This document shows, piece by piece, positions 1 to 64,000 of a stretch of 64,000 nucleotides of DNA (position 1 is its first letter; each line of letters opens with the position of its first letter). The notes below the pieces were generated by a model. That model made no database searches, had not been told where the DNA came from, and saw nothing but the letters and a program-made list of their open reading frames with translations. This stretch comes from Alphaproteobacteria bacterium. Lineage in GTDB: Bacteria; Pseudomonadota; Alphaproteobacteria; CALKHQ01. The DNA lies in NCBI GenBank assembly GCA_965227515.1, contig CBDDFZ010000001.1, positions 3,552,001 through 3,616,000 of the forward strand, in the 5' to 3' direction. The position numbers were made by a program, and so were the translations under genes.

Positions 1-1
1 C

Positions 2-466
2 GCCATAGTGGTCGTCCTGCGCCTGCTGGCTCATGGTGAACGGCCCCGGCACCGTCATCTTGACCATGCGGTCGGTGTGCGCCTTCAGGAATTTCAGGTC
101 ATCGACCTCCACCGGGTGCTTGCGCCGCACCTTGCCGACCACGCGCGGCACCGGGTTCGGGTGGCCTGAGCGGTCGAGCGCCGTGCCCGGATTGTCGATG
201 TCCACGCCCTCAAGCGCGGTGGCGAAGCGGTTGGAGTAGCTCTCTCGCCTGATCTCGCCATCAGTGACGATGTCGAGCCCCGCCTCCTCCTGCAGCTTGA
301 TGGCGGCAATGGTGGCGTCGTCCTGCGCCTCGGCCAGGTACTCTTCCGGGACGCGCCACAGCTCCTTGGCGCGGGTGCGCGGCGGGAAGCGGGCGGCGAG
401 CTTGGCGCGGTCGATCAGCCATTCCGGCTGGGCATAGCTGCCGACAAGGGAGGTAGGGAGAAGCAT
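2..466 (-). CDS. Cobalamin-independent methionine synthase II (MetE C-terminal-like) family Zn enzyme, 5' part only; runs off the window start
   Basis: Not in the ORF track. Manual translation from ATG at 466: MLLPTSLVGSYAQPEWLIDR...QEEAGLDIVTDGEIRRESYSNRF...VKMTVPGPFT, containing the VGSY, DGE.RR and PGP.T motifs of this family. Confidence 0.85.
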   Translation of the reverse strand, partial: MLLPTSLVGSYAQPEWLIDRAKLAARFPPRTRAKELWRVPEEYLAEAQDDATIAAIKLQEEAGLDIVTDGEIRRESYSNRFATALEGVDIDNPGTALDRSGHPNPVPRVVGKVRRKHPVEVDDLKFLKAHTDRMVKMTVPGPFTMSQQAQDDHYG

Positions 467-500
467 AGTGATTCCTTGGGTTGGGGCTCCTCACCCCAAT

Positions 501-619
501 GTCATGCCCGGGCCGGCCGAAGGCCGCGACCCGGGTATCCACGCGGTAGTTGCATGACGCCGGCTGAGCCAGAGAGCGTCATCGTTTGCGTGGATGCGCG
601 GATCAAGTCCGCGCATGAC
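501..619. repeat. REP doublet (family A, GTCATGCCCG...ATCCAC-spacer-GTGGATG...CATGAC)
   Basis: Two inverted palindromic arms with GTCA/TGAC ends; a related copy lies at 12107-12195. Confidence 0.8.
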
Positions 620-657
620 AATGAGGACGAGGGCATGACGACGGTGTCTTGGGCGGC

Positions 658-2190
658 CTACATCGCGAACAGGTCGTGGTCGACGCCGGCGGCCTGGAAG
701 ATGTAGTCGCGGCTGGCCTCCAACTCGGCGCGCAGCGCCGCGATGTCGACGTCCAACAGTTCGCCCTGCCACTTCTTCACCTGGCCGGCGACCATGACGG
801 TGTCGACATTGCTGCGCTCCATCAGCGTCACCACGGCGCCGGCGGCGTGGTTCAGCGGCGCGACGTTGATCGCCTCGGCATCGAGCAGCACGATGTCGGC
901 CGCCTTGCCCGGGGTCAGCGAGCCGGTGACGTTGTCCAGCTTCAGGCCGCGTGCGCCCTCGATGGTGGCGTGGTGCAGGGCATCGACCGGCTGCATCAGC
1001 GCCGGATAGTCCTCCGCCCCCGACAACGCCGCCTCGTTGACGAACATGCGCTGCAGGGTGATCAGGCTGCGCATCTGGGTGAACATATCGGCGGTCATGG
1101 TGCATTCCACGTCCGACGACAGCGACATGCTGACACCCATGTCGATGGCCTTCTGGATCGGCGGCGTGCCGTGGCGCATGTGCATCTCGATCGGCACCGC
1201 CAACGACACGTGCGCGCCAGCATCGGCGGCCGCCTGCCATCCGAAATCCGACATGTCGGTCATGTGAATGAAGATGTTGTCGGGCCCGAACATGCCGGCC
1301 TGGGCAAGCTCGTCGAACACCGGCTGCATGCCGAAGGTGTTGACGACATGGGCTGCAATCGGCAGGTCGAGCTCGCGGCCGATCCGCCACGCCTCCTCGT
1401 ACATCGGCAGGTAGATCTCGCCGCCCATCACCATGGTCAGAAGCTGGTCCGACGACGAGAAGTACTGCTCCTTCAGGCGGGCGGCATCGCCGGGATACTC
1501 CGCCTGCTCGCCCCACCCCTCGAAATAGCCGAACACCGCGCGGCGGCCGGTGTCGCGCAGGCCCTCCACCGCCGCATCGGAATGCGCCGCGCTGTGGTGG
1601 ATCTGGCTGACGTCCATCACCGTGGTCACGCCGGCGTCGAGCTGCGAGAGCCCGCCGAACAGCTCGTTGATGTAGACGTCCTCCGGCCGGTAGACCATGG
1701 AGAACTTCTGCAGGATGGTCTCGAAGTAGTTGTTGGCGTTCACCGGGCGGCCGTCGTTGACCAGAATGCCGTGGGCAAGCTGGCTGCGGAGCGCGGTCTC
1801 GAACTGATGGTGGTGGGTATCGATGAAGCCCGGAATCACGATCTTGCCATTGGCCTCGATGACCGCCGCCTCGGGTGCCTCGATGTTGGCGCCGACCTCG
1901 ACGATGGTGCCGCCCTCGACCAGCACGTCGCCGACGGCGAAATTGCCAACCTGATCGTCCATCGACATCACGACGCCGCCTTTGATCAGCACCTGGCGGC
2001 CCGGCTCGTTGATGCCGGTCGGCAGGGCGGCCTTGATGACCTCCGCACCGGCTGCCGCGCCGGGCTTGGCGATGCCGCCGGCGAGCAACGCACCACCGGC
2101 CGCGGCCGCCGTCAGCACGGTTCGCCGGCTGGCCCCGCCGTGCGCGTCGGTCGAATGCGACGTTCCTGAGGATTCACCGAGCTTGCACAT
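658..2190 (-). CDS. Metal-dependent amidohydrolase (TRZ/ATZ, deaminase-like) with Tat signal peptide
   Basis: PGFIDTHHH metal motif, LSSDVE, GSLTPGKAADIVLLD; N-terminal SRRTVL followed by a hydrophobic stretch. Confidence 0.85.
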   Translation of the reverse strand: MCKLGESSGTSHSTDAHGGASRRTVLTAAAAGGALLAGGIAKPGAAAGAEVIKAALPTGINEPGRQVLIKGGVVMSMDDQVGNFAVGDVLVEGGTIVEVGANIEAPEAAVIEANGKIVIPGFIDTHHHQFETALRSQLAHGILVNDGRPVNANNYFETILQKFSMVYRPEDVYINELFGGLSQLDAGVTTVMDVSQIHHSAAHSDAAVEGLRDTGRRAVFGYFEGWGEQAEYPGDAARLKEQYFSSSDQLLTMVMGGEIYLPMYEEAWRIGRELDLPIAAHVVNTFGMQPVFDELAQAGMFGPDNIFIHMTDMSDFGWQAAADAGAHVSLAVPIEMHMRHGTPPIQKAIDMGVSMSLSSDVECTMTADMFTQMRSLITLQRMFVNEAALSGAEDYPALMQPVDALHHATIEGARGLKLDNVTGSLTPGKAADIVLLDAEAINVAPLNHAAGAVVTLMERSNVDTVMVAGQVKKWQGELLDVDIAALRAELEASRDYIFQAAGVDHDLFAM

Positions 2191-2235
2191 ATCTTCCTCC
2201 CAAGAAGGTTTCGTTGCCTTGGTTCGTGTTGGCCG

Positions 2236-3039
2236 TCAGTTGCGCAGCACCGTGGCCAGGATCGGATAGCGGCCCATCTGGTGCGCGATGTGGGATGCCG
2301 TCACTCTCAGGTCCGGCAGGCGCTCGCACACAAGCTGCTCAGGCGTGACCATGCCGGTGTAGCCGGAGCTGTTGAGCGAGGCGATGGTGTGCCCGTCGGG
2401 GTCGCGCACCGGCACCGCGAGCGCCGTGATGCCGTAGTCGAGCTGGTCGACGGTGGTGGCATAGCCTTCCGCGCGCACTTTCATAAGTTCCGCCCGCAAC
2501 GCCTTCTTATCTATGCAGGTTTTCACCGTCAGCGCTTGTGGCTCCAGGCTATCCAGCCAATCGTCCAGGTCGGCATCGTCCATCGCCGCGACCAGAATGC
2601 GCCCCATCGAGGTGGCGAACGCGGGATAGCGCGCGCCGACCACGGCGGCGGCACGGCGGGCACGCTGTTGTGAGTAATGGGCGATGTAGATGACGTGATG
2701 GCCGTCCAGGGTCGCCACGGAGGACGCATCCCCGAAGCGCTCGACGACCCCGCGCAGATCCGGCTGCAGTACCTCGTCGATGCGGGCGGAGAAGTAGAAG
2801 GCCGAGCTCAGCGCCATGATCTTCGGGCGCAGGTGGAAGCGCTTGCCCTCCTGCCCCACGTAGCCCAGCGCCTTCAGCGTGATCAGGCTGCGGCGGGCGG
2901 CGGCGGGCGACAGGCCGACGCGGCGGGCAACCTCGCTCAGCGTCATATCCGGATGCCCGTCATCGAAGCACTCCAGGATCGCCAGCCCCTTGGCCAATGC
3001 CTCGACGAACTCGGCCGGTTTGTCGCCGTCGACCCCCAC
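2236..3039 (-). CDS. IclR-family regulator (PcaR/PobR-like)
   Basis: FVEALAKGLAILECF...MTLSEVARRVGLSPAAARRSLITL HTH; PAFATSMGR; DQLDYGITALAVPV. Confidence 0.92.
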   Translation of the reverse strand: MGVDGDKPAEFVEALAKGLAILECFDDGHPDMTLSEVARRVGLSPAAARRSLITLKALGYVGQEGKRFHLRPKIMALSSAFYFSARIDEVLQPDLRGVVERFGDASSVATLDGHHVIYIAHYSQQRARRAAAVVGARYPAFATSMGRILVAAMDDADLDDWLDSLEPQALTVKTCIDKKALRAELMKVRAEGYATTVDQLDYGITALAVPVRDPDGHTIASLNSSGYTGMVTPEQLVCERLPDLRVTASHIAHQMGRYPILATVLRN

Positions 3040-3044
3040 GGGCC

Positions 3045-3908
3045 TCAGCCCTCGGGCGCCAGCACGAAATCGAACTCCAGCATCGCGTCCGGCTTGACCG
3101 CCAAGTCGAAGCCCAAGTCGTCTACGTTCTTGGCCGGCTTCACCTTGGCAATCAGAGACTTGCGCACGCCGAACACGGCGTCGTTGTCCAGGTACTCGGT
3201 GCTGTCGAAGAACACTTCGGTGGTGATGGCGCGCTTGCCGGGCGCGCTGACGATGTAGTGCAGGTGCGCGGCCCGCCAGGCGTGGCGGTTGCCGGCGCGC
3301 AGCAGGTTCCCGACAGGGCCGTCATAGGGCACGGTGTAGGGCTTCGGCAGCACCGTGGTGTAGTAATAGCGGCCCTGGTCGTCGCAGGTGAACTTCCCGC
3401 GCAGGTCGTACTTGTCCTGCCCCTTCTCCTGCTCCTGGATCGGATAGGTGCCGGAACCGTCAGCCTGCCAGGTGTCGACCAGCGCCCCCGGCAGCGGATT
3501 ATGCAGGGTGTCGGTGACCTGGCCGTGGACCAGCACGCTGGCACCGTCGCGACCGTCGGCAAGGTCCGTGCCCAGGGCATAGGGCTGGGCATCGCTCAGA
3601 TAGAACGGCCCCAGATTGGAGCCCTCGGTCGCACCGCCACGGGTGTTGATCATGTCGACCAGTGCCGAGAACCCCAGCACGTCCGACAGCAGGATGAACT
3701 CGTGCCGCTCCGGGGTCGAGATCTGCCCGCAGTCGTACAGGAAGTTCAGGATCCCGATCCATTCCTCGTGGTTCAGATTGTGCTCGCGGGTGAAGTCGTG
3801 CAGGTGGTCGATCAAGCCGTGCAGCAATTGCTCGAACCGACTGCCAGGTTCCGTCTTGAACGTGTCTTTGACGGCCTGAGTAACCGAATACTGGTTGATG
3901 TCGCGCAT
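3045..3908 (-). CDS. Intradiol ring-cleavage dioxygenase (hydroxyquinol/catechol 1,2-dioxygenase family)
   Basis: Start re-called at MRDINQY (3908). Contains HEFILLSDVLG, GPFY, DTWQADGSGTY, PYTVPYDGP and WRAAHLH with the Fe ligands, plus DAVFGVR. Confidence 0.92.
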   Translation of the reverse strand: MRDINQYSVTQAVKDTFKTEPGSRFEQLLHGLIDHLHDFTREHNLNHEEWIGILNFLYDCGQISTPERHEFILLSDVLGFSALVDMINTRGGATEGSNLGPFYLSDAQPYALGTDLADGRDGASVLVHGQVTDTLHNPLPGALVDTWQADGSGTYPIQEQEKGQDKYDLRGKFTCDDQGRYYYTTVLPKPYTVPYDGPVGNLLRAGNRHAWRAAHLHYIVSAPGKRAITTEVFFDSTEYLDNDAVFGVRKSLIAKVKPAKNVDDLGFDLAVKPDAMLEFDFVLAPEG

Positions 3909-3964
3909 CTCGTCCTCCCGCGCCTGGCACTGTGCTTGTTCTTCGTATGTCGCCAGAATCTGCC

Positions 3965-4026
3965 TTGACTCAACGGTAAACCGGCGCCTACTCTTCGGCA
4001 AGAGAAAAACATTTCGCAATGCGAAA
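3965..4026 (+). promoter_or_regulatory. Putative sigma70 promoter plus IclR-type operator
   Basis: TTGACT (3965) - 18 bp - TACTCT (3989), then the palindrome TTTCGCA-A-TGCGAAA at 4012-4026, in the divergent gap beside the IclR-containing operon. Confidence 0.6.
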
Positions 4027-4055
4027 ACATGCTTGCGAACGATTGGGGAGGCCGA

Positions 4056-4868
4056 ATGCGGATCGGGAAGCAGGATCAAGCCTTCACCGCCATCGCGACA
4101 TCCGATGCCGAGAGCATCACGGTGCGCGGGCAGGACCTGTGCCGCGACCTGATCGGCAAGATCGATTTCACCGACTATTTCTGGCTGCTGGTCCTGGGCG
4201 AGCGCCCCACCGAACCGCAGCGCAAGATGATGGATGCCTGCCTGGTCGCGATTGCCGAGCACGGGTTGGTGCCGTCGGTGCAGGCGGCCCGCATGACGCT
4301 CGCCGCGGGACCGGACGCCTGGCAGGGCGCGATGGCCGCCGGCCTGCTCGGCATGGGCAGCGTTGTCGCCGGCAGTTCGGAGGCGGCCGCCCTCTTCCTG
4401 CATGAGGTGATGGAAAAGGCGAAGGCCGACGGCACCGATATCGAGGCCGCCGCCATCGGCAGCCTGAACGACCTGAAGGCGGCGAGGAAGAAGGTGCCGG
4501 GGCTTGGCCACCCGCAGCACAATGCGGGCGACCCGCGGGCCAACCGCCTGCTCGCCATCGCCGACGAGCTTGGCGTCTCCGGCGACCATGTCGGCACTCT
4601 GCGCACCCTGGCCGAGCACGCACCCGGCATCATCAACCGGCCGCTGCCGATCAATGTTTCCGGCGCGATTCCGGCGGTGATCCTGGACGCCGGCTGGCCG
4701 TTGCAGGCGATCAAGGCGGTGCCGCTGCTGGCCCGCGCGGCCGGCCTGTCCGCCCACCTCTACGAGGAGAGCCTGCGCTCCATCGGCTTCATCATGTCCC
4801 ACAAGGCCGACCTCGCCATCGACTATGACGGCAAGGCGTCCGAGAACCCCAAAGAAGCCGCGGAGTAG
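4056..4868 (+). CDS. Citryl-CoA lyase / citrate synthase-like protein
   Basis: ITVRGQDLCRDLIGK, AEHGL, VPGLGHPQH..GDPR, LPINVSGA, RAAGLSAH; GGAGG RBS before ATG 4056. Confidence 0.85.
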   Translation: MRIGKQDQAFTAIATSDAESITVRGQDLCRDLIGKIDFTDYFWLLVLGERPTEPQRKMMDACLVAIAEHGLVPSVQAARMTLAAGPDAWQGAMAAGLLGMGSVVAGSSEAAALFLHEVMEKAKADGTDIEAAAIGSLNDLKAARKKVPGLGHPQHNAGDPRANRLLAIADELGVSGDHVGTLRTLAEHAPGIINRPLPINVSGAIPAVILDAGWPLQAIKAVPLLARAAGLSAHLYEESLRSIGFIMSHKADLAIDYDGKASENPKEAAE

Positions 4869-4876
4869 CTGGCGAG

Positions 4877-6022
4877 ATGGTCAAGATCCTGAAGGACGTT
4901 CGCGTCATCGAGCTCAGCACCTACATCACCGGCCCCGCCGCCGGCATGCACCTAGCCGACCTGGGCGCCGACGTGATCAAGGTGGAGCGGCCCGGCACCG
5001 GCGATCCGTTCCGCGCGTTCAAGGGCGGGCTCTACTCGCCGCACTACCAAACCTACAACCGCAACAAGCGCTCCATCGCGCTCGACACCAAGGACCCGGC
5101 GGACCTGGCGGTGCTGCACGACCTGGTCGCCGGCGCCGATGTGTTCCTGCAGAACTTCCGGCCCGGCGTGGCGGAGAAGCTGGGCGCCGGGGAGGACGAC
5201 CTGCGCAAGGTGCGGCCCGATCTGATCTATTGCGCGATTTCCGGCTTCGGCCAGTCCGGCCCGTCGCGCGACCGCCCCTCCTACGACACGGTGGCGCAGG
5301 CGGCGAGCGGCTATCTGCGCCTTTTGATCCCGCCGGAGAAGCCGCGCGTCATCGGCCCGGCCATCGCCGATGCCGTGACCGGCCAGTACGCCGCACTCGC
5401 CATCCTGGCCGCCCTTTTGGAGCGCAGCAAGACCGGCAAAGGCCGGCGCATCGACATCTCGATGCTGGAGGCGATGTGCCACTTCAACCTGGACAGCTTC
5501 ACCCACTACTACTCCGTGGGCGAAGTGATGGGCCCGCTGTCGCGCCCGGTCGTCTCCCAGTCCTATGCGTTCGAGTGCGGAGACGGCCGGTGGATCGCCA
5601 TCCACATGTCCTCGCCGACCAAGTTCTGGGAGGGGCTGCTGGAAGCGACCGACCAATGGCCCCTGAACGACGACCCGCGGTTCAACGAGCGGCTGGAGCG
5701 GATCAAGCACCAGGACGCCCTGATCGAGCACTTCACGCCGGTGTTCAAGACCGACACCCGCGACGCCTGGTGTGCCAAGCTGCTGGCGGCCGGGGTGCCG
5801 CACTCCCCCGCCTACGACAGCAACGAGGCGCTGGAGGACCCACAGGCCCAGCACCTGAACATCAAGATCTCGGCGCCGCACGCCGAGATGGGCACCTTCA
5901 CCACGGTTCGCCCGCCCTATAACTTCGATGGCGCGCCCGAGCTGGACGTGCTGCCACCGCCGACGCTGGACGAACACGGCGCGGAAATCCGCGAGGAGCT
6001 CAAGCGCAAGAAGGCCGGCTAG
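4877..6022 (+). CDS. Family III (CaiB/BaiF) CoA transferase
   Basis: LADLGADVIKVERPGTGD, NRNKRSIALD, NFRPG, ISGFGQSGP, IAD catalytic Asp, PPTLDEHG. Confidence 0.93.
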   Translation: MVKILKDVRVIELSTYITGPAAGMHLADLGADVIKVERPGTGDPFRAFKGGLYSPHYQTYNRNKRSIALDTKDPADLAVLHDLVAGADVFLQNFRPGVAEKLGAGEDDLRKVRPDLIYCAISGFGQSGPSRDRPSYDTVAQAASGYLRLLIPPEKPRVIGPAIADAVTGQYAALAILAALLERSKTGKGRRIDISMLEAMCHFNLDSFTHYYSVGEVMGPLSRPVVSQSYAFECGDGRWIAIHMSSPTKFWEGLLEATDQWPLNDDPRFNERLERIKHQDALIEHFTPVFKTDTRDAWCAKLLAAGVPHSPAYDSNEALEDPQAQHLNIKISAPHAEMGTFTTVRPPYNFDGAPELDVLPPPTLDEHGAEIREELKRKKAG

Positions 6023-6062
6023 AACCCGGCACCGGGGGGAGGAAAACGATGAGACAGGCAAC

Positions 6063-6467
6063 ATGAGCAGCGACGACAACCCGACGTCGGTACCCGCCGC
6101 CGCCGTGCTGGAAGCCAGCAAGGAGATGCTGCAGAAGCAGCTCTACGCCATCTTCACGTCGCCGACGAACGGGCTGGGCCCGGTGTTCGCCAACATCGAG
6201 GCGCACCTGAATTTCCAGGTCCAGTTGGAGAAGGACGGCATCATGTTCGCCGCCGGACCGCTGTGGACCGACGACGAGCAGAGCTGGGAAGGCGAAGGCA
6301 TGGTCATCGTGCGCGCCGCCTCACGGGCCGACGCCATCGCCATCGCCGAGCGCGATCCGATGCACACGAGCGGGGCGCGGACGTTCACGGTCCGGCCCTG
6401 GCTGGTCAACGAGGGCACCGTCACGGTGCGCCTGGACTACTCTTCGCAGCAATTCACCATTCAATAA
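6063..6467 (+). CDS. YciI-family protein
   Basis: AHL...AAGPL...GMVIVRAAS...AERDPMH...VRPWLVNEG, with the YciI His and Asp-Pro motifs. Confidence 0.85.
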   Translation: MSSDDNPTSVPAAAVLEASKEMLQKQLYAIFTSPTNGLGPVFANIEAHLNFQVQLEKDGIMFAAGPLWTDDEQSWEGEGMVIVRAASRADAIAIAERDPMHTSGARTFTVRPWLVNEGTVTVRLDYSSQQFTIQ

Positions 6468-6498
6468 AATCAGGCAACGAACCTAGGGAGGAGTTCTC

Positions 6499-7578
6499 AT
6501 GAAATTGCTGGTTGGTGCCGTTACGGCCGCAACCTGCGCGCTACCCGTATCGGCGTGGGCGCAGGAAACGATCAACCTGACCGTGGCATCCAGCCACCCC
6601 ACGGTGGTGCCCTGGGTCGGCATGATCCAGACCCACTTCATGGCGCGGACCGACGAGATCCTCGCCGAATCCGGCAACTACGTGATCGAGTGGAACGAGG
6701 CCTTCGGCGGCCAGCTCTACCGCGCCAACGCCACCCTGACCTCGGTCGAGGAAGGCATCACCGATATCGGCTGGGTGTTCTCGTTCCTGGAGGCGGCCAA
6801 GCTGCCGTTGAGCCAGGTGTCGTCGAACGCGCCCTTCTCCACCGCCAATCCGCCGGTGCTGCTGGACGTGATGGAGGAGTTGCTGGAGACCAACGAGGCG
6901 TTCCTGGAGGAGTGGGAGAGCCATAATCTGAAGGTCCTGGGCCTGACCGCCACCGACCTATACGACATCTACCTGAAGGAGCCGATTGACGGCATCGCCG
7001 GCATCGACGGCCTGAAGCTGTCGGCCCCCGGCGTGCTCGGCAACTGGCTGCGCGGCACCGGCGCCAATGCCGTCGACGGCGCGCTGACCACGTTTTACAC
7101 CGACATCCAGACCGGCGTGTCCGACGGCGTGCTGACCCTGGCCTTGGGCGCACTGCCGATCAAGCTCTACGAGGTGGCGCCCTACATCCACCGCTTCGAT
7201 GCGGGCGCGGCATTCTCCGGTGCGGTCGCCATCAACCGCGACACCTGGGACGGCCTGCCCGAGGAAGTGCAGAACGCCATGATCGAGGCCGGCAAGTACT
7301 ACACCGAATCCCACGGCCAGGACCTTGTCGAGCGGCACGAGTTCGCCCTCAACAAGATGGTCGAGTTGGGCGCCGAGCAGGACCCGCCAGTGACCATCAT
7401 CGTGATGCCGGCCGAGGAGCGCCAGGCCTGGGTCGACTCCTTGCCGAACCTGGGGGCCGAGTGGGCCGCCCCGCTGGAGGAGCGTGGCCTGCCGGCGCTC
7501 GACTTCATGCGCGCTTATATGGACGGCCTGCGTGCCCATGGCGAGGAGCCGGTGCGCGCCTGGGACGAGGAACTCTGA
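6499..7578 (+). CDS. TRAP transporter substrate-binding protein (DctP family)
   Basis: Sec signal ending AWA; FGGQL, DIQTGVSDG, LYEVA, INRDTWDGLPEEVQ. Confidence 0.9.
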   Translation: MKLLVGAVTAATCALPVSAWAQETINLTVASSHPTVVPWVGMIQTHFMARTDEILAESGNYVIEWNEAFGGQLYRANATLTSVEEGITDIGWVFSFLEAAKLPLSQVSSNAPFSTANPPVLLDVMEELLETNEAFLEEWESHNLKVLGLTATDLYDIYLKEPIDGIAGIDGLKLSAPGVLGNWLRGTGANAVDGALTTFYTDIQTGVSDGVLTLALGALPIKLYEVAPYIHRFDAGAAFSGAVAINRDTWDGLPEEVQNAMIEAGKYYTESHGQDLVERHEFALNKMVELGAEQDPPVTIIVMPAEERQAWVDSLPNLGAEWAAPLEERGLPALDFMRAYMDGLRAHGEEPVRAWDEEL

Positions 7579-7597
7579 TCACGCACGCCTTCGCGTC

Positions 7598-8173
7598 GTG
7601 ACCGATCTCCACGATACGGGTGGCGCCCCGCCTCAGGGGCGCCACCTGCCGCTTCCCATGCGGCTGTGGCACGGCGTCGTCGAGAGCCTGGCGGCACTCG
7701 GCACGGCGCTGATCGTCGGCCTGATGCTGATCATCTGCGCCGACATCGTGGCGCGAAACCTGTTGGGGGCGTCGCTGCCCCTGGTCTCCGAACTCGGTGC
7801 GTTGCTGCTGGTGATGATCGTCGCCCTGCAACTCGCCGCGGCCGTGCGCGCCGACCGCCTGGCACGCACGGAAATCTTCTTCCGGCCGTTCACCCGCAAG
7901 CATCCCAGGGCCGGCGGCGTGCTGGCCGCCCTGTTCAACCTGGCTGGTGCCGCGATGGTCGGCGGCATGGCGTGGGCCACCGTCGGCACGCTGGTGAAAG
8001 ACTGGGGTTCCGACGAGTTCATCGGCACGCCAGGTCTCGGCACCCTGCCGACATGGCCGTTCCGGGCGCTGATCTTGCTTGGGCTCGCGGTTGCCGCCAT
8101 CGAGTTCGTGGTGCGCAGCGTGCAGGCCGTGCGCACGACCGTCGCGGACACCGGTCCAGAGCCAGGACCGTGA
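7598..8173 (+). CDS. TRAP small permease (DctQ)
   Basis: Four hydrophobic segments, DIVAR motif, position between DctP and DctM; GTG start uncertain. Confidence 0.85.
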   Translation: MTDLHDTGGAPPQGRHLPLPMRLWHGVVESLAALGTALIVGLMLIICADIVARNLLGASLPLVSELGALLLVMIVALQLAAAVRADRLARTEIFFRPFTRKHPRAGGVLAALFNLAGAAMVGGMAWATVGTLVKDWGSDEFIGTPGLGTLPTWPFRALILLGLAVAAIEFVVRSVQAVRTTVADTGPEPGP

Positions 8174-9483
8174 GCCCACTCGAAATCGGGCTGGTTGCGA
8201 TCGCCGCTCTGCTGTTCCTGATCTATCTGGGACTGCCGATCGGCATCGGCATGCTCGTGGTCTCGTTCGTTGGCGTGTCTTTCATCCGCAACGACGCGGT
8301 CGCGATGAACATGCTGGGCGCCGTCGCCAACGACAGCCTGGAGGAATACCTGTTCGCGGTGGTGCCCCTGTTCGTGCTGATGGGGCTGCTGGTCACCGTT
8401 TCCAATGTCGGCAAGGACACGTTCGATGTGTTCGAGCGGCTGCTCAGGCGCATCACCGCCGGCCTGGGCATGGCGACCGTGTTCGCCAACGCCGTGTTCG
8501 CGTCCATCACCGGCATTTCCATCGCGTCCGCGACCGTGTTCAGCCGGGTCGCGGTGCCGGAGATGACCCGCCACGGCTATTCCAAGAAGTTCGCCACCGG
8601 CGTGGTTGCCGGCTCGTCCGTCCTCGGCATGCTGATCCCGCCATCGCTGCTGATGATCGTTTATGCCGTGCTGGCCGAGGAATCGGTGGGGCGCATGTTT
8701 CTGGCCGGCGTCGGGCCGGGCCTGCTGCTCGCCATCGCCTTCTCAGGCACCATCCTGCTGATGGCGTGGCGACGGCCGTCCATGGTGTTCGACACCAAGA
8801 ACGACACCGAAGGCTACGAACACTTCACCGCGCTTCAGATGATGTGGAAGGCGGTGCCGATCCTGGCGCTCATGCTGCTGGTGCTGGGCGGGCTCTACGG
8901 CGGGTTCCTGAACCCGACCGAGGCTGGCGCCGCCGGTGCATTCGGCGCCCTGGTCATCGCGTTGCTGCGCAAATCGTTGTCGCGGACACGGTTCTGGAAG
9001 CTGCTGGTCGAGACCGGACAGATCACGGTCTCGGTGTTGTTTCTGATCCTGTCCGCCACCCTGTTCTCGCGCATGCTGGCACTGTCCGGCGTGCCGCACG
9101 AACTGGCCACCATCTTTCTGGAAAGCCCGATCGGCCCGTATGGGTTCCTGATCGTCTACCTGCTGCTGATCATCGCGCTCGGCTGCCTGATCGACTCGAT
9201 TTCGATCATGCTGATCGTGCTGCCGATTGCCTTGCCGGTGGCCGAGCAGGCGCACTTCGACCTGATCTGGTTCGGCGTGCTCACCGTCGTGGCGGTCGAG
9301 ATGGGGCTGCTGACACCACCTTTCGGGCTGTCGGTCTACACCATCAAGTCCGCGATCAACGATCCCGACCTCAAGGTCGGCGACATCTTCCGTGGCGCCC
9401 TGCCCTTCGTCTTTGCCATGCTGGTGTCGCTCGCCATTCTGGTCGCGGCGCCGGCGATCTCCACCTGGCTTGCTTACTTATGA
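8170..9483 (+). CDS. TRAP large permease (DctM)
   Basis: AVVPLFVLMG, LGMLIPPS, PTEAGA, GLLTPPFG; GTG start overlaps the DctQ stop (GTGA). Confidence 0.93.
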   Translation: MSPLEIGLVAIAALLFLIYLGLPIGIGMLVVSFVGVSFIRNDAVAMNMLGAVANDSLEEYLFAVVPLFVLMGLLVTVSNVGKDTFDVFERLLRRITAGLGMATVFANAVFASITGISIASATVFSRVAVPEMTRHGYSKKFATGVVAGSSVLGMLIPPSLLMIVYAVLAEESVGRMFLAGVGPGLLLAIAFSGTILLMAWRRPSMVFDTKNDTEGYEHFTALQMMWKAVPILALMLLVLGGLYGGFLNPTEAGAAGAFGALVIALLRKSLSRTRFWKLLVETGQITVSVLFLILSATLFSRMLALSGVPHELATIFLESPIGPYGFLIVYLLLIIALGCLIDSISIMLIVLPIALPVAEQAHFDLIWFGVLTVVAVEMGLLTPPFGLSVYTIKSAINDPDLKVGDIFRGALPFVFAMLVSLAILVAAPAISTWLAYL

Positions 9484-9494
9484 CCGGAGCACAC

Positions 9495-10028
9495 ATGACC
9501 AAGCTGTTGTTTTTCGTAGGTAGTTTGCGCGCGGCGTCGTCCTCGCGGGCCGTTGCCACCACCCTCGCCGAGCGGATATCGGACAAGGCCGAAACCGCGT
9601 TCGCCGATATCGCGGGCCTGCCCCATTACAACGCAGATATCGAGAACGACCCGAACGTCGCGGCGCTGATAGACGCCATCGCAGGCGCGGATGGCCTGGT
9701 GTTCGTGACGCCGGAGTACAACTATTCGGTGCCGGGTGTGCTGAAGAACGCCATCGACTGGGCATCGCGCCCGGCCTACCAGTCCGTGTTCAAGGACAAG
9801 CCGTGCCTGGTGATGACCACGTCGGGCGGCGCGATGGGCGGCGTGCGCACGCAATCGCACCTGAAGTACATCCTGAACGGCATGCTGGCGCGGCTGTTCC
9901 CGACCATGGAGGTCATCGTCCCGATGGCCAACAAGAAGGTTGAGGATGGCCGGCTAACCGACCAGGACACCATCGATTTCGCCGGCAAGGCGCTGGATGG
10001 TTTCATTGCATGGATCGAGCAGGCTTAG
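9495..10028 (+). CDS. NADPH-dependent FMN reductase (ChrR/SsuE-like)
   Basis: GSLRAASSS, TPEYNYSVPGVLKNAIDWASR, GGAMGG. Confidence 0.9.
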   Translation: MTKLLFFVGSLRAASSSRAVATTLAERISDKAETAFADIAGLPHYNADIENDPNVAALIDAIAGADGLVFVTPEYNYSVPGVLKNAIDWASRPAYQSVFKDKPCLVMTTSGGAMGGVRTQSHLKYILNGMLARLFPTMEVIVPMANKKVEDGRLTDQDTIDFAGKALDGFIAWIEQA

Positions 10029-10193
10029 CTCCTGCACCTGCGTCGGCACAGCGTGTCGTCGCCCCTTCACAAACACCGTTGTCATCCTTGACCGCGTGAA
10101 ACGCCCTGCCGAGCCGGCGCGTTGTTGTGGCTGTCTCTACTGGGTTCGCACATCTCGAATTGGGCGGCTCGATGTCTGCGAAAAGAAAGAACT

Positions 10194-10368
10194 GTCGTCC
10201 TCGCCCTTGTGGCGAGGACCCATTGTTGTCCGAAATCTCAATAGTTTGGGGTGAATCGGAATTTGAAATGGCGTCCGGGCGGACATAAGGGACCACTCTG
10301 CCAACCCTTGTTGGCACGGACCCCGGACTGCCCCGCAAATGGGCCCTCGCCACAAGGGCGAGGGCGAC
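10194..10368. repeat. REP doublet / REPIN-like element (family B): 31-bp inverted arms around a 113-bp spacer
   Basis: Left arm GTCGTCCTCGCCCTTGTGGCGAGGACCCATT, right arm AATGGGCCCTCGCCACAAGGGCGAGGGCGAC; an inverted copy lies at 49501-49676. Confidence 0.88.
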
Positions 10369-10468
10369 GCTATTTCGTAAGCTGGCGTCTCTGAGCGACT
10401 GTTAGCGAGATTTGCGAACGCCGCTGGGCTTGACCAGTCGGCGTATCTCGCAATGACGGATGTGCTGC

Positions 10469-11173
10469 TCAGCCAACAATGGCGGCGCGGTGCCGGGCCA
10501 GCCAGTCGGTGATCACGGCCACGGTTTCGCCTGGCTGTTCCACCGGCATGAAGTGGCCGGCGTTGTCGATCACCGTCAGCTCCGTATCGGGCGCCAGTGC
10601 CGCGATCTCGCGGTGCTGCGGTTCCGGCGACCACGCGTCCTGCGCGCCGGTCATCAGCAGAATTGGGCACGTGATACTGGGCAGATAGGCCCCTGCATCC
10701 GGGCGGGCGACCAGCGCACGGATCTGGCGCTCGTGCACGTCCGCGCCGGAGGCCAGCACCATCTCGGTCAGGTCGGCGACCAGCGCGGTGTCGCTCAGAC
10801 GCGCCGGGTTCAGCATCGGCGGAATCCAGTCCGCCGCCAGCGCGTCCATGTCGGCATGGCCCAGGTCGATCTTCGCCTGCCGCTTCTCCGGCTCGCCCGG
10901 CTTGAGAGGGCCGTGACCGGTGTTTGCCAGCACCATGCCGCGCACGCGCTCCGGCGTCTGGTGCGCCATCTCCATCGCGACACGCCCGCCCATGGAGTGA
11001 CCCACAGGCACGATGGGCCCCTCGGTCTCGGCCAACAGCCGAGCCGCCATGCCCTGCAGGGTGTCGTCACGGGTGACGTCCGCGTCGTGCACCGGCAGGT
11101 CGACCGCATCGGCGAGCGCCTTCCACACCCGCGCGTCGGAAAGCAGGCCGGGGATCAGGACAAGTGTGGTCAT
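10469..11173 (-). CDS. Alpha/beta-fold hydrolase
   Basis: LVLIPGL, GHSMGG nucleophile elbow, GAQD, AGHF. Confidence 0.88.
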   Translation of the reverse strand: MTTLVLIPGLLSDARVWKALADAVDLPVHDADVTRDDTLQGMAARLLAETEGPIVPVGHSMGGRVAMEMAHQTPERVRGMVLANTGHGPLKPGEPEKRQAKIDLGHADMDALAADWIPPMLNPARLSDTALVADLTEMVLASGADVHERQIRALVARPDAGAYLPSITCPILLMTGAQDAWSPEPQHREIAALAPDTELTVIDNAGHFMPVEQPGETVAVITDWLARHRAAIVG

Positions 11174-11192
11174 GCCGTTGGCTCCGTCGCGC

Positions 11193-12083
11193 TCATCCAC
11201 CGACCACGAAACGCGCGGCGGCGCGCATCGTGTCGCCCGGCGCCACGGTCACCGTGCCGGTGGGCGGCGTCTCCTCGCCGCGTTCGTGCAGGTTGAAGGC
11301 GTCGGTGGTGTTCGACACCGGCTCGACGCAGAAAAAGTTCTGACCCGGCGGGGTGTAGACCACCAGATGGCCGAACGGCGGCCCGGCCTCAATGGTGATG
11401 CTGACGCCACGGTCGGGCCACGCCACCACCGCGCGCCCGTCCCAGCCGGCGAAGCAGTTGGCGAGGTCGGTGCCCTCCACCCGGCGCGCTTCGCTGAAAT
11501 CCCAGCGCGCGGGGATCGGCGTCGCCCCGGTGTGCAGGTATTCCTCGTTCACGTTGAACACGTCGGTCGCGTTGAACTGCAGCGTCGCGTCCGGCGTCCA
11601 GTCGTACCAGGGGTGGACGCCCAGCCCGGCCGGCATCGGATCGTCGGACTCGTTGGTAATAGACATCTCGACGGTCAGCGCGTCCGGCGCGAGGCTGTAG
11701 GTCTGATGCGCCGTGTACGCCCATGGCCACCCGCGCCCGGGATTGGGCAGCGCCAGCCGCACCGAGGTGGCGTCCGCATGCTCCACCTGCCACGGGTTCT
11801 GCCAGCCGTCGCCGTGGATCGCGTTCTTCTCCGGCGGCAGGTTGATGGCGAGCTGGTGGGTGCGGCCAAGGAAGGTCAGCTTGCCGCGCTCGATCCGGCC
11901 GGAGAACGGCACCAGCGGGAAGCTCGCCACGCCCATCGGGTCGCGGTTGGCGATCACCTCCGGCGTCGCGGCACGGAACAGGTCGAAGCCGTCGTCGCGG
12001 CGGAAGTGGCTGAGCGCACCGCCGGCGGCCGGTGCCACGCCTGCCGACAGCGGCCCGGCGGAGATGGTCAGCACGTCGCTCAT
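11193..12083 (-). CDS. Aldose 1-epimerase (mutarotase) family protein
   Basis: FPLVPFSGRI, AIHGDGW, GLGVHPWY, FCVEPVS. Confidence 0.9.
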   Translation of the reverse strand: MSDVLTISAGPLSAGVAPAAGGALSHFRRDDGFDLFRAATPEVIANRDPMGVASFPLVPFSGRIERGKLTFLGRTHQLAINLPPEKNAIHGDGWQNPWQVEHADATSVRLALPNPGRGWPWAYTAHQTYSLAPDALTVEMSITNESDDPMPAGLGVHPWYDWTPDATLQFNATDVFNVNEEYLHTGATPIPARWDFSEARRVEGTDLANCFAGWDGRAVVAWPDRGVSITIEAGPPFGHLVVYTPPGQNFFCVEPVSNTTDAFNLHERGEETPPTGTVTVAPGDTMRAAARFVVGG

Positions 12084-12106
12084 CGCGTTCCCCAAAACCC
12101 TTTGAA

Positions 12107-12195
12107 GTCATGCCCGCACTTGTTGCGGGCATCCACGTCTTCCTGGCCGCTCAAGCGGCCATCTCGTGGATGGCCAGGACAAGCCCGGCCATGAC
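12107..12195. repeat. REP doublet (family A)
   Basis: GTCATGCCCGCACTTGTTGCGGGCATCCACG...CGTGGATGGCCAGGACAAGCCCGGCCATGAC; related to 501-619. Confidence 0.85.
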
Positions 12196-12233
12196 GATTG
12201 TATTGGTGGCCATCGCCTGCGCCGAAAGACACG

Positions 12234-13235
12234 TCAATCCCCCGATCTTCGAAACCGGAGTTCCTGGATCATCACCGCGCCGATCAGGAGCGCCCCCTTG
12301 GCCACGTCCTGGTAGAACGACTGCAGGCCGACCAGCAGCATGCCGGTCTTGAGCACGCCCAGGATCAGCACCGCCAGCACGGCGCCGAAGATTGTGCCCT
12401 TGCCGCCCGCCAGCGCGCAACCGCCCAGGATCGCCGCCGTGATCGCCTCCAGCTCCAGGCCCTCGGAGCCAGAGACCGGCTGGCCGGAACCCGTCCGTGC
12501 GGCCAGGATGACGCCGGCCAGGCCCGCCGCCACGCCGCTGACCGTATAGATCGCGATGCGGTAGCGGGTCAGGTGGATGCCGGCCAGCCGCGCCACGACA
12601 GGGTTGCCGCCCATGGCGTAGACGTTGCGGCCCATCACCGTGAACCGCATGAAGCAGAAGAACAGGGCGGCGACCAGCAGCATCAGGAACACCGGCACCG
12701 GCAGGAAGCCGATGAAGCCGGAGCCGAGCCAGCGGAAACCGTCGTGCAGGATGCCGATGGACCGGCCGTCGGAAATGATCAGCGCCAGCCCGCGAAATGC
12801 CGCCATGGTGCCCAGCGTGGTGATCACCGGGTTGACCCGGCCCAGGGTGACGATCAGCCCGTTGATGCAGCCGGCGAGCCCGCCAGCCGTTAGCGCCGCC
12901 AGCACCGCCACCAGCGCCGACCCCGTCGCCTCGATCGCCAATGCCGCCACCAGCGTGCACAGACCGGTCGCCGAGCCGACGGAGATGTCGAGCCCGCCGG
13001 ACACGATCACCATCGTCTGCGCGATCGCCAGCACGCCCAGGATGGACACGCCAAGCACGATGTTGGTGACCGTGCGGCCCAGGAAGAACGCATCCGGCCT
13101 GATCGCGCCGAAGATCGCGATCAGCAGGATCAGTGCGATCAGCAGGCTGAAATTCTGGGTGCCGATATTGTGGCGGATGAAGTGCAGGACCGGGTTTTCG
13201 TTGCCACCGTCGGCCCGCGCCGTGGTCTCGCTCAT
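12234..13235 (-). CDS. Sugar ABC transporter permease (AraH/RbsC-like)
   Basis: GGLDISVGS, GRNVYAMGGN..ARLAGI, ELEAITAAILGG; start re-called at 13235. Confidence 0.92.
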   Translation of the reverse strand: MSETTARADGGNENPVLHFIRHNIGTQNFSLLIALILLIAIFGAIRPDAFFLGRTVTNIVLGVSILGVLAIAQTMVIVSGGLDISVGSATGLCTLVAALAIEATGSALVAVLAALTAGGLAGCINGLIVTLGRVNPVITTLGTMAAFRGLALIISDGRSIGILHDGFRWLGSGFIGFLPVPVFLMLLVAALFFCFMRFTVMGRNVYAMGGNPVVARLAGIHLTRYRIAIYTVSGVAAGLAGVILAARTGSGQPVSGSEGLELEAITAAILGGCALAGGKGTIFGAVLAVLILGVLKTGMLLVGLQSFYQDVAKGALLIGAVMIQELRFRRSGD

Positions 13236-14755
13236 GACGCCTGCCTCGTGCCGTACAAATCCTCGCCCATCGCCAGCCGCAGGATGTCGTCCTCGGTGGC
13301 GCCATCGGTCTCCAGCTCGCCGGCGACGGTGCGGTCGCGCATGACCAGGATGCGGTCGGTCACACCCAGAAGCTCGGGCATCTCGGAAGATATCATCAGG
13401 ATCGCCATGCCCCCTTCGGCCAGCTCTTCGATCAATCGGTAGATTTCCGCCTTGGCGCCAACGTCGATGCCGCGGGTCGGCTCGTCCAGGATCAGCACCT
13501 TGGGCTGGCGCGCCAGCCAGCGGCCCAGCACCACCTTCTGTTGGTTGCCGCCGCTGAGTTTGGAGACAAGCTGGCCCAGAGAAGGCGTCTTCACCTGCAT
13601 GCGGTCGACCATGCGGGCCGCGATCACGTTCTCCGCCGCGCGGCGGATGAAGCCGGAGATGCTGATCTTGTCGGGCACGCACAGGCTGATGTTCTCGCGC
13701 ACGCCGCGCATCATCAGCAGCGCCTCGTGCTTGCGGTCCTCCGGCGCGAACCCGATGCCGGCCAGGATGGCGTCGGCCGGGCTGCGCAGGCGCACCGGCA
13801 CATCGTTCACCCGCACCTCCCCGCCGCGCAACCGGTCGAAGCCGAAGATGCCCTTGGCCAGTTCGGTGCGCCCGGCGCCCATCAGGCCGCCGAGCCCGAC
13901 CACCTCGCCCGCACGCACCGCGAGCGAGCAGTCATGCACGTGGTCGGTGGATAAGCCGCGCACGTCGAGCACGACGTCGCCATGTGCCCGGTCGCCGGTC
14001 TGGTAGAAGCTTTCCACCGGACGGCCGACCATGAGCTGGGCGATCTCGCGCTCGTCCACGTCGCCGATGGAGCGAACGTCGATCAGCGCGCCGTCGCGCA
14101 GCACCGCCACCTTGTCGGCCAGCGGCATGATCTCGTGCAGCCGGTGCGAGATGTAGATGACGGCGACGCCCTCCTCGCGCATGCGCCGGATCACCGCGAA
14201 CAGCCGTTGCGCCTCGTCCTCGGTCAGCGACGAGGTCGGCTCGTCGAGCGCCAGCAACTGCACGCCGGATTTCAGTGCCCGCATGATCTCGATCAACTGG
14301 CGCTGTGCCGGGCCGAGATGGCGGCACTGCCGGCGCGGATTGAGCTCGTCCTCGACGCCGAACTGACGCGCCAGCTCAAGCGTGCGCTGCTCCAGGTCGC
14401 GCCAGTCGACGAACAGCCCGCCGGTCTGCTTGAAGTCGCCCAGGAACACGTTCTCCGCCACCGTCAGCTCGGCCACGGTTTCCGGTTCCTGGTGGATAAT
14501 GCGGATGCCGAACGCATGGGCATCGGCGGCGCCGGTCAGCATCACCGGCGCGCGGTCCCGGGTGACCGTGCCCGTGTCCGGCTGGTGCTCGCCTTCCAGG
14601 ATGCGCATCAGCGTCGACTTGCCGGCACCGTTCTCGCCCACCAGCGCCAGCACCTCGCCCGGCGTGAAGTCGAGCGAGACCCCGCGCAGTGCCTGCACCG
14701 GCCCGAACGCCTTGGAGACGTCGCTGACGCCGAATATCGGGCGTTGGTCGCTCAT
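13232..14755 (-). CDS. Sugar ABC transporter ATP-binding protein (two NBDs, AraG/RbsA-like)
   Basis: GENGAGKST, DEPTSSL, LSGGNQQKV, DEPTRGIDVGAK. Confidence 0.95.
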   Translation of the reverse strand: MSDQRPIFGVSDVSKAFGPVQALRGVSLDFTPGEVLALVGENGAGKSTLMRILEGEHQPDTGTVTRDRAPVMLTGAADAHAFGIRIIHQEPETVAELTVAENVFLGDFKQTGGLFVDWRDLEQRTLELARQFGVEDELNPRRQCRHLGPAQRQLIEIMRALKSGVQLLALDEPTSSLTEDEAQRLFAVIRRMREEGVAVIYISHRLHEIMPLADKVAVLRDGALIDVRSIGDVDEREIAQLMVGRPVESFYQTGDRAHGDVVLDVRGLSTDHVHDCSLAVRAGEVVGLGGLMGAGRTELAKGIFGFDRLRGGEVRVNDVPVRLRSPADAILAGIGFAPEDRKHEALLMMRGVRENISLCVPDKISISGFIRRAAENVIAARMVDRMQVKTPSLGQLVSKLSGGNQQKVVLGRWLARQPKVLILDEPTRGIDVGAKAEIYRLIEELAEGGMAILMISSEMPELLGVTDRILVMRDRTVAGELETDGATEDDILRLAMGEDLYGTRQAS

Positions 14756-14770
14756 ATCTCTGACAAGGAA

Positions 14771-14800
14771 ACGGCGAGGCGCGCGCCCGCGCCCCGCCGT
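14771..14800. other. GC-rich stem-loop between the SBP and ATPase genes (possible mRNA stabiliser/attenuator)
   Basis: ACGGCGAGGCGCG...CGCGCCCCGCCGT imperfect inverted repeat. Confidence 0.45.
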
Positions 14801-14809
14801 CCGGTCCTG

Positions 14810-15814
14810 CTACTCGCAGCCTAGCTTCGACTGGTACTCGTCGAAATTGTCGCGAGTCACATAGATCGCCGGCATCATAATCGGGTCACTCGGCATCGGC
14901 TCGCCGTTGACCACGTGGTCGTAGAGCACTTGGATGCCGGTCGCGCCGTGGCTGGCGCTGTCGAACCACATCGAGCCCTTGAAGCCCTCCGCACTCTGCA
15001 GGCCGTCGCAAGCCCGGCTGCCGTCGATGCCGATGCCGAAGCCGGCGTCGCCGTCGTAGCCGGCGTTCTCCAGCGCGCGCACGCCGCCCAGCACGCCGTC
15101 GTCATTGCAGGCCCAGAAGATCCAGTTGGTCACTTCCGGGTTGCCGGTCAGCACCGTCGACATGGCGTCGACCGAGCTGACCATGGTGCCGTCATAGGGG
15201 ATATTCAGGATGTCGTCCTCGGACCAGTCGGGGAACGCCTCCATCCACGAGGCCTCGGCGCCCTCGTTGCGCTTCATGCAGGTCTCGATCTTCTGGTCCT
15301 CGATGCTGGCGATCCGGACCACGGCATCGGGATCGTCGGCCCAGCCGCTCTCATTGTAGAGGGTGACCAGCTCGGTGCCGACCTGGCGGCCGATGTTGAA
15401 GGCGTCGATACCGACATAGGGCACCGGCGTGCCGTCCTCGAAATAGATGTCGTCGTCGACCGCGACGATTGGGATGCCGGCCTCCACCGCCTTGTCGGCG
15501 ATCACCGGGCCCAGCGCCAGGTCGGGCACCACGATGGCAATGCCGGCGACGCCGTCGGCGACCATGGTGTCGAACGCGGTGATGGTGAGGTCGGCGTCGA
15601 ACTGCACGTCCTGGTGCATCAGTTCGGCGCCCAGTTCCTCGGCCCGCGCCTCGGCGCCTGCGACCTCGGACACGAACCACGGATGGTCGCCCATCTTGTT
15701 GATGTAGCCGAACTTGAGGTCATCCTGCGCCGCGGCCGTGCCGGCCAGGCCCGCGCACGCCAGTGCGGAGGCCGTTGTCAGCAGGAAGGCCCGCTTGCTC
15801 AATGGCATTGTCAT
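14810..15814 (-). CDS. Sugar ABC substrate-binding protein (AraF-like, arabinose/galactose type)
   Basis: Signal peptide (SKRAFL, Tat-like KR variant); K..DHPWF..E, IVAVDD, CMKR, NDDGVLGGVRA resemble arabinose-binding proteins. Confidence 0.85.
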   Translation of the reverse strand: MTMPLSKRAFLLTTASALACAGLAGTAAAQDDLKFGYINKMGDHPWFVSEVAGAEARAEELGAELMHQDVQFDADLTITAFDTMVADGVAGIAIVVPDLALGPVIADKAVEAGIPIVAVDDDIYFEDGTPVPYVGIDAFNIGRQVGTELVTLYNESGWADDPDAVVRIASIEDQKIETCMKRNEGAEASWMEAFPDWSEDDILNIPYDGTMVSSVDAMSTVLTGNPEVTNWIFWACNDDGVLGGVRALENAGYDGDAGFGIGIDGSRACDGLQSAEGFKGSMWFDSASHGATGIQVLYDHVVNGEPMPSDPIMMPAIYVTRDNFDEYQSKLGCE

Positions 15815-15886
15815 CGCAATTTCCTCCATCGTTCAGTTGCTCGAATTCGCTCGAACCTGTGGGGCCTTCGCCCTCTCGTTGTTGCA

Positions 15887-16663
15887 CTAGCTGTGGAATT
15901 GCACGGAGCCGCCGCCATCGACCATCAGGCTGGCAGCAGTGATGAAACCGGCCTCGTCGGAGGCCAGGAACAGAACCGCGTTGGCCACCTCCACCGGCTG
16001 GCCGACTCGCATCATCGGGTGGTAGCCCTCGGCCCGCCGCCGTTCGGCGGCCGGGTCGTCGAACGTGTCCCAATAGGCGACCGCAATCGGCGTCTCGATG
16101 TAGCCGGGACACACGCAGTTCACCCGGATTCCGCGCGCCGCGTACTCCACGCCGAGCGCCCGGGTGATGCCGAGCACGCCGTGCTTGGCGACCGGATACG
16201 GAAACGTCTTCGGGATGATCTGGAAGCTGTGGACCGAGGCGACGTTGACGATGCTGCCGCCACCCTTGTCCAGCATGCCGGGCAGCACCGCGCGGGTGCA
16301 GTACCAAACCGCGTCCATGTCGACCGAGAAGCAGCGCTTCCATTCGTCGTCGGAGAGGCTCAGCGGGTCGTCGAAGACCGCGATGCCGGCGTTGTTGATC
16401 AGGATGTCCGGCGTGCCCAACTCGGCGGTTGCTTGCTCCACCATGGCGGCGATGGCATCGGTATCGGTGACGTCGGTGGCAACCGCCAGCGCGCGCCCGC
16501 CGTCCGCATTGATCGCCTCGGCCACCGCCGACCCGGTCTCCGGGTTCAGTTCGGCAATGCAGACAGCGGCACCCTCCTCCGCGAATCGATGCGCAATCGC
16601 CTCACCGATGCCCTGCCCCGCGCCGGTAACAATCGCGACCTTGCCGTCCAGCCGTCCCGTCAT
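15887..16663 (-). CDS. SDR oxidoreductase, probable aldose (galactose/arabinose) dehydrogenase
   Basis: TGAGQGIG, NNAG, YPVAK, VCPGYIET; located in the dgoD operon. Confidence 0.85.
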   Translation of the reverse strand: MTGRLDGKVAIVTGAGQGIGEAIAHRFAEEGAAVCIAELNPETGSAVAEAINADGGRALAVATDVTDTDAIAAMVEQATAELGTPDILINNAGIAVFDDPLSLSDDEWKRCFSVDMDAVWYCTRAVLPGMLDKGGGSIVNVASVHSFQIIPKTFPYPVAKHGVLGITRALGVEYAARGIRVNCVCPGYIETPIAVAYWDTFDDPAAERRRAEGYHPMMRVGQPVEVANAVLFLASDEAGFITAASLMVDGGGSVQFHS

Positions 16664-16685
16664 GGCATGCCGTCCCCGTTCCCCG

Positions 16686-17861
16686 CTACCAGTCAACCAC
16701 GGTGCCGTCGGCGATCACCGCATTCGTCGCATGCATGACTTCCTGCGCGAACGGATGCTTTTCCGCCTCCGCCTCATTGACCTCGACCCCGAGACCCGGG
16801 CGCTCCGGCACCGGCCAATGGCCATCCTGCAACGTCAGCGGGCTGTCCTCGACCACGTCGTGGAACCAAGGTACCGCCCCGCTCATCTCTTCCTGGATCA
16901 CGAAGTTGGGCGTCGCGACGGCGAAATGGAGCGCGACCACGCCGGCCAACGGACCCAGTGGATTATGGGGTGCCACCCCGCAGGCCGCCGTCTCCGCCAT
17001 CGCCGCGATCTTGCGAGCCTCCGACAAGCCACCGCAATGGCAAATGTCGGGCTGCGCGATGTTGATCGCGCGGGCGTGGAACAGCGGCTCGAAGTCCTGC
17101 CGCCCGATCAGGCGCTCGCCGGTCGCGATCGGCACCGGCGAGCGGCGCGCGACCTCCAGCATGGTCTGGGTGTCGCCGGGCGGCATCGGCTCCTCGACGA
17201 ACATTGGCCGGTACGGTGCCAGCACCTGAATATATTCCACCGCGGCACTGGCCGAGGCACAGCGGCCGTGGAAGTCGATCATGATGTCGACCGCGTCACC
17301 CACCGCCTCGCGCAGCGCCGCCATCATGCCGCCGACGTGGTCCAGTTCCTTCGGCGAGGCGGTGTAGTGGGTGTAGGGGATGAACACCGACTTCAGCGCG
17401 GTGTAGCCGCGTTCGATCACCGCCTGGGCACGCTCGACCAGTGCGGCAGCCTCGGTGGTCTCGTAGACCGCGGTCATATCGCCCATACCCAAGTGCGTGT
17501 AGACACGGACCCGGTCGCGGGTGCGGCCGCCGAGCAGGCGCCACACCGGCACGCCGAGATCCTTGCCCAGAATGTCCCACAGCGCGATCTCGATGCCGCT
17601 GATCGCCGACGCGCCGATCACGCCCATGCGCCAGAAACCGTGCTTGTGCATAACGCGGATGAGCTGCTCGATATCGCGCGGGTCGCGGCCGACGATCAAC
17701 GGCGCCAGATCCTCGATGGCACCGACCACGGCGCGAGTCTTCCACTCCAGCGTGGCCTCGCCCCAGCCCCACAGGCCCGGCTGGTCGGTCTCGACCTTCA
17801 CGAACACCCAGTTACGCATCTGGGCGTTGACCACACAGGTCCGGATGCCGGTTATCTTCAT
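16686..17861 (-). CDS. dgoD: Galactonate dehydratase (mandelate racemase/enolase superfamily)
   Basis: WGWGEATLEW, ISGIEIALWDILGK, DFHGR, FVEEP, ATGERL, APHNPLGP, C-terminal DGTVVDW. Confidence 0.8.
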   Translation of the reverse strand: MKITGIRTCVVNAQMRNWVFVKVETDQPGLWGWGEATLEWKTRAVVGAIEDLAPLIVGRDPRDIEQLIRVMHKHGFWRMGVIGASAISGIEIALWDILGKDLGVPVWRLLGGRTRDRVRVYTHLGMGDMTAVYETTEAAALVERAQAVIERGYTALKSVFIPYTHYTASPKELDHVGGMMAALREAVGDAVDIMIDFHGRCASASAAVEYIQVLAPYRPMFVEEPMPPGDTQTMLEVARRSPVPIATGERLIGRQDFEPLFHARAINIAQPDICHCGGLSEARKIAAMAETAACGVAPHNPLGPLAGVVALHFAVATPNFVIQEEMSGAVPWFHDVVEDSPLTLQDGHWPVPERPGLGVEVNEAEAEKHPFAQEVMHATNAVIADGTVVDW

Positions 17862-17930
17862 GGCGCGATCTGAAACGTTTCCTCACCGCTGTCCTCCGGT
17901 CGTTGGCGGAGGTGCGTTTTGGCGAAGCTT

Positions 17931-17941
17931 ATGTCAGACAA
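17931..17941. promoter_or_regulatory. Putative FadR/DgoR-type operator
   Basis: ATGTCAGACAA (TTGT-N3-ACAT on the minus strand) upstream of dgoD, next to a FadR-type regulator. Confidence 0.45.
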
Positions 17942-17974
17942 ATTGCCGTGGCAAGGCACCACGCGACCGCCGAG

Positions 17975-18700
17975 TCACGGCTTCGGCTTGCGGGCCAACA
18001 CCGGCTGCAGCTCGATGGCGGCAGCCTCGATGACAAACGCCATCGCCGAGCGGGCGCGCGCGGTGTCGCCGGCGGCGATCGCCTCATAGACCGCGGCATG
18101 GATCGCGTGCCCGTTGTCCTGCGGCCCGCCGATCCGCTGTTGCAGGCTGAAGCTCGCGGTCAGCGCGGCGCGCACCGACGTCGCCAGGTTGGCGAACAGG
18201 CTGTTGCCGCTGGCCAGCAGCAGGCCGACGTGAAACCGGATGTCGGCGTCGTAGAACGCTTCCGCGTCGCGGCCGGCCCGCCCCAGGTCGTCGATGGCCC
18301 GGCCAAGCTCGGCCAAATGCGCCGGATCGCGGCGGCGTGCGGCCAGTTCGGCCGCCGCCGGCTCCACCGTCGCGCGCAGCTCCAGCAGGTCGTGCATGAA
18401 GTCGGGATCGAAGCCGTCCGGCGCGTGCCACATCAGCACGTCCGGGTCCAGCAGGTTCCAGTTCTCGCGCGGCCGGATGCGGGTGCCGCGCCGCCGCCGC
18501 GCCTCAACCAGGCCCTTGGCCGCAAGCACCTTGATCGCCTCGCGGATGGCCTGGCGACTGGTGCCGAACCGGTCGCACAGCTCTATCTCGCGCGGCAGGT
18601 CGTCGCCGACCGCGATCCGCCCGGAAACGATCTGCCGGCCTATGTCATAGACGACCTGTCCGTGCAGGCCGGCACTTGGATAGGCCCGGTCATCCGGCAT
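17975..18700 (-). CDS. FadR/GntR-family regulator (DgoR-like)
   Basis: LPREIELCDRFGTSRQAIREAIKVLAAKGLV...GT; WNLLDPDVL; FCD domain ADIRFH. Confidence 0.88.
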   Translation of the reverse strand: MPDDRAYPSAGLHGQVVYDIGRQIVSGRIAVGDDLPREIELCDRFGTSRQAIREAIKVLAAKGLVEARRRRGTRIRPRENWNLLDPDVLMWHAPDGFDPDFMHDLLELRATVEPAAAELAARRRDPAHLAELGRAIDDLGRAGRDAEAFYDADIRFHVGLLLASGNSLFANLATSVRAALTASFSLQQRIGGPQDNGHAIHAAVYEAIAAGDTARARSAMAFVIEAAAIELQPVLARKPKP

Positions 18701-18821
18701 GCGCACACCATCCCGTTCGTTGCCAACGGGGCCAATATGTCATGTTTATTGGAATGGCGCACCGTCGACGATTAGGCGTCCGCTCACGGCGGGGCGACGG
18801 GCCAAGCCGGCGTAAGCGGGG

Positions 18822-20795
18822 TCATGCCAGTACGCGCTTCGCCGCAGGCTCTTCTTCAGGTTCCTGGTAGGGGGCGACCAATGGAATGCTCAGGGTAAAT
18901 CGCGTGCCCTCTCCCGGAGCGGTGTCCAGATGGATGGTGCCCCCAAGAATATTGTTGACCGCGTTGTACGCGATGAACAAGCCGAGGCCGGTGCCGCCCC
19001 GCCCCAGCGCAGTCGTGAAGAATGGATCGAATACCCTTCGCGCCACATCCGGAGGCATGCCGACGCCATTGTCGCTAAGCCGCAGCGTGACGAAGCGTTC
19101 ATGGCACTCGCCGGTCAATTTGATGATGCCGGCATCTGTCTCCGCGAACCCATGCGCCAGACAGTTCTCGATCAAATTGGTAAGCACCTGTCCCAACTCG
19201 CCAGGGAAGCTGTCCAACTTTGTGTCGCCGGCCTGCGGAAGTGAGATATCGAAGGTGATGTCCTTGTTCCGCAAGGATGGACTGAGCGTGATCAACACCT
19301 CGTCGATCACCTCTTCCAGCGTGAACGCGCGCCGACGCGACGAGGTGCGGTCGGCGGCCACCTGCTTCAAACTGCCGATCAACTCGCCAGCCCGCCGCAG
19401 ATTTCGCTCCACGATTTCCACGGTCGTCCGCACACCGTCCACGAAGGCATTCAACTCGGACCGACGCAGGCCATCCTGTGTCGCCCGCTCGAAATTTCCG
19501 AGCTTCTGGGAGAGCGTTGTGATGGCCAGATGACCGTTGCCCAGGGGCGTGTTCATCTCGTGCGCCAAGCCTGCGACGAGGCGTCCGATCGCTGCCAGTT
19601 TCTCCGATTGAATGAGCTCGTCCTGCGCGCGCCTGACGGTATCGAGCGCGGCCTGGAGCTCAATGTTGCTGTCCCGCAGTGCAACCGTCCGCTCATCAAC
19701 TCGTTGCTCTAGCTCGGCGTTCAGCGTCCGCAATTCGCGCTCACGGCTGCCAATGCCATCGGCCATGCGGCCGAGATCCATCGACAGCTTGTTGAGCTCG
19801 ACGATGCGGCTGCGCGGCCAAGCGTCGGGCCGGTCGCCACGGGCGATACTATCCGCACTCTGTGCGACCTGCCGCAGCGGTCGCACTATGCGCAGCGACC
19901 ACCACGGTGCCAGAACGGTTCCTACGATCAGCGTACCCACGAAACCGACCGCAAAGAGAATGAGTAGTTCGCGAAACCGGGGATTGGCGAGACCCGATGG
20001 AATTCGGCTGACAAACAGCCATCCCAGCGTGTCGGACCGTGCTGCCGAAACCTGGTAGCTGACACCACCCAGATCCATCCGCTCCGGCAATGGCTCGCCG
20101 GCCAGGCCCGCCGCCACGACCGGCACGCCGCTGAGATTGAGCCTTTCGGTCGGCCGCTCGCCGGTATCCGCGACGATCTCACCGTTCTTGTCGACGATCC
20201 AATACTCCAGGCTGCCGCCCGAGTGGGCGATCTGGCCCAGATCCAACAATGTCTGGAACGACAGCTCGGCGATGACGACGCCCTCCCCGCTGGGCAAGGT
20301 GCTGGCAAGCCCCAGCGTCACGCCACCGGTTACCGCCGAAATGTGCTTGTCGCTCCAGATCGTTCCCATTTCAGCCATGGCCTCGCGAAACAACGGGTAG
20401 GTCGAAAGATCGACACCGACCAGCTCCTGCGTTTGCGACGGACTGCGCCCCTCAATGCTGGCGACGTCCAGACGGCCCGCTGCATTGAGCACGAATATGG
20501 CATCCAGGCTCGGCCGCCTTGCATCGTCCATCGCGCCCTGCAGGCTGTCAGCGGGCAGTGCGGCGTATACCTCGCCTAACAACTCGACCCGTGCTTGCAG
20601 TTCTTCCAGGAAGATTTCCACGCGCTGCGCCGTCTGTGCGGCCACCCCCTCCAGCTGCTCCCGGTTCTCGTCCTCAATGCGATCGGACATAACCAGCAGC
20701 AAGCCCGATCCGATGATTGCAACGGAGGCCAACAGCGTGCCGAGCAGCAGCAGTATGACCGAGGTGCGTAGATGCAACCGGCGGAAAATCTTCAT
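18822..20795 (-). CDS. Membrane sensor histidine kinase (periplasmic Cache-like domain, HAMP, HisKA, HATPase)
   Basis: Two TMs; EKLAAIGRLVAGLAHEMNTPLG; QVLTNLIEN; DNGVGM; FDPFFTT; GTGLGL. Confidence 0.92.
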   Translation of the reverse strand: MKIFRRLHLRTSVILLLLGTLLASVAIIGSGLLLVMSDRIEDENREQLEGVAAQTAQRVEIFLEELQARVELLGEVYAALPADSLQGAMDDARRPSLDAIFVLNAAGRLDVASIEGRSPSQTQELVGVDLSTYPLFREAMAEMGTIWSDKHISAVTGGVTLGLASTLPSGEGVVIAELSFQTLLDLGQIAHSGGSLEYWIVDKNGEIVADTGERPTERLNLSGVPVVAAGLAGEPLPERMDLGGVSYQVSAARSDTLGWLFVSRIPSGLANPRFRELLILFAVGFVGTLIVGTVLAPWWSLRIVRPLRQVAQSADSIARGDRPDAWPRSRIVELNKLSMDLGRMADGIGSRERELRTLNAELEQRVDERTVALRDSNIELQAALDTVRRAQDELIQSEKLAAIGRLVAGLAHEMNTPLGNGHLAITTLSQKLGNFERATQDGLRRSELNAFVDGVRTTVEIVERNLRRAGELIGSLKQVAADRTSSRRRAFTLEEVIDEVLITLSPSLRNKDITFDISLPQAGDTKLDSFPGELGQVLTNLIENCLAHGFAETDAGIIKLTGECHERFVTLRLSDNGVGMPPDVARRVFDPFFTTALGRGGTGLGLFIAYNAVNNILGGTIHLDTAPGEGTRFTLSIPLVAPYQEPEEEPAAKRVLA

Positions 20796-21916
20796 GGCAT
20801 CACGAAGTTGCCGCCCCGCACGACCACGAAGAAGGCCCGACGCTGTGCGTCGCCATATTCGTCGAAATCGATGGTCTGCTGCAGGCCTTGCACGCCCCCC
20901 TGGTCCAGGAGCGCTTGCCTGAGCGTCCCATCCTCTTGCTCGGCCAATGCCTGGAAGAGCACGGTCGCGGCGTCATAGGCGGCGATGCCTGCGTAGCCCG
21001 GATACTGGTTGAAACGCTCGGCGAAGGCATCCTTGAACGCCACGTAGCGCTCCGACTGATCGTTGCGGTCGTAGGACTGCACGAGTTCCAGACCTTCGAT
21101 CGAGCCGCCGCCGAGGTGGAGCAACCGTTCAGATGCCGCCCACTCCGCCGCGATCAGCAGGATTTCCTCGTCCAGCTTGCGTATCTGTTGGGCCAACTGG
21201 GCTGTATCGACACCATTGGCGATCAGCAACAACGCATCGGCATCGAACTCCAGCAATCTGCTCGCGGTCTGGGAATAGCCGCGCTCATCGTCGGCATCGA
21301 ACACGTCAAAGCCCGCCAGCGCCCCGCCGGCTGCCTCGAACGCCCTGGTGAACTCGTCCAGCCAACTCTGGGAGAACACGCGGTTGTTGTTGTCGATTGC
21401 GGCGGCCACGCGCACGATGCCCCGCTCGGCATAGTGGGTGGCGTAAATCTGCGCGTTGTCGCGCGTGGTCCAGTTGATGCGAAACAGGTGGTCATCCAAC
21501 CCGGCAAACACCAACGACGACACTGTTGGCGAAATCGCTACCAGCTCCAGTTCGTTCAGTACGGGCAGCATGCCTTCCGCGATCGAGCTGTTGTTGGGAC
21601 CGATAATGGCGACCACGCCGTTCTCGTGCAGGTCGCGCACGGCCGCGGCCGCAACATCCGGATCGTCCTGATCGTCGCGAACAAGCAGTTCGAGCTGTCG
21701 GCCATCGATGCCGCCAGCCTCGTTGATGCCCTCAACGGCAAGCTGAACCGCATTGCGCGATGCCTCGCCAATGTCCGCGGAACGGCCGCTCAGCCCGCCG
21801 ATGAACCCGATCTTGATCGGGCCGGATTCACCGCAGCCCACCAGCAGCAGCACAAGCGTGAAGTATGCGAAGGCCCGGACAACCGCTACGCCGAGAGTCA
21901 AGACGCCAAATGCCAT
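20792..21916 (-). CDS. LivJ-like periplasmic binding protein, probable lipoprotein
   Basis: LLLVGC lipobox; IKIGFIGGLSGRSADIG...INEAGGIDGRQLEL; start uncertain. Confidence 0.85.
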   Translation of the reverse strand: MAFGVLTLGVAVVRAFAYFTLVLLLVGCGESGPIKIGFIGGLSGRSADIGEASRNAVQLAVEGINEAGGIDGRQLELLVRDDQDDPDVAAAAVRDLHENGVVAIIGPNNSSIAEGMLPVLNELELVAISPTVSSLVFAGLDDHLFRINWTTRDNAQIYATHYAERGIVRVAAAIDNNNRVFSQSWLDEFTRAFEAAGGALAGFDVFDADDERGYSQTASRLLEFDADALLLIANGVDTAQLAQQIRKLDEEILLIAAEWAASERLLHLGGGSIEGLELVQSYDRNDQSERYVAFKDAFAERFNQYPGYAGIAAYDAATVLFQALAEQEDGTLRQALLDQGGVQGLQQTIDFDEYGDAQRRAFFVVVRGGNFVMP

Positions 21917-21942
21917 CGCGTATCCTCGATCCGATGTGGGCC

Positions 21943-23208
21943 CTATTCGTTGGCGGTGCCCGTTGCGGTTACCGGCAGCATCGTTTCCTCGGGAAAAATC
22001 AGGCGTACGGTCGTGCCCACATTGGGCTCGGACTCAATGGAAATGTCGCCACCCAAACGTGTGATCAAACGTTTGGTCGCCAAAAGCCCGAGGCCAAGCC
22101 CGCCATGCCCTGAGGTATAGGGGTTTCGGGCGAAATTGAACGGTTGGCCGAGCGCCGTGATGATCGATTTGTCGATGCCAACGCCGTCATCGACCACTGA
22201 GATGAGGAGCCCGTCATTGTCCAAACGCCTGGCGGTGACCCGAACGGAACAGTCGTCCGGATTATGCGTGAAGGCATTGGAAACCAGATTGGTCATCATG
22301 GTCTGCACCATCTTTCGGTCGGTGCGCACCATCAGCTTGCCCTTTGCCCCGCGAACCTTGTGGCGCCGTTTCGATGCGGTCCCGCCCTCCTTGCCGCGCG
22401 CTTCGCCCTCGAAGAACTCAGCGATCAGCTCCTGCAAATCGAAAACCTCGAATGTGAGCGGCTTGCCATCGCCGTCTTCGGCAAACTCCAGGACACTTTC
22501 GACCAGGGACTGCAGGTGACGGCCGGACGTAACGATGTCCCAGGCGTACTCCTTGTATTTTGCCGTGCCGACAGGGCCCAGCGCCTCCGATGCGATCATC
22601 TCCGACATGCCAATAATGCCGTTCAGCGGGGTCCGAAACTCGTGGCTCATGTGTGTGATGAAGTCGGTCTTCGCGCGGCTCGCCGTTTCCGCGATTTTCA
22701 AGGCATTGCGAAGCGCTTCCGACTGGTGTTCAAGACGGTCGATGTCGCGGAAGGACCGCAGAGCCGAATAGATGGTCGTGACAAGTTTGACGGCCGTCAT
22801 GCCGCTCTTGTCCTTATAGTCATTGATGTCGTACTGTCGGATAACGTCGAGTTCTGGCGCATATCCCGGCTGCCCGGTACGCAATACAATCCTCACCCGG
22901 TCGTTATGCATCTCATCGCGGATCCAATGGACCAGTTCCAGGCCGACATATTCGCTCTCCATGACCACATCGAGCAGAACGACCGCGATCGAACTCTCAT
23001 CTTTCATGATGTCGCGCGCTTCCGAGGCCGAATACGCGCTGAGTATTCGCAACCCACGATCTTCGAACTTGAAGTCGCCGAGGGCGAAGCGTGTCGCGCG
23101 ATGCACGGAATCGTCGTCATCGATTATAAGGAGCAACCACGGCGCTTCCGCCCCCGCTTGCTCAAGAAATTCCGTGTCTTCTACAATCGAAAGGCGGTCA
23201 TCTGACAC
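21943..23208 (-). CDS. Hybrid receiver-histidine kinase (REC, HisKA, HATPase)
   Basis: LIIDDD, LLDVVME, RTGQPG, SHEFRTPLNGI, NLVSNAF, DDGVG, GLGLGL; GTG start re-called. Confidence 0.88.
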   Translation of the reverse strand: MSDDRLSIVEDTEFLEQAGAEAPWLLLIIDDDDSVHRATRFALGDFKFEDRGLRILSAYSASEARDIMKDESSIAVVLLDVVMESEYVGLELVHWIRDEMHNDRVRIVLRTGQPGYAPELDVIRQYDINDYKDKSGMTAVKLVTTIYSALRSFRDIDRLEHQSEALRNALKIAETASRAKTDFITHMSHEFRTPLNGIIGMSEMIASEALGPVGTAKYKEYAWDIVTSGRHLQSLVESVLEFAEDGDGKPLTFEVFDLQELIAEFFEGEARGKEGGTASKRRHKVRGAKGKLMVRTDRKMVQTMMTNLVSNAFTHNPDDCSVRVTARRLDNDGLLISVVDDGVGIDKSIITALGQPFNFARNPYTSGHGGLGLGLLATKRLITRLGGDISIESEPNVGTTVRLIFPEETMLPVTATGTANE

Positions 23209-23879
23209 GTGAGCACCTGCACTGACATTGTCCCTGCCCGGGGCACCCCGAAAGGCGCGCAGCGAATGTGGCACGACGTGCGACAGATCCGAATTTGGAC
23301 GGCGCCGCACGAGCCCGTACCTGCCAAGCCATGCGCCAACGTGAGGTCCCCCTCATCCCCATCGTTCAATTAATGTACTCATTTGGCTAAAAGTTTGGCA
23401 ACTCCTGCCGAAAAATATCGCATACATTGGTATGTCGGTTTTCGACGGACACTATATCGACTGCGCCGCACGCGTCCCATCTGTGTCACTAGCAAGCCAC
23501 CGAATTAACTCAGGAATGACGGTATGGTGACAGCTTACAGCCGCCGATTGTCGGAGACGCCCAGCCCCTCGCGCTTGTCCTAATTGAACACCGTTTTGCC
23601 AAGCGGCACTTGCAGCTTTTGTGCGATACAAGCTTCCATACTCGGCAGCGATGGTACTCTGACATTCGATACTGAAGAGAATCGTGGCTGGACACCGGGA
23701 TTCATGCCCGCCTGCACGTCGCTTCATGCCTGCACGCGTTGCCAGCAAAAAATGTCCCATGGATTCATACGCAGCTATTTCGCTGAGGGTCGGCCAGCCC
23801 GAGGGTTTCAGCGTACCGGTTTGGCCTGAGATTGCACCAGTGCCGCAATCTCGTGCGCCGTTATGCAAGGGTGGGGGAG

Positions 23880-24599
23880 TCATCGCGCGGTGCGGGCCAG
23901 GTACACCGTCTGGGTGAAGTCGTTGCCCTGCAAAGGGTTGTGGAACGTCACCGGCGCGGCCCGACTGTCCGCGAAGCAAGCGGCGAGGCGCGCCGTGAAG
24001 GCATCGTCCGGCGGCTCGTTGGACCACAGGCCGAAGACCCCGCCCGGCTTCAGGTGGCGGGCCACGCCGGCCAGGCCCCGGGGCGTGTAGAAACCGGCAT
24101 TGCCGGGGTCGAGTAACGCAGTCGGGGAGTGGTCGATGTCGACCAGGACGGCGTCGAACCGCCGGCGCGGCAGGTTCGGGTCGAACCCGTCCGCGGCCGC
24201 CGCCAGCGCGAAGAAGTCGCCTTCCACGAACCGGCAGCGCGGATCACCGGTCAGTTCCGGCCCCAGGGGCAGCAACCCGGACCGGTGCCAGTCGATCACC
24301 GCGTCCAGGGCGTCGACCACGATCAGCGACGCGACGCTGGCATCGGCCAGAACTTCGCGCGCGGTGTAGCCGAGCCCCAGGCCGCCGACCACGACGTCGG
24401 CCCCGCCCCGTCCGAGTTCCGCCAACCCAAGCCGCGCCAGCGCGACCTCGGAGTCCGTGAACAGGCTGGTCATCAGGAACTCGTCGCCGAGCTTGATCTC
24501 GATCACGTCGACACCGAGCGACAGGTCGTGCCGCCGGCGCAGGCTCAGCTCGCCGATGGGCGTGGCGCGGTAGTCGAGCTCCTCGAACATCGGTGGCAT
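23880..24599 (-). CDS. Stand-alone spermidine-synthase-like class I SAM methyltransferase
   Basis: EFLMTSLFT, VVVGGLGLGY, GDFF, DAVLVDIDH, LKPGGVFGLWS. Confidence 0.8.
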   Translation of the reverse strand: MPPMFEELDYRATPIGELSLRRRHDLSLGVDVIEIKLGDEFLMTSLFTDSEVALARLGLAELGRGGADVVVGGLGLGYTAREVLADASVASLIVVDALDAVIDWHRSGLLPLGPELTGDPRCRFVEGDFFALAAAADGFDPNLPRRRFDAVLVDIDHSPTALLDPGNAGFYTPRGLAGVARHLKPGGVFGLWSNEPPDDAFTARLAACFADSRAAPVTFHNPLQGNDFTQTVYLARTAR

Positions 24600-24761
24600 G
24601 TGAAGGCGTCCTCTTGGTCAGGGCGGCGGCCAACCTGCCGGACGAGTCCGGCCGCAACAGCGGGCAGATGGCCGGCTTGCACGATAATTGCTTTCGCCAT
24701 GCGGCGGGGCTTCATAAGATCGTCAATGCGATCGCACGGCAACGGTTGCAAGGGGGTGCCT

Positions 24762-25721
24762 GTGTTTGGCCATGCGTTGGACCTGCGATATTTGCGCTCC
24801 TTCCTCGTCGTGGCGGAGACCGGCAGCGTCACCCAGGCAGCGGCCCAGCTCGGCCGCACCCAGCCGGCCATCACCATGCAGTTGCAGAAGCTGGAGGAGC
24901 TGGTCGGCAAGCAGCTCTTCACGCCGGAAAGCCGTCGCACGCAGCTGACCGAGGACGGCGAAGTGGTGCTGCACTATGCCAAGTCGCTGCTGCGGATGCA
25001 GGACGAGATGATGCTGCGCCTGTCGACCGCGCCGATCCAGGGCCACGTCATCCTGGGCACGCCGGACCTCTATGCCGCCTATCTGCTGCCGCCGGTGCTG
25101 GCCCGGTTCCGACAGGCATTCCCCGGCATCCAGGTCGAGCTGCGGTGCTCGCTCAGCACGCCGCTGCTCAGCCTGGTCCGGCAGGGCGAGGTCGACATTG
25201 CCCTAATCACCCGCATGCGCGGGTTCACCGGCGGACAGGTTGTGCACCAGGAACAGCTCATCTGGGTCGCCAGCAAGCGCTATGACGCGCATCTGAAGGA
25301 CCCTGTGCCGCTGGCCGTTCTGCCGCCGGGCAATATCTTTCGCGAGCATGCGATCGACGCGCTGGAAAGATCGGGGCGGCGCTGGCGCGTGATCTGCACC
25401 AGCGAGAGCATGGGCGGGCTGCAGGCGGCCGTGTTCGCCGGCATGGCGGTGGCGGTGGTGGCGCAGTCCGCCCTGGTCCCCGGCATGCGCCAGATCGGGC
25501 CCGAGGAGTATTTTCCGGCGCTGCCCAAGGTGGACCTGCTGCTCTATCGCGCACCGAGCAAGAGCGACGACGCCACCAAGACCCTGGCTGACTACCTCGG
25601 CCACTTCCTGCGCTTCGGCCGCGACGCCATGCCGGCCTCGGGTCAGCCAGGTGCATCGCCGGACAAGGGCGAGGACGCATGGCACGAGCCGCTGGCCGAA
25701 GTCGCCGGCGGCCGGCGCTGA
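24762..25721 (+). CDS. LysR-family regulator
   Basis: LDLRYLRSFLVVAETGSVTQAAAQLGRTQPAITMQLQKLEE; GTG start re-called. Confidence 0.92.
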   Translation: MFGHALDLRYLRSFLVVAETGSVTQAAAQLGRTQPAITMQLQKLEELVGKQLFTPESRRTQLTEDGEVVLHYAKSLLRMQDEMMLRLSTAPIQGHVILGTPDLYAAYLLPPVLARFRQAFPGIQVELRCSLSTPLLSLVRQGEVDIALITRMRGFTGGQVVHQEQLIWVASKRYDAHLKDPVPLAVLPPGNIFREHAIDALERSGRRWRVICTSESMGGLQAAVFAGMAVAVVAQSALVPGMRQIGPEEYFPALPKVDLLLYRAPSKSDDATKTLADYLGHFLRFGRDAMPASGQPGASPDKGEDAWHEPLAEVAGGRR

Positions 25722-25733
25722 CCTAACCGAAGT

Positions 25734-27239
25734 TTACTGTTCCGACGCCGCGAGCGGTGGGGCCGTGTCGGCGTCGCCGGCACCCAACGTCGGCCAATGG
25801 TCCGCCCAGGGCCGAAGGATCTCCATGCTGGCGGCAACGCGGAAGATCGTGGTCTCGTCCAGCCACGGTGCCACGATCTGCAAGCCGATCGGCAAGCCGT
25901 CGCGGTCGAAACCGTTGGGCACGGTGGCCGCCGGCAGGCCCGCGAGATTGATCGGCCAGGAGAACGGCGACCAGCCGAGATGCCGGTCCACCGTACGCCC
26001 ATCGATCTCGTCGACCCCAAGCGTACCGGCGGCAAACGCCGTCGTCGCCACCGTCGGCGTGACCAATGCCGCAACATCGTCGAACAGCTTCACGAAACTG
26101 CCGCGCAATTGCGCGCGCCGGTGGGTGGCAGCCATGTAGTCGCGCCCGCTGTAAACCTGCCCCTTGCGCACGACGTCGGCGAAGTCGGGCTCGGACAGGC
26201 CGAGCTCTTCCTCGGATCGCGTCATCGCCGCCGTCGACTGCTCGGTGTAGCCGATGGGCTTCAGGATGCCGGTCAGCGCATCCTCCGGCACCGCCAGGTC
26301 CGCTTCCACCAGTTCCGCGCCCAGTTCCTCCAGCGCGGCCAGCGATGCCTCGAACGCCGCGCGCACGTCCGGGTCCAGCGCAGCCCAGCCGAAATCAGCC
26401 GTGTAGGCGATGCGCATGCCGGCGATGCCGTCGCCCGCCAGCATGTGCAGGCGCGGCTGCACCGGCAAGCTGACCGCGTCGCGCCGGTCATAGCCCTCGA
26501 TCACGCTCAGCAGCAGCGCCGTGTCGCCGACCGTTCGGCCGATGGGGCCGGTGTGCGCCAGCGAGCCCCAGCTCGGCGGAAAGAAGCCGGGCGCGCGCGG
26601 CACCAGGCCAAACGTCGGCTTGATACCGAATACGCCACAGAACGAGGACGGCACCCGAATGGAACCGACCGCATCGGTACCGATGGCCAGCGGGCCGCAA
26701 CCGGCCGCCACCGCCGCCGCCGCACCGCCGCTGGAGCCGCCGCTGGTGCGGTCCAGCCGCCAGGGGTTGCGGGTGATTCCCGAGACCGGGCTGTCGGCGG
26801 TCAGCTTGTATCCGCTCTCGCAGGTCGTGGTCTTGCACGTCATCACCGCGCCGGCGCGGCGCAGCGCCTGCACGACGGCGGAGTCCTCGCTCGGCACATG
26901 GCCGTTGTTCATCGGCGAGCCGCCCAGCGCCGGCACCCCCGCGACATAGACCAGGTCCTTGACCGTCACCGGCACGCCCTGCAGGGCGCCCGCGTTCTCG
27001 CCACGGGCCCAGGCAGCGGTGGCGCGAGCGGCCTCGGCGCGGGCCTGTTCGAACATCTCGGTGACAATCACACCGCAAACGGCATCCGTCGCCTCGAGCG
27101 CGCAAATGACGTCGTCGACCACTTCGCTGGGGGAGAAGTCGCCGTTCTGGTAGCCCTCCATCAGGGCAATCGCGGGCATTCTGGCAAATGCGCCAGTTGG
27201 CTTGTTCTTGGTGGACACTGATGCTCTCTCCTGGGCCAC
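25734..27239 (-). CDS. Amidase signature family enzyme
   Basis: GVPVTVKD, GGSSGG, GTDAVGSIRVP (Ser-cisSer-Lys triad). Confidence 0.93.
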   Translation of the reverse strand: MAQERASVSTKNKPTGAFARMPAIALMEGYQNGDFSPSEVVDDVICALEATDAVCGVIVTEMFEQARAEAARATAAWARGENAGALQGVPVTVKDLVYVAGVPALGGSPMNNGHVPSEDSAVVQALRRAGAVMTCKTTTCESGYKLTADSPVSGITRNPWRLDRTSGGSSGGAAAAVAAGCGPLAIGTDAVGSIRVPSSFCGVFGIKPTFGLVPRAPGFFPPSWGSLAHTGPIGRTVGDTALLLSVIEGYDRRDAVSLPVQPRLHMLAGDGIAGMRIAYTADFGWAALDPDVRAAFEASLAALEELGAELVEADLAVPEDALTGILKPIGYTEQSTAAMTRSEEELGLSEPDFADVVRKGQVYSGRDYMAATHRRAQLRGSFVKLFDDVAALVTPTVATTAFAAGTLGVDEIDGRTVDRHLGWSPFSWPINLAGLPAATVPNGFDRDGLPIGLQIVAPWLDETTIFRVAASMEILRPWADHWPTLGAGDADTAPPLAASEQ

Positions 27240-27280
27240 CCCGCCTGGCGAGGTGAGGACGGCCGACGGCCGCCCTTAAT

Positions 27281-28075
27281 TCATGCGATCTGCGCTACCG
27301 CGCGACGGGTCAATGTCGTGATCAGGCTCCCTCTATAGGCCGCGGGCCCATGAATATCGCTGACGAGGCTTTCGGTCGGCACGGCGATGCCGTCGACCGC
27401 CTGCGGGTCGAACGACGACCCGAGCGCGTCCTCGAACGCCGGCATGCGGAACACGCACGGGCCGGCCCCGGTGACGGCAACCCGCACACCAGCCGACGTC
27501 CGCGCGACGAACACGCCGACAAGGGCGTAGCGCGACGCCGGGCTCTTGAATTTCACGTAGGCGGCGGCCTCGGGCACCGGGAAGCTGACCGCTGTCACGA
27601 TCTCATCGTCACCGAGCGCGGTCTCGAACATGCCGGTGAAGAAGTCCTCGGCCGGGATGCTGCGGGTGTCGGTCACCACCGTCGCACCCAACCCCACCAG
27701 GCCGGCCGGATAGTCGGCTGCGGGGTCGTTGTTGGCGATGGAGCCGCCGATGGTGCCGCGATTGCGCACCTGGGGATCGCCGATGCCGCCGGCCAACGCC
27801 GCCAGCGCCGGGATCTTGGCCTGCACCAGTTCGGACCGCGCCACCGAGTCGTGCGGAGTCATGGCACCGATCACCAGGGCGCTGTCCTTTTCCTCGATGG
27901 CGCTGAGCGACGGCACGCCGGCCAGTGTCACCAGGTCGGACGGGGCGGCCAGCCGCTGCTTGATGGTTGGCATCAGCGTCATGCCGCCGGCCATCAGCTT
28001 CGCCTCCGGATTGGCACCGAGCAGCGCCTTGGCGGCGTCGAGGCCGTCGGGACGATGGAACGAGAATTCAGGCAT
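27281..28075 (-). CDS. coxM: Mo-hydroxylase FAD subunit (CoxM/CutM-like)
   Basis: MAGGMTL, IGDPQVRNRGTIGGSIANNDPAAD. Confidence 0.85.
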   Translation of the reverse strand: MPEFSFHRPDGLDAAKALLGANPEAKLMAGGMTLMPTIKQRLAAPSDLVTLAGVPSLSAIEEKDSALVIGAMTPHDSVARSELVQAKIPALAALAGGIGDPQVRNRGTIGGSIANNDPAADYPAGLVGLGATVVTDTRSIPAEDFFTGMFETALGDDEIVTAVSFPVPEAAAYVKFKSPASRYALVGVFVARTSAGVRVAVTGAGPCVFRMPAFEDALGSSFDPQAVDGIAVPTESLVSDIHGPAAYRGSLITTLTRRAVAQIA

Positions 28076-28087
28076 CCGCGCGCGCTC

Positions 28088-30475
<2,388 letters not shown>

Positions 30476-30487
30476 GACGCTCTCTCC

Positions 30488-30979
30488 CTACGACGCCGAG
30501 CGCATCGCGGCAGCGCCGGCGATGACGGACTTGACGATGTTCTGGTAGCCGGTGCAGCGGCAGATGTTGCCTTCCAGCCAGTGGCGCACGTCGGCTTCGC
30601 TCGGCTCCGGATTGCGGGAGACCAGGTCGAGCGCGCTCATCACCATGCCGGGGGTGCAGAAACCGCATTGCAGGCCGTGGCATTCGTGGAACGCCTGCTG
30701 CATCGGGTGCAGGGTGTCGTCGGTGGCCAGCCCCTCGATGGTGGTGACCTCGGCGCCGTCGGCCTCCACCGCCAGCATGGTGCAGCTCTTCACCGACGCA
30801 CCGTCGACGAGCACCACGCAGGCACCGCACTGGCTGGTGTCACAGCCCTGGTGCGTGCCGGTCAGGCGAAGCTGCTCGCGCAGGAAATCCATCAACAGCG
30901 TCGACGGCGACACCGTTTCGGTCACGTCCTCGCCGTTGACCTTGAGTGAGACTTCCATCGCTCCGTTCCCTTTGCTCAT
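30488..30979 (-). CDS. coxS: Mo-hydroxylase 2x[2Fe-2S] subunit (CoxS-like)
   Basis: [10 protein letters not shown]...KSC; QCGFCTPG; NICRCTGY. Confidence 0.9.
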
Positions 30980-31031
30980 CGGTTCCTTGTTCTCCCTGCC
31001 GGACTGCGTGTCCGGCCGATATCGGGTTCCT

Positions 31032-32132
31032 TCAGATCAGCATCCGCGTCTCTTCGGCCCGCCACCGGGCAGTGACGGGCTGCCCCTCCTCCACCGGCGC
31101 GGCAAAGAATTCCTTCTCTCCGACGTATGCGAAGAACGGCTGGTCCGATCCGGTCGCGAGTTCCACCTTGACGAAAGTGCCCTGGTACTCGACCGCAAGA
31201 ACCGTGCCCGGCAGCGCGCCGTAGCCGCCATCGTCGCCGGCCGATCCGGCCGCCAGGTGGACCAGATCGCGGCGCACCGCGATGTCGATGTTGCTGCCGG
31301 CATGGGGTGCGGCGCCGTTCAACAGCGGCACCTGGAACGACGTTCCGCCCGCAGGCTCCAGCATCGCGGTGGTACCCTCAACATTGGCGACCTTGGCGCT
31401 CAGCACGTTCTGGCCACCCAGAAAATCGGCGACGTAGCGGTCCTTCGGCTTGGCATAGACATCGTGGGCCGAACCGGACTGGCGGATCTTGCCGTGCTCC
31501 ATCACCACGACCAGGTCGGCGAGCGCGATGGCCTCCAGCTGAGTGTGGGTGACGTGGACGAAGGTGATGCCGAGGTCACGCTGCATGCGCCGCAGTTCTG
31601 AGCGCATCTGCACCCGGAGCTGCTCGTCCAGGGCCGACAGCGGCTCGTCGAGCAGCAGCACCTTCGGCTCGGTGATCGCCGCCCGGGCCAGCGCCACGCG
31701 CTGCTGCTGGCCGCCGGACAACTGCCCCGGCAGCCGGTCGGCCATGGCCGTGAGCTGCACCTTCTCGATCATCGCGTCCGCGGCGCGATAGCGGTCCGAC
31801 TTCGACATGCCGCGCACCCGCATCGAGAACGCCACGTTGTCGCGCACGCTCAGGTGCGGGAACAGGGCATAGGACTGGAACATCATCGCGGTGCGGCGTT
31901 CCAGCGGCTCCATGCCGACGACGTTCTCGCCGCCGATCAGGATCTCGCCGTCGGAGGGGTCCTCGTGGCCGGCGATCATCCGCAGAATGGTGGTCTTGCC
32001 GCAGCCCGACGGGCCCAGGAAGCAGCAATAGCTGCCGTCCTCCACCGTCAGGCTGACCCCGTCGACCGCCGTCGTGGCGCCGAAGGTCTTGTAGATGCCG
32101 ACAAGCTCGATGCTGCCGTTCTCGATTGCCAT
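31032..32132 (-). CDS. ABC ATPase (PotA-like, TOBE domain)
   Basis: [34 protein letters not shown]. Confidence 0.93.
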
Positions 32133-32152
32133 TGTCTGCCTGGCCCCCGGGT

Positions 32153-33040
32153 TCAGTGTGCCGGCCGGCGCGCGGCGCGGCGCTTCTGGATCATCGCGAT
32201 GGCCCCGATGGACGCACCGATGATGACGAACGAGATGATGGTGGTGACGGTGCCGAGCGCGTAGAGGCTGGGCGACGTGACGTTCAGCGTCATCGTCCAG
32301 ATCTCCAGCGGCAGCGTGTTGGAGCCGCCCGTCGTCAGCAGGGTGCGCGGGAACTCGTCATAGGACAGCGTGAAGCTGAACAGCGCGACCGCGATCAGGC
32401 CTGGCGCCAGGATCGGGATCACGATCAGCCGCGTGGTCTGCCAGCGGCTGGCGCCAAGGTCGCGCCCCGCCTCTTCCCACGCACCGTTGAAGCGCGAGAG
32501 GACGGCGAACACCACCAGCACGCCGAAGGGCAGCGTCCAGCTCAAGTGCGCGCCCAGGCCCGATGTGGCGTAACCGGTGTCGAGGCCGAGGAAGCGGAAC
32601 AAGAGGCCGATGCCGATGCCGAGCACATAACCGGGTGCCACCAGGCTGCCGATCATCAGGTAAAACACCACCCGGTCGCCGAAGAAGCCGCGGCGGAATG
32701 CCAGCCCCACCATCAGCGAGACCACGACCGTCAGCACGGTGACGATCAGCGCCAGGGTGATCGACCGCTGGAAACCGCCGGCGACGTCGCCGGTGCGCAC
32801 CTGGGTGAACAGGTCCTCGAACCAGTGCAGGCTCAGCCCCTTCATCGGAAACACCAGCCCGCCGCGCACATCCTGGAACGACAGGATGTAGATGCAGATC
32901 ATCGGGCCGTAGAGGAACAGCACGTAGCCGGTGAACAGCGCGAACAGGATGTAGAACGTCCACGCCCGCTTGCTGCGGCTGCCGGCGCGCCGCTTGGTCT
33001 TGGCGGCGCCGCCGATGCGGCTGACGGCGATGTCGGTCAT
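32153..33040 (-). CDS. ABC permease (PotC-like)
   Basis: WEEAGRDLGA EAA loop, FTLSYDEF; start re-called at MTDIAV. Confidence 0.9.
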   Translation of the reverse strand: MTDIAVSRIGGAAKTKRRAGSRSKRAWTFYILFALFTGYVLFLYGPMICIYILSFQDVRGGLVFPMKGLSLHWFEDLFTQVRTGDVAGGFQRSITLALIVTVLTVVVSLMVGLAFRRGFFGDRVVFYLMIGSLVAPGYVLGIGIGLLFRFLGLDTGYATSGLGAHLSWTLPFGVLVVFAVLSRFNGAWEEAGRDLGASRWQTTRLIVIPILAPGLIAVALFSFTLSYDEFPRTLLTTGGSNTLPLEIWTMTLNVTSPSLYALGTVTTIISFVIIGASIGAIAMIQKRRAARRPAH

Positions 33041-33900
33041 CCGCTGATCTCCTTGCGCACGTCGACCACGCGCAGGATCAGCGCGATCATTAGGATCACG
33101 ACGGCCATCAGCACCACCGCGCTGGCGGCAGCCGGCGGGTAGAGCAGCACGGCAATGTCCTCGAACATCGCGCCGACCACCGAGGCCGAGCCGCCGCCGC
33201 TCATCACCTTCACCACGAAGAAGTCGCCCATCACGATCGACACCACGAAGATGGAGCCGAGCGCGATACCGCTCTTCGACAGCGGCAGCACAATCAGGCG
33301 GATCACGTCCCACCGGCTGGCGCCGGCGTCGCGCGCGCTTTCCACCAGATTCTTGTCGATCCGCGCCATGGCGTTGAAGATCGGCACCACCATGAAGATG
33401 GTGCACTGGTGGACGTAGGCGACGACCACCGCGAAATCGGAAAACAGCAGGAATTCCAGCGGGTTCTCGATGACGCCGATGCCGATCAGCGCCTGGTTGA
33501 TCAGGCCCTCCTTACCCAGCACCGGGATCCACGCGATCATGCGGATGATGGCGGAAGTCCAGAACGGCACCGTGCAAACGAGGAAGAGGCCGATGGCGAG
33601 CAACTGGTTCCTGACGTGGAACACCAGGAAATAGGCCACCCAGAACCCGAGGATGGTCGAGAACAGCCAGGTCAGCAGCGTGAACTTGATCGTCGAGTAG
33701 TAGAGATCGAACGTGAGCTGCGACGAGAACAGGTATGAATAGTTGTCGAGGGTGAATGTCGGGAAGATGCCGCCGAAGCCATCGCTCTCGAACACACTGG
33801 CCACCAGCACGACGCCGATCGGCACCAGGAAGAACGGGATCAGCACGATCATGAGCGGGGTCGTGAACAGCCAGCCGCGAAGGTGGCGTCGAGCGATCAT
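33037..33900 (-). CDS. ABC permease (PotB-like)
   Basis: VPFWTS.IIR, LVESARDAGA, LPLSKSGI. Confidence 0.9.
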   Translation of the reverse strand: MIARRHLRGWLFTTPLMIVLIPFFLVPIGVVLVASVFESDGFGGIFPTFTLDNYSYLFSSQLTFDLYYSTIKFTLLTWLFSTILGFWVAYFLVFHVRNQLLAIGLFLVCTVPFWTSAIIRMIAWIPVLGKEGLINQALIGIGVIENPLEFLLFSDFAVVVAYVHQCTIFMVVPIFNAMARIDKNLVESARDAGASRWDVIRLIVLPLSKSGIALGSIFVVSIVMGDFFVVKVMSGGGSASVVGAMFEDIAVLLYPPAAASAVVLMAVVILMIALILRVVDVRKEISG

Positions 33901-33921
33901 CGGCAGTTCGCCTCAGACAAG

Positions 33922-33987
33922 TTGGATGGCCAATTGGATGGCCGATTGGACGGAGAGTGCCCCTCCCCCGACGCGCGGGAGAGGGGC
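33922..33987. repeat. 12-bp tandem repeat (TTGGATGGCC(A/G)A, about 2.7 units) plus a REP-like hairpin
   Basis: Repeat units at 33922, 33934 and 33946; hairpin GCCCCTCCCCCG...CGGGAGAGGGGC at 33959-33987, between the SBP and permease genes. Confidence 0.6.
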
Positions 33988-34002
33988 GATACGCACGGCC
34001 GG

Positions 34003-35352
34003 TCAGGCCGTCTTGAACTCGTTCCAGCGCCGGTTCATGTACTGGGCCTCGTCCATCAGCGTGTTCCAGCACGAGATGTTGGTCACACGCTCCAGGAACG
34101 AGCCGCCGTCGCGCATGGCGCCGGCCGGCTCCATCGGCACGCCGTACGGGTCGAGCACTTCCTCGATGGCGGGCGCGCCTTCGTACCAGTAGGCCCACTC
34201 GTTCTCGGACAGGTACTCCTTGGCGGTCGACGGCACCGGGCTGTAGTAGCCGTAGCGGGCCACGAACGCGCCCTGCCAGCCGGAGAGGTACCAGTTCAGG
34301 TACTCGTAGGCAGCCTCAAGCTTCAGGCCCTCAAGGTGGCCCATCAGCGCCATGCCGTTACACCAGCCGCGATAGCCTTCCTTGCCGTCCTTGATGTTGA
34401 CCGGCGCGTAGATGCACGGGATGTCGCGCACCCGCACCGCGGCCACCGCCGGCGACCACATCGACTGGATGATCACCTCGCCCGCCGCCATCAACTGCAC
34501 CGACTGGTCGAACGTGGTCCACGTCGCACGGAAATGGCCCGCCTTCTTCAGCTCGATCAGCTTCTCGATGGTGAAGTCGATCTCCTCGCGGGTCATGTTG
34601 CCCTTGTTGCCGTAGGTGATCAGGCCCGCGCTCTCGAAGCACAGGGCTGCGTCCATGATGCCGATGGCCGGCACGTCCAGGATCGCCGCCTTGCCAGCGA
34701 ATGCCGGGTCGATCAGCTCCTTCCACTCGGTCACCTCGTGGCCGACCAGGTCGGGCCGGTAGCCGATGGAGTCCGCGTTGTAGACCTGCGGCAGGAAGGT
34801 CGCCCACTCGGTCACGCCGTCATGCAGCTCGGTGGCGTCCGGGCTTTCGATATACATCGCCTCGTAGGGGGAGATGCCCTGGCGCGACACGACCTTCCCG
34901 TCGATCTCGCCCTGGGTGAAGATCGGCAGGATGTTGTCGAATTGCTCGATCTTGGCGACCTCGATGCCCTGCAGCACGCCCTGGCGGGTCGCCAGCTTGG
35001 CCTGCCAGCCCTCGACGTCGGCAATGTCGACCGTATCGGGCTGGGTGACGAAGCGGTTGATCGCCGCCGACGTGTCCAGGTTCTGCATGGTGACGGTAAA
35101 GCCGAGGTCGGCGGACGCCTGGTCGCCAATCGCCTTCACCACCGAATAGCTGACACCGACATGGTGCAGCTCGATGTCCTTGATGTTCTGCGCCCAGATG
35201 GTCGGCGCCCCGACAACACTTGTGGCGGCGGCTGCGCCGGCAGCGGTCGCGCCCGTCTTCAGAAAATCCCGGCGCGTCCTGCCAGTAGTCGCTTTCGACT
35301 TGCGATCAGCACGCGATTTCTGGTCGATGGAAGACGTTTTCAACAGACACAC
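34003..35352 (-). CDS. ABC substrate-binding protein (PotD/PotF-like family) with Tat signal
   Basis: TRRDFLK...APTIWAQ; YNADSIGYRPD; KEGYRGW. Confidence 0.88.
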   Translation of the reverse strand: MCLLKTSSIDQKSRADRKSKATTGRTRRDFLKTGATAAGAAAATSVVGAPTIWAQNIKDIELHHVGVSYSVVKAIGDQASADLGFTVTMQNLDTSAAINRFVTQPDTVDIADVEGWQAKLATRQGVLQGIEVAKIEQFDNILPIFTQGEIDGKVVSRQGISPYEAMYIESPDATELHDGVTEWATFLPQVYNADSIGYRPDLVGHEVTEWKELIDPAFAGKAAILDVPAIGIMDAALCFESAGLITYGNKGNMTREEIDFTIEKLIELKKAGHFRATWTTFDQSVQLMAAGEVIIQSMWSPAVAAVRVRDIPCIYAPVNIKDGKEGYRGWCNGMALMGHLEGLKLEAAYEYLNWYLSGWQGAFVARYGYYSPVPSTAKEYLSENEWAYWYEGAPAIEEVLDPYGVPMEPAGAMRDGGSFLERVTNISCWNTLMDEAQYMNRRWNEFKTA

Positions 35353-35463
35353 TCCTCGCTTCGTGTTGTGGAAGACGTAGACTTGAGCTCATCTTCTAGA
35401 GAAGTTTCGAGAAGCGTGGCGACTTTTTCGCAATGCAGCAAATCTATTGTTTTTATCCCCACC

Positions 35464-35478
35464 ATAAGAATTTTTTAT
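35464..35478. promoter_or_regulatory. LysR-type box ATAA-N7-TTAT
   Basis: ATAAGAATTTTTTAT in the AT-rich region upstream of the ABC-cox-amidase operon. Confidence 0.55.
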
Positions 35479-35650
35479 TGATGGGAAATCTGCCCAACTG
35501 CGCGGCATATGCTTATTTTTTGCAATGCACAATTGGGGCGTCGGCGGGGATTGATTTCTGTCCCCGGCACAACAATCATCTACACGCACCCCCTGAGACG
35601 GGGCGCGGCGATCCGCTGCGCAACAGGACGGTGCCTGGACGCTAGAGATC

Positions 35651-37858
35651 GTGCCCTCGAAACAGGCAAGCCACATCGACCCTTCCGAAATCGACGCCAT
35701 CGTGGGTGGCAACCACGGCGATCCGTTTGCCGTGCTCGGCATGCATGGCGGCGACGGCGCGCCGTTGTCGGTGCGGACCTTCGCGCCGCAGGCGGCCGAA
35801 GTTGGCGTGCTCGATGCCAAGACCGGCCGCCGCCTGGCGGACCTCGAGCGCATCCACCCGGACGGTTTCTTCGCCGGGACCGTTCCGCGGCGGCGCAAGC
35901 GCTTCGCCTACCGTTTCGAGATGAAGGCTGGCGACGCGGTCTGGCAGCAGGACGACGCCTACCGGTTCCCGCGCGTCCTCGGCGACCTGGACATGCACCT
36001 GATCGGCGAGGGTCGCCACCGCCGGCTCTACGACCACATGGGCGCACACCCGATGACGATGGAGGGGGTCGGTGGCGTCGCCTTCGCGGTGTGGGCGCCG
36101 AACGCGCGCCGGGTCAGCGTGGTCGGCGACTTCAACGGCTGGGACGGTCGCCGCCACCCCATGCGGTGCCTGCACGGCATCGGTATCTGGGAGCTGTTCG
36201 TCCCCGGGCTCGCCGCCGGCACGATCTACAAGTTCGAGGTCATCGGCGCCCATGGGGAGCGCCTGCCACTGAAGGCCGACCCGTTCGCCTTCGCCGCCGA
36301 ACAGCCGCCGAAGACCGGCTCGCTGGTCCATGGCGCGCTCGATCATGAGTGGCGCGACGCCGACTGGATGTTCGCGCGCGCCGACGCCCAGGCACTGTCC
36401 GCGCCGGTGTCGATCTACGAGGTCCATCTCGGCTCGTGGCGGCGTGGCGACGGCAACCGCACCCTCGGCTACGACGACATGGCCGACCAGCTTGTCGGCT
36501 ATGCCAAGGACATGGGCTTCACCCATATCGAGCTGCTGCCGGTCAGCGAGCACCCGTTCAGCGGATCATGGGGCTATCAGCCGATCGGCCTGTTCGCGCC
36601 AACCAGCCGCTTCGGCCCGCCCGAAGCGTTCGCCCGCTTCGTCGATGCCTGCCACCGCGCCGGCCTGGGCCTGATCGTCGACTGGGTGCCGGCGCACTTC
36701 CCCTCCGACGAGCACGGACTTGCCCATTTCGACGGCACAGCCCTCTACGAACACGCCGACCCGCGCGAGGGCTTCCACAAGGACTGGAACACCCTGATCT
36801 ACAATTTCGGCCGCACCGAGGTGGCCAATTTCCTGGTCACCAACGCCCTGTTCTGGCTCGACCGCTACCACATCGACGGGCTGAGGGTGGATGCGGTCGC
36901 CTCCATGCTCTACCGCGACTACAGCCGCCAGGCCGGCGAGTGGCTGCCCAACGTCCATGGCGGGCGCGAGAATCTGGAGGCCATCGCGTTCCTGCGCGAG
37001 ATGAACACCCGGCTGTACGGCGACTACCCCGGCGCCACCAGCATCGCCGAGGAGTCCACGGCGTTCCCGCAGGTCAGCCGGCCGGTCGACGGCGGTGGGC
37101 TGGGCTTCGGCTATAAGTGGAACATGGGCTGGATGCACGACACGCTGGAATACATGAAGCTGGACCCGGTGCACCGCAGCCACCACCAGCACCAGCTCAG
37201 CTTCGGCATCGACTACGCGTTCTCGGAGAACTTCGTGCTGCCGCTCAGCCACGACGAGGTCGTCCACGGCAAGGGCTCGCTGCTGAGCCGCATGCCCGGC
37301 GACCGCTGGCAAAAGTTCGCCAACTTGCGCGCCTATTTCGGCTTCATGTGGACCCATCCGGGCAAGAAGCTGCTGTTCATGGGCGGCGAATTCGGCCAGG
37401 AGCGCGAGTGGAACCACGATCATTCGCTGGACTGGCACCTGACCGGCGACCCGATGCACCGGGGCGTCCAGGCGCTGGTCCGCGACCTGAACGCGCTCTA
37501 CCGCGCCACGCCCTCACTGCACCAACTGGACTGCGACGGGGCGGGCTTCGAGTGGATCGACGCCAGCGACACCGCCAACAGCATCATCGTCTTCCTGCGC
37601 AAGGGGCGAGACGGCACGCCGCCCGCCCTCGTCATTTGCAACTTCACGCCGGTGGTGCGAGAGGCGTACAAGGTCGGCGTGCCGATTGGCGGCGCGTGGA
37701 CGGAAGTGATGAACACCGACGCAAGCACCTATGGCGGATCGAATGTCGGCAATGGCGGTAATGTCGACGCCAGTTCCGACGGCTGGCATGGCCGCCCGGC
37801 GTCGCTGACGCTCACCTTGCCGCCGCTCGCCACCCTCGTCCTGCAGCCGGCAGGCTGA
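35651..37858 (+). CDS. glgB: 1,4-alpha-glucan branching enzyme
   Basis: [56 protein letters not shown]. Confidence 0.97.
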
Positions 37859-37893
37859 GCTTTCCCTTGCCGACGGAGCGGACCTAGTTGGCC

Positions 37894-39978
37894 ATGAAAG
37901 TCGAAGCCGGGTCGCCCTTTCCGCTGGGCGCCACCTGGGACGGGCTCGGTGTCAACTTCGCCCTGTTCTCCGCCAATGCCGAGAAAGTTGAGCTCTGCCT
38001 GTTCGACAGCAACGGGCGACGCGAGATCGAGCGCATTGCGCTGCCCGAGTACACCCACGAGATCTGGCACGGCTACCTGCCCGAGGTTAGGCCGGGACAG
38101 CTCTACGGCTACCGCGTCCATGGGCCGTACGACCCCAAGAACGGCCATCGGTTCAACCCGCACAAGCTGCTGCTCGATCCCTATGCCGCCGAATTGCGCG
38201 GCGACCTGCGCTGGCACGATGCGCTTTTCGGCTATCGGGTCGGCCACAATCGCGAGGACCTGTCGTTCGACCGCCGCGATTCCGCGTTCGTGATGCCGAA
38301 GTGCGTGGTGGTCGACCGCGCGGTGACCTGGGGCGACGACCGCCGGCCGCAGGTGCCCTGGACCCGCACGGTGATCTACGAGGCGCACGTCAAGGGCATG
38401 ACCGCCCGCCACCCGGACGTGCAGCCGCACCTGCGCGGCACCTTCGCCGGTCTGGCGCACCCGAAGATCATTGAGAACCTGGTCAAGCTGGGCGTCACCG
38501 CCGTCGAGCTGATGCCGGCCCAGGCCTTCTTCGACGACCGCTATCTGGTCGAGAAGGACCTGACCAATTACTGGGGCTACAACACCATCGGGTTCTTCGC
38601 CCCGGCCGCGCGCTATATCTCGCCCGGCGGCAGCCTGCACGAATTCAAGCAGATGGTGCGCCACCTGCACGAGGCCGGCATCGAGGTGTTGATGGACGTG
38701 GTCTACAACCACACGGCCGAGGGCAACCAGCTGGGCCCGACGCTGTCGTTCCGCGGCATCGACAACGCCAGCTACTACATCCTGGGCGACGACCCCCGGT
38801 ACTATTTCGACATGACCGGTTGCGGCAACACCGTGAACCTGCGCCACCCGCGGGTGCTGCAGATGGTGATGGACTCGCTGCGCTTCTGGGTCGAGGAATG
38901 CCATGTCGACGGGTTCCGTTTCGATCTGGCCAGCTCGCTCGGCCGCGAGCGCGAGGCATTCGAGCCGCGGGCCGGCTTCCTGGATGCCGTGCGGCAGGAC
39001 CCGGTGCTGTCCAAAGTGAAGATGATCGCCGAACCCTGGGACGTGGGGCCGGACGGCTACCAGCTCGGCAACTTCCCGCCGATGTGGGCGGAGTGGAACG
39101 ACAAGTACCGCGACGGTATCCGCGCGTTCTGGCGCGGCGAGCCGGACTCGCTGCGCGGTCTCGCCACCGGCCTGCTGGGCACCGCGGCGGTGTTCGACCA
39201 CCACGGGCGCCGGCCATGGTCCAGCATCAATTTCATCACCGCCCACGACGGCTTCACGCTGGCCGATCTGGTCTCCTACGACCACAAGCACAATGAAGCG
39301 AACAAGGAGGACAATCGCGACGGCCACGACCACAATCTAAGCACCAACAATGGGGTCGAAGGCCCGACCGACGACCCGGACGTGCTCGACCGCCGCGACC
39401 GGATGAAGCGTAACCTGATCACGACGCTGCTGCTCTCCCAGGGTACGCCGATGATGCTGATGGGCGACGCGGTCGGCCGCAGCCAGATGGGCAACAACAA
39501 CGCCTATTGCCAGGATAACGAGACCACCTGGATGCCCTGGGAAGACCTGGACGAGCGCGCCGAGAGTTTCCGTCACTTCGTGCGCCGGGTGGGCCTGATC
39601 CGCCGGATGACCGCCGCGTTCCGCCAGGATCGGTTCCTCCACGGACGACCCGTCAACGACAGCAATGGCACCCGCGACGTGGTGTGGCTGAAACCCGATG
39701 GCGCGGAGATGACAATGGATGACTGGGCAAACCCGGGCATCAGGATCGTCGGCCTGCTGTTCGCCAACGGCAACGGGGAACGCGCCTTGATCCTGGTCAA
39801 CGGCAGCGACGCCGCCATTGCGTTCAGCGTTCCGACCGGGGCCACGGCGCGCGGCTGGCGTGTGCTGATCGACACCGCGCGCGGCGTGGTGCTGCCGTCC
39901 GATCCGCCACCGGCAGTCGACAAGGCGGTCGCCCTGCCGGAGCGGAGCATGATCGTCCTGGGCAGCAACCGAGGCTAG
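37894..39978 (+). CDS. glgX: Glycogen debranching enzyme (GlgX/TreX)
   Basis: PLGATWDGLGVNFALFS, NYWGYN, DVVYNHTAEG, DGFRFDLA, AEPWD, HDGFTL. Confidence 0.96.
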   Translation: MKVEAGSPFPLGATWDGLGVNFALFSANAEKVELCLFDSNGRREIERIALPEYTHEIWHGYLPEVRPGQLYGYRVHGPYDPKNGHRFNPHKLLLDPYAAELRGDLRWHDALFGYRVGHNREDLSFDRRDSAFVMPKCVVVDRAVTWGDDRRPQVPWTRTVIYEAHVKGMTARHPDVQPHLRGTFAGLAHPKIIENLVKLGVTAVELMPAQAFFDDRYLVEKDLTNYWGYNTIGFFAPAARYISPGGSLHEFKQMVRHLHEAGIEVLMDVVYNHTAEGNQLGPTLSFRGIDNASYYILGDDPRYYFDMTGCGNTVNLRHPRVLQMVMDSLRFWVEECHVDGFRFDLASSLGREREAFEPRAGFLDAVRQDPVLSKVKMIAEPWDVGPDGYQLGNFPPMWAEWNDKYRDGIRAFWRGEPDSLRGLATGLLGTAAVFDHHGRRPWSSINFITAHDGFTLADLVSYDHKHNEANKEDNRDGHDHNLSTNNGVEGPTDDPDVLDRRDRMKRNLITTLLLSQGTPMMLMGDAVGRSQMGNNNAYCQDNETTWMPWEDLDERAESFRHFVRRVGLIRRMTAAFRQDRFLHGRPVNDSNGTRDVVWLKPDGAEMTMDDWANPGIRIVGLLFANGNGERALILVNGSDAAIAFSVPTGATARGWRVLIDTARGVVLPSDPPPAVDKAVALPERSMIVLGSNRG

Positions 39979-39985
39979 CCTAGCC

Positions 39986-41815
39986 ATGACCGGGCCGACT
40001 TGGGGTGCCGTGCCGCTGGGCGACGGCTATGCGCGCTTCAGGCTGTGGGCGCCGACCCAGCAGGCGGTGGCCCTGCACACGCCACGGGGCGACATCTCAA
40101 TACCGGCGGCTGGAGATGGCTGGTTTCAGGTCGAGACAGACGCCGTTGCCATCGGCGCGCCCTACGCCTTCCGTCTCGACGACGGCACCCTGGTGCCCGA
40201 TCCCGCATCCCGCGCCCAGCAAGGCGATGTGCACGGCCCGTCCCTGCTGGTCGACCCCGCTGCGTATCAATGGCAAGACAAAGGCTGGGCCGGCAGGCCG
40301 TGGGAAGAGGCCGTGATCTACGAGCTGCATGTCGGCACGTTCACGCCGGCGGGCACCTTCGCCGCCGCCATCGACCGGCTGGACCATCTGGCTGACCTGG
40401 GGATCACAGCCATCGAATTGATGCCGGTCGCCCAGTTCAGCGGAAATCGCGGCTGGGGCTATGACGGCGTGCTGCCGTACGCCCCGCACCGCGCCTATGG
40501 CACGCCGGACGACATGCGGGCTCTGGTTGACGCCGCCCACGCCCGCGGTCTGATGGTGCTGCTGGACGTGGTCTATAACCACTTCGGTCCGGACGGGAAC
40601 TACCTGCCCCTCTATGCGCCGGACTTCTTCGACCCAAAGCGGAGCACGCCCTGGGGACCTGCCATCGCCTACGACAAGCCGGCGGTGCGCGCGTTCTTCC
40701 TGGAGAACATCGTCACTTGGCTGGAGGGCTTTCACCTTGACGGACTACGCTTCGATGCCATCGACCAGATCCGCGACCCCTCCCCCCAGCCGATCATCGA
40801 GGAGATGGCGCGTGTGGCGCGGGCGCGTATCGCCGACCGGCCAGTGCACCTGACCACCGAGGACCACCGCAATATCATCGGCCTGCACAAGCGCGATGCC
40901 GCAGGGCGGCCGACGCTCTACACCGCCGAATGGAACGACGATTTCCACAACATCGCCCACGTCGTCGCCACTGGCGAGACCGAGGGCTATTACCAGGATT
41001 TCGCCGACGACCGTTTGGGCAGGCTCGCCCGCGCGTTGGCCGAGGGCTACGTCTACCAGGGCGAGCCATCGCCGAGCCACGATGGGGCGCCGCGCGGCGA
41101 GCCATGCAGTGAGCTGCCGCTGACCGCGTTCGTCGACTTCCTGCAGAATCACGACCAGGTCGGCAACCGCGCGCGCGGCGAACGTCTCGGCGCGCTGGCC
41201 GACCCGGCGCTGCTCGACGTGCTGGCGGCGATGCTGATCCTGTCGCCCTCGATCCCACTGTTGTTCATGGGAGAGGAATTCGGCGCCACCACGCCGTTCT
41301 GCTTCTTCACCGACTTCGACGGCGACCTGGCCGACGTGGTGCGCGAGGGGCGTCGCCGCGAGTTCGCCGCATGGCGCGCCTTCGCCGACGAGGCGGCGCG
41401 TGCGACGATCCCGGATCCCAACGCAGAGGCGACCTTTGCGGCCTCTCGCCTGGACTGGAACGAGGCCGAGAGCCCCGCCGGCCGGGCGCATCAGGACAAA
41501 TTGCAGCAGTTGCTGGCGTGCCGCCGCACCGAGATCGTGCCAAGGCTGGCCGGGATGCGCGGCGGGGCCGGCACCATCCGCTGTCAGCGCGACGCCCTGG
41601 TCGCGGTGACGTGGCGTCTGGGCGATGGCTCCGACTTGCACCTCGACGCCAACATTGCAGACCAGGACGCGCCGGCAGCGCCACCGCCCAGCGGCCGCCA
41701 GTTGCACGAGACCACCGCCGGCGCCTTCGCCGCGCTCGCCGCCGGCAATTTGCCGGCAATGGCCGCCGTGTGCTCGATCGCCGAGGCGGCGTCCGGCGCG
41801 GCCGCGCAACCATGA
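39986..41815 (+). CDS. treZ: Malto-oligosyltrehalose trehalohydrolase
   Basis: FRLWAP, PDPASRAQ, GWGYDGV, YNHFGPDGNY, LRFDAID, LQNHDQVGNR. Confidence 0.95.
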   Translation: MTGPTWGAVPLGDGYARFRLWAPTQQAVALHTPRGDISIPAAGDGWFQVETDAVAIGAPYAFRLDDGTLVPDPASRAQQGDVHGPSLLVDPAAYQWQDKGWAGRPWEEAVIYELHVGTFTPAGTFAAAIDRLDHLADLGITAIELMPVAQFSGNRGWGYDGVLPYAPHRAYGTPDDMRALVDAAHARGLMVLLDVVYNHFGPDGNYLPLYAPDFFDPKRSTPWGPAIAYDKPAVRAFFLENIVTWLEGFHLDGLRFDAIDQIRDPSPQPIIEEMARVARARIADRPVHLTTEDHRNIIGLHKRDAAGRPTLYTAEWNDDFHNIAHVVATGETEGYYQDFADDRLGRLARALAEGYVYQGEPSPSHDGAPRGEPCSELPLTAFVDFLQNHDQVGNRARGERLGALADPALLDVLAAMLILSPSIPLLFMGEEFGATTPFCFFTDFDGDLADVVREGRRREFAAWRAFADEAARATIPDPNAEATFAASRLDWNEAESPAGRAHQDKLQQLLACRRTEIVPRLAGMRGGAGTIRCQRDALVAVTWRLGDGSDLHLDANIADQDAPAAPPPSGRQLHETTAGAFAALAAGNLPAMAAVCSIAEAASGAAAQP

Positions 41816-44532
41816 GCACACCGCCGCCACGCGCCACCTATCGGCTGCAGTTCCGCGAAGGCATGGACTTCGTGCGGGCGGCGACGCTCGCGCCCTATTG
41901 GCAAAGGCTGGGCATCAGCCATCTCTATGCGTCGCCCGTGGTCGCCGCGGCAACCGGGTCGACCCACGGCTATGACGTCGCCGACTTCAACGCCCTGGAA
42001 CCGTCGCTGGGCGGCGAGGCCGGATTCCGCGAGATGTGTGGCGCCCTGCGCGCGGCCGGGCTGGGATTGATCCTCGACTTCGTGCCGAACCACATGAGCG
42101 ATGCAAACGCCAATCCGTGGTGGTTCGACGTGCTGGAATGGGGCCCGCAAAGCCCCTTCGCCGGACATTTCGATATCGACTGGGAGAGCGGTCCACTGAT
42201 GCGGCCGCTTCTCGGCGAGCCCTATGGCGACGCGCTCGAGGCAGGCGCGCTGACATTCGATCTGGACGCGGCGGCCGGGCGCATCCATCTGCGCTACGGC
42301 GAGCATGAATTGCCGCTGACACCGCCGAGTTGCACCGTGCTGCTCGAACGCTCCGGCATCCCATCGCTTGCCGCGCTGGCGCCGGCATTCTCTGCGGCGA
42401 CGCCGGACAAGGCGGCCAATGTGCGCGGAGATTTCGTTCGGGCTCTCGCCGGCGACCACACGGCAGCGCAGTTGGCTGACGGGTTGGAGACCTTGTCCCG
42501 GAGTACAGAACTCGTGCACGCGGTCCACGAGGCACAGCATTGGCGGCTCGCGCTGTGGCGGGCGGCGCGCGACAGCCTGAACTACCGCCGCTTCTTCGAG
42601 ATCACCGGGCTGGTCGGCGTGCGGGTCGAGGACGTGGCCGTCTTCGACGACGTGCACCGGCTGCTGCTGCGGCTGATCGGCGAAGGTCTGGTCGACGGTA
42701 TCCGCCTCGATCACATCGACGGCCTCGCCGACCCGGCGGGATACCTGGACCGGCTACGCGCCGCCCTGCCGGCCGACCGCGCCATCCCGATCTATGTCGA
42801 GAAGATCCTGGAGCCCGGCGAGGACCTGCCGGCGGCATGGCCCGTGGACGGCACCACCGGCTACGAATTCACCGCGGCCGTGGCGACAGGGCTGGTCGAC
42901 GGCGCGGGCCTGGCGGCGCTGGGGACGACGTATGACGACTTCGTCGGCGTGCCTTCCGACTTCGAAGCCGAGGTGCGGGCGGCGAAGCTGCAGATCGTGT
43001 CGGAAAACCTGGCGGCCGAACTCGGCATTCTGACCAAGCTCGCCCTCGACCTCGCCGGGCGCCAGCTCGCCGCGCGCGACTATGGCGAGGACAGCCTGCG
43101 CCGCGCTGTGCGCGCGATGATCGTCGCGTTCCCGGTCTATCGCACCTATGTCAGCGCCAGCGGCGCGTCGTCGGCCGACCGAGCCCTGCTGGATGGGGTG
43201 TGCGGCCACGCCAAGGACGAGCCGGAGATCGAGGACCCGGGGACGGTCGACTTCGTCGCCAGCCTGCTACGGCTGGACGTGCCGGCCGAGGACAGGGACG
43301 ACGCCCTGCGCTTCGCCATCCGGTTCCAGCAGACCACCGGACCGGTGATGGCGAAGGCGCTGGAGGACACCGCCTTTTATCGCTGGCACCGGCTGATCGC
43401 GCTGAACGAGGTCGGCGGCGATCCCGTGCCCTCGGCCTGCGGGCCCGAAGCCTTCCACCAAGCGATGCTCAAACGGTCGGCGACACAACCGCATGGGTTG
43501 TCGGCAACAGCCACCCACGACACCAAGCGCGGCGAGGACGCTCGTGCGCGGCTCTATGCGCTGAGCGAGAACCCGGCCGGCTGGGCCACCGCCGTCGCCC
43601 GCTGGTCGGATATGAATGCGCCGTTGCGCACAGAACTGAACGATGGTCCGGCGCCCGAACCGGAAACCGAATGGATGATCTATCAGGCACTGCTCGGCGC
43701 CTGGCCACCGACACTCTCGCCGGACGACGACGCTGGTGTCGCGGCCCTGTCGGCGCGCTTCGCGGCCTTTCTGGAGAAGGCGCTGCGCGAGGCCAAGCGG
43801 CGCACCCGCTGGTCGGCCACCAACGACGCCTACGAGCGCGCGGTGCTGGACTTCGCCGCCGGGTTGTTCGCGTCGCCAAAATTCCTGGCCGATTTCCACG
43901 CGCACGGTCATGACGTCTGCCGCGCCGGCGCCATCAACAGCCTTGCCCAGCTCTTGCTCAAACTGACCGCGCCCGGCGTGCCCGACATCTACCAGGGCAC
44001 CGAGTTCTGGGACCACAGCATGGTCGACCCGGACAACCGCCAAGCCGTGCCGTTCGATGACCTTGCGCTGGCCCTGAACGGCATGGCGGGCGCATCTGTT
44101 GCGAACATGCTCGCCAACTGGCGTGAGGGACTGCCCAAACTGCATCTGATGCAGGCGGTGCTGGCAGCACGGCGCGACCGACCCACACTTTTTGCAGAGG
44201 GCGACTATCGCCCGCTGGAACTGCGTGGGACGCACGCCGGCAACGCGATCGCGTTTGCCCGCACCCACGGGGCGCAGACTGCCCTGGTCATCGCGCCCCG
44301 GTGCGTGCTCGCCATGCTGCCGCTCGGCGACGGCATCGCGATTCCGGCTGAGGCCTGGGGCGATACCGCCATGGTCCTGCCCGGGGACATTGCCGCCGAT
44401 CAGACCACCGGCGAATGGCGCGATATCGTCACAGGCGCGAGCATGAGCACGGATGGCCCCGCCCTGCCCCTCGCCAGCCTGCCCCTCGCCAGTCTTTTTG
44501 CCAACTTCCCCGTTGCGTGCCTGGTGGCGTAG
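41812..44532 (+). CDS. treY: Malto-oligosyltrehalose synthase
   Basis: ATYRLQF, STHGYDV, DFVPNHM, NYRRFFEI, RLDHIDGL, THDTKRGED, VDPDNR; start re-called at 41812. Confidence 0.95.
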   Translation: MSTPPPRATYRLQFREGMDFVRAATLAPYWQRLGISHLYASPVVAAATGSTHGYDVADFNALEPSLGGEAGFREMCGALRAAGLGLILDFVPNHMSDANANPWWFDVLEWGPQSPFAGHFDIDWESGPLMRPLLGEPYGDALEAGALTFDLDAAAGRIHLRYGEHELPLTPPSCTVLLERSGIPSLAALAPAFSAATPDKAANVRGDFVRALAGDHTAAQLADGLETLSRSTELVHAVHEAQHWRLALWRAARDSLNYRRFFEITGLVGVRVEDVAVFDDVHRLLLRLIGEGLVDGIRLDHIDGLADPAGYLDRLRAALPADRAIPIYVEKILEPGEDLPAAWPVDGTTGYEFTAAVATGLVDGAGLAALGTTYDDFVGVPSDFEAEVRAAKLQIVSENLAAELGILTKLALDLAGRQLAARDYGEDSLRRAVRAMIVAFPVYRTYVSASGASSADRALLDGVCGHAKDEPEIEDPGTVDFVASLLRLDVPAEDRDDALRFAIRFQQTTGPVMAKALEDTAFYRWHRLIALNEVGGDPVPSACGPEAFHQAMLKRSATQPHGLSATATHDTKRGEDARARLYALSENPAGWATAVARWSDMNAPLRTELNDGPAPEPETEWMIYQALLGAWPPTLSPDDDAGVAALSARFAAFLEKALREAKRRTRWSATNDAYERAVLDFAAGLFASPKFLADFHAHGHDVCRAGAINSLAQLLLKLTAPGVPDIYQGTEFWDHSMVDPDNRQAVPFDDLALALNGMAGASVANMLANWREGLPKLHLMQAVLAARRDRPTLFAEGDYRPLELRGTHAGNAIAFARTHGAQTALVIAPRCVLAMLPLGDGIAIPAEAWGDTAMVLPGDIAADQTTGEWRDIVTGASMSTDGPALPLASLPLASLFANFPVACLVA

Positions 44533-44605
44533 GCAGCCATCTCCCGACCAGCACAGCGTTTCGCGCACTGCCGAACGGGCTGCGCAAATTTAGCGACGGA
44601 TGCCG

Positions 44606-44658
44606 TTGACACGACCGCGGCCCCAAATCTAACATCACAACTCAACTAAAATATTAGT
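44606..44658 (+). promoter_or_regulatory. Sigma70 promoter plus palindromic operator (probably GntR)
   Basis: TTGACA (44606) - 18 bp - TAACAT (44630); palindrome ACTAA-AATA-TTAGT at 44645-44658. Confidence 0.65.
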
Positions 44659-44697
44659 CTGAACAGCGTCGCAAGGCGCTCTTGGGGAGGAGCTGGA

Positions 44698-45675
44698 ATG
44701 AACAAGCATCTGAAACTGCTGGGTATGTCGGTGGCCGTCGCCACCTTCGGCATCGCCGTGCCGGCGCTGGCGGAAACGACTCTGCGCATCGGCACCGTGC
44801 TGGCACCCGACGATCCGATGGGCCAGGGGCTGGACAAGTTCGCGGCCGAGGTCGAGGAAGCCACCAACGGCGAAGTCGTGGTCGAGGTCTTCCACAACTC
44901 GCAGCTCGGCGACACCACCGAGATGCTGGACCAGGCCCGTGCCGGCGCCAATGTCGGCACCGTCACCGACGTGGCCCGTCTCTCCAGCTTCGTGCCGTCG
45001 CTGGCGATCATGTCGGCGCCGTTCCTGTTCGACACCTACGATGACGCCGACAAGTTCGCGCTGTCGGAGGAATATCTGGGCTGGGGCGACCAGCTCGCCG
45101 AGGAAGCCGGCGTGGTGATGCTGGCCTCCAACTGGTACCAGGGCGCGCGCCACGCGCTGACCCAGATGCCGATCTCCGGCCCGGCCGACCTGGCCGGCGT
45201 GCGCATGCGCACCATCGGCGCGCCGGTCTGGATCGAGACCATCCGCGCGATGGGTGCGGAGCCGACCCCGATGGCCTGGGGAGAGGTCTACTCGGCCCTG
45301 CAGACCGGCACGCTGGATGCCGCCGAGGCACAGCCGACCGCGATCTGGGGCGCCAAGCTCTATGAGGTCATCAACAACGTCACCCTGACCGGGCACATCC
45401 AGCTCGTCACCGCGCTGGTGATCGGCAAAGAGACCTGGGACGAGATCTCGCCGGAGAACCAGGAGATCGTGCGCAACCTGGCGGTCGAGAACGGGCGCTA
45501 TGCCTCCGGGCTCACCATCGAGCTTGGCGAGGAAGCGCTAAAAAACGTCGAAGCCGCCGGCGTCGCGGTCAGCGACGTCGACCTTGCCCCGTTCAAGGAG
45601 GCGGTTGCCGGCGTCTACGAACTGCTCGACCTCACAGCCGAAGCCGAGATCGTCAAGTCGGTCCTGGCTGAATAA
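44698..45675 (+). CDS. TRAP substrate-binding protein (DctP, sugar-acid type)
   Basis: Signal peptide ending ALA; NSQLG, GARH, DLAGVRMR, GEVYSALQTG. Confidence 0.92.
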   Translation: MNKHLKLLGMSVAVATFGIAVPALAETTLRIGTVLAPDDPMGQGLDKFAAEVEEATNGEVVVEVFHNSQLGDTTEMLDQARAGANVGTVTDVARLSSFVPSLAIMSAPFLFDTYDDADKFALSEEYLGWGDQLAEEAGVVMLASNWYQGARHALTQMPISGPADLAGVRMRTIGAPVWIETIRAMGAEPTPMAWGEVYSALQTGTLDAAEAQPTAIWGAKLYEVINNVTLTGHIQLVTALVIGKETWDEISPENQEIVRNLAVENGRYASGLTIELGEEALKNVEAAGVAVSDVDLAPFKEAVAGVYELLDLTAEAEIVKSVLAE

Positions 45676-45717
45676 CCCCCCAGACGGCGCGGGCAATCGA
45701 CAGGCGCGATACCGCGC

Positions 45718-46173
45718 ATGTATCAGCGTGTTGAGATTGCCTGCGCCGTCACCTTTTTCGCGGCCATCGTCGTCCTGGTGGGCGTCGCCTCGGTCGCCCG
45801 CGCGGCCGGATCGCCGATCATCTGGTCGGTCGAGATCGCGCAACTCCTGTTCGCCTGGGTGTGCATGCTGGCGGCCGACGTGGCCATGCAGCACAACCGC
45901 CACTTCGGTCTGTCGATCCTGCGCGACAATTTGCGACCCCGCGCCGCGCAGGTCGTCGAACTGGTCAACCTGCTGGTGATGATCGGCCTGCTCGGCTTCC
46001 TGCTGGTCTACGCGGTCGAGAACACCATTCTGATGCACCCGCGCCTGATCGGCGCCACCCAGATGAACGCCTCGCTCGTCCATGCCTCGATGCCGGTCGG
46101 CCTGGCGCTTCTGCTGCGCACCCTCCTCGTGAAGCTCTGGCGCGCCGTTGCCGGATTGCGCGGCGCAGCCTGA
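45718..46173 (+). CDS. TRAP small permease (DctQ)
   Basis: WSVEIAQLLFAW...H motif, four TMs. Confidence 0.88.
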   Translation: MYQRVEIACAVTFFAAIVVLVGVASVARAAGSPIIWSVEIAQLLFAWVCMLAADVAMQHNRHFGLSILRDNLRPRAAQVVELVNLLVMIGLLGFLLVYAVENTILMHPRLIGATQMNASLVHASMPVGLALLLRTLLVKLWRAVAGLRGAA

Positions 46174-47453
46174 TGCTCGGCCTCATCGCCCTGCTGTTCG
46201 CGGTCTTCCTGTTCGCGGGCCTGCCCATCGCCTTCGCGTTGGCGCTGGCGGCGATCCCGGTGTTCACACTGACCGGGACCATGCCGCCCACCGTCGTGCT
46301 GCAGAAGATGGTCACCGCGACCCAGAACTTCCCGCTGCTGGCGGTGCCGTTCTTCATCCTGGCCGGCAATCTGATGAACGCGACCGGCATCACCGAGCGG
46401 CTGATCCGGTTCGCGCGCCTGTTGAGCGGCTGGATGGCCGGTGGACTGGCTCAGGTCTCCATCGTGCTCAGCCTGATGATGGGCGGCGTGTCCGGCTCCG
46501 CGGTCGCCGACGCCTCCATGGAATCGCGCCTGCTCGGCCCGGGCATGCTGGCGCAGAAATACTCCAAGGGCGTGACGGCGGCGGTCCTGGCCTTCGGGTC
46601 GATCATCACCGCCACCATCCCGCCGAGCATCGGCCTGATCCTGTTCGGCTACATCAACGAGGTGTCGATCGGCCGCCTGTTCCTGGCCGGCATCATTCCC
46701 GGCGCCTTGCTGACCGCCGTGCTGATGGTGACGTGCTGGATCGTCGCCAAGCGCCGCGGCTACCAGCCCGACCTGGAGCGCCTGCCGACAGCGCGCGAGC
46801 TCGGCGCCAGCTTCGTCGACAGCATCTGGGCGCTGATGTTCCCGATCATCCTGATCGTCGGTTTCCGGTTCGGCTTCTTCACCGCGACCGAGGCGGGCGT
46901 GTTCCTGGTGTTCTACGCCTTCATCATCGGCGTGGCGGTCTATCGGGAGCTTGACTTCAAGAAGATGTACGAGGCGTTCAAGCACTCCATCAACGATCTC
47001 GGCATGGTGATGCTGTTGATCATGATGGCGGCCGTTCTCGGCTATGCCGTCACCATCGAGCGCGCGCCGCAGGAGATCACGGAGTTCGTCACCACCCTGA
47101 CCGCCGACCCGCTGGTGACGCTGCTGCTGATCGTCGCCGTGCTGGTGATCAGCGGCATGTTCCTGGAAGGGGCCGCCAACATATTGCTGGTGACGCCCAT
47201 CGTGATGCCGGTGCTAGTTGCGGCCGATTACAACCCGGTCCACCTCGGCATCCTGATGGTGACGCTGGTCAACTTCGGCGGCCTGACACCGCCGGTCGGC
47301 GTCATTATGTTCACGGTCTGCGGCATCCTCGACACCAAGTCGGGCGAGTATACAAAGGCCGCCCTGCCGTTCTTTCTTGCCTTTGGTGTGTTCTTCGCGC
47401 TCCTGGTCGCCTTCCCCGACCTGAGCCTGTTCCTGCCCGACCTGTTGATGTAG
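46173..47453 (+). CDS. TRAP large permease (DctM)
   Basis: LLAVPFFILAGNLMN, SGSAVAD, IPPSI, TATEAG, LTPPVG. Confidence 0.93.
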   Translation: MLGLIALLFAVFLFAGLPIAFALALAAIPVFTLTGTMPPTVVLQKMVTATQNFPLLAVPFFILAGNLMNATGITERLIRFARLLSGWMAGGLAQVSIVLSLMMGGVSGSAVADASMESRLLGPGMLAQKYSKGVTAAVLAFGSIITATIPPSIGLILFGYINEVSIGRLFLAGIIPGALLTAVLMVTCWIVAKRRGYQPDLERLPTARELGASFVDSIWALMFPIILIVGFRFGFFTATEAGVFLVFYAFIIGVAVYRELDFKKMYEAFKHSINDLGMVMLLIMMAAVLGYAVTIERAPQEITEFVTTLTADPLVTLLLIVAVLVISGMFLEGAANILLVTPIVMPVLVAADYNPVHLGILMVTLVNFGGLTPPVGVIMFTVCGILDTKSGEYTKAALPFFLAFGVFFALLVAFPDLSLFLPDLLM

Positions 47454-47477
47454 CGATGCGCGATTTGGACACCTGCC

Positions 47478-48203
47478 ATGCCGGTTAGCACCCTGACGGC
47501 GAAGCTGTTGGAGGAGGCACGCGAAGCCTCCGGCCAGGCACTGACCGGCGCCGCCGCCAAGCGCGTCTATGCCGGCTTGCGCGCCAAGATTTTGAACCTT
47601 GAGCTCAGGCCCGACGCCATTGTGGCGCGCAGCGAGGTTGCGCTGGAGTTCGGCGTCAGCCAGTCGCCGGTGCGCGAGGCGATCCAGAAGCTGACCCAGG
47701 ACGGCCTTGTCATCTCCTATCCGCAGTCGCGAACCGTGGTGTCGCGCATCGACCTCGACCACGCCCGCGAGGCACAGTACCTGCGCCGCAGCGTCGAGAT
47801 CGAGGTGGTGCGCGAGCTGACCAAGGCCGCGGACGCCGCGTCGCTGGCGCCAGCGCACCGCCTGTTGCGCATGCAACGGCTGGCGGCCGAGGACAACGAC
47901 ATCGCCGAGTTCAAGGCGCTCGACAGCCTGTTCCACCTCTCGCTGTTCGAGGCGGCGGGCATCCCGGGGCTGTTCCACATCGTGGCCGGCACGGCGGGGC
48001 ACATCGATCGGCTGCGGCGCCTCAACCTGCCCGACCCGGGCAAGATGGCAAGCGTGCTCCACGACCACGAGCAGGTGCTGGCCGCGATCGGCTCCGGCGA
48101 CGAGGCGGCCGCGGAACGCGCCATGCGCACGCACTTGTCCGGCACGCTGAGCGCGGCGGAGGAAATCCGCCAGAAACACCCGGACTTCTTCCTGGATCGC
48201 TGA
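47478..48203 (+). CDS. GntR-family regulator (FCD domain)
   Basis: VALEFGVSQSPVREAIQKL...PQSRTVV; LDSLFH. Confidence 0.9.
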   Translation: MPVSTLTAKLLEEAREASGQALTGAAAKRVYAGLRAKILNLELRPDAIVARSEVALEFGVSQSPVREAIQKLTQDGLVISYPQSRTVVSRIDLDHAREAQYLRRSVEIEVVRELTKAADAASLAPAHRLLRMQRLAAEDNDIAEFKALDSLFHLSLFEAAGIPGLFHIVAGTAGHIDRLRRLNLPDPGKMASVLHDHEQVLAAIGSGDEAAAERAMRTHLSGTLSAAEEIRQKHPDFFLDR

Positions 48204-48211
48204 GCACCCAA

Positions 48212-49126
48212 TCAGGTCAGGGCGGCGGCGTCCAGCCTTGCGGACAGCTCCTTCACGAACGCCTGGGTCGCCGCAATCGGCCGGCGCTCGCGCGAGATCA
48301 CGATCGACAGGCTGAGGTCGCGCATGTGCGGTTCCGACAGCGGGATCGCGACCAGCGTGCCGGCGGCAAGGTCGTCGAGAAATCCAAGCCGGGTGTAGAA
48401 CGCGATGCCGACGCCGGCCAGCAGAACGTTGCGGTTGAGCGTCGAGGTATTGGCGGTCACGACCGAGTGCGCCATGACCCGCGCCTCGGCGAGTTCCGAT
48501 TCCAGCACCGAGCGGATCGGCTCGTTATCGCCCTGTGCCACCAGCGGGTAGTGGGCGCACTCGGCGAATGTGGTCGACTGCCGGGTGGCGAGCGGATGGC
48601 CAGGCGCCACGATGGCGCACAGCGGCGCCGGCACCTGGTGCACGATTTCGACGCTGGCGACGTTGCCCTGGTAGAAGGTGATGCCGACGTCCGCCTTGGC
48701 GTCGCTGACCCGTTTGACGATATCGCCCGGCCCGCAGGCGGTGATAGCGAACTGCACCCGTGGGTTGGCGGCAATGAAATTGGTCAAGGCATCGGGCAGC
48801 AGGCGCAGCATCAGGCTGTCGACGCTGGCAATGCGCACCAGGCCGGTGCGCACCCCTTGCAGCGCGTCGATGTCCGCCCGCGTGCGGTCGTACTCGGCCA
48901 GCGTCGCGCGGGCGTGGCGCACCATCACCTCGCCAGCCGCGGTCAGGCGCAGACCGTCTGGCACACGCTCGAAGAGCTCGGTGCCGATGGACCGCTCCAG
49001 CTTGAGTATCTGCCGATTGACCGCGGAGGCGGCGATGTTGAGGCGGGCCGCCGCCTTGCGGATCGATCCGGACCGCGCAACCTCGTCGAGATAGCGCAGC
49101 ACGGCCGCATGGACGGCGTCGGTCAT
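48212..49126 (-). CDS. LysR-family regulator
   Basis: LRYLDEVARSGSIRKAAARLNIAASAVNRQILKLE. Confidence 0.92.
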   Translation of the reverse strand: MTDAVHAAVLRYLDEVARSGSIRKAAARLNIAASAVNRQILKLERSIGTELFERVPDGLRLTAAGEVMVRHARATLAEYDRTRADIDALQGVRTGLVRIASVDSLMLRLLPDALTNFIAANPRVQFAITACGPGDIVKRVSDAKADVGITFYQGNVASVEIVHQVPAPLCAIVAPGHPLATRQSTTFAECAHYPLVAQGDNEPIRSVLESELAEARVMAHSVVTANTSTLNRNVLLAGVGIAFYTRLGFLDDLAAGTLVAIPLSEPHMRDLSLSIVISRERRPIAATQAFVKELSARLDAAALT

Positions 49127-49157
49127 CGCCCTGCCCCGTCCGCACGATGGCCAGCGT

Positions 49158-49484
49158 TCAGGCCTTCGGCTTCGCCGCCACCACCGGGTGGTCCTTGTCG
49201 GTGCGATAGGTATCGCTCAGGCCGCCGGGCTCGCCCCACCCTGTCACCTCCGGGCCGAAGAATTCGCGGTTCACTGCCGTGTAGAGCGTATCATCGCCCT
49301 CGAGTTCGTCCTCGTGGAAAATCGCCTCGACCGGGCAGACCGAGACGCACAGGCCGCAATTGATGCACTCGTCGGGCTGGATGTAGAACATGCGCCCGCC
49401 CTCGTAGATGCAGTCGACCGGGCAGACCCGCGCACAGGTGCCGTCCTTCACATCGATGCACGGCGCGATAATGACGTAGGTCAT
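49158..49484 (-). CDS. Dicluster (7Fe-type, FdxA-like) ferredoxin
   Basis: MTYVIIAPCIDVKDGTCARVCPVDCI...DECINCGLCVSVCPVEAI; start re-called. Confidence 0.9.
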   Translation of the reverse strand: MTYVIIAPCIDVKDGTCARVCPVDCIYEGGRMFYIQPDECINCGLCVSVCPVEAIFHEDELEGDDTLYTAVNREFFGPEVTGWGEPGGLSDTYRTDKDHPVVAAKPKA

Positions 49485-49500
49485 GGGTGGGAAAAGGCTC

Positions 49501-49676
49501 GTCGCCCTCGCCCTTGTGGCGAGGGCCCATCGGCCCGGCCGGCGTGATCTCTGCAAGACCGCTTCGAACGCGGACCCAACCCGGTTGGGTTGGATTGCAC
49601 CGAGTGCGAATGCCTTGTGACGGCACGACTGGAGCATGGCTCACGAATGGGTCCTCGCCACAAGGGCGAGGACGAC
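49501..49676. repeat. REP doublet / REPIN-like element (family B), inverted relative to 10194-10368
   Basis: Arms GTCGCCCTCGCCCTTGTGGCGAGGGCCCATC and AATGGGTCCTCGCCACAAGGGCGAGGACGAC. Confidence 0.88.
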
Positions 49677-49695
49677 GGATGAGGAGTGGGAGTGT

Positions 49696-50472
49696 TCACC
49701 GCCCCTGCCATTCGGGTTGGCGCTTTTCCTGGAAGGCGCGCACGCCTTCGGCGGAATCGCTGCTCTGCAGGGCGGCCATCAGGGCCGGCGTGCCGGCGGC
49801 CTGGGCCTCGGCCGGGGAAAGCTGCGCGGTGCGGCGCGTCACCTGCTTGATGGCGCGGTTGCTGAGCGGCGCGTTCTTTAGTACGTCGGCAACCCAACTG
49901 TCGACCGCGGCGTCCAGGTCGGCCAACGGCACCACCTCGTTGACCAGGCCCCAGCGCGCCGCCTCCTCGGCGGGCACGCGCCGGCCGGTCAGCATCAGGC
50001 CCATCGCCAGATTGTGCGGCACCTTGCGCTGCAGCAGGACCATGCCACCGTCGAGCGGCAGGTAGCCGACGCGCGGCTCCGGCAGGCCGAACTGCGCGTT
50101 GTCCGACGCCACCACAATATCGCAGCCCAGCACCATCTCCATGCCCCCGCCGAGCGCAAACCCATTGACGCGCGCGATCACCGGTACGTCCAGCGTCTCG
50201 CGCAGCGCGATGCCGCCGAACCCGCCGGGCCGGGCCCGCGCCCAGTACTCCAGGCCGGAGACGTGGTCGCCGGACTTCAGGTCCCAGCCGGCGCAGAATG
50301 ACTTCTCGCCGCTGCCGGTCAGCACCACGCAGCGCACGTCCGCGTCGGCCTCGATCTCATCCCAGATCTCCAGCAGCCGTGCCTCGGTCGCGGCGTCGAC
50401 CGCGTTCAGCCGTTCCGGCCGGTCGAGCGTGACCCGGGCGACATGGCCATCGCGTTCCAGGCGAACCGTCAT
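49696..50472 (-). CDS. Enoyl-CoA hydratase/isomerase (crotonase, CaiD-like)
   Basis: FCAGWDLK, NGFALGGGME, FGLPEPRVG, EGVRAFQEKR. Confidence 0.92.
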   Translation of the reverse strand: MTVRLERDGHVARVTLDRPERLNAVDAATEARLLEIWDEIEADADVRCVVLTGSGEKSFCAGWDLKSGDHVSGLEYWARARPGGFGGIALRETLDVPVIARVNGFALGGGMEMVLGCDIVVASDNAQFGLPEPRVGYLPLDGGMVLLQRKVPHNLAMGLMLTGRRVPAEEAARWGLVNEVVPLADLDAAVDSWVADVLKNAPLSNRAIKQVTRRTAQLSPAEAQAAGTPALMAALQSSDSAEGVRAFQEKRQPEWQGR

Positions 50473-51665
50473 GCCACCTTGTCCGCCGGCGCCGACAGGC
50501 CCAGCTCGGCGAGAATCTCGTCGTTATGGGCGCCCAGCGTCGGCGGCTTGTGCCGGACGGTCAGCGGCGCGTCGTCCATTGTAATCGGCGTGCCGAGCAG
50601 GCGCACCGGACCGGCGGCGGTCTTTCCGGCTTCCACGATCATCTTGTTGACGATGGTCTGCTCGTCTTCCAGCGCCTCGGCCAGCGAGCGCACCGGCGCG
50701 TTCAGGATATCGACCCCCTCCAGGCGCTCCAGCCAGTGTGCGGTAGACTTCGTGGCGAAGCACTTCTCGAAGATCTTGTGCAGCTCGGCGCGGTTTTCCA
50801 TTTGCGCGTCGAAGTCGGCATAGTCCGGCTTCTTCGACAGATCGTCGATCTCCAGCGCCTCGCAGATGTTGCGCAGCGGGTTCTCCTTGAACGCGCCGAC
50901 CATGACGATGGCGCCGTCAGTGGTCTCGAACACCCCGGAGAGCGGGAACGCCGCCCAGTTCAGGTCCTTCTTGCGCATCATCCAGGCCGCCGCTTCCTGC
51001 ATCTGCATCGCCAGGATCGAGCTGTAGAGGCTGACTGAGACTTGCTGGCCGACGCCGGTCTTTTCCCGCTGCAACAGGGCGAGCAGGATGCCCTGCACCA
51101 GGTGCATGCCGGCGGAGTAGTCGCACAGCGTGGTGGAGTAGATCGCGGTCGGGTGCGTGGGGTCGGACTTGCGGTGCATGACGCCCGACATCGCCTGGGC
51201 CAGCACGTCCTGCCCGCCCTTGTGGACGTAGGGACCCTCCAGGCCATAGCCGGTGCCCACCGCATATATCAGGCGCGGGTTGCGCTTCTTCAGGTCCTCG
51301 AACCCGAAGCCCATGCGCTCCATCACGCCCACGCGGAAGTTGTTCACCACTACGTCGGCGGTGTCGATCAACTGCAACACCGCCTCTTTCGTCGCCGGGT
51401 CCTTCAGGTCGACCGAGAACGAGCGCTTGTTGCGGTTCAGCGAGCAGAACACAGGGTTGTTCAGGCCGTCGGGGTCCTTGCCCACCGACCAGCGCGACAG
51501 GTCGCCGACCTTCTGCTTCTCGATCTTGATCACGTCGGCGCCGTAGTCCGCCAGCATCTGGGTGCAGCACGGCCCCAGCATCACCTGGGTGAAGTCGACC
51601 ACGCGCACGCCATCGAGCGGGAGCGGCGCCTGCCCCGGCGCGTGTTGGGAGTGTTCGGTCATCAA
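50469..51665 (-). CDS. Family III CoA transferase
   Basis: LADYGADVIKIE, NRNKRS, NNFRVG, PPTLGAHN. Confidence 0.92.
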   Translation of the reverse strand: MMTEHSQHAPGQAPLPLDGVRVVDFTQVMLGPCCTQMLADYGADVIKIEKQKVGDLSRWSVGKDPDGLNNPVFCSLNRNKRSFSVDLKDPATKEAVLQLIDTADVVVNNFRVGVMERMGFGFEDLKKRNPRLIYAVGTGYGLEGPYVHKGGQDVLAQAMSGVMHRKSDPTHPTAIYSTTLCDYSAGMHLVQGILLALLQREKTGVGQQVSVSLYSSILAMQMQEAAAWMMRKKDLNWAAFPLSGVFETTDGAIVMVGAFKENPLRNICEALEIDDLSKKPDYADFDAQMENRAELHKIFEKCFATKSTAHWLERLEGVDILNAPVRSLAEALEDEQTIVNKMIVEAGKTAAGPVRLLGTPITMDDAPLTVRHKPPTLGAHNDEILAELGLSAPADKVA

Positions 51666-53032
51666 TTATCCTCTGCGTACACCAGGGCGTTGGGGGACGG
51701 GGTCTCGCCCGGATCGGCGCCCCGCGCCTTCTGGCGGTCCCGGATCGTTTGAACATCGGCATCGCGCACGTTCACGCCGGCATCCAGCGCGACGACGGCG
51801 GCGGTGCCGGCCGCCTCGCCCATCGCCATGCAGGGCGGGATCTCGCGGCTGAGCTTCTGCGCCTGCGGCGTCGCCGAATAGTGCCGCCCGGCCACCAGCA
51901 ACTGCTCCACGCCCACCGGCAGGATCGCGCGATAGGGCGTGTAGTAGTCGCGGCCCCGGCACACCGTATCCTCGAAGTGCCGGCGCTTCATGATGTCTTC
52001 CTTGGTCACCACGTACTCGCCTTGCAACAGGCGGGTCTGGCGCACGCCGGTCTGCGGCGCGAAGTCGACGATGTGGGCGTCCTCGAAGCCCGGATAGTTG
52101 GCGCGCGCGAAGTCGAGCAGGTTCTCGATCCGTGACCGGCCATCCAGCTCGGCCTTGGTCAGGTCGTTGACCTTCAGGCCGTCGAGGCCGGCCATGTGCG
52201 GGCAGTTCAGCCAGACAACGCCGGGCAGCGGCGTCTTCAGCCACCAGTGCGCCCAACAACCGCCGATGATGCGCTTGGCCTCGCGGTCGACGGCCTTGAA
52301 CCGATCGGGCTCCTCGTACTCGAAGCGCTCGGCGGCATCGGTGTCGATATTGCCCCAGCGCGACACGGTGGTGAGGATGAACGCGCCCTCGTCGAACGCC
52401 GCACCGGCGCTGGCGGCGACATCCAGATCGCCGGTGGTGTCGATGACGATGTCGCCCAGGACCGCCTGCGCGCCTTCCTTGGTGTGGCAGATCACGCCCT
52501 TGGCGGCACCGTCCTCGACGATGGCCGACGAGAACCAGCTATGGCAGCGCAGCTTGACGCCGGACTCCGCGATCATCTCGTAGGCGGCACGCTTGTAGCC
52601 GTCGGGATCGAAAGCTGCGGCGTAGACGATCGGGTGCGGCATCGTCTTGGTGCGGAAGTCGAACAGGCCCCAACGCGCCCACTTGCGATAGACGTCCATG
52701 TTGGCGCGCACATCGGGCTGGCGGTCGGCCTCGTCCGGCACGACGGCAAGGCCCCATTGCTGCATGCGCTCGATGATCTCAAGCCCGATGCCGCGCACCG
52801 AGATCTCGGTGTCGTTGTGCATGTCGTCCAGGATCAGCACCATGCCGCCGGTGGCCAGCCCGCCCAGGTAGGGGTAGCGCTCCAGCAGGGTCACGCTGGC
52901 GCCGAGCCGGGCGGCGGCAACGGCCGCCGAAATGCCGGCCGGCCCGCCACCAACCACGACCACGTCGCTGCGGTCGACCACCGTGGCCTCACGCGCGGCC
53001 TCGCGCACTGTCGGTGCATCAGTCATGTCCAT
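51662..53032 (-). CDS. FAD-dependent oxidoreductase (uncharacterised FAD_oxidored family)
   Basis: VVVGGGPAG...LLERYPYLGGLATGG; IDTTGDLD; GVRQTR; LLVAGR; CMAMGEAAG. Confidence 0.88.
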   Translation of the reverse strand: MDMTDAPTVREAAREATVVDRSDVVVVGGGPAGISAAVAAARLGASVTLLERYPYLGGLATGGMVLILDDMHNDTEISVRGIGLEIIERMQQWGLAVVPDEADRQPDVRANMDVYRKWARWGLFDFRTKTMPHPIVYAAAFDPDGYKRAAYEMIAESGVKLRCHSWFSSAIVEDGAAKGVICHTKEGAQAVLGDIVIDTTGDLDVAASAGAAFDEGAFILTTVSRWGNIDTDAAERFEYEEPDRFKAVDREAKRIIGGCWAHWWLKTPLPGVVWLNCPHMAGLDGLKVNDLTKAELDGRSRIENLLDFARANYPGFEDAHIVDFAPQTGVRQTRLLQGEYVVTKEDIMKRRHFEDTVCRGRDYYTPYRAILPVGVEQLLVAGRHYSATPQAQKLSREIPPCMAMGEAAGTAAVVALDAGVNVRDADVQTIRDRQKARGADPGETPSPNALVYAEDN

Positions 53033-53053
53033 GGTCCTCCAACGCCGTCCGGC

Positions 53054-53887
53054 CTAAAACACCGCCGGCGATTTCCAGCGTACGACCCGGCGCTCCGCCA
53101 TGCCGACCATGCTGAACAGCAGCACGGCCAGCCCGGCGCACACGAACACGGTCGCGTAGAGCAGCGGCGAGCGATAATTGTAGGTGGCCTCGATGATCAG
53201 GGCGCCGAGGCCGAAATTCGACCCGATCCATTCGCCGACCACAGCACCGATCACGCAGGTGGTGCTGGCGATCTTCAGGGCGGCGAACAGGAACGGCAAC
53301 GAGCTCTGCATCCTGAGCTTCCACAGCACTTCGCCCTTGGTGGCCGAGAGCACGCGCATCAGGTCCAGCATCGCCGGGCTCACCGCCTTCAGCCCGCGCA
53401 CCATGTTGACCAGGGTCGGGAAGAAGCAGATCAGCGCCGCAATCACGATCTTCGGCGCGTAGCCGTTGCCCAGCAGCAGCACCAGGATCGGCGCGATGGC
53501 GATGATCGGGATCGTATTGATGAACACCGCGATCGGGTAGACTGCCGCCTCGGCGGTGCGGTTGTGAACGAACCAGATCGCCAGCCCTATGGCGACCGCA
53601 TTGCCGACGATGAAGCCGATCAGCGCCTCCATCAGGGTCGGCCAGAAGTTGTTGAGCAACATCAGGCCGTCGGTCCAGAACGTCTGCAGGATCAGCCAAG
53701 GCGTCGGCGCGATGAAGGTCGGCACCTCGAACACGTCGCAGCCGACCTGCCACAGGATCAGCAGGCAGGCCACCGTCACCAGGGCTGGCCAGCGCGCCGG
53801 GCGCCCCTGCGGCGATGCCTTCTTGCGCGTGGCCGTGACGGCAGCGGTGGTGGCGCCGGCCACATCCCGCTCGATAGCGGCGCTCAT
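53054..53887 (-). CDS. NitT/TauT-family ABC permease
   Basis: IPIIAIAP, FFPTLVN, SSLPFLFAALK, GAVVGEW; start re-called. Confidence 0.9.
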   Translation of the reverse strand: MSAAIERDVAGATTAAVTATRKKASPQGRPARWPALVTVACLLILWQVGCDVFEVPTFIAPTPWLILQTFWTDGLMLLNNFWPTLMEALIGFIVGNAVAIGLAIWFVHNRTAEAAVYPIAVFINTIPIIAIAPILVLLLGNGYAPKIVIAALICFFPTLVNMVRGLKAVSPAMLDLMRVLSATKGEVLWKLRMQSSLPFLFAALKIASTTCVIGAVVGEWIGSNFGLGALIIEATYNYRSPLLYATVFVCAGLAVLLFSMVGMAERRVVRWKSPAVF

Positions 53888-54696
53888 CAGCATTCCTCCA
53901 GCAGCGCGCGCAGCTTGGCCGTGACCTCGATGAACTCCATCGTGTCGCGCACCGCCAAGCGGCGTGGGGTGCCGAGATCGACCGGTACGAAGGCGTGGAC
54001 CCGGCCGGGGTGCGAGGCCAGCATCAACACGCTCTGGCCCAGGAACGCCGCCTCCGGGATGGAGTGGGTCACGAACACGATGGTGGTCCCGGTCTCCTGC
54101 CAGATCCGCAGCAGTTCCTCGTTCAGCTTGTCGCGGGTGATCTCGTCCAGCGCACCGAACGGCTCGTCCATCAGCAGGATGCGCGGGCGCACCACCAGCG
54201 CGCGGGCAATCGCCACCCGTTGACGCATGCCGCCGGACAGCTCGTCCGGGTAGGCCAGTTCGCGGCCGGAAAGCCCGACCATGGCCAGCAGCGCTTCCGG
54301 GTCTTCGTGGTCGGGACTGCCGCCGCCGACTTCCAGCGGCAGGCGCACATTGTCGATGACCGTGCGCCAGGGCAGCAGCGTCGCCTCTTGGAAGACGAAG
54401 GCGAAGTCGCGCTCGCGCCTGGCCTGCCAGGGCTCGCGGCCGTGGACGACGATGTTGCCGTCGGTGATCGGCACAAGGTCGGCGATGGCTCGCAGCAGGG
54501 TCGACTTCCCACAACCGGACGGACCCAGCATGGTGACCAGCCCGCCCTCCGGAATGTCGACGCTGACGTCCTGCAGCGCCGTCACGCCGTCGACGTCGTC
54601 GCCGAACCGGACGGTGACGTTCTCGACCGAGATGGCGGTGCGCCCCACTTCGGACGCACCGGCCATATCAGTGGTTGCGGTCATGGCGGCCGACAC
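53887..54696 (-). CDS. NitT/TauT-family ABC ATPase
   Basis: [34 protein letters not shown]. Confidence 0.93.
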
Positions 54697-54726
54697 GGCG
54701 ACGGACCCTGGCTGGCGCGCGGCGGG

Positions 54727-55764
54727 CTAGCCCTTGCGCGCCTCGGCGGTGGCGTCCAGGATCGCGGTGGTCATCACGTCATCCACCGTCGGCACGTCGC
54801 CGCTGAACTGCTCCAACGCGGCATAGGTGTCGATCTGGGCCCGCCAGTTGGCCGGGTCCATCACACCCCAGCCGCCGGCATCGGTGGCATCGCCGAAGCT
54901 GAAGCCGATCACCGGGCCGACCGCTTGCAACTCGGAATCGCGGTCCAGGTTCGGGAACATCGCGACCAGCAGGTCGACCGCCTCTTCCTGGTTGTCGCGG
55001 GCGTATTGCCAGCCGCGCGCCGAACCGCGGATGAAGCCGGCCAGCACGTCGCCGTGCTCTTCGAGCATGTCGTCGGTGCTGAAATAGACATTGGCGTAGA
55101 GCTGGATGCCGGCGTCCCACAGCATCATGTCGACCCGGTCCTCGCCGAGCACGCTGAGCGCGCCGACATTGGTCTGCCAGCCGGTGACGGCGGCGACCTG
55201 GCCGGTCACGAGCTGGTTCATGTCGCTGCCCATGGGAATGACCTCGACATCGTCCTCGCTGATACCGTTGGCGGCCAACAGCGCGCGCAACAGGATTTCG
55301 GCGGTCGGCTGGGTCGCGATGGTCTGGCCGACCATGTCGGCGGGCTCGCGAATCGGGTTGCCCTCAAGCGAGAAGTACGTGAACGGGTGCTTCTGGTAGC
55401 CGGCGGCAATCGCCTTGATCGGAATGCCGGCGGAGCGCGCCAGCATCAGCGCCGGGCTGGACGAGGTCTGGCCGCCTTCCTTGGCGCCGGAACCGACGGC
55501 GGCGACACCGTCCACGTTCGGCCCGCCGGGGGTGATGGAAAGCTCGACGCCCTCCTCCGCGTAGAAGCCCTTGGCAATGCCGACCACTTCGCCGATCACG
55601 CCGTTACTGGCCAGCCAGCCAAGCTGCAGGTCGACCTCGGCCATGTCCTGGGCACGGGCGCCCACGGTCACCAGGCTGGCGACCGATGCCGGCATTGCGC
55701 CGGCCAAACCTGCGCTGCCAAGACCCTTCAGGACATTGCGGCGATGCGTACGCGTCTTCAACAT
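54727..55764 (-). CDS. NMT1/THI5-like ABC substrate-binding protein with Tat signal
   Basis: HRRNVLK; LQLGW, KGFYAEEGVEL, PGGP. Confidence 0.87.
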   Translation of the reverse strand: MLKTRTHRRNVLKGLGSAGLAGAMPASVASLVTVGARAQDMAEVDLQLGWLASNGVIGEVVGIAKGFYAEEGVELSITPGGPNVDGVAAVGSGAKEGGQTSSSPALMLARSAGIPIKAIAAGYQKHPFTYFSLEGNPIREPADMVGQTIATQPTAEILLRALLAANGISEDDVEVIPMGSDMNQLVTGQVAAVTGWQTNVGALSVLGEDRVDMMLWDAGIQLYANVYFSTDDMLEEHGDVLAGFIRGSARGWQYARDNQEEAVDLLVAMFPNLDRDSELQAVGPVIGFSFGDATDAGGWGVMDPANWRAQIDTYAALEQFSGDVPTVDDVMTTAILDATAEARKG

Positions 55765-55855
55765 CTCAACCCCCTGCGATGTGCGTTGGTCCGACGCACC
55801 GGGCGTGCGCCGAACGCGTGCTCACGATGTGCGCGCAAGGTTAGGCGCGTTTTGC

Positions 55856-55906
55856 GTTGCGGAGATAGCAGCAAGTTTCGGCATCCCCGTTGCTCTTTTG
55901 GCAACG
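55856..55906. promoter_or_regulatory. Tandem LysR-type boxes (GTTGC-N7-GCAGC and CGTTGC-N7-GCAACG)
   Basis: Perfect dyad at 55888-55906 (T-N11-A) and a degenerate copy at 55856-55872, upstream of the 55764 operon that ends in a LysR gene. Confidence 0.55.
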
Positions 55907-56079
55907 CAAATTCAAGAACGGGCGCGAACGCCCAAATTGCGTCACCGATCCTCCGCATCGCCGGCCAACTGCGCGTCCATGGTCCCGTCAACGAGGACGC
56001 GGCACGACGCGCGACGGCGGGCAATATGCTATTGCTGAGCGAATGAACCGGAGAAACTGAGAGCGATTCAGGAGGTTCC

Positions 56080-56967
56080 ATGGACAGACGCGATTTCATG
56101 GCAGGGACTGCCGCAGCCATTGCGGCGGGCAGCGTTGCCCTGCCCGTGGGCGCGACTCAGGAGACGACGGTTCCGCAGCCGTACGACTGGAACGCCTATC
56201 CGCCGATGGCGCCCGGCCAGCGCGCCGAATACATCGAATGGATGGTCGAGAATCGTGGCGAGGACCCGTACTACCTGGGCCTGCACTGGGACCGTTATCA
56301 GGTGCTGGTCAACAACCGCGACCTGCTGGACGACCGCAACAAACGCGCCTTCCTGATGCTGCCGCGCGAGGAGTTCTGCCTGGAGCGCAATTTGAGCCGC
56401 GCCTATGAGCACGCCTTCCTCGACATCGGCTATGGGGTCACCATCTCCGGCCCGCACCTGGTCGGCCGTATGACCACCTCCATCGACGTCCAGTTCGGCG
56501 AGAAGGTGCTGGAGGTCGGCACCGGCTCCGGCTACCAGTCCGCCTACCTGGCCAATTTGACCGACAAGGTGTGGACCATCGAGATCATCGCCCCGCTGGC
56601 CGAGCGCACGCGCGGCGTCCACGACAACCTGATCGCCCGGGGCTACACCGAATACCAGGCGATCTCATCGAAGAACGCCGACGGCTATTATGGGTGGGAG
56701 GACGCAGGCCCTTTCGACAAGATCATCGTGACCTGCGGCATCGACCATGTGCCGCCGCCGCTGCTGCAACAGCTCAAGGTCGGCGGCATCATGGTGATCC
56801 CGGTCGGGCCGCCCGGCGCCCACCACGTGCTCAAGATCATCAAGGAACAGGCCGAGGACGGCACCGTCCGGGTCAATCGCACCGACATCTATGGCGGGCG
56901 CGTCGTGCCGTTCGTGCCCTTCACCAAGCTGGAGGGCGACGAGATCGTCGGCGTCCACCACCAGTAG
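56080..56967 (+). CDS. pcm: Protein-L-isoaspartate O-methyltransferase (PIMT) family protein with Tat signal peptide, copy 1
   Basis: MDRRDFM...LPVGA signal; PREEF, VTISGP, KVLEVGTGSGYQSA, GPFDKIIVTCG, LLQQLKVGGIMVIPVG, FVPF. Confidence 0.88.
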   Translation: MDRRDFMAGTAAAIAAGSVALPVGATQETTVPQPYDWNAYPPMAPGQRAEYIEWMVENRGEDPYYLGLHWDRYQVLVNNRDLLDDRNKRAFLMLPREEFCLERNLSRAYEHAFLDIGYGVTISGPHLVGRMTTSIDVQFGEKVLEVGTGSGYQSAYLANLTDKVWTIEIIAPLAERTRGVHDNLIARGYTEYQAISSKNADGYYGWEDAGPFDKIIVTCGIDHVPPPLLQQLKVGGIMVIPVGPPGAHHVLKIIKEQAEDGTVRVNRTDIYGGRVVPFVPFTKLEGDEIVGVHHQ

Positions 56968-57057
56968 ACAACTTACCGCCCGCAACAGAGGAATGCTTTC
57001 CTTTGCGCCCGGCGCGATGCGATGTTACGCGCAGCGGACTCAGAGTCGGAGGATACC

Positions 57058-57942
57058 GTGAAAAGACGAGACTTCATGGCGGGTACTGCCGCCGTCGCCG
57101 CGGGCAGTATGGCCCTGCCCGGACTTGCCAGCGCGGAGACGTCCGTTCCGCTCCCGTACAATTGGGAAGCCTATCCGCCGATGGAGCTGGGCCAGCGCGC
57201 CGAATACATCGAGTGGATGGCGCAGTATCGCGGTGAGGACCCGCACTTCCTGGGCCTGCATTGGGACCGCTACGAGCACCTGATCGGTCACCGCGACTTG
57301 CTGGACGACCGCACCAGGCGGGCCTTTCTGATGACGCCGCGCGAGGAATTCTGCCTGGAGCGCAACCTTGGCCGCGTCTATGACCGCGCTTTCCTCGACA
57401 TCGGCTGGGGCGTGACCATTTCCGGCCCGAATCTGGTCGGCCGGATGACCAGCTCGATCAAGGTCGACTTCGGCGAGAAGGTGCTGGAGGTCGGCACCGG
57501 CTCCGGCTACCAGTCGGCCATGCTGTCCAACCTGACCGACAAGGTGTGGACCATCGAGATCATCGCGCCGCTGGCCGAGCGCACGCGCGGCATCTACGAC
57601 GCGCTGATCGAGCGCGGCTATACCGAGTACGGCGCCATCACCAGCAAGAACGCCGACGGCTACTATGGCTGGGAAGAGGCCGCCCCGTTCGACAAGATCG
57701 TCGTCACCTGCGGCATCGACCACGTGCCGCCGCCGCTGCTGCAGCAGCTCCGGGTCGGCGGCATCATGGTGATTCCGGTCGGTCCGCCCGGTGGCCACCA
57801 CGTGCTGAAGATCGTCAAGGAACAGGCCGATGACGGTACGGTCCGCGTCGCCCGGTCCGACATCTACGGCGGCAGCATCGTGCCGTTCGTGCCCTTCACC
57901 AAGCTGGAAGGGGACGAAATCGTCGGTGTCCACCACCAGTAG
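57058..57942 (+). CDS. pcm: PIMT family protein with Tat signal peptide, copy 2 (tandem paralog)
   Basis: GTG start after GGAGG; KRRDFM...LASA signal; same PIMT motifs; identical C-terminus EGDEIVGVHHQ. Confidence 0.88.
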   Translation: MKRRDFMAGTAAVAAGSMALPGLASAETSVPLPYNWEAYPPMELGQRAEYIEWMAQYRGEDPHFLGLHWDRYEHLIGHRDLLDDRTRRAFLMTPREEFCLERNLGRVYDRAFLDIGWGVTISGPNLVGRMTSSIKVDFGEKVLEVGTGSGYQSAMLSNLTDKVWTIEIIAPLAERTRGIYDALIERGYTEYGAITSKNADGYYGWEEAAPFDKIVVTCGIDHVPPPLLQQLRVGGIMVIPVGPPGGHHVLKIVKEQADDGTVRVARSDIYGGSIVPFVPFTKLEGDEIVGVHHQ

Positions 57943-57999
57943 GCACCTCGACCTGTCGATGCCGGTGCGCCCGCCGCGACGCGCCGGACGGGGCACCGC

Positions 58000-60675
58000 A
58001 TGACCACTCTTGCGGCCGCGAGCGAGCGGTACATCAGCACGCCGCGGCCGTCGCTCCTGCTCTATCTCGCCATGGGCCTCGTCGCCGGGGCCGTCATTGC
58101 GTACCAGATTTTCATCATGCGGGTCTTCGCGGTGGGGAGCTGGACCCACTTCGGCTCGTTCGTCGTCGCCCTCGCCATGCTCGGCTTCGGCCTGGCCAGC
58201 GCGGTGATGGCGCTGTCGAAGGAGTTCTTCCAGCGCCGATGGCGCGGCGTGACGACCGTGTCGGTGGTCCTGTTCGGCCCGCTGATGGCCGGTTGCCAAA
58301 TCGTGGCGCAGCAGTACCCGTTCAACCCGATCTTCCTGGTCTCAGATCCGGCGCAGAGCTGGAACCTGGCAACCAACTTCGTTCTCTATTTCCTACCGTT
58401 CTTCGCCGCCGCCGTCTTCATCGGCACCGTGTTCCTGAAGACCTCCCAGGTCTTCGGACGGGTCTATTTCGCCGACCTGCTGGGTGCCGGGCTTGCCGGC
58501 CTGCTCATCCTCGGCGGCATGTTCCTGTTCCCGCCGGAACACCTGATCGTCGTGCCGCTGACGGTCTGGTTCATCGGCGCACTGTGCTGGCTGAAGTGGA
58601 TCGAAGGCCGCGCGAGCTTTGCATGCCTTATCGTTGCCGCCATTCTTTCGGCCGGGCTGCATGCCGTGCCGCCGCGTGCCGGCGACCTCGTCGATGCGCT
58701 CGGCCTGCGCGACGTGTTCCCGACCGCCGAGAATCTGCCGCACATCGCGGTGTCCGACTACAAGGGCGTTTCCTACGCGCGCAACTTCCCGGACTCCGAG
58801 CGCGTCTATTCGGACATCTCGCCGTTCGGCGACCTGCAAATCTACCAAAGCTCGTACCTGCATTTCGCGCCCGGCCTGTCCGACAACGCGGCTTTCAACA
58901 TCCCGGAGATGCCGTCGAACGCCTTCCTCGGCATGTACATCGACAGCGACGGGCCGAGCGGCATCATGCGCGAGCTGCCGGACGAACAGACGCTCTATTT
59001 CCGTTTCCTGCCGATGTACTACCCGTTCCTGGTCAAGGAGGATCCGTCGGTCTTCGTGGTCCAGTTCGGCGGCGGTATCTCCACGACCGTGGCGCTGCGC
59101 AGCGGTGCGTCGGACGTGACGGTGGCGGAGGCCAACCCTGCCGTGCTGAGCGTGATGGACGCGCCGCTTGTCCGCGACTTCACCGGCGACCTGCTGGGCG
59201 ACCCGCGCCTGACGGTGATCCCCTACGAGGGGCGCCTGTTCCTGGCCTCGACCGACCAGCGCTACGACATCATCGACTTGAGCCTCGCCGACTCCGTCGG
59301 GCTTTCCAGCCCTGGCGGCTTCGCCATCGCGGAGCGCTACGCCTACACCCGCGAGGCGATGAGCACGTATATGCGCGCGCTCGACGACGGGGGCATCCTG
59401 TCGGTCACGGTGTGGAACAAGGAGGAGCCGCCGAAGTCGGTGCTGCGCCTCTATGCCACCATGGCCGAGGCGGCGCGGGAGATCGATCCGGACAGCGTGG
59501 CGCAGTCGTTCTATGTCGCCGCCAACTACCTCTCCACCGCGACCGTGCTCTACAAGCGCGGCGGCTTCACGGACGAGGAGATCGCCATCCTCTCCGACAA
59601 CACCTACGCACTGTCGTTCGACGAGATATTCGCGCCGGGCATCGAGGTCGAGGGCGACGAGGCGCAGCTCCTGTCCGACTACCGGGCGCAGATCTTCGGC
59701 ATCGAAGATGGGGGCGATGGGTCGGGCGCCGATCCGATGGCGTGGATGGAAGACGACAGCGACCCGATGCTGGATCCCGTCTTCGAGGAGGGACCGGTGG
59801 TGATGCCGGCGACCTCGCTCGGCCGTTTCGCCTGGCAGGCGCTGGCCAACGACGACTGGGAGACCTTCTCGAGCACGTACGTTTTCGATGTGGACGGCCT
59901 GGACAACGACCGCCCCTATTTCGCGGCTTACGTGCGCCCGTCCGACCTGCCCGACACCCTCGACCGGCTGGAGCTGTTCCAGGACGACTGGGGCTATCTC
60001 GCGGTCTGGGGCACGCTGATCGTTGCCGGCATCGCGGCCCTGTTCCTGCTGTTGTTCCCGATCGTCTTCGGCTGGCGCGCCATCTTCAGCGCCTATCCCG
60101 GCAAGCTCGGCACCCTGCTCTACTTCGCCTGCCTCGGCTTCGGCTACATGCTGGTCGAGGTCGGGATGATCTCCAAGTTCATCCTGGCGCTGTCGACACC
60201 CACCGTCTCCGCCTCGGTGCTGATCACCGGCATGCTGGTCTTCTCCGGCCTCGGCAGCCTGCTGTCGGAGCGGTTCCTCGACCGCGCCAAGCAGGTGATG
60301 CCCTACGTCTTCGCGACCATCGGCGTGCTGCTGATCGGCTACAGCTTCGTCCTCGACTACGTGCTCGACTGGATCGGCACCTTCCCCTACGTCGTCCGCC
60401 TGGTGCTGTGCCTGGCCCTGATCGCGCCGCCGGCATTGCTGATGGGCTTCCCGCTTGCAACCGCCATGACCTGGCTCGGCCGGCTGGGCAAGGACCATCT
60501 GTTCATCTGGGCCTGGGGCATCAACGGCAGCTTCTCGGTCATCGGCTCGGCGGCGATCCCGGTGCTGGCGGTCAGCTTCGGCCTGACCTCGGTGATCCAG
60601 ATCGCCGGCATCGCCTACCTCATCGCCCTGCCCGCCTTCGTAGCGGTGTTGCTGCCGCTGCGCCGCCCGGCATGA
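58000..60675 (+). CDS. Polytopic membrane protein (~14 TM) with a central spermidine-synthase-like SAM-binding domain
   Basis: 7 N-terminal and 7 C-terminal hydrophobic segments; the central domain has VVQFGGG...VTVAEANP, EGRLFL, YDIIDL, YTREAM and LDDGGILSV. Confidence 0.8.
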   Translation: MTTLAAASERYISTPRPSLLLYLAMGLVAGAVIAYQIFIMRVFAVGSWTHFGSFVVALAMLGFGLASAVMALSKEFFQRRWRGVTTVSVVLFGPLMAGCQIVAQQYPFNPIFLVSDPAQSWNLATNFVLYFLPFFAAAVFIGTVFLKTSQVFGRVYFADLLGAGLAGLLILGGMFLFPPEHLIVVPLTVWFIGALCWLKWIEGRASFACLIVAAILSAGLHAVPPRAGDLVDALGLRDVFPTAENLPHIAVSDYKGVSYARNFPDSERVYSDISPFGDLQIYQSSYLHFAPGLSDNAAFNIPEMPSNAFLGMYIDSDGPSGIMRELPDEQTLYFRFLPMYYPFLVKEDPSVFVVQFGGGISTTVALRSGASDVTVAEANPAVLSVMDAPLVRDFTGDLLGDPRLTVIPYEGRLFLASTDQRYDIIDLSLADSVGLSSPGGFAIAERYAYTREAMSTYMRALDDGGILSVTVWNKEEPPKSVLRLYATMAEAAREIDPDSVAQSFYVAANYLSTATVLYKRGGFTDEEIAILSDNTYALSFDEIFAPGIEVEGDEAQLLSDYRAQIFGIEDGGDGSGADPMAWMEDDSDPMLDPVFEEGPVVMPATSLGRFAWQALANDDWETFSSTYVFDVDGLDNDRPYFAAYVRPSDLPDTLDRLELFQDDWGYLAVWGTLIVAGIAALFLLLFPIVFGWRAIFSAYPGKLGTLLYFACLGFGYMLVEVGMISKFILALSTPTVSASVLITGMLVFSGLGSLLSERFLDRAKQVMPYVFATIGVLLIGYSFVLDYVLDWIGTFPYVVRLVLCLALIAPPALLMGFPLATAMTWLGRLGKDHLFIWAWGINGSFSVIGSAAIPVLAVSFGLTSVIQIAGIAYLIALPAFVAVLLPLRRPA

Positions 60676-61625
60676 GGGTGCGCGCAGCGCTGGCCTGCGC
60701 TGCCATGCTGTCCATCACCGCCGCCGATGGGGAGGCCCGGCCCGTGGCCCAAAGCCTGACCGAAATCGTCCCGTTCGACACCTACGCCTTCCCGTACGAC
60801 GGCATCAGCCCGATCACCGACCAGCCGTTCCTGGATGTGATCGAGGATGGGCGGCGCGGCCACACGTCGCCGCGCGCCGGCCTGTTGTGGGAGGACGAGC
60901 ACTATTTCGACCGCAGCACGCTGCTGCACATCCCCGCCGGCTTCGATCCCGACGCGCCGGCGGCCCTGGTCGTGTTCTTCCATGGCAACCAGACCATCCT
61001 GGAGCGCGATGTCGTTGGCCGCCAGCGGGTGCCGGCCCAGCTCGAGGCATCGGGCCTGAACGCGGTGCTGGCGGCACCGCAGCTTGCCTATGACGCGCCC
61101 GATTCCAGCGCCGGCGGCTTCTGGCGGCCGCGCGCGTTCCAGCAATGGCTGAGCGAGGCGTCGGCCCGGCTGGCCGGCATGCTTGGCGACCACGACCTGT
61201 CGTCGCGCATCGACGATCTGCCGATCGTGCTGGTCGCCTACAGCGGCGGCTACAACCCGGCGGCCTATGCGTTGTCGGTCGGCGGCGCGCGCGGGCGCGT
61301 CTGCGGCACGATCCTGCTCGACGGCCCCTATGACGACGAGGAAGCCTTCGTCGACTGGATCGCGCGCCGTGGCGACGGCTTCTTCATCAGCGCCCACTCG
61401 AAGTCCGCCTCGGAAAGCAACGAGGAACTGCGCACCCTGTTGACGGCGCGCGGCATTCCCTTCCAACAGGTCGCGCGCGACCCCCATCCGGCGCCGGGCG
61501 CGGTGACTTTCCTGGACGTCGGCGAGGATGTGCCGCACGAGGATTTCGTGACCCAGGCCTGGCGCCCCAATCCTCTGCAATGGTTCCTGAGCCAGCTTGC
61601 GGATCGGGAGCTCTGCGCCGGATAG
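60672..61625 (+). CDS. Putative secreted alpha/beta-hydrolase-fold protein
   Basis: ATG overlaps the upstream stop (ATGA); N-terminal signal-like segment; VVFFHGN, LAAPQ, VAYSGGY elbow, LLDG, late His (VPHE). Confidence 0.7.
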   Translation: MRVRAALACAAMLSITAADGEARPVAQSLTEIVPFDTYAFPYDGISPITDQPFLDVIEDGRRGHTSPRAGLLWEDEHYFDRSTLLHIPAGFDPDAPAALVVFFHGNQTILERDVVGRQRVPAQLEASGLNAVLAAPQLAYDAPDSSAGGFWRPRAFQQWLSEASARLAGMLGDHDLSSRIDDLPIVLVAYSGGYNPAAYALSVGGARGRVCGTILLDGPYDDEEAFVDWIARRGDGFFISAHSKSASESNEELRTLLTARGIPFQQVARDPHPAPGAVTFLDVGEDVPHEDFVTQAWRPNPLQWFLSQLADRELCAG

Positions 61626-61789
61626 CCGGCACAGCGTCTCGCTTGCCACCCCGGCGCCCGAAGGCCTAGGTTTGACCCACCAATCCCGCGCGCCCGGCAC
61701 GCCGATCCGACCGGTCACCGTCGATCTCGTGCCCAGGCATTCGCCGCACGCTGCGCGCCACCAGCACCCCTTTGAGGAGTGGAAGGTAA

Positions 61790-63232
61790 ATGGCCGATTC
61801 CAAGCCCGCCGCCCAATCGCCCGATTACGTCGAGCGCTTCGAGGATGCCATCGAGCGCAACCGGCCGCGCATCGCCGACGCCAAGGCGGCGCTGGAGAAG
61901 GCGGGCGTGAAGTACGTGATGGCGTGCTGGATCGACCTGCACGGCCTGCCCAAGACCAAGCCGGTGCCGATGGCGGAGTTCGAGACGGTCTGCCTGGGCA
62001 AGGGGCCGCAGTTCGCCGTTCATTCGGTCTCGTTCGTGCCGGAGCTGTCGCCCGCGGATTCCGACCAGATCGTCGTGCCGGACCTGGACGCGGTCTATGT
62101 CTGCCCGTGGGACACCAGCATGGCGATGGTGTTCTCCGACCTCTACTGGGAGGGCGCGCCCTACAATGTGTGCCCGCGCCAGGCCTTGCGCCGCGCCATG
62201 CGCGATGCCCGTCAGGCCGGGTATGTCGGCTATGCCGGGGTCGAGCCCGAGTTCATCGTGATGCGCCACGACGAGGCCGGCCAGCCGGTGAAGGCGTTCG
62301 ACGACGATCCGCCGGAGGGCGTGCGCCCGCGCCGCCAGGCCTTTGGCTACGACGTGGAATACTCCATCGATTCCATGCCGTTCCTGAAGGACATGATCGA
62401 CATCCTGGGCGGGCTGGGCTGGGACCTGCGCGACGTGGTTGCCGAGGGCGCCTATTCCCAGTTCGAGCTCGATTTCGGTTACACGAACTTGTTGCAGATG
62501 GCCGACCGGCTGGCTTTCCTGCGCATCGTGCTGAAGGAGGTGGCCAAGAAGCACGGCATGTTCGTCACCTTCATGCCGAAGCCGACTACCGGCGACTGGC
62601 GCTCCGGCGCGCACATCAATTTCTCGCTGCGCAGCACCGCCACCCCCGAGGACAATCTGTTCCAGCAGGGCGACGGCTGGTCGCCGCAGGCCGGCCACGC
62701 GGTCGGCGGGTTGATGGCCCATGCCGAGGCGCTGACCGCCATCACCTGCCCGACGGTCAACTCCTATAACGGGCTGGTGCCGCGCGTCGGCGGGTTCGAG
62801 GGCGGCACCGTCACCTGGGCGCCGACCAACATCACCTACGGTCACAATAACCGCTCCGCGCAGTTCCGCCTGCCGCAGAACCGGTTCTGCATCGAGAACC
62901 GGGCGGCGGACATGACCATGAACCCCTACCTGGCCTTCGCCATGACCCTGACATCGGCGATCGAGGGCATCGAGAAGGGCATCGATCCCGGTCCGCCGAC
63001 CGACCGCGACCTCTACGCGATGACACGGGAGGAGTTCGACGAACTCGGTATTCGGCGGCTGCCGCGCAACCTGTTGCAGGCGACGGAGGCACTGGCCACC
63101 GACCCTCTGGCCACGCGGGTGCTGGGGCCGACGATGCTGAAGTCCTACCTCGCCTACAAGAACGACGAGTGGGAGCGTTACCACCAGGCGGTGACCGACT
63201 GGGAGGTGCAGGAGTATCTGAGGCTCTACTGA
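61790..63232 (+). CDS. Glutamine synthetase family ligase (GlnT/GmaS-like gamma-glutamylamide synthetase)
   Basis: [39 protein letters not shown]...NNRS, IENR. Confidence 0.85.
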
Positions 63233-64000
63233 TGGCCACCGCACCGGACTGCGAGGTCTTCGACCTCGGCGACGTGACGCTGCTGTCGGGCGAGGTGCTG
63301 CGCGGCGCGCGGCTGGCCTACAAGACCTATGGCGCGCTGGCGCCGGACGGCGGCAATGTGGTGGTGCTGCCGACCTTCTACACCGGCAGCCACATGCGCA
63401 ACGAAGGCTTCTTCGGCACCGGGCGCGCCATCGATCCGGCCCGCCACTTCATCGTCTCGATCAATATGTTCGGCAACGGCATCTCGTCGTCGCCGAGCAA
63501 CACGCCGGCCCCGCAGGACAGTCCGCGCTTCCCGCTGGTGACGTTGTGGGACAACATCGCCTGCCAGCACCGGCTGCTGACCGAGCGCCTGGGTGTGGAA
63601 CGCATCGCGCTCGTCGCCGGCTGGTCGATGGCCGGCTGCCAGGCCTATCAGTGGGGCGCGCAATACCCGGATATGGTCGACGCCATCCTGCCGTTCTGCG
63701 CTTCGGCCCGCACCTCGCCGCACAATTGGGTGTTCCTGGAGGGCGTGAAGGCGGCACTGTGCGCGGACCAGGGCTGGAAGGGCGGCGACTACGCTTCGCC
63801 ACCGGTCGCCGGGCTGAAGGCATTCGCGCGCGTCTATGCCGGCTGGGCCTATTCGCAGACCTTCTATCGCGAGGGGCTCTTCCGCCAGCTCGGCTTCGCG
63901 ACGCCGGAAGACCTGCTGGTCGACTGGGAGGACGACCACGCCACGAACTGGGATGCCAACGACCTGCTGGCCAAGCTCGCGACCTGGCAGGCCGGCGATA
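63232..64000 (+). CDS. Homoserine O-acetyltransferase (MetX)-like alpha/beta hydrolase, 3'-truncated by the window end
   Basis: Not in the ORF track. ATG overlaps the GS stop; [49 protein letters not shown]. Confidence 0.8.

Follow-up and report, generated by a model that had tools for sequence, protein, structure and literature searches.

The core of the locus described here is a two-gene module, recognized by sequence comparison, that combines a predicted exported PIMT with a large membrane protein and is kept across many bacterial lineages. The membrane protein joins an MFS fold to a periplasmic domain of the spermidine-synthase (SpeE) fold. From sequences and structure models we tentatively suggest, with slightly less than even confidence, that the genes specify a carboxyl-methyltransferase complex situated in the envelope, in which the MFS part serves as the likely methyl-donor route. 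Formation of isoaspartate (isoAsp) is a major kind of spontaneous protein damage. To our knowledge, isoAsp repair is known from a single enzyme, regarded as cytoplasmic, and S-adenosylmethionine (SAM) is assumed to be missing from the periplasm; nor do we know of any methylation chemistry of this kind in the cell envelope. Our literature searches for exported or periplasmic PIMT, periplasmic methyltransferases and periplasmic SAM yielded nothing, and no published description of a PIMT plus MFS-SpeE module was found.

Gene arrangement and conservation of the module

All positions refer to the window, i.e. the whole stretch of 64,000 nucleotides that was analysed. Four closely spaced genes, all on the plus strand, are present in 56080-61625 (Table 1), just as the original prediction had described them. 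They encode two PCMT-family methyltransferases (PIMT-A and PIMT-B), the 891-aa membrane protein and a secreted serine-hydrolase-like protein. The names given in the source annotation are generic ('protein-L-isoaspartate O-methyltransferase', 'spermidine synthase' and 'predicted membrane-bound spermidine synthase'). Conservation of the module does not extend to the genes next to it (ABC transporter, oxidoreductase, glutamine-synthetase-like), and a scan of the locus for promoters and terminators gave a site count no higher than in shuffles. A defence system was considered and rejected: PADLOC returned only partial matches to the mad2 methyltransferase model (24-53 bits, about 140 of 492 positions), which we read as generic fold likeness.

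Table 1. Features of the locus in window coordinates
Feature	Position	Strand	Basis and remarks
AGGAGG ribosome-binding site	56070..56075	+	Read from sequence; 4 nt ahead of the PIMT-A ATG
PIMT-A, predicted exported PCMT-family methyltransferase, 295 aa	56080..56967	+	PF01135 E 1.9e-40
GGAGGA ribosome-binding site	57048..57053	+	Read from sequence; 4 nt ahead of the PIMT-B GTG
PIMT-B, tandem paralog of PIMT-A, 294 aa from GTG	57058..57942	+	PF01135 E 1e-38
Membrane protein, 891 aa, 14-helix MFS fold with inserted periplasmic domain	58000..60675	+	AF2 pLDDT 90.5, pTM 0.92
Transmembrane helices 1-7 (residues 19-221)	58054..58662	+	Model boundaries; positive-inside count
Periplasmic spermidine-synthase-fold domain (residues 222-656)	58663..59967	+	Foldseek, VIA, profile match
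Transmembrane helices 8-14 (residues 657-887)	59968..60660	+	Model; positive-inside count
Secreted alpha/beta-hydrolase-fold protein, 317 aa	60672..61625	+	AF2 pLDDT 92.3; signal-like N-terminus

The PIMT gene adjoins the membrane protein gene in 27 of 30 class-level loci and in 73 of 80 loci of other lineages, the latter drawn from a scan with 585 confirmed loci for which a 12-row alignment served as the query. Because the pair recurs in so many independent loci, the arrangement is far beyond chance. Across the 80 loci, no ORF clusters other than PIMT and the membrane protein are widely conserved, and no SAH-handling gene is conserved nearby in this set. The original prediction had proposed that signal-bearing pcm genes should co-occur with the membrane protein family and cytoplasmic ones should not, and a census of six genomes speaks in favour of this idea: all seven PCMT genes with a signal adjoin the membrane gene, as against none of the 15 signal-less ones. 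Four genomes feature no PIMT gene adjoining the membrane gene; in two of them a PIMT with a signal is encoded at another place, and in the other two none was found. Cupriavidus necator, Methylotuvimicrobium buryatense 5G and Nitrosospira briensis are among the cultured carriers of the module.

The ATG of the hydrolase gene overlaps the stop codon of the membrane protein gene (ATGA), and the two proteins are fused in P0123. No Pfam or NCBIfam match allowed assignment of the hydrolase to a family. Its fold resembles feruloyl/CE1-type esterases (VIA Z 16.6 to 5vol and 16.5 to 1jt2), and S191 (in YSGGY), D217 and H289, which probably form a Ser-Asp-His triad, are invariant in the 42 rows of alignment A4. 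The notion of the hydrolase as a general part of the system is not supported, as the gene is restricted to the close clade; it is a clade-restricted accessory.

Export signals and affiliation of the methyltransferases

The N-terminus of PIMT-A reads MDRRDFMAGTAAAIAAGSVALPVGA, followed by TQ. Residues 1-26 make up a predicted twin-arginine signal (MDRRDFM...) with predicted cleavage after VGA that scores 20.2 bits with NCBIfam model TIGR01409 (cutoff 16.7) and 19.5 bits with Pfam TAT_signal (cutoff 22.7). The open reading frame of PIMT-B spans 57022-57942, but translation probably starts with the GTG at 57058, because GGAGGA precedes this codon and the resulting N-terminus matches those of the orthologs. 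Read from there, the protein begins with (M)KRRDFMAGTAAV... and its signal up to the cleavage point, KRRDFMAGTAAVAAGSMALPGLASA, is followed by E. The Pfam Tat model gives 16.5 bits for PIMT-B, which is below the cutoff, and the NCBIfam Tat model is not among the matches listed. The twin-arginine motif is DRRDFM in PIMT-A and KRRDFM in PIMT-B, both signals possess a hydrophobic core and an Ala-x-Ala-type end, and RRxF[ILM] is found in 15 of the 16 close-clade rows of alignment A3.

Signals in relatives were scored by motifs and by a measure of hydrophobicity, with signal-less paralogs serving as controls. A hydrophobic PIMT N-terminus occurs in all 25 readable class-level loci and in 66 of the 68 from other lineages; 14 of the 15 control paralogs are without such a segment and the remaining one shows it only within an improbable extension upstream. 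Predicted Tat export, as put forward originally, applies to this alphaproteobacterial clade but not as a general rule, since most relatives carry Sec-type signals. A cofactor carried out by Tat can therefore not be the general solution.

Alignment A3 comprises 40 sequences, among them the cytoplasmic Pcm of the same genome. T121, S123, E145, G147, G149, E168, D201 and G202 are invariant in all of its rows (motifs TIS.P, ExGxGSG, E168 and D201-G202), and GQTISQP is exactly conserved in 64 of 68 module PIMTs from the other-lineage loci. The claim of export signals combined with intact PIMT motifs is supported, the starts backed by ribosome-binding sites including the signals. Roles of the SAM-binding and isoAsp-binding (Thr-x-Ser) residues are those given in PMC11522691.

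PIMT-A and PIMT-B share 80% identity (A3) and are nearest neighbours in the tree, where the module PIMTs form a clade apart from alphaproteobacterial cytoplasmic Pcm (SH-aLRT 96 and 95). The same genome encodes a canonical Pcm elsewhere; a further PCMT paralog, which lacks the TIS motif, resides at C1:2593255. Both window proteins pass the gathering score of PF01135 (139.3 and 133.7 bits; cutoff 20.3). They miss the equivalog cutoffs of NF001453 (157 and 151 bits; cutoff 188) and TIGR00080 (137 and 127-128 bits; cutoff 159), carry clade-specific inserts and are set off by a long branch (1.25). Sub-cutoff scores and branch length suggest that the specificity of the window PIMTs may have shifted. 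All five Sec-type module PIMTs tested lie above the NCBIfam PIMT equivalog cutoffs (225-242 and 202-217 bits).

It could be argued that these are ordinary genes, i.e. cytoplasmic pcm duplicates that start internally and have come to lie by chance near an unrelated membrane-bound spermidine synthase, as might be read from the generic source names and the marginal scores with the Tat-signal HMMs. We find this hardly credible. Internal starts lacking the signal, which the original prediction had named as an observation that would speak against it, are countered by strong ribosome-binding motifs ahead of the signal-containing starts. In addition, conservation of the signals at the protein level extends over different lineages, the genes are adjacent in the great majority of loci in both sets, a canonical Pcm is already available and the membrane protein falls far short of the SpeE models.

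The membrane protein and its predicted complex with PIMT

In the AF2 model of the membrane protein, the helices are split 7 + 7 and the SpeE-fold domain sits between helices 7 and 8. Among 87 homologs, loops contain on average 15.8 Lys plus Arg residues inside and 2.6 outside. In the resulting model, the SpeE-fold domain is outward-facing, i.e. periplasmic, and both termini are inside. The MFS fold is apparent from structural comparison with VMAT2 (VIA Z 26.9, rmsd 3.6, 347 aligned residues) and with OxlT, SotB, NorA and NorC (Z 20-26). The earlier description as an MFS-like protein with an outward-facing SAM-fold domain agrees with these results. At sequence level, no Pfam family matched at E<=0.01, no MFS model is found among the NCBIfam matches and hhalign revealed no repeat that would relate the two 7-helix halves to each other (E 0.2).

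The periplasmic domain was recognized as SpeE-like by Foldseek (E 4e-6, TM-score to target 0.52-0.59), by VIA (1uir, Z 20.4, rmsd 3.4, 261 aligned residues within residues 257-663 of the membrane protein) and by a profile comparison with 1uir (E 4e-11). The only NCBIfam matches are weak ones to polyamine aminopropyltransferase models (E 5.7e-4), the spermidine-synthase model gives 19 bits (cutoff 260) and Pfam no match; among 23 relatives, seven score above the PF01564 cutoff, five below it and 11 lack a match. The domain features a Gly-rich loop FGGG (355-358 region), E377 and D423, as well as a conserved (R/H)xAPGLS loop at residues 288-294 that falls within the predicted PIMT interface. In SpeE, an acidic residue of the Gly-rich loop confers dcSAM selectivity and a D-x-x-D-P segment carries the catalytic Asp. 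The profile alignment places GaGgGs where 1uir has GGGEG and 'qlaLlDa' where it has 'IIDLTDP', such that the acidic residue of the Gly-rich loop is absent and a SpeE Asp position is taken by Ala or Ser (in the window protein, Ser stands at the first Asp position).

These replacements, together with scores far under every SpeE cutoff, would also fit a system without extracellular catalysis. The two Rossmann-type domains would then be ligand-binding parts of an MFS importer or sensor, e.g. to scavenge SAM, SAH, MTA or polyamines, or the PIMT-like protein would do no more than recognize damaged proteins and pass them to proteases. The reuse of PIMT folds as non-catalytic subunits, as described in PMC11522691, points in the same direction. 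We nevertheless judge this distinctly improbable, as the inactive paralogs treated there have lost Thr/Ser and Asp-Gly while all 40 rows of A3 keep both, and a protein that did no more than bind a nucleoside would not be expected to retain the isoAsp-binding TIS motif so strictly.

Prediction of a complex between PIMT and the membrane protein, a check suggested with the original prediction, lent it further weight. PIMT-A docks on the periplasmic domain with an ipSAE of 0.80 (0.81, 0.80 and 0.69 in individual runs) compared with 0.11 for the best control, a partner pLDDT of at least 82 and a contact agreement of at least 47%. Among solved complexes, 58 of 80 attain the docking mark, as do 2 of 110 mismatched pairs; this calibration applies only roughly to the present prediction from custom unpaired alignments. 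Docking is predicted to occur via the most conserved motifs of both proteins, with RxAPGLS and IRSW of the membrane protein set against HVPPPLL of PIMT, and also joins clade-specific inserts of both partners. The predicted interface spans the PIMT face near the cofactor and substrate sites (118-119, 169-172, 199-203 and 221-230), so that access of protein substrates could be hindered if the model is taken literally.

PIMT homologs of peptide natural-product pathways methylate a defined Asp. It is conceivable that the docked PIMT is not devoted to general repair and modifies one specific carboxylate, either in the membrane protein's own conserved loop, which would regulate the transporter, or in a peptide or metabolite exported by the MFS part. 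In line with such a dedicated substrate, loop 288-299 of the membrane protein is predicted to lie against PIMT residues 223-230, beside the TIS and DG motifs, the window PIMTs match RiPP-linked TIGR04188 and TIGR04364 at 82-100 bits, although this is far under the cutoffs, and the module is self-contained. On the other hand, the docked loop is without a conserved Asp or Asn (Leu occupies position 295 in 58 of 87 sequences, and only 25 of 87 have Asn at position 296), no conserved precursor-peptide or biosynthetic gene occurs near the module and Sec-type members exceed the cutoffs for repair PIMTs. Dedicated methylation, which we regard as unlikely, would require a methyl donor outside the cytoplasm all the same.

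Possible function and comparison with known systems

Returning to a methyltransferase complex in the envelope, the docked PIMT would methylate isoaspartyl (or aspartyl) carboxyls of envelope proteins. The MFS part is the likely route by which SAM or an equivalent methyl donor would reach the periplasmic side, because the module has no other conserved partner and Sec exports most relatives in the unfolded state. The degenerate SpeE-fold domain may take up or retain the nucleoside for presentation to PIMT, SAH could go back by the same MFS route and the esterase-like secreted protein possibly acts on methyl esters or damaged proteins. As a counterpoint, SAM leakage through porins could occur. 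That we are dealing with the first bacterial case of SAM carriage across the inner membrane for periplasmic isoAsp repair, from the MFS part via the SpeE-fold domain to the docked PIMT, is possible yet rather doubtful. If true, Gram-negative bacteria would have at their disposal an isoaspartate repair for long-lived envelope proteins, a counterpart of MsrPQ for methionine oxidation. The module thus raises two linked questions, whether envelope proteins are repaired in this way and whether SAM-dependent chemistry proceeds outside of the cytoplasm, and both are directly testable since cultured carriers exist. It would also provide a role for a very large membrane-protein family that lacks annotation (2057 matches in a search of protein representative clusters at E<=1e-30).

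Cytoplasmic Pcm/PIMT (PF01135, TIGR00080) shares the fold and the cofactor- and substrate-binding motifs with the module PIMTs, which differ by their signal peptide, their MFS-SpeE partner and their placement in a separate clade. Membrane-bound spermidine-synthase-like proteins of the PRK03612 type also combine membrane helices with a SpeE-fold domain, and the module membrane proteins give weak NF002956 matches. These proteins differ in that their SpeE-fold domain, exposed on the outer side, interrupts a 14-helix MFS fold between helices 7 and 8, in that other residues occupy key SpeE positions and in that they score 15-60 bits against a cutoff of 472.

In periplasmic methionine-sulfoxide repair by MsrPQ, Tat-exported MsrP cooperates with membrane-bound MsrQ, which passes electrons. 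This system (cf. PMC10653988) resembles the module in pairing an exported repair enzyme with a membrane protein that brings a consumable from the cytoplasmic side; the families are unrelated, and in place of the electrons moved by MsrQ the module would need a diffusible cofactor to cross the membrane. A PIMT-fold paralog permanently docked on a membrane complex is represented by CI-PIMT of Paracoccus denitrificans complex I (8qby chain t), which is also a PDB sequence match (E 2.6e-14). According to PMC11522691, this subunit is cytoplasmic, inactive and hindered in its access to protein substrates and has lost Thr/Ser and Asp-Gly, in contrast to the predicted exported module PIMTs, which keep them. 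In plants, Golgi SAM transporters (GoSAMTs) have been looked for within the MFS (bioRxiv 10.1101/2021.07.06.451061). The GoSAMTs are eukaryotic and without a fused SpeE-fold domain or a PIMT partner. They provide a parallel for the proposed donor route, as there too an MFS protein is proposed to deliver SAM beyond the cytosol for the methyl-esterification of carboxyls, in this case those of pectin.

Gene cluster and export signals

Four co-oriented genes are present at positions 56080-61625 of the window, as the original prediction had it. The first two encode PIMT-A and PIMT-B, tandem paralogs of the PCMT family (PIMT, protein-L-isoaspartate O-methyltransferase; Pcm, its cytoplasmic type). 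The ATG of PIMT-A is preceded by AGGAGG at a distance of 4 nt, and PIMT-B most likely starts with a GTG behind GGAGGA and not with the first ATG of the ORF at 57022, as the GTG yields a KRRDFM sequence in agreement with the N-termini of orthologs. Both N-termini combine a twin-arginine motif with a core rich in Ala and Gly and a region ending in Ala. Against curated Tat models the scores are marginal: TIGR01409 gave 20.2 bits for PIMT-A (cutoff 16.7) and both proteins stay under the cutoff of the Pfam Tat-signal model. A canonical Pcm (218 bits) and another PCMT paralog are encoded elsewhere in the same genome.

Genes of the cluster in the window
Feature	Position	Strand	Properties
PIMT-A	56080-56967	+	295 aa; Pfam PCMT E 1.9e-40
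PIMT-B	likely start 57058 (GTG)	+	Pfam PCMT E 1e-38
Membrane gene	58000-60675	+	891 aa; no Pfam family, weak aminopropyltransferase matches only
Fourth gene	60672-61625	+	317 aa; ATGA overlap with third gene; signal-like N-terminal segment

Judged from translations alone, the flanks (51662-55764, minus strand; 61790-63999, plus strand) appear to encode FAD-dependent oxidoreductase-, ABC transporter- (permease, ATPase and Tat-signal binding protein), glutamine-synthetase- and acyltransferase-like proteins.

Ten residues show no variation across the 40 rows of the PIMT alignment: T121, S123, P125, E145, G147, G149, S150, E168, D201 and G202. According to the complex I paper (PMC11522691), the Thr/Ser pair of PIMT provides isoaspartate ligands and the Asp-Gly pair SAM ligands, and both pairs are gone in inactive paralogs. 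NCBI PIMT equivalog cutoffs are passed by five of the five Sec-type PIMTs tested that accompany a related membrane gene; the window's Tat-type pair falls under them.

The membrane protein and the hydrolase-like protein

A search of protein representatives yielded 8327 relatives of the membrane protein at E<=0.001 and 2057 at E<=1e-30, mostly of ~800 aa. Names given in the sources are 'hypothetical protein', 'spermidine synthase', 'predicted membrane-bound spermidine synthase' and 'SAM-dependent methyltransferase'. The alignment used here consists of the query and 86 full-length rows chosen among 150 relatives listed. AlphaFold2 modeled the protein with high confidence (pLDDT 90.5, pTM 0.92), placing a domain of 435 residues (222-656) between two sets of seven helices. 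In a fold search against ~48,000 solved chains, run without reliance on Foldseek, MFS transporters matched at Z 20-27 (OxlT, SotB, NorA, 14-helix NorC and VMAT2, the last with Z 26.9, rmsd 3.6 and 347 aligned) and Thermus SpeE at Z 20.4 over residues 257-663; Foldseek by itself also picked up the SpeE match (E 4e-6). Loops on the N-terminal side carry on average 15.8 Lys+Arg in the 87 sequences versus 2.6 on the opposite side, which puts the termini on the cytoplasmic side and the inserted domain in the periplasm. The proposal of an MFS-like protein with an outward-facing domain is thus supported, the insert being of SpeE fold.

A profile of 12 relatives aligns with SpeE 1uir at E 4e-11. Gly replaces the acidic residue of the SpeE Gly-rich loop, and the first Asp of the D-x-x-D-P segment is Ala in the profile and Ser in the window protein, positions that we take to be responsible for dcSAM selectivity and catalysis, respectively. 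These replacements indicate that the domain is not a canonical aminopropyltransferase, and a nucleotide-binding look remains (Gly loop, E377 and D423 are kept).

The secreted hydrolase of the original prediction is upheld insofar as the fourth protein has a signal-like segment and is modeled as an alpha/beta hydrolase (pLDDT 92.3) with invariant S191, D217 and H289, but its relatives are restricted to the close alphaproteobacterial clade. The nearest folds are CE1/feruloyl esterases, esterase D-type enzymes and antigen 85 (Z 15-16.6), and DPP4 catalytic domains also appear in the Foldseek list. Roles as a methyl-esterase or as a peptidase for damaged proteins are conceivable. A representative protein of 1162 aa (P0123) is a candidate fusion of membrane protein and fourth-gene protein (35% identity, E 2e-44), in which the signal-like segment of the esterase-like part would form a 15th helix; a run-through of the gene call may also account for it.

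Distribution and phylogeny of the two-gene module

The membrane protein is present in 37 of 401 class-level genomes (E<=1e-10), including all 14 that contain the long PIMT type (E<=1e-40). A PIMT homolog adjoins the membrane gene in 27 of 30 class-level loci fetched, the exceptions being a contig edge, a PIMT on another contig and a locus with none within 1.5 kb. All 25 readable PIMTs from these loci (one was masked) start with a hydrophobic signal-like segment, of Tat type for members of the close clade and of Sec type for the ~810-aa group. The twin-arginine export originally proposed would apply to the window pair and its close clade and would not extend to the Sec-type group. Flanking genes of the window are not conserved with the module in the class-level loci compared.

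Scanning species-representative genomes brought 585 confirmed loci, of which the 80 kept for analysis stem from Gamma- and Betaproteobacteria (Nitrosomonas, Nitrosospira, Cupriavidus, Variovorax, Methylotuvimicrobium, Methylobacter, Thiodiazotropha), Campylobacterota, Desulfobulbales and Poribacteria. PIMT is encoded directly upstream of the membrane gene in 73/80, and for three of the other seven, upstream DNA is absent. All-against-all clustering of ORFs singled out the membrane protein (75 loci) and PIMT (71) as widespread; the next six clusters, checked by one example each, lie inside the two module genes in another frame. The class-level loci gave the same outcome. Among the 68 loci holding both genes, 64 have the exact motif GQTISQP and 66 a 12-residue hydrophobic peak >1.8 ahead of the PIMT core. 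In four genomes with a membrane gene lacking an adjoining PIMT, a signal-bearing PIMT was found elsewhere in two and none was seen in two.

Some loci deviate in arrangement. In two Poribacteria (L173 in G404, L178 in G403) a PIMT with hydrophobic N-terminus is encoded away from the membrane gene, in G404 ~150 kb off on the same contig. In L038 (G070:C18) the PIMT gene lies downstream (~2800-3436 of the locus) and its product starts with MTIDRRRLIAGGAALAGASTLVAC, a twin-arginine signal with a lipobox-like Cys at the end. The PIMT of L016 (G352:C632) has a long extension upstream of its core, a membrane-anchor-like segment followed by a ~90-residue Lys/Glu/Ala-rich stretch.

The originally suggested co-occurrence was recovered in the window's own genome and five near-complete others. 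At the thresholds applied, these six encode 22 members of the PCMT family: seven of seven signal-bearing genes abut a membrane gene, versus none of 15 signal-less ones. A reading as ordinary cytoplasmic genes appears very improbable. In a quick maximum-likelihood tree (54 rows, cytoplasmic Pcm of other classes left out), module PIMTs form one clade (SH-aLRT 96; 23 Sec-type, 16 Tat-type and two signal-less paralogs) and six alphaproteobacterial cytoplasmic Pcm a separate one (95). Tat-type PIMTs are monophyletic (100) on a long stem.

The signal-less pair nested in the module clade (L156, G006:C1:3111372-3111944; L166, G155:C3:2503976-2504536; SH-aLRT 99, motif GKT[IV]SQP) may have gone back to the cytoplasm, or the start calls may be off. 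L156 is flanked by genes for a PPIC-type parvulin and an S33 alpha/beta-hydrolase. All six genomes also encode short PCMT paralogs without the TIS motif (L168-L172 in the other five; L004 in the window's own, C1:2593255-2593743, N-terminus like MTNFAQARVNMIEGQLRPN), a distant clade that seems reminiscent of the inactive CI-PIMT/RPA2580 type as portrayed in PMC11522691.

Predicted complex and possible function

Complex prediction with the periplasmic domain (222-656) and mature PIMT-A (27-295), each with its alignment, resulted in scores of 0.81, 0.80 and 0.69, compared to 0.00, 0.11 and 0.00 for three controls, with partner pLDDT of at least 82 and contact agreement of at least 47%. Among solved complexes 58 of 80 attain the pass mark, and among mismatched pairs 2 of 110 do, a calibration that is only rough here because we used our own alignments. 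The modeling suggested originally thus places PIMT-A on the periplasmic domain (0.80 versus 0.11 for the best control) and supports binding. The predicted interface comprises residues 223-230 (HVPPPLLQ) of PIMT and, on the membrane side, R/H288, A290, P291, G292, L293, S294 and I-R-S-W around 507-510, the best-conserved soluble motifs of the family. Inserts confined to close-clade membrane proteins (563-567, 589-603) are predicted to contact an insert confined to Tat-type PIMTs (262-278). PIMT residues next to the TIS, E168 and DG motifs also take part, which could fit cofactor hand-off and equally a blocked or pseudo-substrate-occupied cleft. Non-catalytic binding or uptake is improbable in our view, all catalytic motifs being retained.

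A Sec-exported PIMT would arrive in the periplasm unfolded and cofactor-free, yet it has every catalytic motif, and in the simplest account the membrane protein would supply methyl donor to the docked enzyme. No other partner is conserved, and this one combines an MFS fold with an outward domain of nucleotide-binding type that is the predicted PIMT dock. We hold this full account, an envelope PIMT complex receiving methyl donor via the membrane protein, tentatively and at slightly less than even chances; an extracytoplasmic complex of the two proteins as such is more likely. Methylation of a dedicated substrate is rather unlikely.

Full-text literature searches turned up neither an exported PIMT nor a methyltransferase or SAM in the periplasm. 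Each part has a known fold, but no account of their assembly and its location was found. In logic, MsrPQ, the periplasmic repair of methionine sulfoxide, comes closest, and in chemistry the proposed MFS SAM transporters of the plant Golgi do.

Follow-up and report, generated by a model that had tools for sequence, protein, structure and literature searches.

Among the described enzymes, the closest in design to P0001 is NHMT (AN4663), a fungal N-terminal histidine methyltransferase which is reported to combine a seven-helix transmembrane (7TM) part with a spermidine synthase (SpdS)-like domain, to act on secreted proteins and to require its TM part for activity (PMC10349129). P0001 matches this design in having seven N-terminal TM helices followed by a predicted exoplasmic SpdS-like domain with seven beta-strands, and in both cases the D/E of the motif GxG(D/E)G, which according to the same paper selects dcSAM, is replaced (Ile in NHMT, Gly in P0001). 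Like the P0001 family, NHMT carries a spermidine synthase family annotation. However, as described there, NHMT is a eukaryotic, ER-resident protein of 558 aa that has neither a second 7-TM block nor the extra subdomain and the PCMT and hydrolase partners of P0001, and its 7TM sequence is reported only in Pezizomycotina, so that the likeness is taken as an analogy and not as established homology.

Homologous to the P0001 family is the N-terminal membrane block plus SpdS domain of PRK03612/COG4262, the 'membrane-bound polyamine aminopropyltransferase'; COG4262 is also named in one genome note. The soluble SpeE enzymes (1uir, 1inl, 3o4f) share with P0001 the fold including its N-terminal beta-hairpin part, the acidic residue of beta-2, the adenine-side acidic residue, the second Asp of D-x-x-D, the YT-E motif and the flexible loop after beta-4, whereas P0001 lacks the motif-I D/E and the first catalytic Asp and carries its domain, predicted to be extracytoplasmic, between two membrane blocks. 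The plant Golgi GoSAMT proteins, members of the MFS, are proposed in a preprint to supply an exoplasmic compartment with SAM for carboxyl methyl-esterification (bioRxiv 10.1101/2021.07.06.451061). Cytoplasmic Pcm/PIMT repair employs PCMT-family enzymes with the same intact SAM and substrate motifs as the neighbours of P0001, which differ from them in their Tat or Sec signals, an N-terminal extension of ~50 residues and the membrane and hydrolase partners.

In the window analysed here (the whole stretch of 64,000 nucleotides, to which all coordinates refer) P0001 is encoded together with these partners:

56080..56967, + strand: P0002, exported PCMT-like methyltransferase, 295 aa, Tat-type signal with RRDFMAG near the N-terminus
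57022..57942, + strand: P0003, second exported PCMT-like methyltransferase, 306 aa, Tat-type signal with KRRDFMAG
58000..60675, + strand: P0001, 14-TM protein with a predicted periplasmic spermidine-synthase-fold domain, 891 aa
60672..61625, + strand: P0004, secreted alpha/beta-hydrolase-like serine hydrolase, 317 aa, start overlapping the P0001 stop (ATGA)

P0001 has matches to 8327 cluster representatives at E <= 0.001 and is therefore a real gene rather than an ORF arisen by chance. A scan for promoters and terminators was no richer than shuffled sequences (1 promoter-like site versus 0.8 expected, 4 terminator-like sites versus 3.1). The original prediction had described P0001 as seven TMs, a ~450-aa soluble domain and seven further TMs, a layout that was recovered by hydropathy with seven hydrophobic segments at residues 18-225, seven at 664-887 and a soluble stretch of ~435 residues (~226-663) between them. 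The AlphaFold2 model (pLDDT 90.8, pTM 0.92) likewise contains seven N-terminal TM helices, so that the count on which the prediction depended is odd, and not even, by both methods. The two membrane blocks are delimited as follows:

58054..58701, + strand: N-terminal membrane block of P0001, TM1-TM7, residues ~19-234, from AlphaFold2 helices and K/R loop bias
59980..60660, + strand: C-terminal membrane block of P0001, TM8-TM14, residues ~661-887, from hydropathy, AlphaFold2 and K/R bias

In the model the helices of the N-block span residues 19-46, 49-72, 81-103, 117-147, 149-173, 184-201 and 204-234. For the C-block DSSP assigns six helices, one of which (734-792, 59 residues) covers two hydrophobic segments; it was counted as TM10 and TM11, because the charged stretch between these segments (SERFLDRAKQ) ranges in length from 4 to 34 residues in 96 homologues. 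The basic loops quoted earlier in support of an N-in/C-in topology are all present, and over the same 96 homologues the mean K+R sums amount to ~14.5 for the putative cytoplasmic segments versus ~2.0 for the putative periplasmic loops. According to the positive-inside rule and the localisation of the partners, P0001 presumably adopts this N-in/C-in topology with its soluble domain in the periplasm, and the signal peptides of the PCMT and hydrolase neighbours support the placement of the domain outside the cytoplasm independently. The reverse, N-out orientation would turn P0001 into a methyltransferase of the ordinary kind, facing the cytoplasm and anchored in the membrane at both ends. It draws on the topology being a predicted one and on the continuous helix 734-792, which makes the TM count of the C-block uncertain, but it would place all basic loops outside and disagrees with the export of the conserved partners, and we regard it as very improbable.

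Judged by residue conservation, the strongest constraint in P0001 falls on its membrane part, where Y156, E720, G750, G752, N842 and S846 are each found in 96/96 homologues. The original prediction had further proposed that TM1-6 and TM9-14 echo each other like two MFS halves. This echo was not borne out beyond chance: profile-profile comparison of the N-block with the C-block by hhalign was non-significant in local, low-mact and global modes (probability 0.2-0.4%, E 0.14-0.24), and E/Q36 of TM1 falls on E720 of TM9, and D159 of TM5 on N842 of TM13, only under forced global alignment. With the N-block and C-block as queries, zero matches to MFS families in Pfam were obtained at E <= 10, and profile searches against the PDB returned only noise (E ~1.4) with no transporter at E <= 10. 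P0001 matched no transporter in Pfam, NCBIfam or the PDB sequences, a Pfam scan of the 15-member homologue alignment hit no membrane or transporter family, and the Atlas leads for the membrane part were confined to values below 0.9 and to clusters carrying MFS_1 on 16-24% of their members. On the structural side, 30 of the 43 rows listed by Foldseek for the N-block model (pLDDT 84.5) were PDB entries that we take to be MFS transporters, with a best probability of 0.97 and TMq of up to 0.50; none of the matches reached E <= 0.001 and the top two rows were ZIP transporters (E 0.06-0.09). Among the MFS rows that are best by probability and TM score are carriers of lipids and organic cations, for instance SPNS2 and OCT1. 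By the fold of the N-block model the membrane part of P0001 may be weakly MFS-like; matching sequences were not obtained and the internal repeat is non-significant. In comparison to MFS transporters it has 14 helices instead of 12, a 435-aa domain between the halves and no MFS signal at the sequence level.

The soluble part of P0001 comprises the following features:

58783..59559, + strand: spermidine-synthase-like (class I methyltransferase) fold, residues ~262-520, from Foldseek and the family profile
59056..59079, + strand: motif I, residues 353-360, VVQFGGGI, from alignment to SpeE and residue frequencies
59128..59130, + strand: E377, acidic residue ending beta-2, from alignment, at the ribose-binding position in SpeE and methyltransferases
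59281..59295, + strand: residues 428-432, SLADS, with S428 at the first catalytic Asp of SpeE and D431 as the second Asp
59560..59979, + strand: extra periplasmic subdomain and acidic low-confidence linker, residues ~521-660, ending in RPYF before TM8

All 28 rows listed by Foldseek for the full model were SpeE-type enzymes (27) or a methyltransferase (1), with E values from 4e-6; the top rows are SpeE structures with TMt of 0.5-0.6, and the identity to SpeE is 13-17%. Of the two structural comparisons originally suggested, the one with SpeE therefore held (E 4e-6), while the one with MFS structures stayed weak. The family profile matched SpeE 1uir with E 1.1e-14. The modelled domain has a true spermidine-synthase fold consisting of the N-terminal beta-hairpin part and a Rossmann-like core. 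The RPYF motif that terminates the extra subdomain is conserved in the homologues, P639 being invariant.

Older annotations would make P0001 a membrane-bound spermidine or polyamine synthase that uses dcSAM: JGI applies the names 'spermidine synthase' and 'predicted membrane-bound spermidine synthase', the fold is that of SpeE, and the relative P0156 matches PRK03612 over its residues 13-399 (model positions 26-382 of 522, E 2.7e-12). Pfam Spermine_synth was found in 10/15 members of the homologue alignment (best E 1.4e-5) and the SpdS part of P0001 itself matches PRK03612 with E 0.0058. However, P0001 scores far below the curated cutoffs (PF01564, 14.9 versus 22.9 bits; PRK00811, 19.2 versus 260; PRK03612, 15.1 versus 472), and its family differs from PRK03612 in ~130 additional periplasmic residues, in the second 7-TM block, in the lack of the SpeE catalytic acidic residues and in the linkage to an exported PCMT. 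Position 358, which is occupied by the dcSAM-specific Asp/Glu in SpeE, is Gly in 10/10 close relatives and G (64), T (13), A (5) or D (2) in the 86 distant ones. Position 428 is that of the first Asp in the D-x-x-D-P motif behind beta-4, which has a catalytic role in SpeE; it is Ser in 10/10 close relatives, and in the 86 distant ones the four most frequent residues are S (31), P (26), A (12) and T (5). Due to the family-wide absence of these two acidic residues P0001 does not appear to be an aminopropyltransferase, as had been predicted. Furthermore, dcSAM is made in the cytoplasm, the domain is predicted to be periplasmic and the neighbours are a PCMT and a hydrolase instead of polyamine genes. 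We thus give the polyamine synthase explanation almost no credence.

The description of motif I as degenerate with a retained acidic residue in beta-2 was confirmed: the motif reads Q355-F356-G357-G358-G359 in 10/10 close relatives, and E377 is present in all ten of them and as 81 E and 3 D in the 86 distant relatives. The latter have G-x-G-G-G, with G355 in 72/86. The nucleoside-binding positions are kept (E377, E/D410 and the glycines G357/G359), and P0001 would accordingly retain the glycine loop and two acidic residues for the adenosine part of SAM-type ligands, and may bind SAM.

On the evidence as a whole the domain could just as well be a methyltransferase active in its own right, with NHMT as described in PMC10349129 as the precedent. 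P0001 itself would then be a SAM-dependent methyltransferase that faces the periplasm, the bacterial equivalent of NHMT, and its membrane part would feed SAM to its own catalytic domain; the PCMT and the hydrolase would share exported substrates with it and there would be no hand-over of SAM from P0001. Besides the NHMT-like design with its replaced motif-I D/E, the action of NHMT on secreted proteins and its need for the TM part, this explanation is favoured by the flexible loop after beta-4 (residues 435-439, pLDDT < 50, G439 in 92/96), by the conserved T450 and E452, by D431, which is Asp in 10/10 close relatives, and by the name 'SAM-dependent methyltransferase' that NCBI gives to relatives. 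It is weakened by D431 being Asp in only 44/86 distant relatives and by the lack of an evident acceptor substrate. The tight pairing with a PCMT in two clades, described below, is left unexplained by it, whereas the loci and distant relatives without an adjacent PCMT speak in its favour. Taking these points together, it seems a rather unlikely explanation, yet the most probable of the alternatives considered.

The gene context of P0001 played no part in the original prediction. It was surveyed in 66 loci from a search with the 15-sequence P0001 alignment, an upstream PCMT being accepted on the same strand within <= 600 bp. A PCMT-like gene was located directly upstream of the P0001 homologue on the same strand in 50/58 assessable loci, a P0004-like gene directly downstream in 50/56 assessable loci, and both flanked the same homologue in 40/49 loci. 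In P0125 a P0001 homologue is joined to a P0004 homologue (E 2e-44), which represents either a natural fusion or a read-through prediction. The order of exported PCMT, P0001 and exported serine hydrolase thus constitutes a three-gene module, and loci of the P0001 type span the Alpha-, Beta- and Gammaproteobacteria and the Acidobacteria, culturable carriers being Mesorhizobium loti, Xanthobacter autotrophicus, Prosthecomicrobium hirschii and Enhydrobacter aerosaccus. All-against-all clustering of the ORFs of the 66 loci revealed no fourth conserved neighbour (none in > 23 loci), the larger clusters being the three cassette genes and artefacts of overlapping frames. An adjacent PCMT is missing from 8/58 loci, among which L004 and L053 have unrelated upstream genes; at L065 a PCMT-like match, partial with query residues 41-225, lies ~600 bp upstream and just beyond the 600-bp limit of the survey. 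No PCMT neighbour was detected beside the relatives of 22-27% identity in Legionella and Alkalihalophilus. In a distant clade that is ~29% identical to P0001, a PCMT lies directly upstream on the same strand in 7/7 plasmid loci. Class I methyltransferase genes near these distant-clade loci were judged to be unrelated; three of them were translated and have no signal peptide. Since an exported PCMT upstream is conserved in two clades that are only ~29% identical, the originally suggested role of P0001 in SAM delivery gains weight.

Both PCMT-like neighbours of P0001 carry intact SAM and substrate motifs and score well above the Pfam PCMT cutoff of 20.3 bits (139 for P0002, E 1.9e-40; 134 for P0003, E 1e-38), and they share 81% identity. 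Their Tat signals were also recognised by Pfam TAT_signal (E 9e-4 and 8e-3, respectively) and, for P0002, by NCBIfam TAT_signal_seq (20.2 versus a cutoff of 16.7). P0002 matches solved PIMTs with E 1.7e-31, the TIS-PH and EVGTGSGY motifs being aligned. The NCBIfam equivalog PRK00312 has a cutoff of 188, under which P0002 and P0003 remain (157 and 151), whereas P0274 and P0276 of the distant clade exceed it (234 and 228); by this cutoff the distant-clade partners are classified as genuine PIMT.

Among the N-termini of 51 PCMT partners ~40 have RR-x-F/L Tat motifs, and the ~11 without a clear Tat motif are mostly Sec-like, lipobox or anchor types; in the distant clade, Sec signal peptides were seen in the three PCMTs translated (of 7 loci). 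Tat exports folded proteins, so that a PCMT could conceivably leave the cytoplasm already loaded with SAM for a single turnover. There would then be no export of SAM, and P0001 would serve another function, for example the transport or sensing of a polyamine, lipid or peptide by means of a binding domain with repurposed SpdS fold, in line with the degenerate QFGGG motif of its clade and with the carriers SPNS2 and OCT1 among its best MFS rows. However, the ~11 partners without a clear Tat motif and the Sec-type partners of the distant clade argue against this explanation, since Sec cannot carry a bound cofactor and SAM could not travel out pre-bound. In addition, the nucleoside-binding residues of P0001 are conserved and a repair by single turnover would presumably be very inefficient. 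We consider this explanation unlikely.

The downstream partner P0004 was assigned to no family in Pfam or NCBIfam and had no match below E 0.5 among the PDB sequences, its Atlas lead being 'alpha/beta hydrolase'. Among 52 sequences HG104-105, S191, D217 and H289 are retained in >= 95%, and the N-termini displayed for its homologues have mostly the appearance of signal peptides, which is consistent with a secreted Ser-Asp-His hydrolase and a candidate for an exported esterase.

Our preferred explanation, which we put forward tentatively and with somewhat less than even confidence, is that P0001 is the membrane component of a three-gene extracytoplasmic methylation module that brings SAM to the periplasm. 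TM1-6 and probably TM9-14 would be packed in a loosely MFS-like manner, with TM7 and TM8 as extra helices, and both membrane blocks would hold the SpdS-fold domain in the periplasm. The membrane part would pass SAM out of the cytoplasm and perhaps return SAH, while the periplasmic domain would hold the nucleoside at the membrane surface. The exported PCMT would use the SAM held there for the carboxyl methylation of isoaspartyl or aspartyl residues, and the hydrolase would attack the esters so formed or share the substrates of the PCMT. Of this, the architecture, the fold, the loss of the SpeE catalytic residues, the gene linkage and the signal peptides of the partners are observed; the topology, the binding and transport of SAM by P0001 and any contact between P0001 and the PCMT are inferred. 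Fungal NHMT and plant GoSAMT, as far as the cited sources describe them, provide precedents for the use of SAM on the exoplasmic side and thereby support the module.

Several observations speak against this explanation. The Gln (followed by Phe) in place of the first glycine of motif I could weaken the binding of SAM, the MFS resemblance is weak with a non-significant internal repeat, and TM10 and TM11 are merged into one helix by DSSP. The 8/58 loci and the Legionella and Alkalihalophilus relatives manage without a PCMT neighbour, and Tat export of most partners in a folded state makes a SAM-loaded PCMT conceivable. The conservation of D431 and of the flexible loop that follows beta-4 suggests an active site instead of a mere carrier. 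Nor does the explanation account for the hydrolase: were it to cleave isoaspartyl methyl esters directly, it would reverse the repair.

The periplasm is regarded as a compartment without SAM or ATP; for damaged long-lived envelope proteins the accepted remedies are proteolysis and the disulfide and Met-sulfoxide systems, and methyl transfer is not counted among them. Literature searches by phrase brought up no publication dealing with a SAM exporter or with a methyltransferase located in the periplasm or otherwise outside the cytoplasm, and the NHMT paper was the only relevant one for the P0001 family. No exported PIMT was evident in titles and the beginnings of abstracts, and the relevant passages of PMC5705917, which concerns a PIMT longevity mutant, do not mention export.

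Bacterial SAM-dependent methylation may thus also take place outside the cytoplasm. It is possible, though rather unlikely, that many Proteobacteria and Acidobacteria perform a periplasmic SAM-dependent carboxyl methylation, either as isoaspartyl repair or as an on/off cycle of methyl esters, by means of an exported PIMT, a secreted serine esterase and a 14-TM SAM exporter or presenter. If true, both the bacterial SAM exporter and the periplasmic methyltransferase system would be the first of their kind, and the three components would parallel those of the plant Golgi, where a SAM transporter is joined by a pectin methyltransferase and a pectin methylesterase. The widespread annotation 'spermidine synthase' is corrected for proteins that lack the SpeE catalytic residues, and the module makes extracytoplasmic methyl-group chemistry, and the route of SAM to it, directly testable in culturable carriers.

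P0001 is encoded by an open reading frame of 891 codons, which lies in a short cassette together with the genes for two exported methyltransferase-like proteins (P0002 and P0003) and a secreted hydrolase-like protein (P0004). The genes of the region are:

53887-55764, reverse strand: ABC system, upstream and divergent, with an NMT1/THI5-like binding protein (E = 1.4e-45) and an ATPase
56080..56967, forward strand: P0002, methyltransferase of the protein-L-isoaspartate O-methyltransferase (PCMT) family (Pfam, E = 1.9e-40) with a twin-arginine signal
57022..57942, forward strand: P0003, PCMT-family methyltransferase (Pfam, E = 1e-38) with a twin-arginine signal
58000..60675, forward strand: P0001
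60672..61625, forward strand: P0004, with a signal peptide; its start overlaps the stop of P0001 in ATGA
61790-63232, forward strand: glutamine-synthetase-like gene, downstream (Gln-synt_C, E = 1.5e-90)
63169-63999, forward strand: alpha/beta-hydrolase-fold gene, downstream, cut by the end of the window

The genes flanking the cassette look unrelated to it. An out-of-frame open reading frame of 1128 aa (58239-61625, forward strand) crosses P0001, and only its last 317 codons, those of P0004, are real. Very long spurious open reading frames occur in other frames and on the opposite strand, several of them located between 52 and 64 kb of the window, as is typical for DNA of ~66% G+C.

P0001 is a member of a large, real protein family. 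In a word-indexed search, 1944 of 8000 scored candidates were relatives at E <= 0.001, with identities of 60-85% for the closest, and an exhaustive HMMER search of the 50%-identity representatives matched 8327 at E <= 0.001, of which 2057 passed E <= 1e-30. The relatives from the word-indexed search are named "hypothetical protein", "spermidine synthase", "predicted membrane-bound spermidine synthase" or "SAM-dependent methyltransferase" in their sources. P0001 itself scores below the curated cutoffs of Pfam Spermine_synth (14.9 vs 22.9 bits) and of NCBIfam PRK00811 (19.2 vs 260) and PRK03612 (15.1 vs 472).

Based on Kyte-Doolittle hydropathy, P0001 contains seven hydrophobic segments at residues 18-225 (N-block) and seven at 664-887 (C-block), separated by a soluble stretch of ~435 residues. 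The full-length AlphaFold2 model, computed from the alignment of 96 family members (pLDDT 90.8, pTM 0.92), places the N-block helices at 19-46, 49-72, 81-103, 117-147, 149-173, 184-201 and 204-234, followed by a mixed alpha/beta domain and by C-block helices at 661-696, 702-731, 734-792, 797-828, 832-860 and 862-887. Residues 734-792 (window 60199-60375) form one unbroken helix of 59 residues according to DSSP of the model, whereas hydropathy splits them into TM10, a charged loop (SERFLDRAKQ) and TM11. Since two hydrophobic stretches flank this loop and the connection is 4 to 34 residues long, depending on the family member, we counted the helix as TM10 plus TM11, which is a judgement; in shape it may be a kinked hairpin or one long tilted helix.

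Mean K+R per segment of P0001 over all 96 sequences; sides are putative
N-terminus, cytoplasmic: 1.23
TM1-2 loop, periplasmic: 0.04
TM2-3 loop, cytoplasmic: 2.83
TM3-4 loop, periplasmic: 1.19
TM4-5 loop, cytoplasmic: 1.26
TM5-6 loop, periplasmic: 0.29
TM6-7 loop, cytoplasmic: 0.35
TM8-9 loop, cytoplasmic: 3.43
TM9-10 loop, periplasmic: 0.11
TM10-11 loop, cytoplasmic: 2.81
TM11-12 loop, periplasmic: 0.17
TM12-13 loop, cytoplasmic: 1.73
TM13-14 loop, periplasmic: 0.20
C-terminus, cytoplasmic: 0.71

The mean K+R values split clearly by side over the 96 sequences. By the positive-inside rule P0001 is predicted to have both termini in the cytoplasm and its soluble domain outside, in agreement with the original prediction; a reversed topology, which would exchange the two sides, is very improbable.

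The fold of the soluble domain was assigned by structure and by profile. Among the matches listed for the full P0001 model in a Foldseek search of the PDB, 27 of 28 were spermidine, thermospermine or polyamine synthases and the remaining one was a putative methyltransferase (E from 4.2e-6, target TM-score 0.5-0.6, identity 13-17%). The family profile matched the spermidine synthase (SpeE) of Thermus (1uir) at E = 1.1e-14 and, below E = 0.02, SpeE-type or methyltransferase chains only. Homology of the domain to SpeE is therefore established, and the methyltransferase/SpeE-type fold proposed from the sequence is borne out.

The active site appears altered, as read from the HMMER alignment to SpeE and from residue counts in the 10 close and 86 distant relatives. 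Motif I is G-G-G-(D/E)-G in SpeE vs G-x-G-G-G in the P0001 family, and Q-F-G-G-G in P0001's own clade, so that the motif had rightly been called degenerate; the glutamine replacing the first glycine is a genuine oddity of this clade. Residue 358 is glycine in all 10 close relatives (G64/T13/A5/D2 among the 86 distant ones). In SpeE, the D-x-x-D-P motif opens with a catalytic Asp, the position of which is taken by S428 in P0001, the four commonest residues in the distant relatives being S31, P26, A12 and T5, while the second Asp is retained as D431 (10/10 close, 44/86 distant). Two acidic residues at nucleoside-binding positions are kept, namely E377 of beta-2 (10/10 close; 81 E and 3 D of 86 distant), as had been predicted, and E/D410 before R412 (10/10 close, 75/86 distant). 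The loop 435-439 after beta-4, which terminates in the nearly invariant G439, is the sole internal low-confidence stretch of the modelled core. Residues 521-660 (~130, predicted to be periplasmic) comprise a further subdomain plus an acidic linker, closed just before TM8 by a conserved RPYF motif with P639 present in 96/96 sequences.

According to the accessible part of a study on a fungal enzyme, the D/E of GxG(D/E)G is required by spermidine synthases for binding of dcSAM and its replacement is the mark of a methyltransferase (PMC10349129). With this D/E and the first catalytic Asp both replaced in the family, the residue patterns led us to conclude, as proposed earlier, that aminopropyl transfer is not the function of the domain; a genuine aminopropyltransferase, despite the SpeE fold, is hardly credible. 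The domain probably still binds a SAM-type nucleoside.

Judged from the alignment, the membrane part is the most constrained portion of P0001; Y156, E720, G750, G752, N842 and S846 are invariant in 96/96 sequences. In Pfam at E <= 10 the N-block matched DUF5378 alone (E = 0.0076) and the C-block had no match, and profile searches of the PDB with both blocks gave only noise and no transporter. Residues 13-399 of a P0001 relative, P0156, match NCBIfam PRK03612 at E = 2.7e-12, and therefore the N-block plus domain of the family shares homology with proteins of the "membrane-bound SpeE" type.

The original prediction had further described TM1-6 and TM9-14 as echoing each other like two MFS halves. 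This repeat was not significant (hhalign probability below 1%); a forced global alignment places the TM1 acidic position (E in 63/86 distant relatives, Q36 in P0001) on E720 and D/N159 on N842 in the family consensus. The N-block modelled alone from 26 sequences (pLDDT 84.5) had no Foldseek match at E <= 0.001, and its two best matches were ZIP transporters (E = 0.06-0.09, TM ~0.2). However, 30 of the 43 matches listed were MFS transporters, including SPNS2, LacY, ferroportin, OCT1, PepT1, NarK, AmpG and SLC37A2, with a probability of up to 0.97 and a query TM-score of up to 0.50. An ESM-Atlas feature search with the N-block gave only leads below 0.9, in clusters with MFS_1 in 16-24% and Spermine_synth in 12% of the members. 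Since the Foldseek and ESM-Atlas matches are below threshold, MFS-likeness may be taken as a weak lead for TM1-6.

The gene neighbourhood, on which the original prediction had not drawn, was compared at 66 loci (one genome per species) with P0001 orthologues of 55-71% identity from Alpha-, Beta- and Gammaproteobacteria, Acidobacteria and others. Upstream, a co-directional PCMT-like gene is found no more than 600 bp away at 50/58 assessable loci, and downstream a P0004-like gene at 50/56, both being present at 40/49; no further neighbour is conserved in more than 23/66. Of the eight loci lacking an adjacent PCMT gene, two were opened (L004 and L053) and have unrelated upstream genes. At locus L065 a PCMT-like match restricted to query residues 41-225 lies ~600 bp upstream, just beyond the 600-bp limit. 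A tblastn search of plasmids revealed a ~29%-identical clade in Microvirga, Phyllobacterium, Sinorhizobium and Paraburkholderia, labelled "SAM-dependent methyltransferase" by NCBI, with PCMT directly upstream on the same strand at 7/7 loci. All three partners read from these loci carry Sec-type signal peptides, and two exceed the NCBIfam equivalog cutoffs for genuine protein-L-isoaspartate O-methyltransferase (PIMT; 234 and 228 vs 188). On a Rhizobium jaguaris plasmid (L068, orthologue of 54% identity) the PCMT gene (3918-4781, reverse strand) is divergent, not co-directional, and none of the genes within 5 kb was recognised as P0004-like. Relatives in Legionella and Alkalihalophilus (22-27% identity) have no PCMT neighbour.

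P0002 and P0003 are tandem paralogues of 81% identity upstream of P0001 on the same strand, and their SAM and substrate motifs are intact when aligned with solved PIMTs. Most of the 66 loci have a single upstream PCMT gene vs the tandem pair (56080-57942) in the window; P0002 is nearer to the orthologues (80-85% identity to L001/L002 vs 71-72% for P0003), and at L061 another copy follows the hydrolase gene. Among 51 partner N-termini, 44 satisfied a loose regular expression for Tat, and RR-x-F/L followed by a hydrophobic stretch was read by eye in ~40/51; the others mostly resemble Sec signals, lipoboxes or membrane anchors (L017 being unclear). Conserved among the exported PCMTs of the orthologue clade are an N-terminal extension of ~50 residues (P-Y-x-W-D ... 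NRGEDP ... W-D-R-Y; P0002 residues ~30-80) and a C-terminal tail (V-P-F-V-P-F-T-K-L-E-G-D; ~275-295), and the aligned solved PIMT 4o29 begins only at P0002 residue ~83. In the distant clade, the Sec-exported partners reach only 242-250 aa. That the extensions form a docking surface is a guess.

P0004 has no family in Pfam or NCBIfam, the Atlas lead being alpha/beta hydrolases. Each of HG104-105, S191 (in Y-S-G-G-Y), D217 and H289 occurs in at least 95% of 52 P0004-like sequences, and S191, D217 and H289 make up a serine-hydrolase triad. In the representative P0125 (1162 aa), homologues of P0001 (48% identity) and of P0004 (35% identity, E = 2e-44) are linked in one chain. Either the fusion is genuine or the gene call reads through an overlapping stop and start. 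A signal-peptide-like hydrophobic segment between the two halves could act as a 15th TM.

As the exported PIMT has intact SAM motifs, SAM would be needed outside the cytoplasm. The Tat signals of most partners would fit a delivery of SAM-loaded PCMT, with no SAM export and a different role of P0001; this seems unlikely. A Sec-exported PIMT, as in the distant clade, cannot carry SAM along. P0001 is a candidate for a SAM conduit because it is the sole conserved membrane protein of the module, with a predicted periplasmic SAM-type fold and an invariant intramembrane polar constellation. We therefore tentatively favour, short of an even chance, a role of P0001 in which it carries SAM across the membrane and retains it at the periplasmic surface for methyl transfer; SAH might move the other way in exchange.

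The main rival keeps the conduit and makes the SpdS-like domain of P0001 itself the catalyst, and is less probable. Its precedent, in the accessible part of the source, is the fungal NHMT, a 7TM plus SpdS-like enzyme laid out like the N-block plus domain of P0001, which transfers methyl to His1 of secreted LPMOs and depends on its TM part (PMC10349129). That paper was the sole relevant match on membrane-bound spermidine synthases in the literature as far as accessible; COG4262 is mentioned in one genome note, as far as its text is available. Phrase searches of the accessible literature retrieved no work on a periplasmic methyltransferase or SAM exporter, and titles and abstract beginnings held nothing relevant on exported PIMT; the accessible text of a PIMT longevity mutant study (PMC5705917) does not mention export.

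The folds of the module parts are already known, and their combination and the extracytoplasmic chemistry it implies appear undescribed. Plant Golgi carboxyl methyltransferases are lumenal. The plant Golgi system of MFS SAM transporter, carboxyl methyltransferases and methylesterases, as far as the accessible part of its description goes (bioRxiv 10.1101/2021.07.06.451061), is a functional parallel to the module of PCMT, P0001 and hydrolase. With P0001 as the conduit, the methyl esters produced may be targets of the hydrolase, or the enzyme may share the substrates of the methyl transfer.
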